Assembly: GCA_964247055.1 (NCBI GenBank)
Contig: OZ176054.1
Location: forward strand, 8,184,001-8,248,000
DNA length: 64,000 nt
Direction: 5' to 3'
Source of the DNA: Paragordius varius
Taxonomy: Eukaryota > Animalia > Nematomorpha
A program made the translations under genes and the position numbers. The notes under the pieces are model-generated. The model ran no database searches, had not been told where the DNA came from, and saw only the letters and a program-made list of their open reading frames with translations. Numbering within the stretch: the stretch's first letter is position 1; the number at the start of each line of letters is the position of its first letter. Shown here in pieces: positions 1 through 64,000 of this stretch.

Positions 1-1803
1 TTAACTGCACAGGTATTATAATATTTTGTAATTTTCAAATTTTATAGTAAAAACTTTTTTTGAAAAATATATTGTTGGGTTTACAAAAGCAAGAAAACAA
101 TATATTATTTAATATAGGCAAAGATTATTGTAGCAAAGATTCCAATGATTGTTCGCCCCTAGCTCAATGCATAAATACGGGTGTCTTTTATAAATGTATT
201 TGTCCGGCAAATACGACTATCGATATGTCCCCAAACCCAAAATACCCTGGGAGGATTTGTCTGTCCATGAATGCTAATGGAACTGAGTATATATTTAATT
301 TATGTTTCAAATATTTTTTAGATTTTAATTAGATGCAGAGATTGAAACTGGAGCTGTTTTTGTTAATGTTGTGGTTGTAGGATATTGTATCTGATTTTGT
401 CAGAGTTTTAGTGAAAAACGGTTTTAGACAAAATGTTTCTAGTTCCATTTTTTTTAGTAAATGGTACTCATTTTTATTTGTTTTTTTCGAATGTTTAATC
501 TATTTAAACACAATTGGATAAATGCGACAAAAAATGCGCATAAAATTTAAAATATTACTATGAATTACAAAATAACAAATAATTAAAAATTAAGGATTTT
601 TAGAACTGTTTAGGATTCCGGTTAAAGCAGTTCAACTTTTTCCATAATGGAAAAATAACCTGCTCCGCGAAAATAGTTTAGGTTTCAATTCCTGGTTTTA
701 AACATTATGTATATTAATTATTTTATTTTCTGATACATGATACTATTTATTGAAGTACAAACGGAACAGCCTCAGACATGATCGTCACAGATTGTAATGG
801 CTTACGATGGGGACGAAACAAGAGATTGTGCGTCCCTAGAGCTTGGGGTAGGTACTTTTGTTTAAAACATTTTTAACTAATCATCATTTTATTTTGGTTT
901 ATTTCAGAAATTTCTCTTTAAAATCTATCTATATCTCATAATTTTATATATTTATGAGAATATTTATTTATTTTAGCTGCTATTATCATACTTTTTTCCA
1001 TACTTGCGATTGGAGCCATGTTGATGGGATTATATTTTTGTTGTCTGCTATGTGTCAGGAAAAAGTAAATTATTGAAATATACTAATTTATCAACAAATT
1101 TGAAATCATCCAAATTCGTGAAATCATCAACTTTTATAAAAGAACAAATGGGGGTCACATTTTTATATGGACTATTACCTTATGACAAATTTAACTTGAT
1201 AACATTCATAGTTTTGGGGTTACGTTCTGGACCGTTTAAACAGTTCCCCAAAGATATGCAGTTCACGGTCAATCCATCAATAATGCCACAGATGCAAATA
1301 GATTTAATTAAATTAAAATTGTGTTAATATGTATTATTGATAATATTAATTAACAATTTATATTATTTAAGATATTGATATTTTACAAGTGATGATCATA
1401 TGTGGTTTATAAAAGCAGCTATAATCACAAGTAGGTATACATTTAAACATGGCCAAGTACTTTAAAAATTTAAAAAACAAATATTAATTAGCCTTAGACA
1501 ATCATAAATTTTTAACAAAATATAAAGCTTGTTAGTTTTAAATTATTAGAATAAAAAATTCCACATTGACCAACCTTATCCACAAGCAATGCAAAATATG
1601 ACTTATAAATTTTTGCAAAATCAATCAGGAAACCCTTTTTGGAGTTATTAAGATTTATTTTCTGAAGTGTTTTTTACACCTAACAAAAATAGAAATAATG
1701 TATCACAAATTTTGATCTAATGAACAGCTTTGGTAAAAAGCTAAACACACAATATTCATAAAGTGAAAAAGGTCTGAAATGCCCAATAATATAATAATAT
1801 ATA

Positions 1804-1845
<42 letters not shown>

Positions 1846-2658
1846 AGAGATAACCGTGTAACCACGGAACGATTAATTGTTCCAGTACCTGTGGTGAATG
1901 GTGTACCCATGCCTAATCCCACAAGTACCTATGTCCCGGTTCCTATAATAACAACGGCCCCTAATACGGTTGTGATTGAACGCATTCCCCCCTTACCATA
2001 CAGTCCGGTAAGGACAAACTTTACCCCAAACACCGTCATCGCACCAGTTCCTATCATGGCAACGGCGAATTCTACCGTAAACCCAAACATTGCAATCATA
2101 GAAAATACGAATAATAATGGTAAAACGACGACAAGTTATCAAACACCGACTGTACCTATCATTCCACCCATTTTAGATCACAATAATGAAAATAATAGTA
2201 TGGTATTACGTGCTAATCGCCCATCTAACACCATTCCGATCGAAGTAATACCCGACCCTGAACCCGTGCGTATTACAAGTCCACCCGAAAGATTTGACAG
2301 TCCGTCCAATATTTATCAGGTGCAACCTGTAATTGCTACACAACAAACACAAAATGGCCCACCCTCAAAACGTGCCATTAACAAAAGTAATTTGGTTAGG
2401 GACATTATAGATTATGGGAGAAAGAGTGAAGCCGGCGAAGTTGGTACCATAACGCCTATTCAATCAAGTTTTGGTTCCCCTGTAGTTGCACCTATAGTCC
2501 GAAAATTTGATATTGTTGATGATAATGAAATTGGGGGCAAATACTCACCGATTAAACAGCGATCCTCTATAATTGATCCAAAACCTATCGCTTCGTCTCG
2601 TGACAAAATAGGGGAAGTACACAATGTACCACGCGTAAAAACATGGACAGACTATTGA
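1..2658 (+). CDS. 3' portion of a multi-exon single-pass membrane protein with an EGF-like domain and a Pro/Thr-rich cytoplasmic tail (5' end lies outside the window)
   Basis: Exon 118-286 encodes a six-Cys EGF-like unit (CSKDSNDCSPLAQCINTGVFYKCICPANTTIDMSPNPKYPGRIC). Exon ~756-847 follows in frame. Exon 977-1064 encodes a hydrophobic helix (AIIILFSILAIGAMLMGLYFCCLLCVRK). The terminal exon ~1847-2658 is Pro/Thr/Ile-rich and ends VKTWTDY*. Exons between 1065 and 1846 could not be resolved unambiguously. Confidence 0.7.
1790..1838. repeat. (TA)n microsatellite (others at ~8988-9026, 18138-18172, 46985-47014, 47857-47880, 63709-63736)
   Basis: Directly visible dinucleotide runs. Confidence 0.95.
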
Positions 2659-3159
2659 ATATAATTATTATAATATCCTTTTTTTTATTATGAGCAGCAA
2701 TCATTAAGCGAGCGATATAGCTAAAACGCTAATCCTTAAAATCTATAAAATCTAACAGCGCTTATTTTTAAACAGGCAAAAAGGTCATTTATTATAAACA
2801 TAACACAACACATCATAGTTATATTAGTTTGTAAGAATCTCATAATTTTTGTATTTAATTTAAGAAATGCATTAATTTAATTTTTACACCAAGTTTAGTT
2901 AAATCAATTGATATATTTCTTATTTATATAATTAAATAATTATTTTAATATATTTCATTCGATAGATTAAATGATATATATTATGAATATAATAGTGCAT
3001 TGATATATTTTAATATTTTTTCTCAGTCAAACCATCACGGTTAAAAATGCAAAATATTATTTTATCAATTATATTCTTATATTATTATTATTATTATTAA
3101 TTGAATATAGATGTTGCATTAGAATATTATTCTCTACATTGAATACAGAATAAATGTAA

Positions 3160-3570
3160 TCTATATATTTATAAAAATGAAAAATGCTGGCTTTGTGATC
3201 TGGTTCCGGAAAACCGGTAGACCCATTCAAATCTAAATGTCGAAAAAATATAATCATTAATGAATGTCCCGACAATAGCTTCGCCTTTTTTTGAATTAGG
3301 CCCCTAGTTCGGGCCTACCCCGTGTAAGAAACGGTTTTTTTGAAAATAGAAGTCCACAAAAATCGCGTCCAGAGACATTCCAAAACATGTTGGACCATTC
3401 GATTTCAAATATGATATTTTTTACTTTTTTTTCGATTGCGCCGAACATAGTCGGCTCGCTTTTTTAATTTGGGCCCTTTTTTTACCCGCTCCCCCCGTAA
3501 AATGCCATTTTTCCAAAAAATAAAGTCCACAAAAATAATTTATTGAATCTCTATTTTTCGCCCAAGGTAT
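3160..3570 (+). repeat. Dispersed repeat, copy 1 (5' end resembles non-autonomous Helitrons)
   Basis: Shares long collinear blocks with 14620-15020 (atctatatatttataaaaat, tcattaatgaatgtc, ccccgtgtaa, ttggaccattcgat, ttttcgattgcgccgaacatagtcggctcg). The a|TCTATATA start is Helitron-like, but no CTAG 3' end was found. Confidence 0.7.
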
Positions 3571-4820
3571 GGGACCGTATATTTCATAGATTATAAACGA
3601 TTTTAGTAACCGAGTTAAAGAAATTTGGTTTATTCTGGGGTTCGTAGTTTTAATGAATGATAAATCACAATTTTCAGCTACTATAAGCTTAAATTATTAA
3701 ATTTCTAGGGCCCATTTTGATTTTATCAAGGAAAATATAAAAAAATATTTTCAAAAAATAGGTAAAATTTGCGCTTGCCACTCTTGTTTAACCCGAAGAT
3801 TCTTATAATGACCAGACAGTCAAGCATCGGTTTTGAATCAAAGGTTTCATTTGGGAACATTTTTTAAATAATTTACTTACAGAGTATTATCCATTTTTAG
3901 CATATTTATGAAATCAATAAATAAGCATTTTTTGCCAAAAGTAATACGATAATTGAGCGAGAAGTTATTTTAAGCTAAGCAATTTTATACTGTAAGCCTA
4001 ATGATATTTACGTAAATACTTTTTTGGGAAATTAGATATAGTTGTTTTAAAATTACCGATTTCATTTTTTATAATATACGGTTTAGAGTCTCTTTTTTCC
4101 TTCTTGTGAAAGCTTTAACACTCGCCTGCCCAGGGCTGACAGTGACGATGGAAAAATTGCGTAGTTTCGGGCTCTAACTCTGACCGCCAGTGTAAGAGTC
4201 CGGTCTACCTCTTATACCATCTCCCAACCTGTAGGACTTAGATTTATAGAAGGCAACCTAATACTTTAAATGCAAATAAATTAACATTTTGTTATTTTCG
4301 ATTAAAAAAAGAATTTAAATTTGTTAGAAATTAGCTTTGGTCTCCAATTTTTCCAAACTAAATGCAATTGAAAAAATGGTATTTGCATATTGAGTTTAGA
4401 AGGATTGGAGTCGAAACCGTTTTATAATCATTTCCTTTTTTGAAACCGCTCATAATAGAAAGATTCCGAAATCTAGGATCATTTTCTGTTCCAAGTCCTA
4501 AATTAAAATTAAGGCATGCTAAAACTATGATCATTAGAAGGGCGCAATTATAATGAAAGATGGGCGTGTACAAAAAAATTTAAAACCACTGCTCTTAGCA
4601 TTATACCTCATGCAAATTAAGGTTTCCTGCTCAAAAACACCGTTGAATATATGAAAAAAATTAAAAAAATCAACAAAATTTTCAAATGATTTATTGAGTA
4701 CAGTATTGCACATGATTAAATAATGGGACTATAAATTAAAAATAAAATTGGTTAGAGGGGGATTAATGTGTAATAAAAATATTTATTGCACGGTCAAATA
4801 ACATATAAAATAATACATAA

Positions 4821-6320
4821 TTATGAGCGATTTCGATTTTGATGCTTAAGAAAAAACCAAGATATTAGATGACGAATTTTTTTATTTGCCAGCGAATACA
4901 CATAAAAGTTCACGGAATAGTAAGTGTATTCAAAAACGTTTGCTATGAAAGATATATTGGTATTATTTAATCTCCAAATCATGTATTTTGAATTGGCTAT
5001 GATACTTAATATGGATGTGGGAACTAGACCCATAAACATGAAGATATAAATGGATAACATGAGAAATGTAATTTGCTTCTCACCCCGAAAATATTTGGAT
5101 ATCCATTGTCTATGTTGATTTAATTCAGCAGGCGTAAAATTCAAAACGTGACAAGATGATGTCATATTTAAATTAGTTGATTTCACATTTATTGGTATGT
5201 CCCTTGTAGAATTATAAAGATTATCGATTCCGGGTGCAGGGCCAAAATAATTTTTGTTTTGCCCCCTTTTAACAGTTGTAGTAGTAGTGGGGTAGTATCG
5301 TTCCCGTACAGCTTTCAAAATCACAATTTTGAAGAACAGAACAATGAATACAGGTATAAGGGTAAGGATTACCTCACCGCAAATCACATAAGTCGAATTT
5401 ATGCTTAGTATCTTGTCGGGTGTTGTTTTGGGAAACATTTCGAATACATCTTCAATGTTTAACTTGGGACCCGTCAGGTTCTTGGTGATGGTTGTTTTAA
5501 GAGGATATAAAATCCATATAAAAACAATCACACCCAAAACGCAAAGTAAAACTTTTAATCGTTTACTCGTGCAATGCATCTTATGAAAGAGTGTGTGTTT
5601 AAATAAAACATATCGTTCAATGGATAAACATAGGATTACGAGGATACTATATTTCCGAAAAAATGAAAGTGGAACTGTCACAAAATCAAGTAGAGCGTGG
5701 GAGTAAGGTGAAGTCCTATCATAATCATTTTCCAACAAAACACTACGGATCCAAAATATCATGTTGGACAAATTGGCGGCAAATTCTGTGATAGTTAGAG
5801 CTTTTAACGATACTATGACACTCGGTTTCAAGGTTAATGGCGTAAGGTTAGCAAGTCGCCCTAGTTTAACTTGTAAGCGATGTGCTGATAAAGTTTTATG
5901 TTTGTTGTTACGTTTTTCGTCCCTTACATGTTCGTTATTGGGTTTGGTACTGGGTATTTTGCTTAAATCAATCATTTCTATAACGGTTACAGGCTCTCTG
6001 TTACATTCTGGTGAAATGTCTGAGGAATTTGCATTAATTTGCCGGTTATTAATATTAATGCTGTTAGTAGGATAGGTACATTCAAAAAGGTTGTGTGGTA
6101 TTTGAGTTGATGCACTACGAGATGACCGTGAACTTTGTCGCACTTTCCAATTCAATAAAATAAATATAATGGCATTCCCAACCAGTCCATGAATCGATAA
6201 AAAACCCAATCCATACACGTAAAAAATTTTGTCAAGTTTCATTTTTCTATTTTCAAACGCTTTTTCTAACCATAATTGTATGGCATTCTCAGATTTTAAT
6301 TTTTTTTTTATATTGAGCAA
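4821..6320 (-). CDS. Intronless class A (rhodopsin-like) GPCR, FMRFamide/peptide-receptor-like
   Basis: 499-aa ORF with seven hydrophobic segments: TM1 GLVGN, TM2 LKALTITE, TM3 LSIERY, TM7 NFYVYSLANKKIR. The first in-frame ATG is at 6242; the track starts at a TTG. Confidence 0.85.
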   Translation of the reverse strand: MLNIKKKLKSENAIQLWLEKAFENRKMKLDKIFYVYGLGFLSIHGLVGNAIIFILLNWKVRQSSRSSRSASTQIPHNLFECTYPTNSININNRQINANSSDISPECNREPVTVIEMIDLSKIPSTKPNNEHVRDEKRNNKHKTLSAHRLQVKLGRLANLTPLTLKPSVIVSLKALTITEFAANLSNMIFWIRSVLLENDYDRTSPYSHALLDFVTVPLSFFRKYSILVILCLSIERYVLFKHTLFHKMHCTSKRLKVLLCVLGVIVFIWILYPLKTTITKNLTGPKLNIEDVFEMFPKTTPDKILSINSTYVICGEVILTLIPVFIVLFFKIVILKAVRERYYPTTTTTVKRGQNKNYFGPAPGIDNLYNSTRDIPINVKSTNLNMTSSCHVLNFTPAELNQHRQWISKYFRGEKQITFLMLSIYIFMFMGLVPTSILSIIANSKYMIWRLNNTNISFIANVFEYTYYSVNFYVYSLANKKIRHLISWFFLKHQNRNRS

Positions 6321-7369
6321 GCAAAATATGAGCTTTAAAGTAGACTGTCCATGAATGGAAAAATTAATTTTGGTGTTCTTTTGTTACTAAATATATATAT
6401 TGTTGATTTATACCTTACAAAAAAATTAAACTCATCAATTTTTTTAATTTGTTTAAACAACCTATAAACTAAGAAGATATTATTTTACGATTGGCAAAGG
6501 TGTGAGTATACATAAATATAAGTTTTAATTTTTATTCGATTGATTTTAATGCTTATTTTTGTACAATGATAAAAAATAAATTATTTATGACATGAGGGAG
6601 ATTATTACAATTTAGAGTAGAAAATGATAATACGTCTATCTGAAATATTTTACCTATTAATGGTGTTTATGTGTATGTCTAACTCTCTAATTATTCAATG
6701 TACTAACCAAACCACCCTTCAGTCTGGAACTATAATTTGCAATTAAAACTCTCATAGAAGGATAGTTAACTAAGCTTAAAATTATACTTTAGACTGCATT
6801 TAACAAAAAAATACCCAAAATATATATTGCATAGATATGATACTTAACTTAAATGAATCTTATTAAAATGAAAAATTTAAAATATAAAAATTAAAAACTT
6901 TGCAAATATTGGCACATAATATGCCTTAAAAAACAACTTTAAAAAATTAACATAATATTTGAAGAAAAGTTAATTAAAATTGGTTATATGTATTGATTTG
7001 GAAAATTTATCAATTGTTATAACCTTTTTATACAAGACATATTATTTGGAAATATTTTTTATTATAACAACATAACATTGCGCCTCTTTTATTTAAGTCA
7101 ACTTCAATTAAAAGGTTTTAATTTACGTAGTATTTCTTGCCAAAATTAACACTCATAAACATTTTCAAAGATTAATTTATTCTATTCATAGATGGAATGA
7201 TATTGCATTGATTATAAAATGGGATTAGTAAAATCTAAGTTATAATAGAGATTCTGTTTATTTTTCCTTTACCAGCTGTGATCTTGCTAGCATATTAGCT
7301 TTCGATATATTATCCCTCTCCTCTCGCGTATAAACGGTTTTATATCCTTTTAAGAAAAAAGTCCCACAT

Positions 7370-8980
7370 TTATATATCATCAGAATGGTTTTCAGCCACA
7401 TGTTGGCTCCAATAACAAGTTAAACATTTCGGTTCCAACATAAATGTCATGAAATAATTCGCAATTTTTTCCCTCTTTTGTTCCTTCAATTTTTTGGAGT
7501 TTTTGGATTGCTTTTTGGAAGAAGATTGTGATGGTAAGGATTGTTGTACATTATTTATTGTACATGGTACATAAAATAGGCTACTTTTTAGCGGTTGTTT
7601 AGGGTTTTCAATATTTTCCACATACTGACTGTATGTAATGGTTTGTGTTTTGCAATCAATACATCGCAAACGTCCAGATACGCAATGATCACAAAGTCTA
7701 TTTATACATGGGAAAAAAGAAACATGAAAAATCATATAACATATTTTTAATACAATAAATAGCCATATTAAAGATGGGTTTTTGTCTAAAAACTTAAGCA
7801 AAAAGGAATAATTGCTTACAACAATTTAAAAAACCCATATCACCTATGATATGGCTGTTACTCGTGTAATAAATTAGTGAGGTTAGATATGGCTAAATTT
7901 TACTTAGATATGTGGTTTGAGCAAATGATTATGAAATCGTAGAGTTTGGAATGATAGCTGATTCGATCCTCACGATAACGCAAGTAAGCTTCAATCTCTT
8001 GGATAGAATAAAATTCGGACAAATGCAGATTGATGTCATCTAATAAAACATTGATTTATTTGATATTAGAAAATAAACAACTTAAAGCGTATAAACGGGT
8101 ACCAAAATTTGACATAAACAAATACATGTATATAATATTTGACATAAAGCTTTATTTATTGAATTACACATAATTATAATATATTTTTTCTTTTTTAATT
8201 AGATCGTAATCACTTAATATAATGGCTTTTCACCCTATTAAAATTGTAACATTTATTTATTAACACTGTGAAACCTTTTTCATTGTATAGACACTCATAA
8301 CAAAATAATTTAAAAATCATCGGGAAAAGTATAACACATAAATTAAAACAATTTAGCTCATAAAAGCCAATACGATGATATATAACTTATAGGCATTTAT
8401 ATATCATTCTCCATACACGTAATAATTTAGTAGATTAAATAAATTTTAATAAAAAAACTAATTCCATACATATATATAGTAAAATAAGATAGTATCATCT
8501 AAATTTAACAAATATATTTTAATATATCCAATAAAGAATAGTAGTTTTATGCCTGGATGCGTAAATGAAAAATTCATAAACAATTTTATCATTTTGATTG
8601 GTATAACGCACCTAGCCATATATAATTATTTTTTACTATTTTAAATGCGTAAATAAGATAACTTACTTTAGATGACCAATAAATGTTGCTTTTTATATAA
8701 AATAAATGCAAACCAATATCTGAAAAAAGGTAGAATGGAGATGACTTCCTTGATTTTGAAGAAAAAGCAGGAAACCGAGTAGCCATCATATTGTGAGTTA
8801 CATGTCGATTAAGGTCGGGATGGCGTAAAAAAACACGGGATGATTCGTAGGAGCAATGAACTAAATTTTTATTTACATTTGCGGTTATCAAATGATGATT
8901 TGTTGATAAATAATAGCCAATGTGGTTGTTTTTACAAAAGAAAAATTTAAATATTAATTGTTATCAGTGTATGTGGACAA

Positions 8981-9028
<48 letters not shown>

Positions 9029-12000
9029 ATAAATACTTTAAACATCTCGTAGTTCAATATGATATTTAATGATCAAAATTGGCCCTTGAATAACCTATCA
9101 CCCTTTTAAATCTTATCTTTTTTTTATTAAAAGAAATTAAATATAAAATGTTTTATAAATTAATATATCTAGTTACTTATTTAACCCATAAATCCATATA
9201 TAATTCATGATAAAGGGTAAATTTAAAATTGCCAAGTTAAATTTGTAGTGTTAATAGAGTAGGTATAAATAATTTTTTTATCAAACTATTCTCTATTTCA
9301 CTTAATATTCAAGGTAACAATTATCAAAAATTATCCATCATTTCCTGGTTCACAAACGAAAATAAATATAATTTGAAAAATATTTATAAATATAACTAAA
9401 GAGTTACAAATAAAAAACCTACTACCTAAATACGTAAAATAGAATAATCTGAGGGCACGCCGAGCACGCTGGATTTGATTTAGGAGCGGGATTGAAGCAA
9501 TTATCTTATCATGCAATTGATTGATAGGGTGTATGCGACTAACATCAAGTATTTCTTTATGTTTACAACAAACCTAAATATCAAAGAACTTAAAACGACG
9601 TTGGAATGTATATTTGAATATTATTTGAAATTAATCCAATTTCATCGTACAATTTAGCTAATTTCATATATTGTGTGCAAAAAAGAGGGTCAATATTAAT
9701 CAACAAAAAATTTTTTTTCCATGAGATAGCTTATGATCAGCGAATTCATTTGCCGCAAAAATATTTATTTGTTGTTTTGAAATACTGAGAGAAAATCGAA
9801 ATCGGGCAAAAATTTAAAATTAAGGATATTTAAAAAATAATGATAAAATTTGAGATATTATGGTTTATTATCATTTTATAAGATATTTCCAATATATAAA
9901 TAGCATGATATCATATAGTTAGGGTTTCTATAAAATCTCAGGTCAAAAGACGGCGTTTTTCTTTTACCACACTTAAAAAACAAAAAAATTTAAGAAACTC
10001 TATTAAAATGATTTTTTTATTATTTACTAGCTGAACTCACTATTAAAATCTTAACATTCATATTTTATTAAGTAAAAAAACTTATATATCAAAATAAAAC
10101 CAAAAAATGTTGTTTTTTATTATACCATTTTTTGTCATCTATTTTATTTTGGAATCTTACATGATTGGGAATTATAAAATAAATAAATAATGCAAAATAA
10201 CATTTAAAAGTAGTGGAAACCAACAATCCTTACAAATCTCTGTAACAGGTCTCTTTTAAGAAAAAATTAATATTATTGTTGAAATTTGCACGGATTGTTG
10301 GTTGATATTGCACTACATTTGAAATGCTATTTTGCATAAATTATATATTTTATAATTTCCACTCATGTAAGATTCCAAAATTAAAGAGTAATAATTGTTT
10401 ATACACTCATAAACCAGATGACAAAAAAATGAAAAATAAAAAAAAATATTTTTTGGTTTTATTTTGATATAAAAGTTTTTTTTACAAAATATGAATGTTA
10501 AGATTTAAAAGTTTAGCTAGTAAATAATAAAAAAAATCATTTTAATATAGTTTCTTAAAATTTTTTTTGTCTTTTAAGTACGAAAGAAAAACGCCATATT
10601 TTGACGTGAGATTTTATAGAAACCCTAACTATATGATATTATGCTGTTTATATATTGAAAATATCTCATAAAATGATAAATCATAATATCTCAAATTTTA
10701 TTATTATTTTTTGAATTATCCTTAATTTTCAATTTTTGCCCGATTATGATTTTCTCTCAATATTTCAAAAACTAGGTTGTCAACAAATAAAACTTTTACG
10801 GCAAATGAATACGCTGGTCATAAGCCATCTCATGAAAAAAAATACTTTGTTTAACAATTTTTGCACACAGTAAATATATATCTTATTATATAACGTGGGC
10901 TAAAAATAAGAGTTACCAATTAAAATATTATAAAAAATGATTAACTAAAAAAATAAATGTTTAAAGGAAAAAAATTTCTGCATGCGCTTGCAAAACACAA
11001 AAAATCCATGTTTATTAACTTAAGCGAATCTAAATTTGAATTGATATTCAGTATTTTATTGATTTAAAAATCTTTTGTTGGAAATTTACTTTGTAAAGTT
11101 TGAAATCCCAATTTAAAAGAACACGTGATGGTATAATAGAGCTTTCATCTTTATGACAAGCCATGCAGTAATAAAATCCATCATAATGACAAACCCGGTA
11201 ATCTTCACCGTAATCTAGAAAGCGTAAGATATATAGTATTTGAAAAATATAAAAATTATAAATATTTGTAAATTGAAATTCGTAGATAATCAATATAATA
11301 AATAACTTTTAAGTTAAAAATCATTTGCGCCTTTATTTTAAAATTGGAATTTAAAGTATAATTGATGGTTTAAAATATTATTTTAAAATATTGAAATAAT
11401 AACTTACCAATATAATTGCGGCATAAACTGTTTGCGCAAACATTATCTTGCAGATCAAGCCCTGATATTAATAATTATATAATTTTATATACAATGTTAA
11501 TTAAAATTTATGTATTTAGTGATATGGCGATTTCATTTTGACATAAAAATGTTTTTAAATTTGGGAACAATTAAATATTTAAAAAATAATGTTAGAAATA
11601 ATAATTTTAATGAAATTTATATGTCAACTTCTTAATGACGACGGTTTTCGCAAAAACATTTACTATATCTATTATAATTACATGACTTATACTGAAATAG
11701 ATATATTTTCACACAAAAAAGTATTTTATATGGGTTTGAAAAAATAATCAAAAAATTAATAATCATAAAAAAGTAACCCTTTTCAATTTGTATGAAATCA
11801 TAGAGGCCAAGAAATAATTTTATTTCAGATTCATTGATAATTGCTACTTTTTTCATTGTTTTCAAGTTGGTCATTATGACGTGATAAGCTATAGGACAAA
11901 ACATATGCGTTTATTTTTCGTTGATAGAAAAATCACCAATAATTCTATCATATAATTTAAATATACCATTTGCACTTTAAGAGTGTCCTTGAACACTTCA

Positions 12001-14561
12001 AGTTGGTCCTTTGACTTTTTTGTTTTGTTTTTAACTTTTATCAATCAAATCGTAAATAATTCATCTCTTTTATTATTTTTAACCTATTTTCTATTATTAA
12101 ACATAAATATTTAATCGATATCGACTTTTAATCTTTGAGAAACCGTATATCTTTATTTATTTCTTAAAATAATTTTGGATATTTATAAGATTTTAAAACA
12201 AGAAATGAAAAAATATATAAGTTTTCTGGGTTATTAATTAAATTTTTTTTATAATAAACATTTAAAAGTCAATGATTATGTTCAATTGAAAAAAAATAGT
12301 TTGAAACAAATAAGTGGTTAAATTTTTTATTTTTAAATGAATAAATATAAAATAAATAAAGAAAATTAGGTTAATAAATAATAAAATAAAAAAATAAATG
12401 CAAAATATGGTTGATCAAAATTTATAAATTTTAAGGACCAACATGAAATGTTCAAGGACCAACTTGAAGTGTTCAAGGACACTCTTGAAGTGCAAATGGT
12501 ATAAAATAATGGGTGGGCACTTTGTTTAAAATATAATTATGAAATAGATATGGTGACAAATTACTACTGTTTCGTTAGATAATTCAGAATTTTATAGATA
12601 TCAAAAAAATTATAAAACAAATAAATTTATATTTATGAAATAAATGCTGTGTTATATTAAGCATTTCCATAAAGTGATATAACTAAATAAAAAACTGAAA
12701 AGGATAAAATTATATTTTTAAAATTTACATGCTCACTGCATATCAAAATTAAAAGACATGCTGCAATTCATTTACCTAAGTTATTGTAGATAAGCTTTCA
12801 TTTTGACTCATAAAGTTTATTTTATTTAAGCAAAAAATTAAAAAATGGAATCAAGTGAACCTAATTTATGCCTTCTCTTTATGAATTCATCTTTTCGAGG
12901 ATCAAAAGCATAAACTGTGTGAGATTCATCAAAACTATCACTTGTAACCGTGGACACAATAGATGATGGCTTACTGGCTAATAGTGTCGTTTCTGTTTGA
13001 GCAGATTTCTCCAAAAAATTATTCTGAAATTCTGGCGTTATTATATTGTTCTCTTCAGTGACTTGTGGTGACGATTTTAAAGTAATAGTTTCGTGTGTGG
13101 GAACATTTAAAATATTGTCAAACGAGTTGTTTGATACAACTTTAATTTCTGATGACAAATTTGTCGTCGAAAACGTGGAATGTATATCGATTGGATTTAT
13201 TTCATGGGTAAGGTTACGGACATTATCATCTTTTTGTTCACTTGGTACAATAGTTTCGTTTTTTGTACTGTTTTTATCGGAAAAATCTTGCAAAAAACTC
13301 TATATTAACACATAAATATAGGAAATAAAATTATAGTTATTTTTGGGGCGTTTTAAAAAGATGACATTAAGTTTGATTCGTAACACTTAAAAAATAATTT
13401 TGTATAATATTACTTTTGCATCCAAATCAAAAACTTTTTCATTTTTGTGATTAATTTCAGAAGTTGGTGGATCTATTTTGCTCGAAAATTGTTCATACCT
13501 AAATTAAGTTAATATTTAGTAAATGTTATACTCTGCCCAAATATAAAATAATTTTTTCTCTCAATCATACCATTTTAAAAAATCCGCTTCTGAAAACTTT
13601 TTTTCAGGGCCATGTACTTTGGGGCATTCAGAGATTTCAACTTCGTTTGGGTTTAAAATTAATCTATTATTAAGTGTGTTTGAATTGTGTTCGATATATT
13701 TTCCAGTATCTTGGCTTTTCCCATCATAAACTCCGCATTCAAGTTTATAATCCTCATTAATTTCAATGCCTTCAGGTATAGCATCATCGTCAAACGCATT
13801 CTCTTCCGTTTTTTCAAAGGGGTTTTCAACATTTTGATCAAACCGATATCCTGAAACGATAAGAGCTGCTGTAGAAAATTTATCAGTCTTTTTGGGATCG
13901 TAATATATGGATGGATGTAACAAGGGTAATTTTGTATTAATTGTAAGAGATAATATTTTTTGGATGATTGCAAGAAATTTATTATATCTATAGGCATCTA
14001 ATACAAAAGCATCATTTGAGTATAGTGATTTGAGCAAATCAGCGTCACACAGCGTTGGAAAAGTTGTAAAACTTTTAAGATATTCAAAATCGTTTACAAT
14101 ATGGCGTATCCACATTTTGGAAAGTGAAATATCGCTAATTATATTTTCTAAATCAAATAGTGTGATATCATTTGTGTTCTCTAAGGAATGTAGATCATTT
14201 AAGAGTTTTATATTATCGAAATTAATAGCATATGTGAAAATTTCTTTCACCCATGCGTTACATAACGATTTAGTATCTTTTCCACTGATAAATAACTTTA
14301 ATAATGGCCACAAAGATATATTAATCAAATTTGTATCATGTGGTACATATATGATTTTATTTAAATACACTGCTTCAAGTCCTATGCATAACTAATATAA
14401 ATATGGGAAAATACCGAATTAAGTAAATCATGAATCGAAATGGGATCATTTAAATAATATTGATGGGTATCTGTTTTACTTTCTAAAATATTGACAATTT
14501 TTTCCAAATAATTTATAAGTGAATCTTTTATGAATCCATGGTGCGAGTTTAAAAATGTCAT
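7370..14561 (-). CDS. PLEKHM1: PLEKHM1-like protein (N-terminal RUN domain, C-terminal Rubicon-homology zinc-binding domain), multi-exon
   Basis: Exon 14415-14561 plus the exon from 14391 give IKDSLINYLEKI...NSLCIGLEAVY...SLWPLLK...KMWIRHIVND (RUN motifs). Exon 11408-11461 gives GLDLQDNVCANSLC. Exon 11090-11214 gives CHYDGFYYCMACHKDESSIIPSRVLLNWD. Further exons give VCCKH...RALRLFYFTYL, HLSEFYSIQEI, NHISKLCDHC...CIDC...CLTC. No PH domain was recognised, and some middle exons are unresolved. Confidence 0.82.
9671..10870. mobile_element. 1.2-kb fold-back (long-TIR non-autonomous DNA transposon) in a PLEKHM1-like intron
   Basis: Diverged inverted arms at ~9671-10237 and ~10284-10870, separated by a ~46-bp spacer. 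Termini are TTGTGTGCAA...TTGCACACAG, flanked by TA on both sides. Confidence 0.8.
11966..12499. mobile_element. MITE with TA flanks and 21-bp subterminal repeats (Tc1/mariner-like)
   Basis: TA|CCATTTGCACTTTAAGAGTGTCCTTGAACACTTCAAGTTGGTCC at the left end and its reverse complement ...GTGCAAATGG|TA at the right end. Three ~21-bp tandem units lie at 12433-12491. Confidence 0.8.
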
Positions 14562-14619
14562 ATTTTTATATGCATGTTAACCGGTTTAGCATGTTTATTA
14601 CAAAAATTCACCTCCTAAT

Positions 14620-15020
14620 CTATATATTTATAAAAATAAAAAATGGTAATCATTAATGAATGTCGCGACAATAGCCCCGCCCCTTTTTTGAATTAAATCC
14701 CCAGTTTGGGCCCACCCCGTGTAAAAAACGGGTTTTTTGAAAACAAAAGTCCACAAAAATTTGAGACAATTTTTCCGAAAACTTGTTGGACCATTCGATA
14801 TCGAATATGATTTTTCTTTAGTTATTTTCGATTGCGCCGAACATAGTCGGCTCGATTTTTTAACTTAGGCCCTCTTTTTACGCACTCCCCCTTAAAATGC
14901 CATTTTTTTCAAAAAAATTCACTCTTTTTACCCAATCCCCCATAAAATGCCACTTTTTTTAAAAAAAATTAAGTTCACAAAAATAATTTTTTTAATTTAT
15001 TTTGCGCCCAAGTATGAGAC
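14620..15020 (+). repeat. Dispersed repeat, copy 2 (same family as 3160-3570), just upstream of the PLEKHM1-like ATG
   Basis: Collinear similarity to 3160-3570. It contains an extra tandem copy of the tttacnc.ctcccc.taaaatgcca unit. Confidence 0.7.
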
Positions 15021-15049
15021 CGCAAAAATTCAATAAGGACTCAAGGTAT

Positions 15050-15900
15050 TCCTGTTAAAAGGCAAACATTTTAGTCAAGCGTTTCTTTGATGATAGCTGC
15101 TGAGTAAGGAGCTACCCGCAAAAAACTGACCCGTTATATAGAAATAACGTGCTTTTGGAAGCTAAGTTTTAGAAAACCTATCACATATGACAATAACTGC
15201 TTAAAATATTACCCGTAACAAGGCAAAAATCTAGATCGTACGGTTTTTTAAAATAAGGCGCTAATTAAGCCCTACACGCCCTAAAAAATGCGCCAAATGA
15301 TTTTTATATTTTGAGGCAATTTTTCTAAAAACTAATGAGAGCATATGGAATCAATCATGATTTATTCTCCTAAAAAGGCAAAAATAATAATCAAGCGCTT
15401 TTTTTGTATCAGCCTCTGGGTAGGAGAGCTAAAAACTGCTCCATTATATAGAAATTTAAAGAAAACTTGTGCCATATGAGCTCATTTAAAGTTCTATATA
15501 TTAACCGTAAGGAAAAAAATAAGGTCAGGCCTTTTTTTATTAACCGTTAATTTGGAGCCTTTTTGTTCCCTAAAACACCATCATATAACGATTATTTGTT
15601 GAAGTATTTTTTCGAATAACCCATGAGACGATGGTCTCAAAGATGATTCCAAAAATCTTCCCTATAAAGGCAAAAAATTTAACTTAGCGCTTTTTCCATA
15701 TAGACCTGTGGGTAGAAGTGTACCGGTTTAAAACCGAGACGCCGTACAAAAATGGAGTGGCTTTGGAGATAATTTTTTAAAAACTCAAAGGCTGAAAATA
15801 TTACAAAAAGGTAAAAATTATAATTTAGAGGGTTTTTCCGTTAGCCGTCAATTTGGGGCCTTTACACCAGTAAACAATGTAATAGTATGAATGCAACATT
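15050..15900. repeat. Degenerate tandem array, ~150-bp monomer with apparent ~305-bp dimer periodicity
   Basis: An aagg(c/a/t)aaaaa anchor recurs at ~15059, 15220, 15375, 15509, 15667 and 15808. Alternate units share more similarity (e.g. caagcg..ttt...gctaaaaactg..cc.ttatatagaaat). Confidence 0.5.
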
Positions 15901-16771
15901 AAGAAAACCTATACGATCAAAGCAATTAAATAATGTTTCGAAATAATCCACATATATGGATCATTTTATTGATCCCTTTTTTCGAATAGCTCCCTCCCCC
16001 GGAAGTCCGAAGGACTTCCATAGTATCCCATGAATACTTCGTGATATCCCAAATGCTTCACGTATTATTACTCATTTTGTTAGGAGATTTTTTAATTTAT
16101 TTAAATAAAAATTTGACAATTTTACACGAGATTAACATTAAAAATATACCTTTATTAACTTTAAGATATTTTTTTCATAAATTTTAAAGCGATGATCGAT
16201 TGTTCATCAAGTTAGGAAATTATAAATAAGATATATCTCTTCAAGATTTCATCCAACCGCGATCTAATTTATTCATCAAAGATATATTGATATAATAAAA
16301 ATTCAAATTATATTTGTTGACCAAAATAAAATTTAGTAGCGAGAAAACTTTATGAATTGTTTCTGTTTTTATACGACGAAAAGATTTTCAAATCAATTTT
16401 TTTGACAAAATTATCGGTAAATACACTATTTAACAGTATATTGATTATTGGTACCAAAACAACTGTACTTAATATTTGGTATTATTAAAAATAGATTTAA
16501 AATATATCTGTAATGTTTGCGAATATATTTTTTGCGCAGTTAAAGAATACTTTCAGATGCAACTGACAATCATTTAACAGATTTTTACTAAAAAAATCAT
16601 TATCTTTTGTATTCCCCCAATTTGAATAGGACAAATAGCCAAAATTTATCAAATAAAAAATTTATAACATTAAGAAAGGTTTCAATTAAATATAAAACCC
16701 CAAAAAAATTTTTTAGATGTGGTCTCCCAAAGTTCAAAGTTTGCTTTTCTAAAATGGGCTATTCCTCTTAA

Positions 16772-17279
16772 CACTTCGATTCAATTTGGGGTATCTAAAT
16801 ACCCCAGACTAAATTTGATTTAGGATTTTTTAAAAACTACTGAAGGAAACGGTCCTAATTTAAGTTTATGCTTCTATCCTAATCAAAATTATATAAATAT
16901 GCCAAAATATCTAAATAAGATTTTGTTTTGAAAAAAAATTCCATGTCAAACTACTTCGACGCCATTTTTATTTTACAAAATTTTTGTAAAATATCGTCTT
17001 TGCGGTTTAGTTTGTATAATTTTTCAATTTTACAATTTGACACATGTCACGTTGACGAAATTTTTACCTTTCGGTTTTAGCATAAAATAAGTAATATCAT
17101 CTATTTTTGAATAAATTTTTTTATATATTTCGGTTTATTGATGTTAGATAAGTGCAAAATTTTGCCATGGTTTCGATTCCTTCTATATTTTTTAAAAAAT
17201 TTAATTTTAAACAGGCCAAGGGTATTTAACTACCCCAATTTGAATCGAAGGACAAAAATGAATCTGTTGTATCCAAGTG
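16772..17279. mobile_element. TTAA-flanked non-autonomous element (piggyBac-like), copy 1
   Basis: TTAA|CACTTCGATTC...GTATCCAAGTG|TTAA, with a subterminal inverted block (cttcgattcaa.ttggggta..taaatacccc). Same family as 18611-19771 and 62758-63326. A ~75-bp internally deleted relic lies at ~17434-17506. Confidence 0.8.
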
Positions 17280-18134
17280 TTAATAATAAACGCGCAAACC
17301 CCTTCAATATATCCTAAATTTAATCAACATAAATTATGCATGCTTTTTTTTTAAAAAAAATAATTTTGAGCAAAACTTTGTTGAAATTGGCTTAATCTTG
17401 AGTCAAAATGGAAACGGTTTATAAACTCTCTAACACTTTGCTTTGAATTAAATTTATATTTTTTTAAAAATTTTTTTGGATGAAATGAATCTCTCCGATC
17501 CAAGTGTTAAATTATTACAAAAGCATTATATATATAATAATTCCATAATGCCGAACATTTTCTCCAAAATTTTAAGTCGGATGTTTACCTGAAAATATTG
17601 GTGCAGTTTTATAAAACAATTTTTAATTAATATATTCGAAAGACGAATGAATATTATGGCAACTCTCAGGTGATCGAAATGTTTAGTACCATAAAATTCT
17701 AAAATTATTTTTATGTCTTAAGCGTTTTAAAACCGTTTCCACCATGACTCAAAATGAAGTAAACTTTAACAAAATTTAAAAATCATATTTTTATTATACA
17801 TGCATAAGATATTTCAAAATTTTACAATTGAATATATCGCACAATCCCGGGGTTGGTGCGTTTATTTTAAGAGGACTAGCCAATTAGAGAAGAGCAAAAT
17901 TTTTTTGGACCTTCAAATACTAAAATTTTTTAAATATTGTTTTGCCTTTTATGTGTAGTTTATGATATATTATACTGATATTTTAGGAATATTCTCTGAT
18001 TTTTACCATAAAAAAACATGCACAAATTTAGGTATTTTCTTATATAGAGAATTACCACAAAAGTGTAAATATCCTTAAATCCCTCTAAGGACCAAAATCA
18101 AAACACTATAATAATTCTGATACATTTTTCTATC

Positions 18135-18175
<41 letters not shown>

Positions 18176-18610
18176 CAGGCTATTTTTTTATGGACGCTGT
18201 GTATATATAAAATTATCACGAAATGATATTTTTGTTTTATTTTAAAAGATTAGCCCATTTTAAAATGGTGAAAAGTTTAAGACTTTTGTAGCTCGCTCTT
18301 TAAAAATTTAATAAATGTTGATTTGCCCTTTATATGTATTTTAGGATATATTTTAGTCTACTTTTTGAATTGAGGCGGTAGCTTTCATCAAAAAAGTTTT
18401 TTAACAAAAGAAATATTCTGCCATTTTCTGATATAGAGAAGTTACCAAAAAAATGCAATTAACTTTTCAATCGGTGTAAAACCAAACGCACTATGATAAC
18501 CTGAATACATATTCTACCAGTATATTTCATATGACCATCGATTTCGTGCGCAATGTGGATACAAAAACATTTGATAATTAGTTATTCATAATAATACTAT
18601 TTTATTTTAA

Positions 18611-19771
18611 CACTTCGATTCAAATTGGGGTATCTAAATACTCCAGACTAAATTTAAGTTAAAATTTTTAAAAAAGGAAACGGTCCCAATTTAAATTTAT
18701 GCTTCTATCCTGATAAAAATTATATAAATATGATAAAATATCTTGATGAAATTTTGTTTTGAAAAAAAAGTTTCATCTCAAACTACTTCGACGCCATTTT
18801 TATTTTACAAAATTTTTGACAAATATTGTCTTTATTTAATTTTAACACTTCGATTCAAATTGGGGTATACAAATACCCCAGACTAAATTAAAATTAATAT
18901 TTTTAAAAAACATCTGAGTAAAACGGTCCCAATTTAAATTTATGCTTCTATCCTAATTAAAATTATATAAATATGCCAAAATATCTAAATAAATTTTGTT
19001 TTGAAAAAAAAGTTCCATGTCAAACTACTTCGACGCCATTTTTATTTTACAAAATTTTTGCAAAATATCGTCTTTATTTAATTTTAAGGGTAAAATTAAA
19101 GCTAATTTTTTATTTAAATTACATCTAACATTGATAGAAATAGAAAAAGTGGTTTATTTTGTAATATTTTTCAATTTTACCATTGCACACATGTCACGTC
19201 GACCAATTTTTTACCTTTCGGTTTTAGCTCAAAATAAATAATATCAAGTATTTTTGAATAAAATTTTTTATATATACCGGGGTATTTATGTTATATAAGT
19301 GCAAAATTTTGCCATGGTTTTGATTCCTCCTATATTTTTTAAAAAATTTAATTTTAAACAGGCCTGGAGTATTATTTAACTACCCCAATTTAAATCGAAG
19401 GACTAAAATGAATGTGTAGTATCCAAGTGTTAAGGGTAAAACTAAAGCTAAATTTTAATATAAATTATATCTAACATTGTTAGAAATAGAAAAAGCGGTT
19501 TAATTTGTATTATTTTTCAATTTTACCATTTGACACATGTCACGTTGACGAAATTTTTACCTTTAGGTTTTAGCTTAAAATATTTAATATCAAATGTTTT
19601 TGAATAAAATTTTTTATACATTTAGGTTTATTTATGTTATATAAGTGCAAAATTTTGCCATGGTTTCGATTCCTTCCATACTTTTTAAAAGTATTTGATT
19701 TTAAACAGGCCTGGGGTATCCAACTATCAATTTGAATCGAAGGACTACAATGAGTGTGTTGTATCCAAGTG
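18611..19771. mobile_element. Two piggyBac-like TTAA elements, one (18846-19429) nested in the other (18611-18841 + 19434-19771)
   Basis: TTAA at 18607, 18842, 19430 and 19772. The outer halves rejoin into one complete family member at its internal TTAA site. Confidence 0.8.
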
Positions 19772-19921
19772 TTAATTTAAACGCTCTAGATAAAAAAACA
19801 CCAATATATATTATTCATATAAAAAATAAAAAATAAGCCAGTGTTATAGCGCATGTGTATTTTAAATAAAACATCTGTACCATTTTTTTACCTTTGTTAA
19901 CGCTCATATGAATTTTACCTG

Positions 19922-22900
19922 ATGGCAGCAACTTTAAAAAGAGAACACATTGACAAGCTTACGAAGATTATTAAGCGCTGGAATTCAGATAGATTAGATT
20001 TATTTGAAATTTCTGTACCAAATGAGGTGACCAATTTTAATAAACCCTTTTTATATTTGACTTTATTGCGGATATTATTTAGCTTTTACAGTAATATTTT
20101 CCAAGATATTTTTTACATATTTGTAATATATATTTAATTTTGGTATTACGTGTTTTTTGAAATACATTTAATTTTGACCACTTTGTTAGGAAATACTTAT
20201 ATGATGAATTATTTGAAATCATTGTTTGGTGTTGCATATCACACCTAATTGTCAGGGATTATACATTTATATGTCATGATAAAAAGTTGAATAGAATTGA
20301 TTTTGACAAAAATTATACCTATTTGATAAAAATATATAATTTTTAAGTATATTTTTACATAGACCATACCTTTCTCCTATTATTTGAAAATTTGATATTA
20401 CAAAAATTAATACGTACAAACTTTAATAATTTAATAATTGCTACACACTTTTATTTCCATCTCCTTTTGAATGAAATATTGACTAAATCTTCCAGGTCGC
20501 ATTATTGAATTTTGGTACGTTGTCCTGATTAATATAGACATAATTTTTTAGCAGGATATACAAATTTTTTTTAAACAGTTTTTACCCAAATATATCTGTT
20601 TAGTATTAATTAAAGTTTAACTTCTTTTGATTACATTTTTTCAAGTTTTGCATAAATAGTGTAGGGATTTTTTGCTTGCGTAATCACTGTGTATGTGTCT
20701 TATCTCCTTATCAATCTTTTATGCAAAAAAACCTATAAATTTTATGCTGTGCCTGCTTGCATTAAGGAAGAGAGATGGAATCTTTCTGTTATATAGTATA
20801 TAAAATAGGTAGGAAAAGCAAAGTTTTGGATTGCCTGATAATGATACTATTTAATAATTTAATTTTATCTATTCAATTCCATTCCATTCGTTTATACATA
20901 ATTTTTGAGCAATATTAATTGATTAATTAACATGGTTTTTGTTGTTTTATAAAACATATAGATACTTTTGTGTTTGCATTTATATAAAAATATTTTTTAA
21001 ACCACATTTATGGTAGGATTGCAAAATTTTGTTGTTTTTTGTTTTTCCTAAGGAGTGATTTATGCTCTGATTAACAAATTTTTCATTTACTTCCCTTAAC
21101 AAACTACAATTTATAAACTCACTACTCACTTTTTTTGTGTGTTTATTACAATAGTTACACAGTGTGCAACAAATTTACTCAAAACATCATACCTAGCTTA
21201 ATATAACCCTTGTGACATATACATCTCAAAAATATAAGGATAAAAAAAATTGTCAATGTAGAAAATTTTTTTTTCACTTTTTCCATATATGGATATATTC
21301 GGAAAAAATCAATTTATTTGCATAATACTTGATCAAAAATTATAAAACTTATATATAATATAAATAATATTAAATAAATATTATTTGCAAATTTTGGCTC
21401 AATATGAATGGATAGATTTAAAATAAACGTCAATTTATTAAATCCAACTAAATTTAGCCCTTTATATTAGTAACATAAAAAATACTTGATGAAAATCAAT
21501 ATAATATGCGCCAAAATTTAAGTTTAACTTTATATGTTAATATAAATATTACTTATATATAATAAAAATTAGGTTTTAACTAAGTTAAAAATTTTTAAAA
21601 TTTTTTATTTTACTAAAATAAAATTAAATTTTTTTAATATCAACTGTAATATAATCATGTCTGGTGATTATAAATATAACCATATGGATTTTTTTACCTG
21701 GATTTTTGAATTGTAGATGATATTGACTGTTGCTTTACCCTGATATGATGGTATATTTTATAATAATTATAGATAAATATATTTGGAATTTAGATATAAC
21801 ATTGAAAAACCAATGTAATCCATTGTGAAAATCATATTTTAAAGACAAACTTGCTAATCACAAGCAAACATCCACCAAAAAATTATATTTTGATACATTA
21901 TGTTCATTGTGTAATAAATTAATATATTTAATTTTTTTAATATAAAATTGTTTACTTGTTTTTATACGAATGTGGGCAAGGTCCATCCAAAGATTTCTAT
22001 TAGTTTTAATGTTGAGTTCTGCCAAAGAATTGGTTTCTCTTAAATTACCCATTCTAATTTAAATAAAACTCCTCCATAGATTGCTATTTTTTGTTATGTT
22101 GAGTTATGCCAGTATTCAGGCACATAATTATTTTAGGTTCATTTAGAAATGTAAAATTTAAAAATATCTTCTGAATACGGCCAGTTTTTTCTTGAATGAT
22201 TTTTTAAAAAACGGTTTATGGCAAAAGAAAGTGTTAACGAAGTATACATCAGTTTTACCAAAACTTGGGCTCTAAAAGCTTATTTATGGCCCTGAATTAT
22301 CAATTAAATTTTATGTCATACTTATTTTTAATATAAATGTCTGCAAGTTTTTATAGTTATAGTATGTTGCACGGTTCATGAAACAAGATTTTGCAGCCCT
22401 TTTAATTTTTTTTTGAATACCATTTCTTCAAATTCTTATATTTAAATCTTTTAAAAGGTGTTGATAATCATTTTATAAACTATTTTAATCGGGTATTTCA
22501 TGTTATTAATATTTTGGCTAAAAGACTTTCTCAATATCAAGAACTTTTTTAACGAGTTGAATTTCATATACCCGAAGTAGGATAGGTTGTTTGCGATGGC
22601 TTAAGAAGCAAATGAACCTAAAATAATTATGTGCCTGAATACTGGCATAACTCAACATAACAAAAAATAGCAATCTATGGAGGAGTTTTATTTAAATTAG
22701 AATGGGTAATTTAAGAGAAACCAATTCTTTGGCAGAACTCAACATTAAAACTAATAGAAATCTTTGGATGGACCTTGCCCACATTCGTATAAAAACAAGT
22801 AAACAATTTTATATTAAAAAAATTAAATATATTAATTTATTACACAATGAACATAATGTATCAAAATATAATTTTCTGGTGGATGTTTGCTTGTGATTAG

Positions 22901-25900
22901 CAAGTTTGTCTTTAAAATATGATTTTCACAATGGATTACATTGGTTTTTCAATGTTATATCTAAATTCCAAATATATTTATCTATAATTATTATAAAATA
23001 TACCATCATATCAGGGTAAAGCAACAGTCAATATCATCTACAATTCAAAAATCCAGGTAAAAAAATCCATATGGTTATATTTATAATCACCAGACATGAT
23101 TATATTACAGTTGATATTAAAAAAATTTAATTTTATTTTAGTAAAATAAAAAATTTCAAAAATTTTTAACTTAGTTAAAACCTAATTTTTATTATATATA
23201 AGTAATATTTATATTAACATATAAAGTTAAACTTAAATTTTGGCGCATATTATATTGATTTTCATCAAGTATTTTTTATGTTACTAATATAAAGGGCTAA
23301 ATTTAGTTGGATTTAATAAATTGACGTTTATTTTAAATCTATCCATTCATATTGAGCCAAAATTTGCAAATAATAATTATTTAATATTATTTATATTATA
23401 TATAAGTTTTATAATTTTTGATCAAGTATTATGCAAATAAATTGATTTTTTCCGAATATATCCATATATGGTAAAAGTGAAAAAAAAATTTTCTACATTG
23501 ACAATTTTTTTTATCCTTATATTTTTAGGATGTCTATGTCACAACGGTCATATTAAGCTTAATATAATATCCTGAGAAAATAAATACCCCCAATTTTGCA
23601 CACTGTGTTATAGGAATAAAATGTAAAGTCTATTCTTTTTAAAAAATTAACCAGAAAATTTTAGATCTAAACTAAAATTGTTTCATTTTTGGCATTTATA
23701 ACGTTTTAAAAAGCGTACTTTTCATATACCATTAACCAAATTATATGTTTTTTTTATAAAATAATTTTTATCTGGCAATTATCTCATCACATTTTATGAA
23801 ATTGTAAGATTATTGTTTTAAGTTGGAAAAAAATTTGAAATGTTTTAATTATTGCATTTATTTTTTAAAAAATATTTGAGAGCAGATTAGTAAATTTATT
23901 TATAGTTTTTGTACAGAGTTGAATATTTGAATCTTCTTAGTTAATTAAATATATTATTTGATTAGGAACTACTTAATAATTTTGCATTCAAATACGTACA
24001 ATGCATAATGCCTTATTATTATTATTATACCTAACCTTTTTTTTCAAAAAAAATTGTTGTATAATTAAAGAAGAATTTTAAACAGTAGTTATAGTTTACT
24101 AACCTATTTTACTTTATATATTATATTTAATATTCATATACAATAATTATTTTTAATAATACATATGAATAATGTTAAATACAATAGTTAGGAATTTATT
24201 TAATAGTCTGTCTAATGCATTTTTTGACAAAAAAACTTTTTCAAATGGTATGTTATCAGTTAAACAAATAGTAATAAATAATATGTCATTGTTTTCCGTT
24301 TTACAGTGCTACATAAAAATTAATGCTTTTTTTATTTTGTAAAAAAACTAAATTCTAAATATTTATAAAATTTGCATATAAATATATTTCGATGTACAAT
24401 TTTGTTTTTAAATTCTATATGTGTTGTAATGAAATATTGTTTTAATCCAGGGGTGTCAAACATATATGGCTTCCCAGGCCGCAGTTTACGATAAAAAATC
24501 GACACATTTGCAAAAATATGGGAAATACATATGAGTCTGTAATATTTATAATTTATTTTAACAATATTTGCTAGGTTATTGTTAAAATTTAGACAGATTT
24601 ATTTACAAAATTTGTTTGACAAAATCTATTTTAAAAAATTTTGTACCCGAAATTTCTCACGGGCCTCAAAAGTATTTTGGAGGGCCGCGTGTTGGACACC
24701 CCTGTTACCAACAGCAAAGCGTATAATATTCGTGTCCTTAGTAAAACTACGAATTTAACGTAATTAGGCTTAATTTTGATTATAATTGGACATTTCGGTT
24801 TTGTTAATTGACATAAAAGGGAAATAAATTTACCTGTTTTTTTGCCTCGTATAAGATTATTCGTTTTTATAAGTTATAATTATTAAATTGTGGAGAAAAA
24901 TACAGTATTAAAAGTCTCATACACGGCAATAGACATATAAGTTCCACTTTTAGCCATTTCGAAACCGAAATGGCCATTAATATCTCTCATTAGTATATGT
25001 GGATAATTAAACACTTTTTTTATTCACAAAAAAATTATTTAACAGTTTTTTTGTTAAAAACTTTAATTATCGCGTTTTTTAACGATCTCAGTTTTTAACT
25101 TCTTTTATAACTTAACAATTTTATAATTTAATGGTTTTGTGAATAAATTTTTTAATGTTGAATCATTGGCTCGTAAGTTGTACGTACTTTAATCAAAACT
25201 ATAAAAAAAAATAATTAAATTATTTCACACCTTTTGCTTTTGGTTTTCTCCATACATTTTGATAGCTTTGGTGAATTTTATTTCATTATTCCATTATTTT
25301 TTTGATTAAAGTTTTTTTATAAAATGGTCTAAGCCGCATTTTCAAACCGATTCTTACTGTTCACGTGCTTTTATTATTTATAAAACAACTAGATTAATTT
25401 TATTGGCCTAATCTAAAAATGTTTATGTTACAGTCATGTATTTGTTTTACAAAAAATTACTTTTTTCCGTTTAATGGGTATAAATATTTGGTAAAGAATG
25501 GAAAAACAAGAGCTCTATGGTATTAAAATATATCATATTCATCAAAAAAGTAAAAGGAGTGTGGGGAAAGGCGTCGGAAATCTTTGGTAAAAAATAAAAA
25601 TAAACTAACAACTAACCCTTCACTTATAATTATTGTATAAAAGGGTTGGAAAATCGTACAATTATAATTTTTTTGTTTTGATATGGGAACGATTTTAAAA
25701 GGGATATTCACGATAGATGCTATATTAAATAATCAATTTGATCCGATTTCGTTAGGAAGTAACCCTGGTATTGCGGGTATTTATATCCTTTATAATTTTA
25801 GATTCAGAATATGTTGACGCTGGTATAAGACAGACACAAAATTGTATTAAGGCTGGCAACGATGGTTTTTTTTCATTTAGACTTTAGGTGTTTATGAAAT

Positions 25901-28900
25901 CGACGGGAATGAATTGATAGTAGAGACTTGTCCTGGTGTCCTTGATAGTTTTTTCCCTTTATAATGTTAGATTCAGATTATGTTGACGAAAATATAAGAC
26001 CCACACAAAATATTGTGCCTGGCAACGATGGTTTTTTTCATTTAGACTTTAGGTGTTCATGAAATCGACGGGAATGAAAATATGAAAAATTCATTAAACG
26101 GTAGAGGAAAAAGAAAAAGTACCGTTTTTGTTAATTTTAGAATATCATTTTTGGTCAGATGAAAAAAAGGCTAAGGCGTACAAAATTTTCGGGAATCCCA
26201 GAAATCATGAATTATCGTCTCGTCATTTTGTAGATGATTTACACATGTCTATAAGTTCCATAAATGCTATGAGACGAAGCATGACTCTGGGAATAGAGAA
26301 AGAGCCATTAAAAAAGGGTAGGAAAACGAAATGCAATGAAGGTATAGTCAGGCAGGTCAAAACAATCCTCGATAGTGATTGTGGATTGACTGTCGATGAG
26401 ATTCTCAATAAAATACCTGCAGAATGCAAAATATCCAAAAAAACCTTATATAAAATATTTAAAATAATAAACTACACGCGCAAAAGGTTTAAAATAAAGC
26501 ATTTTAGGATGAAACGCATTCAGTTTGATAATATTATTTTATGAACGCTATATAATCAATATTCATTTTTTATGTCTTCCCTTAAATATATACACAGAGT
26601 TGATTACATCCTTATATTTTGTCCGTTATCATGTTTGTTTTAATTATTGTCATATCCTATTAAATAAATTTTAATAAATATTTTTTTACCTATATATAAA
26701 AATTAATATTTACCTGGTTAATTTGTTTAAAATAAAAATTTTATCGAAAAAATTAATATAAAATTTGGCTAAATTAACAAAAATATAACCATTCCCCTTT
26801 AACAATATTTTAAGATTTTCATTATTTGACCAAAGATTTCCGACGCCCTTCCCCCACACTTCCTTTAATTTTTTGATGAATATGATATGGTTAATACCAT
26901 AGAGCTCTTGTTTTCCATTATTTACCAAATATTTTTAACCATAGTAAATTTTTCATATAATAAAGTATAATACATGACTGTAATTTATATAAATTAAGTT
27001 TTAAACATAAAATACATGAGTTTTTTACTGATCACTTGTTAAACCAAAATCTTATATCGGCACCAACTGTAACATTTTTTTGTGTTTTTTTTCCGCTTTT
27101 TAGTATGGCGAATTTTTTGGGGTGATGCGATTTTACTTCCAGGAGGAAGGGGAAAAGGTTGCAACCAAATGTATTCGAGTCACAAGTACGGCCACAACTT
27201 TACACGTTATCAATACGTTGATTGAAAAATTTAGGCCTGACATGAGATTATTGAGTCGCCCGGCTTATGCACTGTACGAAGTCCATATCAATGGAGGTAG
27301 TTTTTAGTTTTAGTTTTTAAAAAACTACTTTTTGAAAACAAATTTTAAGGTTTTTTTTTCGCTCAAAGAGTTACACTCTCCCCAAAATATCTAAACAGTA
27401 AAAAGCCGTATCATGGCTTACAAAGGTCTTTTATATTAGTATAAATGAGTGTTAGCTAGTATAGGCAATTTTTTGGTTTTTTCCCCATTCAGAAGATTTT
27501 TGGAATCAATAATATTACTCTTGTTTTTAATTTTAGTATTTAAATATATGAATATAAATATAGCCATAAAATAGCCTTTTTAAAAAAGTAAGTCCATTTC
27601 AAAGATACCCCTAATATGTACAACGGAGCAATTATATTTATTTAAATAAAATGCGGTAAAACCAAATTATGGAATGTTTTTAATATTTTAAATATCCAAT
27701 TATACTTTATTTTTTTATTGTAACAAAGGAGGTTGGTTGCCTAAATTTTTTTCGCCTTCTGAACATAGAGAAAGGCTTATAACTTTTGATTTTGCACAAA
27801 TATTCGAAAATAAATATTATAAAACAATTTGTAAAATTAATTGGTAGTATTAATAAAATATTCATATAATTTTGATATAGATGAACGGAAACTGGACGAC
27901 GATGAAAAACCTCTTTTGGTTCAACTGCATTGGAATAATGATGATAGAGAGGGTCGATTTTTGTTAAAAAGTGAAACGGATAGACATAAGGTACCTTATA
28001 TATGATTATTGGGAATATTTAAAAAGAATTAATTAGGGACTATATCAAAATCTTTAATGTTTGTTATAGTAAAGTGATAATTACATTTGAATGATTGGGT
28101 AAAAATTCTATTTGTATAATACATGTGAGATAACACCGTTGCGGACTAATCTTAATTCATAAAAATATCTAGTTTTTGTTTAGACATTATCGTTCTTTTT
28201 TTTAAAGCATTAAAATAAATTTTGGCTACTATAAAAACTGATATAAAAGGCGAACAATAAAATAGCTCATAAAGCGTCTAAATTATAATCGCATTTGATA
28301 TCCCGTTGGGACCTTAAAAGTTTTTTATATAAAAATATAAATTTATCGCAAAAATAGTCAAACAATGGTTTATACTATCGTGGTCCTGACATCAAAACCT
28401 CAACCATCTCAATAGATCCTAATTATGGCAATAATATGAATTATACGGTTGGAGGACAGTATGTTGGTTTTGAAGGCAACACATATAATCGCGAAAACTA
28501 TTCTACGAGAACCGCTTATGAAGTAACTAATAATAATGGGCCCTTCTCTCCAAAAGCTAACCACAACAATATGAATTTGAATATGATGACTAATGGTTTT
28601 GCAACTATCGGTGGTTATCACACTCAAACCCAAAATCAAAACCAAAATCATGATAGTGTATGTGGAAGTATTAATGAACATGAGGATAGTATATACAGTA
28701 CGAATAGTAGTAAATTTGGGGCCAAGGGTAACGCCAAACAAACCAAAGAGAAAAAGAATAAAAGTATTTTTTTTATTATGTCATTTGTGCCAAAGAAATT
28801 GAGAGTTTTGAGTTTTTGGAAACACTTTCGAATTCGTTTTATCTGTAGAATAAATTTTTTATTTATGATAACTCATTACATTACAGTATTAAAAGCTTCT

Positions 28901-31900
28901 TTTTATCGATATTTAAATTTGTTAGACAATCTAAATTATTTTGATTTAAAAAATAAGTTATAGATACAATCCTTTATATATCTTTTTTTTATAAAAATGT
29001 TTTGTTTAAAAATTATTTATTTTCTTAATTTAATTTTATTATTATTAGAAAAAAAGGACAAATCTACCATTAGTAGCAGTACGCTTTTTCGAAATTTCGG
29101 AACTTTATCCAACTATTATCACAAGGGGCTATCCACCACGAAATTGCGTAAAAATGATAATAACCATGTAAACCTCAATCACACACTCAATACCACTAAA
29201 ACTGGAGGTTATTTTTTTGCTAATGTTTGGGTATTAGGTTTTTTTTGTAGCGGTATAAATCTTAGAATATTTTACCCAATCTTGTTTTTAAAATAAAAAA
29301 TTTGGATAAAAATTAACCGTAAAATTTCCCTTTATGTTTATGTTTCGATAAAACATCAATGATATTTTAAAACTGAGTTTTTTATCCCGCAAATTTTGTT
29401 ATTATTTTCATGTTATAGTTTATAAATAAAAAAATGGATAAACATTTACCTATATCATCTATTTTGATCTTTTTTCGATAAAGCCTATTAAATGAAACAC
29501 TAAAATACTTTTTCAAATTTTAACCAATATATATATATATATATAGAAACTTCCTTACATTCAACAACTAATGGGCATGTAGGTACAACTCAGAATGGCG
29601 ATAAAATTGCCAATGAAAAAATTAGTGATAAATTGTATGAAGCTATGCCAGAAACGTCATTTACACGGAGTATATCTAACCCTGAGGCTGTTATGCGTAG
29701 ACGCCGAGCCCAAAAATTGGAGAAAAAGCTACGAATGATTCAAGCAAATGCATCAGGCAATGATATTAACAATAATAAGAATGAAATGCAAACATCCTCG
29801 TCTCAAAAAATGAGGACACCCGATATCCAAACAACTTCATATATGGGCCAAGGACAGAGTCTTAACTCTAACATGATTCCCTTGAATAAAATGCAGTTGG
29901 AGAAAGAAAAGGCGTCTGTTGTTGAATCTGATAAAGGTCGTGAATATTATAATGTTTTTTTTACTGATTTTACTTGATAATAATTTCCATACGAATACAG
30001 TAATGTATAACTACAGTGGACCCGCCTGATAATGATCACTTGTGTAAAAAATACCAGGCTTGATCAGCATAATTTCCTTTTTTTAACATTAAAAGCGCTT
30101 TTTATAGTTAATATTTGTTTTATTTAATAATATTTAATAATGGTTTATCAGTCGCTCATTAAATGTTTATAAGTGATTTAATTTACTAAAAAGCTGATGA
30201 AAGCTAGCCATATTATTCCCCAATTGTATCTTTCATAATTTTTAGCTAAGTAAAATAAAATTATTACCCATTTGACAGGAGGTATGATTAAAATATATGG
30301 AGAAGCTCTTAAACCAGGCGTCCCTTACAAAACACTCCTGCTTACAAACACTGATACTGCGGCTTTTGTTATACGCGAAGTATTGGACAAGTATGGTATG
30401 TCCGATCATGACCTGAATGATTTTTGCCTATATAAGGTATATTACATTGCTGTAAAAAAACTTTTTTATGTTTTTTCTTAAAAAATCGATTTTTTACATA
30501 GTGAACCATACCTATAGCTCTATTTTTTATTCTAAAATACACAATAGGCTGTACAGGTGCGTGGTAAAGGACTTCACTTGAACGTTTCTGGCGAAGAGGA
30601 TATTTATGAGAGTGCTTTACTTAACATATCTGATTTTGAGCCATGTTATTTTCTCCAAGCACATGATATCCCCCTAATGATTATGAGGCAAGCCACCCAT
30701 AGCTTAATTAAAACTGGAATGAATTCTTCCACAGGTAATATATAATATCATTAAAAATTTATATTAGATACCTGATTGATAAAACTTATTTGTGATTACA
30801 ATAGGCTCTCAACCTAAAGAAATTATGTGTATTGGACCAAAACCGGCACATTATGAAAGTATAATGCGTGCGCAACAAAATGCACACAAAGAAATTCAAA
30901 GTACAACCAACACTACCATAATGACAGCAAATGCCGAAAATTTAGCATTTACGCAGAAAATTGCTCTACCTACCACAGTGTATTCTATACCTCACAAATC
31001 CAGTAATGCTAAAATGGAATCATCGCCTCAAAAATCATTTCACAGTGAAAATTGCCAAACAGGAATATCAATCTATAATAATAATGTTCACAATGCCGCC
31101 GCAACTATACCCTTGAATGATAGCATTTCAATCCTATATAATCGTAACATTGATCCAATAAACTCATCACTATCGGAACATAAAATCTCACCTCTTAAAA
31201 ATAAATATGGTGTGGTGAATGAAAATAGTATGTTTTTGTTTGTTATAAATTTAAAGTAAAATCAATATGGGAAAGTATATATATATTAAAAGCGTATGCC
31301 CATAAATTTTTACTCTTTGTTAGAATTATACAGCATTTTTCTTAAAAAATTTCACAATTGGTTTTTACTTTAGATTATCCAAATCATGTTGTGGAACAAT
31401 ACAACACATGCCCCATATTAGTTCCTTCGTCTCACAAAGATACACAAAATTGTGTCGCAAATGATGTCCGTAATTCTGTCTTTTCTCTTACCTCACCAGT
31501 TATTCAGGTTGGTTCAGCCGTTGTAATTGATCATAATAATATAAATAGCAGTTCTGCGCTCAAAATAACCGGACCTGGTATCCAACCATTACATTGCATT
31601 CTAAGTTCCACGCACTTGAATGATAGCAACAAAAAAGAGACTCAATATATGCTAACACCTTGCGGACCACATGCCAAAACCTTTATTAATGATGAAAGTG
31701 TACAGGGGAGTCAAATATTGACAAATTGTTCACGTATACGATTTGGAATGGATAAAAATATGGCTACCTATACGTACTATGATATTGGGAAATATAATTT
31801 TAATACCCCGTCAAACACTCCTAATAATACAAAATTACAGTCGTCAAATCAAGTTATGAGCCCCGAAAAAAATACAGTGGAACTAAACGTAATATTTGCA

Positions 31901-34900
31901 TTTTTTTATTAATTTTATAAACTAAATATTCACTTCTTTCTCTATTGTTTAATCAATTCTCTATAATTTCACAAATTTGTTTTAGATGCCTATGAATGAA
32001 TTGTTACATTACATTTTTAAGTATGACGCCTTGCCCCTCAATATTACGATAAATTTAAAAAGTAATTTAAATACTATTTTTTTCATAACAATCGTACCTA
32101 AAAACCCCTACCTATTAATTTAACAGCGCTTGAAATTCTACCATCAATATTTGCGCTAAATGAGAGTCAAACATCTTTTATATCACAAGCTTGGGTTTCA
32201 GAATTTAAACTATCCCCTGCCTACTTGTGTTACCTTATTCTTCGTTATTTTGTCAATAAAATTGGTTTCTTGCGGAAACAAAATACGGACTTTTCTTTTC
32301 AACAAACAAGTTAATAAATTTATTTAATTAATTGTATCATATAAAAATTGGCAATATTTAAATAGGATCATTTTTTAGATTTATATCTATTTTATCCAGA
32401 TGATATACAACAAACGATTGGTGGAATGGAATATTTCTGTTCAAATTTGGGTAGAACATTGGCATCGAATATAGAGGTATGTTTGATTTTATTAGAAAAT
32501 ATATCAAAAAAAGTTTGATAATATGAAATAATTTATATCATTCAACAATTTAGAACAATAAAACGAATCCCATTACACTTACATTTTGGCTTGCGAATAT
32601 GAGTGAAATTTTGTATGCCATGGAAAAGGATGTTGATTTTCTTGAATTTTCAAAAAATAACCATACAATAATTCATAATACAGGAAATGTTACGGAAAAC
32701 CGTAATTGTTTACATTTTCTGGGCCAAACCCTTAAATCTTTGATCCAATTCACGTATGAATTGTTATGTAAACGGCTTTGTTATGATATAGCGACACTTT
32801 TGCCTTATTTGTTACAAGCACCGTCCACTATAAATCCCCCAGAATCTGATATTGTCGCATCTTGTAGTAAGATTTATTCTTAATATTACTATTCATATAT
32901 AAAAAAACTCTTTTTGTTATTTTTTAGTTTTTAAATACTGCGTTTTCACATAGATATTATCTTAAGGAACTATATTAGTTTAAAGAATTTTTATTTGGCG
33001 CTCAGAGAAAATATTTGATAGTATTGAATCAAGTATTAAATATGTAAAACTTGGCCAAAAAGAATCCATTCTTGTGATTGCAATAATATAGTTCTTTACA
33101 CTATATATATAATCATGTTGATTTAAACATTATATAGTGAAATTATTACAGTGTTATACATTGCTAGTTTTTTTAATAAGCCAATAATATAGCTCTTTGC
33201 TATATATGCTATCCGAAATAATCAATGAAATACTAGCAAATACTTACTCATATTCTGTAATGATAAGATTAGAGTTAATATGATTTTCAAAAACTCCATG
33301 ATATTTCAATAATACAATTTCTTTTTGCCCTACAACAAATTTTAGCACCATTGGTAAAAACACTTACCTCTCTCATGAACATGCTTAAGCAACATCGTTT
33401 AAATGGTTCCATCATTATCCAAATCTTTACACGGTTATTTAAGTATGCCGAGGCATGGATTTTAGCTGCAATCTTTAATCAATCACCCCACATCCCTAAT
33501 GCCAACCATTTTGTTATGGCCCCTGGGACAGCTGTGCTAAAACATTATTATGGGCAAGATGATAGTAAATTATTTTGACTTTTTTTACGATTTTAACACT
33601 TTAAAAGTAGTTGATTTTTAAAAGTACAAACATTTCATACATTTGGCATTTTGATTTTCAGATATGCCGCTATTTTAACACCTAACTGTGTTTGTTTTTG
33701 AAAAGCGTTTTATTTTAAAAGACGTCCGGACATGTGAAGGCTTTAGTAGATATCACTTTCCTTCCATATATTTCCAATATTTTATTTTGAACCGGCTTCG
33801 CGGCTAGTCAGTTTTGTCCCAATTTTTATTTACATAAAAAATCTCCAAACTTTTTGTATGCATAAAAAACATAAACATTATGTATTAATCAATAAACAAA
33901 TAAATTTATTGTTTTATAAAGTGTTAAAATAATTTTATTCCTTTAATATTATTTGATAGACTCAATGAATACTACTTATCCAAGTTCTAAAGATTGGACC
34001 CACATTCTAAGTGTCCGTGCACATTCTCTCAAGCAATGGGCAGACTCCAACGGGCTGGAATTGGCACTTGAAATTTGTTTTTCCCGTTTTATGCAGGTAT
34101 ATGAAAAATTAGAATATTTTTACAAAATATCCCAATATAATCTAACCATATTAGTAGTGAATAAAGTATCATAAATATTTTCTCATTTATATGCTACAGA
34201 AAATAATTCATTATAAACTAAGCCATTGTGTTGTAAAAATAATTTATTTTGGCGATTTTTTTTGTTTTATAATAATAACTAACACAATAATTGCTTAGTT
34301 ATCTAGATAATTTGACGCACTTTTTTATAGAGTCTCCAACTCCTTACAAAATATGTCCATATTATTATTAATTTATTTTATGACTAAATTTTTACCCTAT
34401 ATTTAGGTGATAAAACTTTTGCAGTTGCCAAAAAACACTATTAATGACTGTGTCCACATTTCAAACATGTGTCCAAAATTAAATTCTTTACAAATTTATA
34501 CCATACTTACACAGTATCGATATGCCCCTTATGAAACTACAATACCGAATGTAAAATTTTTAACTTTTTTTTGCCCTATTTATCATTATTTTTACACATG
34601 AATGTTTAAGAATTTATTTTTTTCTTTATTATTATATTTAACCTTAATAAAACTATATTTACATAATATATTAATTTTAAGCCAATTTAATCGCATCAAA
34701 ATTTGTTTCAGGATTTGATAGAAAAGGCCGTTAATATAGCCCATGCTACGACGGATCAAATGATTAAAGCTGATTTGCTTCATCGTTTAAAACTGTGTTT
34801 GGAAAACCCAAATATCTCTCTAGAACAAAAACAGGGGATAGAACATCAAATTTCAAAAGTTTTACAAGATTTTCAAGTGTCTCTAACTGTGCATGATTCA

Positions 34901-37900
34901 TATCTTGAACATAAAGGTTAATTTTATCTAAATAATTGATGTGCAGTAAAAATAAAAATCTAATATTTTTTTAAAAAATTGTTTTGTATATGACCTATCA
35001 TTTTAGGTTAAATGGAGATGTAAAATGATAGTACCTTAATTATATATTACACAATTGTAAACATGGCTTTTTTAAAACAAGGATTATATAATATTGTTTA
35101 ATTTAATAAAATATATTAATCATTTACATTTTATGTTGTATATAATTTTAAGTTTACTGTAAATTCATTTCTTCTCATATATCTGTCTCTTATTAATGCC
35201 AATTACTTTAAATGAAAACATAGAAAATTATCCTTATTCCCAAGCCTTTTTTATTGCAAAACAAGATGAAGCATTAAGCATTCCAGATGACGGCTTTTCC
35301 TTTGATGTCATGACTGGCATTATACCTGAATTCGTTAGACAAATTAAATCATGCCTCTCAAGTATATATATACTTTTACAGTATTATCATCAGTAAAATT
35401 GTTTAAAAATTAAAATTTTTCAAATAAATCCATTGTAAAACTTTATTATTTATTAGATTATTTTGAATTGCATGAAAATAAAAACGGTCAGGGTTGGAAT
35501 GTTCATTTTCATTCAAGAGGTGCCAACATGTCAGATAATAAACCAAATAACTCTCCCTTTAAACCATCAACAACTCATTTTAATACAAAGTTTACTTCTC
35601 CGCAGACCCCTCAAATACCTGACAATTCTTCGCTAAAATCTCCCATTCAACAAACTAATGATACTAATTTTAGTTCAAGGAAAAATCAAGTACATTCATT
35701 TTCAAATTTTTGCAATAATTTATTGGGATTTTTATTCAAAACATTATTCATCTTATCACACTAACAATGAATATTATTTTTTCAATATAGCAACTATAGC
35801 CCAGCGACCGATTTTTTAATAACCTTCAGAGCATAATTTCTTTTTACTGCCAAATAATTTTATTCGTTTTTTCTATTTTTTGTAAACAATTTGGCAAATT
35901 AAGTCTGCAATAAAGTATTTGATCTGCCAATTGATCGATTCTCAATGCTTTTTTTCATTAACAAACAGAATTTCAATCTTGATATAATTTTGCTAGTTTT
36001 GCACATTTGTTGTTATACACAGAATTTTCACATAAAAAATTTTTTTATATTGAGTATTTTAGCATGTTTCTAATTTAATCGATATAATATTAAAATCTAT
36101 TTTATTTAGAAATTTAATATTACAAAACCCTGATAAAACGTTATATAATTTCGATTATGGAAACCTCCTTTTTTCCATAAAAAATAAGCATTTTAGGGGT
36201 TTGAATAATTTTGCGTTAATACAAGAAATATATTTAGGTATTTGATCCAAATAATTCAATCAATCATTCTCGATCGCCACCAAATAATGTTGTAATTAGC
36301 GGAGATCATACTACCTCTAATTTACAACAAAGTTGCATCAAATCTGTGACAATTACCAAAACTCAAAATGGATTGGGACTTAGTATTTTGGCCGCTAAGG
36401 TATTTACATTTACCTTGTTAACTTATGAATATTTTATAAAGTGGCTTTATATATTTTGTCATTGGAACTTATCTGAGTGATAAAAAGTGTAGTTGTTACG
36501 ATATTGAAAATAAAAAATTTGAGTAAGTGATGTCTAATTCGTCTTTTTACTTTTTATGCTTTAAGCAAAAAACATTCCAAAAATTTGTTTGTTCTATTTT
36601 ATACACATTGTAGATTCTGTCCTTTTTTGTGGTGAATATATTTTGATACTTTTACATACGGAGGTTAGCTAAAATCTATCCTCTGTCAAAAAAGGTATCA
36701 ATCATTTTTTACTATATGTGGGGGCCTCTTTGTAATTCCTTTACTCATGAAAAATTTGTGTTCGTTATTCATTAAAGTTTGCCATGATATTTCTTTGATG
36801 TCAGGTGTACCCATAAATATAGCAACATAAATTAGTTAATTTTGTGCCCATATCATTTTACCATATTAATATGGTTATATTTTGGCAACTTTTAATTATA
36901 AATAAAAATATGATAAATTATATATTGTTTTTGGATAGGATGTGTATATATAAGTTAATATTTATGTGAGACGCTATATTTTGCCAAAAGTATTAGACAT
37001 TTATTTTAGAAGACAAAAAACAACTATACCCAAAAAACCGGAAACAATTATAATTTTATATTAGTTTTGTGAAATATTCGCTCGCATTATGAAAGTTTAT
37101 TGAGAAAGATAATTTCGACCATATATACAGATTAAAACTTTAATTATATAGTAATATTGTGTCTCCATTTTTTGAGTTTACAAAAAAAATTACTACGTTT
37201 TTAAGGGTCTATATAATAATTTCTTAATCAAACTATTTTATAGCCCTATAATATGATTTATGATGCGACATGTTAGGTCTGTGGTTTAAAGGTAGTAGTT
37301 TAAACTCTCTATATCCAACAAAAAGTTAATTTATTACATAATAAATGATGTTTAATATTTTGACTAAAAAGTTTTGTTGACAATGTGAGCTAGACTTTGT
37401 AAATATTTTTGTCATTAAAGGAATGCCTTTTTTTATCATTCCATAAATTTTAATGAGAATGTTCATCTCTTCTAGTTTGCCAAACGTGTGTCCTCTTATG
37501 TGTGCTAATTATTTGGATGCCTTTGGCGACTAACTCAAATATATTTATATTTTTAAATACAATAATGGCTTTTTCATACACATACACATTTTTAAAAAAT
37601 TATATTTTATTTATACTATTAAAAAAGAAATTTTATCACATTACTCATACATATCTGCAATGTTTGATCAGATTTAATAGATTGACCCATAAAAATAGTA
37701 TTGTATTTTCTTCTGTTTTAAGTTTTCGGGAAAAATCCGTATATCTTTTGAACACATGCGTTTGTGTTTGTTGTAAAGATTACTAAAAATGAATCAAATT
37801 TATAAAATATAAATGCAATTTTTAATCTGTTTACGGCTGGCTAAAAAACGAATGTACTCTCCTCTTGTTTATATTTTCAAAAAAATTTAAATGTGTCTTA

Positions 37901-40900
37901 CTACAATAAAGCATATTTATAATTATACGTGATTTTTAATTAATCATTTTATGAAATATTTTTCCATATTTTAAACAATACATTATTCATCGATTCAATA
38001 TTAAAAGTAAATGATAATATCACCAAAATCTAAATTAAAATATACAATTATTGCAATAATGTTTGATTTATGTATGTTTTTGTAACCTATTTTCTTAAAT
38101 ACGTTATATATGCAATAAAATTTAACGAAGAATAATACGAAATTTTGATTGCATTTTATTGTATATTGATCAAATAATCTATACATAAACGCTACAACTT
38201 TTTACTATTTCTACCAATTAGTAAAAATAAACATTTTGGTTAACAACTTCTATAATTACCTTTTCTCTCGTTATATTTCGTGTACCTTGTCTCTTATCAT
38301 TCGTTTTTTAAATAAAATATAAAAATTTTTTACAGTTATTAAATTTTTTTTATCGTAATTGTAAAAAATATCTTCAAAAAATTGAAATTATTCGGTAACA
38401 CTTTTTTTTAATTTTAATTAAATGGGTATAACTTCTCCATATCCCGATTCTTTTTGGTCCAATATAAGAATGGACCAAATTTTTGCTATCCACAACCAAT
38501 CGCCGACATCAAAGACCTTTTCACGTTTTATTACTTCACCCACATCAGTTGTAAAATCTACCAAATGTTTCGTTCAATACTATTGCTCCAAAAATTTTCG
38601 CAGAAGCGATCATAATAATCAACGCGAAGTCCCGAAAAGTCATGATACAGATATGGACTCGCAATTGTATTGTCGAATAGATGATGTAAGACATGCCAAA
38701 ACTGGTTATTGGTGTAAAAAATCAGCGTTAGGATTTAAAGTGACCTCAAAAATGAATGATGGTTCATCGTCGAACAAAACTACAGTAAAAGGATTTGCAC
38801 TAAAACATGAATCGATAGCAAAACATTTATTATCGCCAAATTGGATCCCAAATGCTAAAAACAGTTATCCTGCTGCTGCCATATCTGTCAATAATCCAAG
38901 ATTAACACCCTTAGACAGGTCTAAAAGCTATAATCAAAATGTATCACCCATTAGCAGCTTTAATCATGAACCTGATTATGAAACTTTAGAAAATGACGAA
39001 GAATATTTGAGTGCAAAAAGATTTTGGACATCCTCGCCATCTTATCAAAGTGCCTCGTCTAAAAAAACTTTAATCCATTATAAAAATGAAAATATTCCGA
39101 TTCCTGTTTTCATTGAAGATGGCCAAACGATAAATTCTAAAAATAATTTTACCATACCAGTCCGTATAGAATGTCCACACAAGATTACCAAAACGAAATC
39201 AGATATACCAATTCCAGTTATAATTGATGCAAATCCAACAAGTGCGGATACAGCAGACGATTACACAAATTTGTCTGACAACGTGAGTTCTTATTTTAAT
39301 AACATTAAACCTAACTCAAATTTACATATTGAAGATATAAGCAACATTTCATCATCTACAGCATTTGTTAATAACAAAAATAACTATCAGAATTATGATC
39401 AGTCGTGCCGCCAAATCATTAAAAAATATCCCCATCTTGATAAATGTATCCTAAACAGTTCAAATCGTAGATCTTTTATTCAGGTTAAACCGATTGCAAA
39501 AGGTAGACCCGCATTGTCAGGTATCTTTGAAGATTGTCCATTTCGTAAATCTTTCTGTACATCTTCATCTTGGTCAGTTGATCCGAGATTAACAAGCAGT
39601 GTTCTGAGTACAACAACAGCTTCAACTTGTTTAGTTCCATGGAACCTTGCAGAAAAACAGGTTATCTCTTCCGATTTTACCAAAAATATTAATATACATC
39701 CATTTTCAAAAGAACATATAACATCTTATTATCAAACCGGCGCACACAGTAATAACAAAATTACATTCCCCAAAGAATTAAAGCACTTGCCAGGATTTGA
39801 CCAAGGTTCTTTCCAATCTGAACTTAGCAATGGACCATCATTAAATTCGACCATTGTAAAACTTGATCCATCGATTGTAAAACCGGACTTTACCAGCGAA
39901 ATAAAAACACTTGATGCGAGTGTTACCGATAAACCGATAGATAATTTAGATATTTTGGCATGGCTTGATGGGGCATCTCTTAGCAGGCATCCTAATCCTG
40001 AGAACAAGGATGAAAAAGTGAAATTTAATTGCGCTACACAAACACCATCCGAATGGAACTTTTCAGATTTTTTTATAGCAGCACAAACATCTCAAGCGAA
40101 AACTTTACCTCAACATAAATGTCAAATATTCCTGACTACTCGACAAAAAAATCGACCAACACAAATTGTGTTACCATCATTACAAAACGCTTCTTCTCGT
40201 AAAATTACATGTACACTGAGTTATAGTGATGAAAAAACATCGTCTGCGAATTTACGTTTGAATCATAAAACAGCAACCAAGTGTTCTGGAAACTATATTA
40301 ACCATAACTATAATTATAAAAAAACAGATATGTCCTTGCCAAAATCGGCTAATTCATCATCCAAAATTTTTGTTGTTATCAAATAAAACAGATTATTACA
40401 TTAACTTTTTGTAATTTTTCTTCTTTTACGTTTGATATTAAGATGTCAAAAATGCACATATTTTTTATCTATTATATGATTAATTATATAGGATGTAAAC
40501 CGTTAGCTTTAAGAAAATATATATTTCTTACCGTCATACTTATTTATGTACATTTATTAATTTATAGTGTCAGTTTTTTACCTTTGATGTTCTATCCAAT
40601 ATCATCTTACTAATTTATGTAAGATAATTTATATTGAAATACATTTTTTATATATCCTGTGCATTTTAACAAAATTTTAGCTTGAATGCGCATAAATTAA
40701 TTTTGAGATCTATATTTTATATCTTATTAACAGTTATAATACAAATCATGTTTTGTTACCTATGAAAATTTTTGTACTATACATTAAATATTTTGAAATT
40801 TACTTTTTTACTACTATTTAACCATACTTTGTTTTTGGATAAAAATCATGCTGTGTTTCTTATATTGTCGCACAATAAATACATAAATTAAATTTAATAC

Positions 40901-43900
40901 TATGTGATTTTCGTTATAATTAAAAACAGATCCGGTATTATTACATTAATTTCTAGAATCTTGATATAAGGTTTTCAATATTGTATTGGCAATATTATTA
41001 AACAATAAATTCAAAATATAATTAAACAATAATTTGGAATTCAGATCATCTGTTTTCCACATTTTTTGGGTAAGGTTAAAATATTTCAATAAATATAATA
41101 TTAATAATAAAAAATTGGGAAAAAATGATAAATTAAGATTTATATTATATTTTTTGAATATTGATGATTTGAAGTGTTGTGTAAACGGTTCTTTTAAAAC
41201 AAAACAATATTTATATTCCACTAGTTAACATTATTTTTTAGAAAAGATTAAATTAAAAATATTTTACTAGATAATTTTACTTTGACAACATAGCGCATCC
41301 TTGTCCTAGCTAATCCAACTGACACTATTTTTTGTGTGTACCTCCTTTTTAATTATAAATTTATCAATGTGTAATAGCATGCTTCGTTTTTGTATCATAT
41401 TGATATTTAGGTAAAAATGGATTATCAGATATACTTTATACTGGTTATATTCAAACCGCTGCCCACGGACACCTCATGCGGTCCTAAAAGTGCTTTTATT
41501 TTTAATCATTTAAAAAAATGAATTGCTTATTTTGAGTATAATCTCAAATATGTCAAACGGCTATGAATATGTTATTTGGCCCTTAAGACAAGAAAAATAA
41601 TTTTTTTGCCCCTTTGAAATTTTTTGGTGTTTACCACTGTTTTAAACAAATATAAAAAACTTTGATATGTAAATACAGCAGAGATTTGATATATGCCATA
41701 ATTATATATGCATAATTTAAAATAAGAATTGGTTACAAATGTCAATTTTCTCAAGCGACATACCCATGGACTTATTTTTATAATTTTACATATTTGAACC
41801 GGTTAAAATTGGCTAGATAATATTCTTTTTAATGATGTATATGACAAAAAAAGTTACCATACTTGTAACAATTTTTTTGGTATGGTATTTTATATCCATA
41901 CATAATAGGATCTCAAAAATTAATACCTATAAATTTATTTCTTTTTGCTTTATTTAAATTATTTGTATGAAACAAAGACATAATTAATGTGCCATTTATA
42001 ATAAAATTTTATACTGAAAGATTAAATTTTAAACTCTTCTTTTTATACCTTACCCTATAAATAGGTGAAAATCCTTATAATTACTTACACATGATTCTTT
42101 ATTAATCTTACCTCCTAAAGATAACCGTTTTTACAAACTTATAAACTAAGCTTTGGCTAATTGCAAATTTAGATGACACCCAATTCAGATCTTGGCATTT
42201 ATGTGAAAGCAGTGGTGTCGGGTGGGGCCGCCCAACAGGCCGGAGCACCCAAACCCGGCGATAAGATTGTGAGTGTCAATGGGATTTCTCTTTTGGGTGT
42301 GGATGAAAGTATCGCCGCTAACCTTATGAGCCGTGCTGGGCCAACTCTTACCCTACAATATATCGGTTTGTGTGTTTAACGATTATAATATAATTAAAAT
42401 TATTGTGAGACAAAACATAAAAATTGCAATACAAATCTTTTTAATAAAGACATCCATCCACATTTTTTATAACCTTATGTTTTAAAATAAGTTATCGTTT
42501 GGCGTTGCGAAATATGGATGATAAACATGTAATAACACTCTCATGTCATTCATGTTATATAAAAAATTGTAAAAGGTATGGCTGTTTTTTGAAGAAGAAA
42601 AATTTGTTTTTTAGTTTTTACGTTTTTCTTTACACTTTAAATTTTACTTATTATAGCTGAAAATCTTTAAAATATATGGATATTGAAAACTAATTTATAT
42701 TTTCATAGTTTAATTATTTATTCTTTTATGGATGGAAAAATATGTTTAAGTCTTGTTTTTGATAATTAAAATTGGTTAATGTTTATCGTCTCTTGGTTGT
42801 TAATAACTGTCAATGTTAATTCGGAGCTATTATAATTCTTTTAATTATTAAATGTATATATTATTAATTATTTGTTAAGAATATTTCAATTTAAAACAGA
42901 ACTTTAAAAGTTCTCTTTATTTTGAAAATATAGTTAAATATTACTCTTTTTAAATTGATTTAATACCTTATTATCAACCCTATATATTTTCTTTGTATCA
43001 TAAATCAGTTTAATTACGAATAAATAAATTTACCTCTTGCCTATCCAAAATATTAATAATGTCATAAAAGTGTCAAAAAATTGGGATTTTTTTATTTTTA
43101 ATTGGATAATAAAGATTATGTCGCCTAAACATTGGTGGGAAATTGCCATAAAGATATATATTATGCGGAACATTGAAAAATATAATTTTTCTTTAAAGTT
43201 AACGCTATTAATAAACACCTTGATTTATATTAGGTTTCCACTAACCCAGTCCACTTTTAAAAAACATTGATTAAAAGCTATTTGATAAATCAAAGTAATT
43301 TCTAATAACAATTTTATGTAACTATGATATTTAAAAGTTTTTAAGTTTTATTATAAAATATAATTTTACATAAATACCTTTTCACTAGAGAATCTGTATT
43401 TTATAATTTCTACATTTGAGTATTTTATAAGGCTATTGCAGACATTTAATAAATATCTTTATAATTATTAAACAAAAATATGGATATATTAACCATTATG
43501 CAATTAAAGCTTGATTACTGTTAAAATAATAACAAAATATGAGCTGTATTAACCATATTTAGGAGACTTATTTTGTGTAAATCAACCTGTGTTTGGGTAA
43601 AATTTTCTATTTCAAATATTTTTATACTCAATATAATAGGTTTAATTTATTAATAAATTTAGCTTGTAATGAAAGATATGCCAGATATTTGGAAAATGGC
43701 ACATCAAAATCGCCAGATACCCTTGTTAACGGAGGAGAGAACAATAAACAGCACATTAAAAGCCATCAAAATAACAATTTTAATTCTTTACCGCCTACAT
43801 ACAAACAAGAAGTAAGTTTAACCCAATCATCGTTTTTACCCCAATTTGAAAATAATATTCAATACACGCATCAAGCCAATAATATGATTGAAAGGTCAAA

Positions 43901-46900
43901 TGTCAAGCTTTCCAATCCATTTTCTCAGCATTTTATGACACACTCTGCAACGGTTACAAATGGTGATAGAAACATTCTTTCTCCCCACAATGAAAGCATT
44001 ATCAAGAGTACAACTTCACCAAATATATTTCTTAACTCACCTCTTGATACCCAAGAACAATCTCAAACACTAAATAAGGTACCATACTCTGGCACTGATG
44101 ATATACGTCGTTTGGAATATTCCCCTAAAGCCTTACATTCACACCGACCAAATACCATTGATAATAATGATAATAAAAATATTATAATATCCAACAATAA
44201 TCCGCCTTTGCACACGGTTACAAAAAGCATTCCATATCAATCCCAAAGTCTGAATCCAGAACAAAATGTCCCACAAAATTTTTATAATAACAATAAAACT
44301 CCTCTGAATATCAAACCTATCGAGAGCGATGTGCAGCAAATGCATACTCAAGCTTGGATTCAAAAGCATGATTTTCAAGAAGCTATAAATCATACCATTA
44401 ATCCTCAAAACGAATTGACTAACGTGGAGAATCTAATCGAGGCACCATCTGAAATAGTAAATGGTACATCTACAATTTTAATGACAAACAAAATTTATAA
44501 GAGAGTTTAGATGCTTTACTGTTTAAAAATGATTCTTTTACACATTTTTGGCTTAATTTTTTGTGTTTCATATAATTCTTTTCATGTAAAGATTTGATTA
44601 AAAATATTTTTTTAGAGGTTAAATAATAAGAATAGAGAAAAAGGCAAACGCATAAGAAAAAAATGTTAAAAAGATATATATTCCAATTGTTTGTTTTTGT
44701 AAAACCAGTACAAAGTTATGCAAAAAATGTTTGATTTTATAGTATCCCAACCCCATATAAACGAACAAGAAAATGAGAAGGGCGTTATTCCGGATGGCGA
44801 TCGATACATTGGACCGAAAGAAAAACTCACCATATGTCAAGAGATGATGGGTAAAACAATATACATCTTTGATATCTATTATTGTATTTTTATTTTTACG
44901 TGGATTTAATATTTTGAGAAATGAAATATTCTAGCTTAGTTTAAAATTTATCGTTTTACAATAAAATGATAAAAAATAATCTTTAATTATGATAATAAAT
45001 AATTGGTTATTTAACACCATAATTCCTGTAAATATATAATATATTGTCATCATCTCTGATGACATGTATTTTAACACATGTGCTAAAATTGTATTTAGCG
45101 ACTTTTGTGTTTTCTCATTTTTAATATATAAAATTATAGCTGAATTGCAAAACAAAGGTGATACCTTGAATGCGTATGAATCAGAAAAATTGAATGCGTT
45201 GATTATGGAATACGAATTTCAACGCAGACTCATGGAAGAAGAACAAAGTGACGACGATGATAATGACGACGGAGAAGGCGATGAGGGTAGAACCGAACCC
45301 CAACCTCAAATCAATATGATACCACCATCAACAATCGTTTTAAATTATTCCAAAGGTGGGTTTTTTATGAATTTTTTTGTTATGGATTTGTTTTTACATA
45401 GATAGATAAATAGATAGATAGATAGCTGTTGTCAAGGGGTCCCTTGGCATCCCGTCGTGACGGGGTTTAGGTGTTTGATTATTGCATTGAAGAAATTTTT
45501 GTTTAATCAGTCCCCGGCCTATATTTTTTTGGCCTGTAGGTCTTGGGTAATGTTTTTGACCCATGTTATTGCTGGACAACCAACTCTGTTTGTTTGGCTT
45601 AAGGTTCTCTTATATTTTTAATCCAATTATCGTTATCTAATCTTTGAATGTGACCGTAGTAGCCAAATAACAAATTTTTTTAAAAATATTTAAAGTGGTT
45701 TGTTTTATTTAAGGGATGTTTTTAGTTTTTGGAGTTATTTAATTGGTTGTCTAGATCCTGGTTTAAAATGAATTTGAAGAAGAAAGTTTTTATTCAAAAG
45801 ATAGATTTATTATATAAAAAAATGTGATTTATATTGTTTACAACAACGGTTGTTATATGGGTCTTTTTTGCAAATACATTTAATTGAAAAAAATATATTT
45901 TGATCAATTTGGTAAAAATTAAGAATTATTTTGTTGAAAAGGTTAAAGTTCTGATTCTATTGTACTTTAATTCACTAGTTATGATTTAATTCCATTTTTT
46001 GAGATTACAGATAACCTAATTATTTTTATTCATGTAAATATAAATGATAAATTTAAAAAAACTGTGAAAAAGATGAAAATTTATACTTCAATAAAAGAGA
46101 AAACAAAACAGGTATTAATTCATTGTTTAAAAAGTAATTTTGAAAAACGATTCCGTAACCGTTATTGGTATGTTTAAAATTGTATTATAATTCCTATTAT
46201 TTAAATTTCTATACCTTAATTTTTATAGTCTTATTAATTATTTGGATCCTCTCTTATTATATTATTTTATTTTTACGAATAGCAATCTTAGATCAAAACA
46301 ATTCCCATATTATACCGTCATCAAGGTATTTTATTTACATTAACTACTTTTAGTGCATTGTAATTTTTATTCATTAAAATTTACATTTCTTCATTCTTAG
46401 TGTTATTGAATCTGTTTGTAGCACTCAAGATCAAACAAATACCAATATCCATAGTGAAAATGTTATACCAGAAAAGCGCGTAATTATCATATATTGTTTA
46501 GATTTAGATGACATTATTCATATATTGTAATATATATTATATACTATAGTAAATGTCTTGTCCAAAAATGATTGAATAATTTTGTCTACATTGCTTAAAA
46601 AAATTATTGTATCATTTTATAAAAATTACCATTTACGTAAATTCGTATTCAAATTATTAACCATGTGCACAAAGATGTACACTTAACCTTTTTTAATTGA
46701 TATCTATTTAGGCTCCGGAACCTCCTACCAGAAATTTATCATCTTACATGGCTAGTAGCAAATCTGTTAATATTTCTACAAGTTTGAATCTAAAAGTAAT
46801 TACTCCTTCTGCCAATAACAACATATATCAACAGTTACCAAATGCTCTAAATACAGTACCAACTAATCTGGCAATAAACAGCCATAATACAACAAATAAT

Positions 46901-46980
46901 TTTGATGCAAATACATTGCCTGAAACAAAGTAAATTTAAAATTATTAATATTTTTTAGATGTATTATGTAAAATTTATAA

Positions 46981-47019
<39 letters not shown>

Positions 47020-49614
47020 TTTGTGTGAATCGGAACATAAATAATTCAATCGAACAATATAATGGACCGTTTTAAAATAAATTTTTAAGTCTATACCCAC
47101 TTTTATTATCCAATATTTTATTTTTATAATATGAATATTGATTGTTACCACAGAATATAACAAAAATAATAATGTTACATTGGAATAATGTTATTTTCCA
47201 TTTAATTTTATATATTCATTAATACATATATCCACATATATTTTAGCTCGAATCAAGCCATCGCATACATGAATAACATGACAAGTACAAACACCAAAAA
47301 TTGCATTATATCGCCCCCGCCCATACCTTCAAACACTCACATCAATATTAATGCCGTCTCACGAAATGACCCTACTACTAATAATTTACATTCAGATTTT
47401 AAACCAGTATGTATAAATAATAATAATAATAATGATAAAAATCCTTCACCCCTCTTGTCGTCTTATGGTGGTACAACAAATAACCAATCATCTAATTATT
47501 ATAATGCTAATGCCAATTCCATAAATGGTAGGATAAGTACCAATTCAAATGGAAACAGTTATGCTCGTATTCGTGAATTTGGGGATAAAACTTTGCAGGA
47601 TATTTCGGATATTTATGCGGCTGCTACACAAAATTTTGATGAAGATTATGCCACTCCAAATATTACAACTAATATTAATGACAACAATGTTAATGTTAAA
47701 CAACGGATCTCTCCATCCAATAATAGTCAGAGTGGATCTATAACAGCTGCTATAAAACATGGTATGTTTGATGTGTAAATATTATTTTACAAAAAAAATG
47801 AAATGAAAATGGACCTCCGCTTTATAATTACCCTGATTTTGGGAAAGTGTAGAGCTATATATATATATATATATATATATCCGCATCATGACTTTTTTAA
47901 GAAATCAAAATTGAATTTCGGTTAAATTTTTACTTTTTGTTTTTTTGGTCACCTGCAAATCCACAAATTAATAATAAGTTTGTAGGAAGATATATTGAAT
48001 CTTTAACGACAATAACGGGTCATTAAGGGGTAGCTCTACTTTAATGTTTAAAATGCAAAGGTGTGTTTTTTTAGTTTTAAATTAAATCCTATCAATATGG
48101 AAAGTTTTTAAATTTTACCAGTTGATTAATTGTATATTTTAAATTTGTTTTTTATCTAGTAAATCCAACTCCGGGTGTGATTGGTGCCCAAGAAGTGTAT
48201 TTAGATCCTAGGATTAAATCTCAATTGCGTAAGCAAATGGAACAATTGCAAGGACAAAAGAATGAAAGTACGCTATAAATTATTTTATAATCATATTTGT
48301 TATACCAAAATGTATGTTTATTTACAAATACTTCCTTTTACAGTAAAAAATTTTATTAAAAAAACAAAACAAGATGTAGGATAATAAACTTATTGTTTTG
48401 AGTTAACAAATAAGGAATAGAATGTAAACTGACGCACCATTGTTCACAATCGTAATCATATAGGTTATTTGGAAAAATGGATCACTTATGCTTACCTATA
48501 AAAATATATAATTTTTTCACCATTAATTTTTACCATAAAATCTATTAGATTAATGTTTGATGATTTGATAAAAGTATTTGGAACTCATATTAGATATCGT
48601 TTTTATTTATGCATGCAGGTCCTATCCCATTTCCTTGTACAAACCAGGGACCGCCACTTTCATCAAATCGAAGCAGTTTGATTTCAAGTAATAATTCTAA
48701 CAGCCAACAGACTCTTTCCTCCACCCATAACAGCATGAATGCCAACAACACTCTTTTTAATGGCGCAAAACTTGAAAACCCCATGTTACATGCCCTGGAT
48801 AATACGGATATTAATAATAGTCCAGAACGGATGAGTTTTCGGGAAAAAATGAAAAAATTTGCCCAAGTACAAATATTTTTCTGTTTTTTAGCATTAATAT
48901 TATATTGTTGATCTATTTGGTTAAAATTGGGAAAATATAATTGTTGTATTACCAATTTACAGCAGCTATATTACTTTCAGATAATATTACAAACTAAAAA
49001 AAAAGGTTGTAAAACTGTTTCTCTTTTACTTTTTATGTGGATATTTCCCATATTAATTTTTACAATAAACTACCTATCATTAACGAACCTTATGAAATAT
49101 TGTAATATTATTTAATAATCATTAATTATTATATTGCAATTATAAATCAGCTAAAATTATATGAATTTATTGTAAATTTTCGATTACTACTAGTAATCTT
49201 TTTCAAACGTAAAAAAATATAATTAAAATTTTACAATAAATTCATATAATTTTAGCTGATTTATAATTGCCATATAATAATACAATCACACTTCAGCGTA
49301 AACAATATCCAAACATTAATTAATTGTGTTATATTAAGGTGTCCACACTTAATGCCTGTACCATAAACAATGTGACAAGCATAAACAACTCAAATGGTTA
49401 TGTTAATGGTTTTTCCACAAATTTTTCAACGACAACCTCAACAACAGGTGCCGGAAATGTCACCCTTGAACACAATGGGAATAATGGACCCTCTTTTAAT
49501 GATTCCCCAATCATGGGGATTGAAAAATTGCGTATTTCTCGAACGCAAAAACGTATTGAAGATTCTTTGTTTCATGGAGATAATACTAACCATAGTTTTA
49601 GGAATGGGTTTTAG
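19922..49614 (+). CDS. AFDN: Afadin (AF-6/canoe): RA1, RA2, FHA, DIL, PDZ and proline-rich C-terminus; more than 20 exons
   Basis: Exon 1 19922-20026 (IIKRWNSDRLDLFEIS). Exon 2 27104-27296 (GVMRFYFQE...ATKCIRV). Exon 3 27881-27990 (EKPLLVQLHWNNDDREGRFLL). Also MPETSFTRSISNPEAVMRRRR, RA2 IKIYGEALKPGVPYKTLLL, FHA ITGPGIQPLHC, DIL FKLSPAY / FWLANMSE / WADSNGLELA / CPKLNSLQ, PDZ GLGLSILAAK|...LGIYVKAVVSGGAA, and C-terminal PGVIGAQEVYLDPR and ERMSFREKMKKF. The splice phases I checked are consistent. Confidence 0.95.
21158..23607. mobile_element. 2.45-kb fold-back non-autonomous DNA transposon with CAC...GTG termini and TTA duplication (CMC/Chapaev-like by inference)
   Basis: TTA|CACAGTGTGCAA...TTGCACACTGTG|TTA. 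Inner arms 21228-22144 and 22610-23526 (917 bp each) are reverse complements with only a few mismatches seen by eye. The spacer is 465 bp. Confidence 0.85.
24448..24704. mobile_element. hAT (Charlie-type) MITE relic
   Basis: Termini CAGGGGTGTCAAAC...GTTGGACACCCCTG match typical hAT-Charlie ends. No intact 8-bp target duplication. Confidence 0.6.
25431..26980 (+). mobile_element. Tc1/mariner-IS630-like DNA transposon (internally deleted) in afadin intron 1
   Basis: TA|CAGTCATGTA...TACATGACTG|TA with ~155-bp imperfect TIRs (25431-25588 and 26829-26980). It contains a transposase HTH-type region (GRKTKCNEGIVRQVKTILDSDCGLTVDEILNKI...ISKKTLYKIFKIINYTRKR). No DDE domain is visible. Confidence 0.85.
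25683..26544 (+). pseudogene. Truncated transposase gene with ultrashort introns (exons 25683-25776, 25802-25864, 25888-25947, 25971-26030, 26053-26118, 26141-26544)
   Basis: Removing five GT-AG segments of 25, 23, 23, 22 and 22 nt gives one continuous ~248-aa ORF from the ATG at 25683 into the transposase DNA-binding region. The catalytic domain is missing. Confidence 0.72.
38422..40386 (+). CDS. 654-aa intronless ORF of unknown function, Ser/Thr/Asn-rich and probably disordered, nested in an afadin intron
   Basis: 1965-bp ATG-to-TAA ORF in very AT-rich DNA. It lies between afadin PDZ exons ending at ~36398 and starting at 42173. No domain was recognised. Confidence 0.7.
   Translation: MGITSPYPDSFWSNIRMDQIFAIHNQSPTSKTFSRFITSPTSVVKSTKCFVQYYCSKNFRRSDHNNQREVPKSHDTDMDSQLYCRIDDVRHAKTGYWCKKSALGFKVTSKMNDGSSSNKTTVKGFALKHESIAKHLLSPNWIPNAKNSYPAAAISVNNPRLTPLDRSKSYNQNVSPISSFNHEPDYETLENDEEYLSAKRFWTSSPSYQSASSKKTLIHYKNENIPIPVFIEDGQTINSKNNFTIPVRIECPHKITKTKSDIPIPVIIDANPTSADTADDYTNLSDNVSSYFNNIKPNSNLHIEDISNISSSTAFVNNKNNYQNYDQSCRQIIKKYPHLDKCILNSSNRRSFIQVKPIAKGRPALSGIFEDCPFRKSFCTSSSWSVDPRLTSSVLSTTTASTCLVPWNLAEKQVISSDFTKNINIHPFSKEHITSYYQTGAHSNNKITFPKELKHLPGFDQGSFQSELSNGPSLNSTIVKLDPSIVKPDFTSEIKTLDASVTDKPIDNLDILAWLDGASLSRHPNPENKDEKVKFNCATQTPSEWNFSDFFIAAQTSQAKTLPQHKCQIFLTTRQKNRPTQIVLPSLQNASSRKITCTLSYSDEKTSSANLRLNHKTATKCSGNYINHNYNYKKTDMSLPKSANSSSKIFVVIK
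45395..45590 (-). repeat. Short retroposon-like fragment ending in a (TATC)n tail
   Basis: A GC-richer island in an afadin intron that, on the minus strand, ends ...gggaccccttgacaacagc(tatc)n. This is typical of LINE/SINE 3' tails; family unassigned. Confidence 0.35.
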
Positions 49615-51545
49615 AAATGATTAATTGCATTTGGATCATACCATATTGTGCATTTTCTGGGAAAATATCAATCTTTATTATTACATATTATATTTTTGCA
49701 TTTAGTAAGGTTAAATAATATTTTCGCCAAAAAGCAGCCCCCATTTATTTCTATAATCTCATGTATTCCATCCACATAGAGTAAATAATTATATGTATAT
49801 CACATATTTTTTATCATATATATTTAATGTCCATGTTTGTAACTATGTTTATTTCCCACTAGCTATATATCATAGTTAAATGCTGCATTTATCAACCAAA
49901 TTTTCGGATCCTATATTTCTTATATTATTATGTTGTTTAGGTCACTTTTGTAATTTTTGATACTTTTTTTATAATTTTTTGATTTTGTACAGTTAATAAA
50001 TTAAAAAATAAATATTTTTTCACATTGTAATTAGATATGTAGGTGCGGGCCATGTTTTCATTGTAATATGATAGTTAAATACAGTCGTTATGGGAAGTAT
50101 GATATATATATAAACATATCAAAAGTTACTTCGCTAATAATATAGGTTTAACACAATTACCTAAATTAAAAATCTATAACTTCGGTGTGGCTTAAACACA
50201 ATAAATTGCGAAAATTTAACCTGAGTTTAAAGTTTCAGGTTTCATTATTTTTTAAAAATATTTTGATATGTATAAGGTTATTTTACAAACCAAAAAAATT
50301 GTCTTGATGAATCTTTATCTGTAGAAAAAAGTTGGATTTCCACTACAATATGTCAAGAGCATGTCTTTAAGTATCTCAAAGAAATTAGACATTTAAATTT
50401 TCAAAACTCTTAAAAAATAATTTATGTTGTTTTACCATCAGATGAATTAAAGATCATTTTTTATATTTAGCAATTTAAAGCGATCATAACTTACAGTTTG
50501 TTAATATCCCTCCCAATGTTAAATTTTATATGGACCTTAAAATAATATTTACGCTAATTTAATCAATTCCTAGGCATCCTGTATTTTAAAAATTAATAGT
50601 CCGATATATGGTTTTATACTCTAAGATTATGTTCCAAAACCGGTTACTAGGTTTAGGGATTGCAAGTTAATAAATTTGTAACATTTGTTAGGCACAATAA
50701 ATTTACGGGTGCAAAAATTAAATTTCAGTATGCAATTGATTAGAGATTTATAAAAAAAGAGTAATCAATTTAACACCATTTCGGATGCTTAAATCTTTTG
50801 CTGTATTGTGCTTTCGAAAAAGGTTTTTTTCGTGTGCTAAAAATAGTGTCGGGAAAACGTATATTGTGTCGATATTGAGCCACTTAGTAACAATGTTTAA
50901 CCCCGTCCCTCATTAATACAAGATCAATAATAATTCTTAACTATCAGGCAATATATTTCTTTTATGAATGTGTGGTTGTACCACATTTTTTTGTCCCTGA
51001 TATAGGGATTAAACTTGCTTCAAAAAAGAATAAAACTTGCAGAGGTAGAATATACGATATTTTAACCATTGTGTTTGTTTGGGTTACTAATCTAATTCAC
51101 CTCTGATCTTCTAATTATTGAAGAATAATATTTTTTCCGATTCATTAGTCATCGTTTTGATAAAGTAAAAGGACGTGCAGTGCATATGCATTCTATATTT
51201 TTAGTAATATAAAAAGCCTTTGGAATTTTGAGGGTGATTAAATTAAAATACTTCATAGATAACTCTATAATAATACAATACAGATATCCATTTTGTTAAA
51301 GAGCATATTATAGTGATAATGGTTTTTATCATTTAATTACTCTGTACAAAAATGTTTAGTTTCCTTAGCATTTCAGGTATCCCTCTCATAAATAATGTAT
51401 ATATTTTTAATTCGTATAAAAATCCTTGTTACAACCATGCCAAAATAGACTTTAATTTATACATTATATATATCCCTTTTTTGTAGTTCTGGACGTTTTT
51501 TATATAATTTTGACTTTCCTCCCCTTTATATTTAATTGTCAAGAA

Positions 51546-52913
51546 ATGAGTCAACATATTGTAAAAAACTTGACATATAATAGTCTAAATGTCACGGAAT
51601 GTTATCCCTATACGACCATTGAATTGTTTCCACGTGATCTGATTAACACTTTAAACAAGTATCTGTCGCTTATCCTATTTTTAGCTGGTTTGGTAGGCAA
51701 CTCTTACGGATTAAGACTTGTAACTTTTTCATCTTTCAATAATCGTAAGCTGAAATCCGGATTCAATACATCAACCAATTATCGTAAACTCAATAACAAT
51801 CAACTGTTGATCAAATGGTTCTTTCTAATTAATTTGTGCAATACATTACTTATGCTAATATCCCCAATTATGAAGCTCTATGGTGATGGGAGACGAAATC
51901 GTATTTGGACCAGTTATGCTTGGATATTTTTTATTTCTCACCTGCATTACCCAATCTCTAAAAGTTTTATAAGTTTTGGCTTCTTGATATATGTCTTATT
52001 TTATGGTAACCAATTATTAGCTGTTATTACACCCTACAACTATGGTCGATTAGTGACGCAAAATAAATTATATTTGGCGATCGTGGCATGTTTTATCTAT
52101 TCAGTGGCTTGGCATTGGTTTATTTATAAATGGTTTTATACCTATTCTCTGCCTATATGTTTGGACACTATTACAATAAAATCTCAAATGGTCAACAACC
52201 TTAATGAAAATTTTATAACAATGTATGCATTTAAACTTAACATAAAACTTAGGGAAGAAAAACTTTACTACTATGAATTTGCAAGAGAATTTTTCGTTAA
52301 AATTTGTCCATTCGTTGCTATCGCTCTATTTAAATGTATCATAATAAAACGGGGACAGGAAATTACACCTACCAAGGTTTCACAATTAACATCACAAAGT
52401 GAGACACCATTTGAGAATAGTCGAGGCGCCAACAAGACAAATATTTACGCCAAGTCATCAAAATCAACTTCAATTAACAATTCAAACGATGTTCATGGCA
52501 AAAAAGCGACCATATATATCATAAATCCATTAAAATACCAACATAATTCAAGCACACCTTATATCAAACAAACTGGGAGGGGAACAAGCGAGTCTACAAA
52601 TATCCGTCCACATAAAATGACATGGCATCAACGAAAAAAGCGAGAAAACAAATTACATTATAAAACAATGATAATTCTTACGGCCGAATTCATTTTCCTA
52701 TTATTACCTCTCACGATAATACAAATGGTTTGGCAAATGATTCCACCAACCGCTAATTTCGCTATAATCGCCGCTATATATATATTTTTATCATTACTTG
52801 AATATGTATATGTAACATGCACGTTTTTCATAAATTTAGTGTTTAATCCAATTTATCGTGAAATGACTCAAAATTGTTTAAAAACAGATCTAAAGTATTT
52901 TAAAATACATTAA
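51546..52913 (+). CDS. Intronless divergent class A GPCR (peptide-receptor-like)
   Basis: Seven hydrophobic segments, TM1 FLAGLVGN, N-terminal NxS/T sites, TM4 YSVAWHW, and a basic helix-8-like end (NPIYREM). The first ATG is at 51546; the track starts at a TTG at 51510. Confidence 0.8.
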   Translation: MSQHIVKNLTYNSLNVTECYPYTTIELFPRDLINTLNKYLSLILFLAGLVGNSYGLRLVTFSSFNNRKLKSGFNTSTNYRKLNNNQLLIKWFFLINLCNTLLMLISPIMKLYGDGRRNRIWTSYAWIFFISHLHYPISKSFISFGFLIYVLFYGNQLLAVITPYNYGRLVTQNKLYLAIVACFIYSVAWHWFIYKWFYTYSLPICLDTITIKSQMVNNLNENFITMYAFKLNIKLREEKLYYYEFAREFFVKICPFVAIALFKCIIIKRGQEITPTKVSQLTSQSETPFENSRGANKTNIYAKSSKSTSINNSNDVHGKKATIYIINPLKYQHNSSTPYIKQTGRGTSESTNIRPHKMTWHQRKKRENKLHYKTMIILTAEFIFLLLPLTIIQMVWQMIPPTANFAIIAAIYIFLSLLEYVYVTCTFFINLVFNPIYREMTQNCLKTDLKYFKIH

Positions 52914-54255
52914 TATCTAATATTGGAGTCATTAGTTCCATCATATATTATAAATAGTAAATTAAATTTAAATAAAGTATATTATTTATTTTATAATAAT
53001 TAATAAAGCAAAATTTATTAATTAATATTTTGGGTTAATATTTCTTGGGTTCAAATAAAGTAAAAATGCTAATTCATAAATTACATTTTTGCTTAAATTG
53101 TCAAATTTATTATAAGGTCAATTCATACAAATTTCAATTTTGAAGGAAATATTGAATTTTAAATGGCAAAAATAATTAATATTGCATTTAAAACATTATT
53201 TAGTTGGGACTAAAACCTTTTAATATTAAACATAGTCGAAAAAAATATGATGTATATTTGAATCGGGCGTCGCTGTGACTTCGTCAAAACGATAAACTGT
53301 TAATAGGATTAAAAAAAATTTTAAAATTAACTAACCATAAATTGTTGCAAAACATGTGTAATTTTATGAATAATTATAAAAGTTGTTAATGATTATAACT
53401 ATAAATTATTCGCGATTTTAGGGCCTTACGAATATGTAAACTCTGATTTATTGGAATTTTTTGGTGGAACACAGGACCCTGACTATATCGGCACACTAAT
53501 AAATGTGTAAATGGGCCATTATTAAATTTGAATGGTCATACACATTTTCCGGATAGATGTTTCAAAGCTTTGATTTTTAAAGGCTCATTCTTTGCATTGT
53601 CTGGGACTGAAGGCTAACTAAATAGTTGCTCAACCATTATCGACGCCTTAGTAATGAAATAACTAGAGTAAGAAAGGATTTTTAACAGTCGTATACGTTA
53701 ATTATGCTTAAAGCTTCTTGAAAAGCGCTTGTTTATAATCTTGCCACCTGAGATCATTATTAAAAGATAGTCTACGTTCACAATTTTTTATGTTGTTGAG
53801 GCATATTTTGCAGATTATGTAACTAAACCAGGGACAATTGAAAAAGGTGCTTGTCTATGAAAGCTTGTAAGGAAAAGTTCAATAATAATCAAATCATAAT
53901 TTTCTATACGTTTGCCGGAAATGTTTTAAAGCTATGTTGGTCACTTGAATAAAAAACGTGGTCGGAACCCATCCATAAAAAAGTGGGTGGACAATGATCA
54001 GCGCATTATCAAAATATAAGATTACAACTGTCTTCTATATTTGGCGAATTCATAAAACTAAATTTAGATAGCGATTATTGAATTTAAATGTTCCGGAAAA
54101 TTGCCTTAAAACCTTATTTTACAGTATTATTAATACAGATCTAGCCCTTTTAACAAGTCTTTCTTTGCCTTAATGTAACATATTGAAACGTATCAACTCG
54201 TTAATATTTTATGCTGCATCATATCGATAAATAATCACACCATAAATGTGAAGTA

Positions 54256-54470
54256 CAGTCATGTATACTTTACTTTATCAAAAAATATTCTTTCGTTAAA
54301 TGGGTAAAAATATTTATTAAAACAAGAGCTCTATGATATTAACAATATCGTATTCATCAGAAAAGTATAATTGCAATAGAGCTCTTGTTATTTCCATTCT
54401 TTACCAAATATTTATGACCATTTAACGAAAAAAAAAAAAAAAATTTGATAAAATAAAGGATACATGACTG
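54256..54470. mobile_element. 215-bp MITE derived from the 25431-26980 Tc1/IS630-like family
   Basis: Same termini, TA|CAGTCATGTA...TACATGACTG|TA, and the shared TIR core (aacaagagctctatg, catattcatca). Confidence 0.85.
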
Positions 54471-55800
54471 TATATACATCTATCAAAACATAATGTTAAA
54501 AAAATTAATAGCATTTAACCATTATTTTTTCGATTTCATACATTGACCCCATATAAATGAATTTTTTTTGAAATAACACTCCCATTCAGAATCACTTTTT
54601 ACCTTAGTTTTTTTAGTTCATTAATAAACCTAATTAAAAAATAATTCTTGTTTTTAACCATTTTTCTCCCAAATTTGATTTTTCCCCAAATAAAAAATTT
54701 CATATTTACTATACTAGATTGCCCATGAAGAGGAAAGTAAGTAACATAAATAACACTATGTTACCATCTGAAAAATTTAGTTCTATATAACATATTAGGG
54801 TACGGAAGAAAAAATACATTAAGAATATCAGGTCTTAAAATGTCTCAAAACTTAAAAATTAGTGTTTATAAAATACATAATCGCTATTAGGGATTTACCC
54901 TTACGATTAAAATTTATTTTATACCATACTATTAATTTAAAGAAATGAACCAAAAAAATCAGCAGTTTCTCTTTGATGATAAAAAAATTTCCCCTCTTTA
55001 TTTATAGTTTTTCAAAAAAAAATCTAGAGTATTCTATAAATAGTTATTAAAAATTTTAACATTCTTCACTGGAGGTTTATGAATTCAATGCCTGCCAAAA
55101 AAAATTATTTTTTACAACATAACATAGAAATAGGAAATATATTAGCTATTAGCAACAGGAAACTAACAGCCTAATCTATTTTATACGAGTGTATACTAGT
55201 TAGCCATTTTGTAACATTTTATCATCGTATTATAAAAAATAAGGTGACGCATTGAGGTATTTAATACTATACCCAGTTAAATAAATATCTTAAGAAGAAA
55301 ACAATTTAAAGGTAATATTCCTAGAATATATATAAGGAAATAGACAGAGAAACGATGTTTTTAAGATTGTAACTTATTTGTTCGTCCTTTGGTCCCTATG
55401 TTCATATACAAATAACATTTGAGAGAACTAGAATTCGCTGCTAAAAATTTATTAAATATAATATAAATATGAAAATAGTTACTGAGGATGCACACGCATA
55501 TAAAAATCTGTATATTTGAAAAATAATAATAATAATATTTGGTTAAATTGAGTCCCATATACGTTTAACTAATATAGAATTAATAAGATTTTTGTATTGA
55601 AACATTTTATGGAAATTATAAACTCAATAAAAATAAACATAAACTATAAATTAAATACATATTAATATGAACAAAAAAAGGATGTATACAATGTTCATGA
55701 GAGATTAATAATGTTCAAAAATTAGTATATTTGTTACTACCGAAATAAAAATTTACTTTTATCTGCAAAAATAATTAGATAATATATATCTATAAATGAT

Positions 55801-58800
55801 TTATAATGTGGATTGTAGCTGATTCAATGTAAAAGCAATGGCATCTCTGATATCCTTAGATTTTTGCAAATTTGCATTCGCGTAATTCTGTATACTTGCC
55901 AATATTTGATCAGATTGATCCGCGTGAAAACGAGAAAACTGTAGCATAAAAATGTAATACATGAAAAAAAATAAAATATTATAGGTTGTTATAAAATGTA
56001 TGTTATTACAGTCAGGTACCCTTTATTTTATCAAAATTTTTTTTCTTTAAATGGGTATAAATATTTGGTAAAGAATGAAAAAACAAGAGCTCTATGGTAA
56101 TTCTTATACATTTTTTGATGAATATGATATTGTTAATACCATAGAGTTCTTGTTTTTTCCATTCTTTACCAAATATTTATACCCATTTAACAAAATAAAA
56201 TATTTATAGGTTGGTTTTAAAATGTATGATATTAAGTATATATTACTTCTTTTTTGGCTGTTTCAGAACATTCTTGTAAATTCTTTTCAGCAAATTGTCG
56301 TATTTGTCGGGCCTATAAAAATGAAAAAAATCCACCATGATTAACAAACAGTTTTATATAAAATGGTCAAATATTTTTGAACCATTCATGGAATAAAATA
56401 TATACTTTATAAAAATAAGTATAAAACTCTTACATATTCGCGTTTGTTAGGTTTGGCTTTTTCCAATGCTTTGTTACAATTTTCAAATTCGAGTAATAAA
56501 CAATTTCTCCGATTCAAGGTGTCCTAACCAAACGATAAAATATTTATTTTATATGTATATACCTATATTTTTTGTTACGTAAAAGTTATTTAAATAAATC
56601 TTTGATATGGTTTGACACATCTAATCATTATTATCCAAAAACAGTTTTTTTAATTTACAAAATCCTTTTTTTATGTAAACAAACAATTAACATTTTAATT
56701 TAACTTTTTTAACTAAAAAAATATGATACATACTTTGTGAGATTCCATATAACGACAATAAAAATCTAGTTCAAATCCAAGCGTTAATTGGTAATAAGCC
56801 TGTAGTTCTTCATTTTTTTGCTGAAAAATAAAAGAAATCGATTAAATAAAAAAAATCGCCGTAAAATATATAAATAAAAATATTACCTTTAAATTTTCCA
56901 TCAAATTGCCAAAATTTTGCAATGTCCTAAGATTAAAATTAAATTATATATCATATAATAAATTCCTTTGATGGTATGATGATTAAAAAAAATTATTCAA
57001 AAAAATAAAGTATTTACTGATTAAAATCAAGATATAAGGTAGGGCCTTTACAGTGAGCCATTGATAATGTGGTTGAAAAATGACCACATATTTGAGCCAA
57101 TTCTAAAAATACAGGTTAGAAGTTATCATTGATTATATTATGAAAAAAGAAAAAACTTAAAAAAAAGTAATAATTACGATATATGGATTCGACTTTTTTG
57201 CTGAAAGCCTATAATAAATGATAAAAAAATAAATTATATCATTTGGCCAATATTAACAACAAGGCTAAATCCGAAAAAATTAACTTGTAAAGCATCTCTT
57301 AAAAGCGCACTGTATTCCACATTCCATGTACGCTCATGTTGAAAGAAATCGTCAAATTCCTATATATATATTTTTTATAAGCGTTATATAATAATTATAA
57401 ACTTACCATTATTTATTAATTTACAAGAAAATAAAAGACAAATTAATTCAAGACACAAATAAAAATTGTTATATCTTACAGCTTGATGGGCTTTGCGCAT
57501 TTCAGAAACAGCAGTGGTAAAACGATCCAAAAATCCCTTTTTAAATTTTCCGTGTGGCGGAGCCTATATATTTTACGATTATTAAATTTTCAAAGGAATG
57601 CGTGAATAATTTGTAAAAATAAATTAAATAATACATTCTTTTCCGTAAGAAATCTTTTCAAAGTGACATCTGATCCGAAAATTGGGTGTTGCAAAAGCAG
57701 CAAGAGATATCTGATAATATGAATTAAAATTTAAACCTTTTTATATTACAATATAAATATTAAATATTTATATTTAAATAGTTTGTATAATCAATAATTA
57801 CATTTTATTGTTATCTATGTTTAAGAATAAGGTATTAACAGTTGATATAATGTAAAATCTAATTACAATTGGAATTTGTGATATTATATTATTGTATAAA
57901 CTATATTTCTATAATTATCCAATGTTAAAGTTTGATAACTTAGATCCCAAAACAAGTAAATAATCTTAACCAATTATATTTTTTGTAATATGAGTTATAA
58001 ACATATGGGTATTAAAGTTTTTTAATAAAAATTAAATAGTAAAATGAGTCAAACCATATATTTTAAAACCGAACCTTTCCAAATTAAAGCAATCATAGTT
58101 AAAGGAATGATGAATGTGCTTGAGAATGGCATTGTCGTAGGGGGACCGAGCCAATGATTGATCAGTAACTAAAAAACGGTATTTTAATCATACTTGGAAA
58201 AACAGGCATATTTTTATTTTATACAAATCGTATTGTTGGCGTTATAAAACATTTAATTGAATAATGATTTGTCGTTTAATATTAAAGTTAAACAAGAAAA
58301 CTTTTTGGTTTTTAGTAACTAAATAATTGAAATTACTTTGGCACAAATAATATGGATAAGATAATATAAAATATTAGGCATATAAATTGACTGATTATAA
58401 TGATTAATATAAGAAAAATTAAACGTTTTCGATATGCTTTGCGATTAAAGATTATTGTTAGCGACATAAATTATCGATATAAATATCCAAGTAAAATCTA
58501 GATACAATTATAAATTTGGCTTAGGGAAAGAAAAGATTTAATAAAACCTAATAAACGTAGTGCCTTGTTAAATAATCATAATATCAAAAATCATTGTAAC
58601 ATCTATATAACAAAAAAGAGATACCAATAAAATTGGTATTGTTTGCATTGAAACCATTGTTAAGATTGGCGTTTGGATGGGTTATTTTACCCAACCCATT
58701 ATTGTTTGATGATGTATCTCCAGAATTTAATAATCCATTAACGTTGCTTTCAGAAGTGTGGGATGTGGATTGAGAGCCTATTCAAAAAATAACTATTATA

Positions 58801-59869
58801 TATAAAAATATTCGCAATTTAATGTTAGATGCATTGTCAAAATTAGCATAAAAGCAAATTTAATAATTGTATACAAAAATTATACCAGGAGGAACAGATA
58901 AATTTGGATTGGCATTTATAAGATGGAAAGATTCAATCGGTTTGGTTGGTAGTGGAGGAATCTATTTATTATATAATATATTAGAAAAGGTAAGAATATA
59001 GTTAACCGTAACTCATAAATTTTTTGATAAAATTATTTTGTTTAATCGAATTTTCGAAACCCCATCAATAAGCAAAAAGTGCTTATGGAGTAAAATTGTT
59101 GGCGGTAAAATAAAAAAATAGTGTAAAAGAGGGACATTCTCTATGATAATAAACACCATATCGAACTATTTATTTATTTTAAAGAAATTAATAGATAAGA
59201 TTAAATTATTCAAATATAAAATATGCATGAAACAAAAAGCCACCTAAATATTGTATGAGCAATATAATTAATGCATACAATAAGCCCAAGTGCTTTGTTT
59301 TGAGTTAGCAAGCAATGATCTAGCCATTCAATGTCCTCATGATATCGGTCAACAACAAAAACATCTTTTCTGCCAAACTTCTAAACACTTATACATAAAC
59401 TAAAACCTTTTGAGAACGTATCGTATAAAGAATTTTATTTGACGGTGCATTAGCTATATAACTTCCATTGCGAGATTCAGCATCGTTGTAAGAACCTGAA
59501 AAAAACAAAATTAAAGAGGGCTAATTTACCGTATTCAGAAATGGTTTCGGCTCTATCGTTTACACTGATTCGCACAACCTGAATATAATATTTTGAGGTT
59601 AATGATTTTGTTAAATCTTCTAACGGTGCAACATCCGGTCTTTTATCAACGTAATCATTTTCACTGGATGATTCCTCATCATTTTTATGGGCAGATCCAT
59701 TTAGCCCATTAGTTTCACCGGTGGCATTAGATAACACTTTTGCTTTATCTACAGGAATATCTAATTTATATGAAGTAATCAAACTATTAGCATTGTTTAT
59801 GCTTTGTTCAGGTATTTCATCAAAAATGTCAGAATCTGAATCATGGGTGGCTTCACTTTGTTGATGCAT
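55801..59869 (-). CDS. PX-BAR sorting nexin, SNX5/SNX6/SNX32-like, multi-exon
   Basis: Hand-assembled exons give PX motifs (VDRYHEDIEWLDHCL, IIPPLPTKP, ERYLLLLLQHPIFGSDVTLKRFLT) and BAR motifs (EFDDFFQHERTWNVEY, LGFELDFYCRY, DTLNRRNCLLLEFENCNKALEKAK, CSETAKKEF). The stop codon is at 55801-55803. The 5' end and the first junction are uncertain. Confidence 0.85.
56009..56200. mobile_element. Second MITE of the Tc1/IS630-like family, in the last SNX intron; right end degraded
   Basis: TA|CAGTCAGGTA start, followed by both TIR cores in inverted orientation (atgggtataaatatttggtaaagaatg...cattctttaccaaatatttatacccat). Confidence 0.75.
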
Positions 59870-59908
59870 AACAAATTGTCAGTATTATAATACATTCATT
59901 TAACAAGC

Positions 59909-60088
59909 ATGAAATCAACATTATTCTTTATTGGCATTTTGTTTGTCGCAAAAATTACCCCGATAAGCGCCGGTTATTGGGATGGAGGAGATATTCTTGC
60001 CTTACTTATTGGTTTATCCATTTCAATTATGGGAATATGTGCGTGTTTAGGATATCATGCAAGAAGAGTTGCAGGGACCATTCCATGA
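59909..60088 (+). CDS. SMIM30: Small integral membrane protein 30-like microprotein (59 aa)
   Basis: MKSTLFFIGILFVAKITPISAGYWDGGDILALLIGLSISIMGICACLGYHARRVAGTIP*. It has a signal-peptide-like N-terminus plus the SMIM30 signature GD-x-ALLxG-x3-SIxGICACLG-x2-AR. It falls below the ORF-track length cut-off. Confidence 0.88.
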   Translation: MKSTLFFIGILFVAKITPISAGYWDGGDILALLIGLSISIMGICACLGYHARRVAGTIP

Positions 60089-61237
60089 TTTATATATTCG
60101 TTCAAAACTATTTATTGTAATCTCCAGATAATTAATTTAATAGTCTTTAAAGGTGTAATAAATATATATTTATGTTTCTAAAAGGGTACTATTAAAACGT
60201 TATTTTTTTAACATGGATTCGTTTTTTTAAATTTGTTGGACCGTGGGATTCTATTTGACAGAATTGTCTGGAGATCTAATGCCCCTTTTCTATATTTTAG
60301 TTTATATTCTGTGTGCTTACCAACTTATAAGATTGTGATTTATTATACGCGTCTAGTTTCTAAGTTTCTTATTATTGGATCATTTCCCTTATTGTTTTGC
60401 ATTTTATAAGGTGTATTTTTTATTGGATTACATTCTTTAATCGGCTTCCCATATGTCCAATAATTAATTAACGTGGTGGCTGAAGTTGTAACGAAGTTTT
60501 AATACTTGATTATGGGGCAGAAAGCAAAGTGTAAAACATCAAAATGCTCCACCTATCTATATTTGGCAAATTGATCCAACAATCATGATTATCAAGAGCT
60601 AAACCTCATTTCAGAAATATTAAAAGTATGATTGATCTGCATTACAACACAAATTCTTGATCACTAAACTTTTAAACCATTTAGCCAGGTATCACAACAT
60701 CGTTGCAACAATCTAAATCTAAAACATCCATCAACCATATAACGATGCAATGTTTCAGATAAATTTTAAATAGCTTCTGTCGTTTGAAACTCGTTTGGAT
60801 TAATATGTATTGATTGGATATAGAAGGGGAATAATGATGGCAGAACTTTGAAATACCCCATTGAATAGAAGGATTGTCGTATAACATTAATGGAATAGAT
60901 TTCCAATAAAAAACATGAAAAACGGTTGAAAATAGATACTCAAATTAATTGACATATAAGTCGGTCAAAGACACCGCATCTAACCTATCAAAACACTACA
61001 TTAGATTCCTAACAATTTTGTCTACTACAGTCCTACGATGCGACTGATAAAATATCAACTATTATAACGTTATTACTTAACTATACAATGTCCTTCGACG
61101 TCAATATCAGCTTTGCGAAACAAATAACGCAAGAGAATATTTAAAGAGCTATTCGTTTTACAAAAAAAACCGCTTAAAATATAAACGCCCTTGAATCCAA
61201 AACATATAACAGCAATTAATAATTTAATTAACGATAA

Positions 61238-61590
61238 TTTAATTCCAAAATATGGAAAATAGTTCAATATATCACCCATTTAAACTAGAGTGGTTTCATG
61301 CCCAAAAAGAACCGCAAATCTATCTTGATTCTGAGACTTCATCAAACTCACCTTAACAAACCCATCTCTTATGCCTTTATCGACCTTAAAAAAACTTTTA
61401 ATTTGATGCCTATGACACATTCCTTGGGTTTGCGAAACAACGGAACGAGTTAAATCAAGATTGGCGTTATATGTTTATTTTTCAAAGCTCAATTGGTAAG
61501 GTGCGTCCATTCCTTCACAAAAAACGCCCCCAGGGCTTTCTAAGCCCTCTTTATCACCCTACCTATAACATTTTGTCAATGATTTGGTTT
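61238..61590 (+). pseudogene. Degenerate non-LTR retrotransposon (LINE) reverse transcriptase remnant; the element probably extends ~60500-62200
   Basis: Broken RT motifs occur in the expected order: LIPKYGK, GFMPK, YAFIDLKKTF, PQG..LSP, FVNDL. Multiple stops and frameshifts. Confidence 0.7.
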
Positions 61591-62757
61591 TAATGGTAAA
61601 CATTAAAGAGCAGCAAACACAAATTTAACGAAACGGGAGAGAGGGTGGGGTTGAGGTTAATGTATCATAAAAAATATTGACGAACGATAATCCTGCGCAA
61701 TATGCAGCCAATAATTCAAAACCAATGCAAAATATGGGGGTTAATTTATTAAAAGTTTTATCATGGTTATGTATGAAACTGCATTGTGCCATTCCAACCT
61801 GGGGGAAGTGAACACATTATCAATTACTGATTTCAAAATGCTATGTCAAATGCCATTGATTAAAAAATATGATAAATAAAAAAGTTTCAAATGCAAAACT
61901 GTATACACCACTTACACTATTTAATTTAACAAAACAATCAAAACAAATTCGCTAAAGGTTTCAAAAAGTTGTAAAGAAACCCGTTAAGATTAAACTGTTT
62001 CCAAAACTCGAATCTATAATTATAATAATCGATACACTCAAATGACTCTAATCGAATGCCTACTTAAAATCGCCATAGATTCGCAAGACATATTTCGTCC
62101 ATATGAAAGGCTATATTGCATAATTAATTTTTCCTCAAATCTTTAAAATCGTAAGGGCCGATTAATGAGTTTTTACTTAAGAGTAAATTAACCGTTTTAC
62201 CAAAATGGACGGTGGCGAAAAGTGATTTGTAACAGGAATGATAATTTATTTGAAGAAAAAAGCCCTTTAACAATTTAAAAGAAGTTCCCATTTGTAAAAC
62301 ATTCGTTCGCCCTATAATTAGATTAAAATAAAAAAATTTATTTAAATTACTAATGGCGAAGAACAAATATCTATATGCAATAAGAGAAATCTTTAGCATC
62401 AAATTAAGAAGCAAAAGTATTAAAATATCATTCGACAAAATTTTGCTATAATTTAATTTTTAGAGTTATCGAAAAATCATTTTTCCATAGTATTTTATAA
62501 AAAATGATTTTCATCATAGAGAGACACAATGAATTTTGAATATTCTTAAAACATCCAACCAGAAGTAAAATGGAACCGAACCGGAACTAGGCGATTGAAA
62601 CTGTATTGAAGCCTTTATATTTACTAAATTATAATTCTCATTTGCTTTTGGCTATATGGCTTAAGAACCATTTAAGAAGTTATTAACACTTTTGTAATTA
62701 TAAGAAAGAAAATTAATTTATAATTTGCAAAATACTAAGTGTGAACTACATATTTAA

Positions 62758-63326
62758 CACTTCGATTCAATTTGAGGTATCTAAATACCCCAGACTAAAT
62801 TTGAGTTAGGAGTTTGAAAAAAACTACTGAAGGAAACGGTCCCAATTTAAATTTATGCTTCTATCCTAAAAAAAATTTGCCAAAATATCTAAATGAAATA
62901 TTGTTTTGAAAAAAAAGTTCCATGTCAAACTACTTCGCCGCCATTTTTATTTTACAAAATTTTTGCAAAATATCGTCTTTATTTGATTTTAAGGTTAGAA
63001 TTAATGCTAATTTTTTATTTAAATTACAGCTAACATTGATAGAAATAGAAAAAGCGGTTTATTTTGTTTTATTTTTCATTTTACCATTGCACACATGTCA
63101 CGCTAACTAAATTTTTACCTTTCGGTTTTAGCTTAAAATAAGTTATATCAAATATTTTTGAATAATTTTTTTTATATATTTCTGTTTTTTAATGTTTTAT
63201 AAGTGCAAAATTTTGCCATAGTTTCGATTGCTTCCATATTTTTTAAAGAATTTAATTTTAAACAGACCTGCGGTAACTACCCCAATTTAATTCAAAGGAC
63301 TAAAATGAGTGTGTTGTATCCAAGTG
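62758..63326. mobile_element. TTAA-flanked piggyBac-like non-autonomous element, further copy
   Basis: TTAA|CACTTCGATTC...GTATCCAAGTG|TTAA, collinear with 18846-19429. Confidence 0.8.
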
Positions 63327-63706
63327 TTAAATACACGTAAATAAATAAATGTAACAATTGTGGTAAATTTACGTTGGTTGACTCTTAAAATTTATTTATT
63401 ATTGTTTATCTTTCATTCAAATACAACATGTAGATTTGTTGCTCGAGAAGTTTTGGTTAGATACCCATGTTCTCAAGTCTAAAATCTAGATGACACTCAA
63501 CACCACCTAAGACAAACAGACTTTAAATTAATACTATCCAATTTATTAAAAAAATACAAACAAAAGCATTTTATTTTAATTTTTTAACCATAATGCATAA
63601 ACGTTATTTGGCGCTAAAAGATTATGGAATTTTTGTTTAAATTTTACTTTCTAAGAATTTTTTTCGTGCACTGAAAGTCCAAACCAAGGGATATTAATTA
63701 TTATGA

Positions 63707-63740
<34 letters not shown>

Positions 63741-64000
63741 CAGATATGAAGTATTAGAATTATCATTATGAAATCGGTTATAGTTACGAGTGATTTAAGT
63801 TACATTTTTTTGGTAAGAGCTCTATAAATATAGAAAACGGCAAACAGCACATCTTGAAACAAACTTTCTTAATGTAGGCTAAATCCTTCGTTTCGAAAAT
63901 CACTAATATAACATAAACTAATAGCAAAACATATTTTCAATATTATCAATTTTTAGATGTGGGTTTTGAAAGTCCCAAACTTTTTGCTCTTCAGTTCTTT

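Follow-up and report, generated by a model that had tools for sequence, protein, structure and literature searches.

A 1.55-kb transposon in the first intron of the afadin gene of the horsehair worm Paragordius varius raises the question of whether five short T-rich segments in its coding region are spliceosomal introns. The locus lies in a 64,000-nt stretch of genomic DNA from contig OZ176054.1 (hereafter, the window), and all positions are counted from the first letter of that stretch. Probably, the five segments are genuine U2-type GT-AG micro-introns within the half-transposase gene of an internally deleted Tc1/mariner copy inserted in afadin. Host introns had been described as 60 nt or longer, which is true of afadin, where they range from ~100 to 7100 nt; the tiny introns predicted at this locus thus represent a separate class beside long ones.

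A Deleted Tc1/mariner Copy in the First Afadin Intron

The element spans 25431–26980, has the features of a Tc1/mariner-type cut-and-paste transposon, and is located in afadin intron 1 (7.1 kb), in the sense orientation relative to the gene; this orientation had been noted in the preliminary description. TA target-site duplications, which are characteristic of the IS630-Tc1-mariner group, are present on both sides of the element and can be read directly from the letters: the left one occupies 25429–25430, where gttTA is followed by CAGTCATG, and the right one is found at 26981–26982. The left terminal inverted repeat (25431–25592, plus strand; inverted-repeat pairs I1–I5) begins with CAGTCATG, while the right one (26825–26980, minus strand), delimited by its sequence and by repeat comparison, ends with CATGACTG. 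The termini are of the CAGT type, and the inverted arms are ~88–93% complementary over ~160 nt. Local blastn of the element against the window gave 88% identity between the left and right arms over 130 nt; arms only ~88% alike indicate that the copy is not young. Judging from its letters, each arm carries two similar direct repeats resembling binding sites (D5, I11). In the left arm, these are two repeats of the TTTGGTAAA type (D5) at 25482–25504 and 25578–25600, 96 nt apart. The window also contains two miniature relatives, a TA-flanked one of 215 bp (54256–54470) and a second at 56009–56205, from which it follows that the element family was mobile in this genome.

The DDE/DDD catalytic domain is absent. 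The open reading frame ends at 26544 in a TGA located just before the expected start of this domain, and only ~280 nt of AT-rich, non-coding DNA with no ORF (26545–26824) remain before the right repeat. The copy thus arose by deletion: its ends make it a member of the family, but it is non-autonomous, encoding at most an N-terminal repeat and an HTH DNA-binding region. The earlier designation of the locus as a transposase gene agrees with the IS630/Tc1-type look of the HTH region and with the TA/CAGT ends, but the gene is not whole, as the DDE part is missing.

Predicted Exons and Micro-Introns, and the Restored Frame

The coding region is predicted to consist of six exons and five micro-introns, all on the plus strand. 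Exon 1 (25683–25776, 94 nt) starts with an ATG located ~40 nt downstream of TATAAAAG (25637–25644), a possible TATA box recognized from the letters only. Exon 1 is followed by micro-intron 1 (25777–25801, 25 nt, 56% T), exon 2 (25802–25864, 63 nt), micro-intron 2 (25865–25887, 23 nt, 61% T), exon 3 (25888–25947, 60 nt), micro-intron 3 (25948–25970, 23 nt, 57% T), exon 4 (25971–26030, 60 nt), micro-intron 4 (26031–26052, 22 nt, 59% T), exon 5 (26053–26118, 66 nt), micro-intron 5 (26119–26140, 22 nt, 55% T), and exon 6 (26141–26544, 404 nt), which holds a putative bipartite HTH region of an IS630/Tc1-type transposase. The module of 60–66-nt exons carries DSEYVD..GNDGVYEIDGNE.

Each of the five segments begins with GT and ends with AG, and both the coordinates and the lengths (25, 23, 23, 22, and 22 nt) given for them in the preliminary description proved exact. 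The exon lengths dictate that every intron is in phase 1, again as described, and the internal exons are all symmetric, being of phase 1-1 and a multiple of 3 in length, and have a modular character. In the unspliced sequence, the frame shifts along the exons in the order 0, 1, 0, 2, 0, 1. Excision at the GT and AG boundaries restores a continuous frame: the ATG at 25683 is joined to the 134-codon last exon, and the resulting coding sequence of 747 nt (248 codons) is free of stops, in agreement with the uninterrupted ORF claimed at the outset. With excisions of 18–34 nt, fewer than five never restore the frame. The boundaries themselves are ambiguous; at the five places, 120 combinations of excisions in this size range likewise give an open frame.

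The T content is 55–61% in the introns vs. 20–33% in the exons, and it changes at GT and AG. In all five introns, a TTTAT, TTAAT, or TTTAG motif is present 7–12 nt before the AG, and the sequence suggests that this motif may serve as a branch site. A sixth intron candidate had been proposed at 26487–26507; it is indeed in frame, but it is A-rich, and the frame is open without its removal.

Internal Duplication of a Predicted Intron–Exon–Intron Block

A tandem duplication of ~170 bp had been reported within the coding region. The duplication is real, and the length differences between its copies are as claimed, but the units are shorter than the full 170 bp: blocks of 127 and 123 nt (25787–25913 and 25956–26078) are 87% identical, with a start-to-start spacing of 165–169 nt. 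Exon 2 is the duplicate partner of exon 4, micro-intron 2 is the partner of micro-intron 4, differing from it by one T, and the first 26 nt of exon 3 are duplicated in exon 5. In micro-intron 3, the 15 nt at the 3′ end are shared with intron 1, and the 8 nt at the 5′ end resemble the start of intron 2.

The duplicated introns measure 25 vs. 23 and 23 vs. 22 nt, and the duplicated exon 63 vs. 60 nt, the difference between exons 2 and 4 being one in-frame 3-nt indel. This pattern (3 nt in the exon, 1–2 nt in the introns) had been put forward as a control for selection on the spliced product. The indels are as described, but the control is weak: they number only three, and the substitutions do not reveal purifying selection on the duplicated exon, where nearly all differences between exons 2 and 4 change the amino acid. 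The introns are better preserved, with 1 substitution in ~37 nt vs. 10 in the 60 nt of exons 2 and 4.

Two of the five micro-introns may have arisen by this internal duplication, which would have copied the intron, exon, and intron as a block. A broader scenario, in which the micro-introns arose and multiplied by block duplication inside the transposon after its entry to the lineage, appears unlikely. If true, the intron-bearing Tc1-type families of this genome would constitute a dated series of recent intron gains, and a comparison of copies that differ in age and in the presence of each intron would reveal the way in which introns of 22–25 nt are created and fixed in an animal genome.

Chance Controls and Coding Signal

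The chance control was based on 2000 dinucleotide shuffles of 25683–26140, with up to five GT..AG excisions of 20–30 nt allowed. Stop-free crossing was achieved in 12 of the 2000 shuffles, which gives a chance estimate of 0.6% or less, and in none of them when the excised pieces had to be at least 50% T. As a control with real DNA, 1903 eligible 458-nt windows of this 64-kb stretch were scanned; one other locus was crossable, and none was crossable using excisions of 22–25 nt. The coding signal was assessed with a codon-position model whose training set comprised 3169 host codons (positions 26657–26692 were masked in the scripts of both the chance controls and the codon model). All six exons score best at the predicted frame. 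Exons 1–4 reach 3.7–4.9 bits (3.7, 4.8, 4.1, and 4.9, respectively) vs. 3.65 bits, the 99th percentile of non-coding pieces; exon 5, with 1.6 bits, is the weakest. Unless intron 5 is removed, exon 6 lacks an ATG upstream of 26245, and it therefore needs the preceding exons.

These results bear on two other views of the locus. According to the first, which we regard as improbable, of the five micro-introns only the last is of consequence: translation begins at the ATG at 26083 within exon 5 (MKNSLNGRGKRKK, then the HTH), and the upstream part is a 5′ leader that owes its open frame partly to luck, irrespective of any splicing of its T-rich blocks. Ordinary Tc1-type transposases begin at the HTH, and the internal ATG of exon 5 is in frame, lies 36 nt before intron 5, and is followed by a basic GRGKRKK stretch. 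Moreover, exons 1–5 have no homologue, and most of the differences between exons 2 and 4 alter the amino acid. However, exons 1–4 display a host-like codon-position signal in the required frames, above the 99th percentile of non-coding DNA, and a stop-free crossing of all five places is rare by chance.

According to the second view, the element is dead, an old ORF was disrupted by the T-rich blocks, themselves small insertions or products of slippage, and the GT..AG ends are what AT-rich DNA yields by chance. Decay of this kind would be in line with repeats that are only ~88% alike, with the deleted catalytic domain, with the ambiguity of the intron boundaries, and with the little enrichment found in the window scan for linking GT..AG segments (see below). 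Yet all five breaks are bridged by GT..AG pieces of 22–25 nt, each of them in phase 1, the chance estimate is 0.6% or less, with about one other such locus per window, T-rich and T-poor sequences switch sharply at the boundaries, and conservation is higher between the intron copies than between those of the exon, all of which makes this view quite improbable.

Identity of the Putative HTH Region and Origin of the Upstream Exons

The last exon looks like the HTH region of IS630/Tc1-type transposases. Among the best 10 clusters listed by Atlas, all are HTH families, and 8 belong to IS630/PAX/HTH_23/HTH_28; their score is 0.94, yet only 159–167 features are shared. A HMMER search of 1.84 billion representatives with the HTH exon returned one weak homologue, P0002 (E 3.4e-4, 37% over 83 residues), which carries HTH_11/HTH_28/HTH_Tnp_Tc3_2 matches. 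The other match, P0001, is an Ig-repeat protein and was discarded as spurious. Pfam gave nothing for the HTH exon at E ≤ 1 apart from a weak winged-helix match, and no match was obtained by a word-index search, a scan of metagenome contigs, or a PDB sequence search. The AF2 model (pLDDT 63.5) includes one confident three-helix unit, residues 60–116; Foldseek with this low-confidence model found nothing below E 0.5. Word-index and HMMER searches of representatives revealed no homologue of exons 1–5, and no second ORF-bearing copy was found in the window, in the protein collections, or in the contig collections.

Exons 1–5, having no transposase homologue, might have been acquired by transduplication, that is, a module of 60–66-nt exons with its micro-introns might have been captured from a host micro-exon gene and fused in frame to the HTH. 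The symmetry and modularity of the internal exons would suit such an event, but no similar sequence is present elsewhere in the window, and intron 5 is positioned at the start of the HTH itself; we consider this origin very improbable. Horizontal transfer of the element, with the introns being those of a tiny-intron donor such as a ciliate, is extremely improbable. The sole sequence homologue of the HTH exon, P0002, does come from a ciliate-like 935-bp metagenome contig, where TAG is read as a sense codon and a neighbouring ORF holds a 25-nt GT..AG intron, but this match is weak and involves two AT-rich sequences. The spliced ORF is devoid of in-frame TAA or TAG, which points to the standard code, miniature derivatives of the family are present in this genome, and near-identical words occur in runs of several related labels.

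Host Introns and RNA

The preliminary description had left a choice between horizontal arrival and an ultrashort-intron class of the host; the latter is favoured by two look-alike micro-intron candidates that link open frames in the window (14392–14414 and 59381–59406, minus strand). Pfam searches with the exons flanking the two candidates gave no match. A suspected PX domain in the candidate at 59381–59406 received no support, as the joined product of 63 residues had no PX match in Pfam. PDB searches with two short exons of the host candidates and a homologue search with a 276-residue exon were likewise without a match. Over the whole window, GT..AG segments that join open frames (minimum length 30 or 20 codons) are enriched from not at all to ~1.8-fold over control dinucleotides, the ~1.8-fold figure referring to T-rich GT..AG linking segments vs. 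the control rate; with enrichment this slight, the window by itself is insufficient to establish a class of host micro-introns. In RNA runs with the same species label, next to none of the element's words are present, and a literature search of horsehair-worm genome papers found no statement on intron sizes.

Proposed Organization of the Gene and Its Product

If the five segments are genuine micro-introns, the locus can be explained as follows. An internally deleted Tc1/mariner copy would have been inserted in the sense orientation into the first afadin intron, retaining only the 5′ half of the transposase gene typical of its family, that is, a family-specific N-terminal part (60–66-nt exons with a partly duplicated module) and then the HTH region. 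The micro-introns would be compatible with the host rather than a foreign signature. Transcription from the element's own TATA-like promoter, followed by full splicing, would yield a 248-residue DNA-binding-only protein that could bind the repeats of the family but could not cut DNA, while retention of any single intron would lead to a premature stop.

Relation to Known Systems

Transposon Tc1 of Caenorhabditis elegans has a single 41-nt intron; most of its RNA is unspliced, and its splicing is suppressed in somatic tissue (PMC12632400). By analogy with this precedent, intron retention may be a means of regulating the transposase of the present family. Tc1 (and Tc3) and the element described here have in common a TA duplication, CAGT-type ends, an N-terminal HTH (here putative), and one or more short spliceosomal introns (here predicted) to be removed before translation. 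Unlike Tc1, the element has five predicted introns of 22–25 nt, each of them in phase 1 and situated before the HTH, in a copy without the DDE domain. To our knowledge, the extra N-terminal part of ~115 residues is absent from Tc1.

A survey of 51 metazoan genomes has found introns of <30 nt only in two parasitic lineages, myxobolid myxozoans and Dicyema japonicum, which have compact genomes with introns short throughout (medians 22–27 nt) (PMC13644364). The predicted introns are similar in being GT-AG, ultra-short, and present in an animal, whereas their carrier is a mobile element. If true, a repeat-rich animal genome having tiny introns beside kilobase introns, also in transposons, would be a third, different case. 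Since transposon copies can be dated and compared, an intron-bearing family would provide a handle on when tiny introns appear, duplicate, and disappear, although the value of this particular copy, which has no catalytic domain, is limited. Such a family would, in addition, put standard gene finders and ORF-based repeat annotation to the test, as these may miscall such transposases and host genes as broken or missing.

In the KP-type repressor of the P element, the catalytic part has been lost by internal deletion, and what remains between intact ends is an ORF encoding the DNA-binding N-terminus; DNA-binding-only products of this type can compete for element ends. The present copy has a similar predicted layout and belongs to a different superfamily. 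Finally, IR/DR-type Tc1-like elements such as Sleeping Beauty have long terminal repeats with two direct repeats in each arm. With no sequence similarity to them, the ~160-bp repeats of the element follow the same plan, each arm carrying two similar direct repeats.

Proposed spliced reading frame

The Tc1/mariner-type element at 25431-26980 carries a shortened transposase gene interrupted by five GT..AG segments (25777-25801, 25865-25887, 25948-25970, 26031-26052, and 26119-26140), whose coordinates and lengths (25, 23, 23, 22, and 22 nt) agree with the preliminary description. As was also claimed there, excision of these candidate micro-introns leaves an uninterrupted ORF: the six exons (25683-25776, 25802-25864, 25888-25947, 25971-26030, 26053-26118, and 26141-26544; 94, 63, 60, 60, 66, and 404 nt) join into 747 nt encoding 248 residues without a stop. 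The exon lengths place all introns in phase 1 and make all internal exons multiples of three. Without splicing, the coding frame shifts (0,1,0,2,0,1), and the longest open frame upstream of 26098 does not exceed 44 codons. The first ATG within exon 6, the putative HTH exon, lies at 26245, and a start there would truncate the first helix-turn-helix; since exon 6 has no earlier ATG, an upstream start is required, either the one at 25683 or, at the least, the exon 5 ATG at 26083. The intron boundaries are not unique: the frame can be restored by 120 combinations of 18-34-nt excisions at the same five places, five excisions being the minimum. The set considered here is the sole uniform one (22-25 nt), and it uses equivalent sites in both units of an internal duplication.

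That such an arrangement arose by chance is unlikely, as indicated by several controls. A dynamic-programming test looked for stop-free paths through a stretch that needed no more than five GT..AG excisions, each of 20-30 nt. For dinucleotide shuffles of 25683-26140, such a path existed in 12 of 2000 and in none of 2000 if the excised pieces were at least 50% T, the latter figure being biased because T-rich blocks are lost on shuffling. Among 1903 real windows of 458 nt (both strands, without an ORF longer than 45 codons), one locus besides the element was crossable, and with the range narrowed to 22-25 nt, the element alone. The T content is 55-61% in the five segments and 20-33% in the six exons, and the change coincides with the GT and AG. 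Finally, when nucleotide use by codon position was modelled on 3169 codons from long host ORFs in the window, all six exons scored best in exactly the frame required by splicing. Exons 1-4 reach 3.7-4.9 bits, compared to a 99th percentile of 3.65 bits for 62-nt pieces of non-coding DNA, each scored in its best frame; the signal of exon 5 is weak (1.6 bits). The five micro-introns are thus probably real, judging from these features of the DNA.

Internal duplication

The stretch 25787-25913 is 87% identical to 25956-26078, so that the duplication extends from 10 nt inside intron 1 through 26 nt into exon 3 and appears to have copied an intron-exon-intron block within the element. Intron 3 looks like a chimera, matching intron 1 over its last 15 nt and being similar to the start of intron 2 over its first 8 nt. 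The duplication had been proposed as a control for selection on the spliced product. The indels between the duplicates are indeed as had been described (3 nt for the exon pair, 2 nt and 1 nt for the two intron pairs), but they amount to three events in total and are therefore weak evidence, and the substitutions give no sign of purifying selection on exons 2 and 4, which differ at 10 of 60 nt, nearly all the differences being amino-acid changing. Elsewhere in the duplicates, the introns differ at one position in about 37 nt and exon 3/5 at one in 26 nt. That the tiny introns are better preserved fits the idea that nearly every base in them is a splicing signal, the numbers being small.

Encoded protein

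Exon 6 (133 residues) was assigned to no Pfam family, and no homologue was found in a word-index protein search; among 1.84 billion representatives, it gave two weak matches. One of these, P0002, the single sequence relative of exon 6 among the searches made (E 3.4e-4, 37% identity), bears HTH_11, HTH_28, and HTH_Tnp_Tc3_2 matches followed by a ..FIDATGFNL.. motif at the start of the catalytic domain, and represents the N-terminus of an IS630/Tc1-like transposase. In a protein-language-model atlas, the best ten clusters listed all belong to HTH families, and eight of them are of the IS630/PAX/HTH_23/HTH_28 kind (score 0.94), with numbers of shared features (159-167) as usual for distant relatives. 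A single-sequence AlphaFold model of exon 6 is poor (pLDDT 63.5), except that residues 60-116 form a three-helix unit predicted with confidence, and a Foldseek search with this model gave no significant match. Assignment of exon 6 to the Tc1/IS630 HTH region is reasonable, if not proven by sequence alone, and takes its main weight from the ends of the element.

The transposase gene proposed earlier is thus retained as to its putative HTH region, but it is truncated: the ORF ends at 26544, a point that in the alignment immediately precedes the first catalytic strand of P0002, and is followed by only about 280 non-coding nt and no DDE domain. The element is consequently a deletion derivative whose encoded product would be unable to move anything. 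Exons 1-5 encode 115 residues, in which a DS[ED]YVD...GNDGV[YH]EIDGNE module is repeated; no homologue of these exons was found.

Structure and location of the element

The element is 1550 bp long, with TA on each flank, and, read directly, starts with CAGTCATG and ends with CATGACTG. Its two arms of ~160 nt are inverted repeats: a repeat search gave several pairs with 90-100% complementarity, and when the element was aligned to the window by blastn, arm-to-arm identity was 88% over 130 nt with gaps. Each arm bears two similar direct repeats of the TTTGGTAAA type spaced by ~96 nt. TA flanks, inverted repeats, and direct repeats are hallmarks of Tc1/mariner-type cut-and-paste transposons, to which the element is accordingly assigned.

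Afadin exon 1 (MAATLKREHIDKLTKIIKRWNSDRLDLFEISVPNE) was located at about 19940-20015 and the first RA-domain exon (Pfam RA, E 1.7e-6) at about 27104-27296, both in the same orientation as the element, which therefore lies within the 7.1-kb first intron, sense to afadin, as had been stated. The gene continues to ~49600, and its introns downstream of intron 1 range between about 100 nt and 5.7 kb. The first intron also houses a large foldback of two 972-nt arms (21173-22144 and 22610-23581; 98% complementary) with a 465-nt loop. Words of the element are almost absent from the RNA runs listed under the same species label, so the element may be unexpressed there.

Comparison with known introns

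The majority of Tc1 RNA is unspliced, and somatic factors hold its splicing back (PMC12632400); intron 3 of the P-element is cited within the same paper as the classic case of splicing control. Hence, Tc1-type transposases with an intron have precedents, as does control by retention. The published animal introns shorter than 30 nt come from myxobolid myxozoans and Dicyema alone, where introns are uniformly short (PMC13644364), whereas in the present window long introns adjoin the micro-introns. What is new is how small and how numerous the introns of a mobile element are, together with their presence beside long introns in a repeat-rich animal genome and the duplication of an intron-exon-intron block within a mobile element. 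The phenomenon is striking; the element copy itself is defective.

Origin of the micro-introns

Two origins had been offered as alternatives: a host class of ultrashort introns and horizontal arrival of the element from a tiny-intron organism. The first is favoured and the second less so. The description of the host as a long-intron organism is fair for the window locally, where afadin introns measure about 100 nt to 7.1 kb. Two candidate host micro-introns, both phase 0 and both linking open frames on the minus strand, occur in the same window. One (14392-14414; 23 nt, T-rich) would join a 49-residue ATG-starting first exon (MTFLNSHH...) to an exon of 276 codons; neither Pfam nor a homologue search assigned these exons to a family. 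The other (59381-59406; 26 nt) lies between 29-codon and 34-codon exons, the latter bounded by a GTATGC donor at 59278; joining the two gives a 63-residue product that is PX-like by eye, with no Pfam PX match. Neither candidate gained homology support in any search, and a window-wide scan gave at most about 1.8-fold enrichment of candidate micro-introns over control dinucleotides.

Horizontal arrival is weakly hinted at by a single observation, the ciliate-like look of the metagenome contig L001 (1-935) that bears P0002: TAG is used there as a sense codon, and an upstream ORF contains a 25-nt GT..AG intron (about 126-150), so the contig probably represents a ciliate Tc1/IS630-like element. However, the element ORF is in the standard code, and the window contains miniature (MITE-like) derivatives of its family that consist solely of the two terminal repeats: a complete, TA-flanked one of 215 bp at 54256-54470 (TA-CAGTCATG...CATGACTG-TA) and a second one at 56009-56205 with the right tip missing. 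Moreover, sequencing runs under two species labels (four runs under one, one under the other) contain near-identical words from the ORF region; further species labels gave matching words only from outside this region.

The host class remains the preferred reading. As regards the host itself, the GC content of the window (22-33%) and its abundance of DNA transposons are consistent with the Gordionus genome, which has 26.9% GC and 63.8% repeats, DNA transposons being the largest repeat class (10.1101/2023.06.26.546503). Related open frames at 3300-3520 and 14630-14865, on both strands, encode similar peptides, for example ..FFENRSPQKSRPETFQN.. and ..FLKTKVHKNLRQFF.., and are probably copies of another repeat family.
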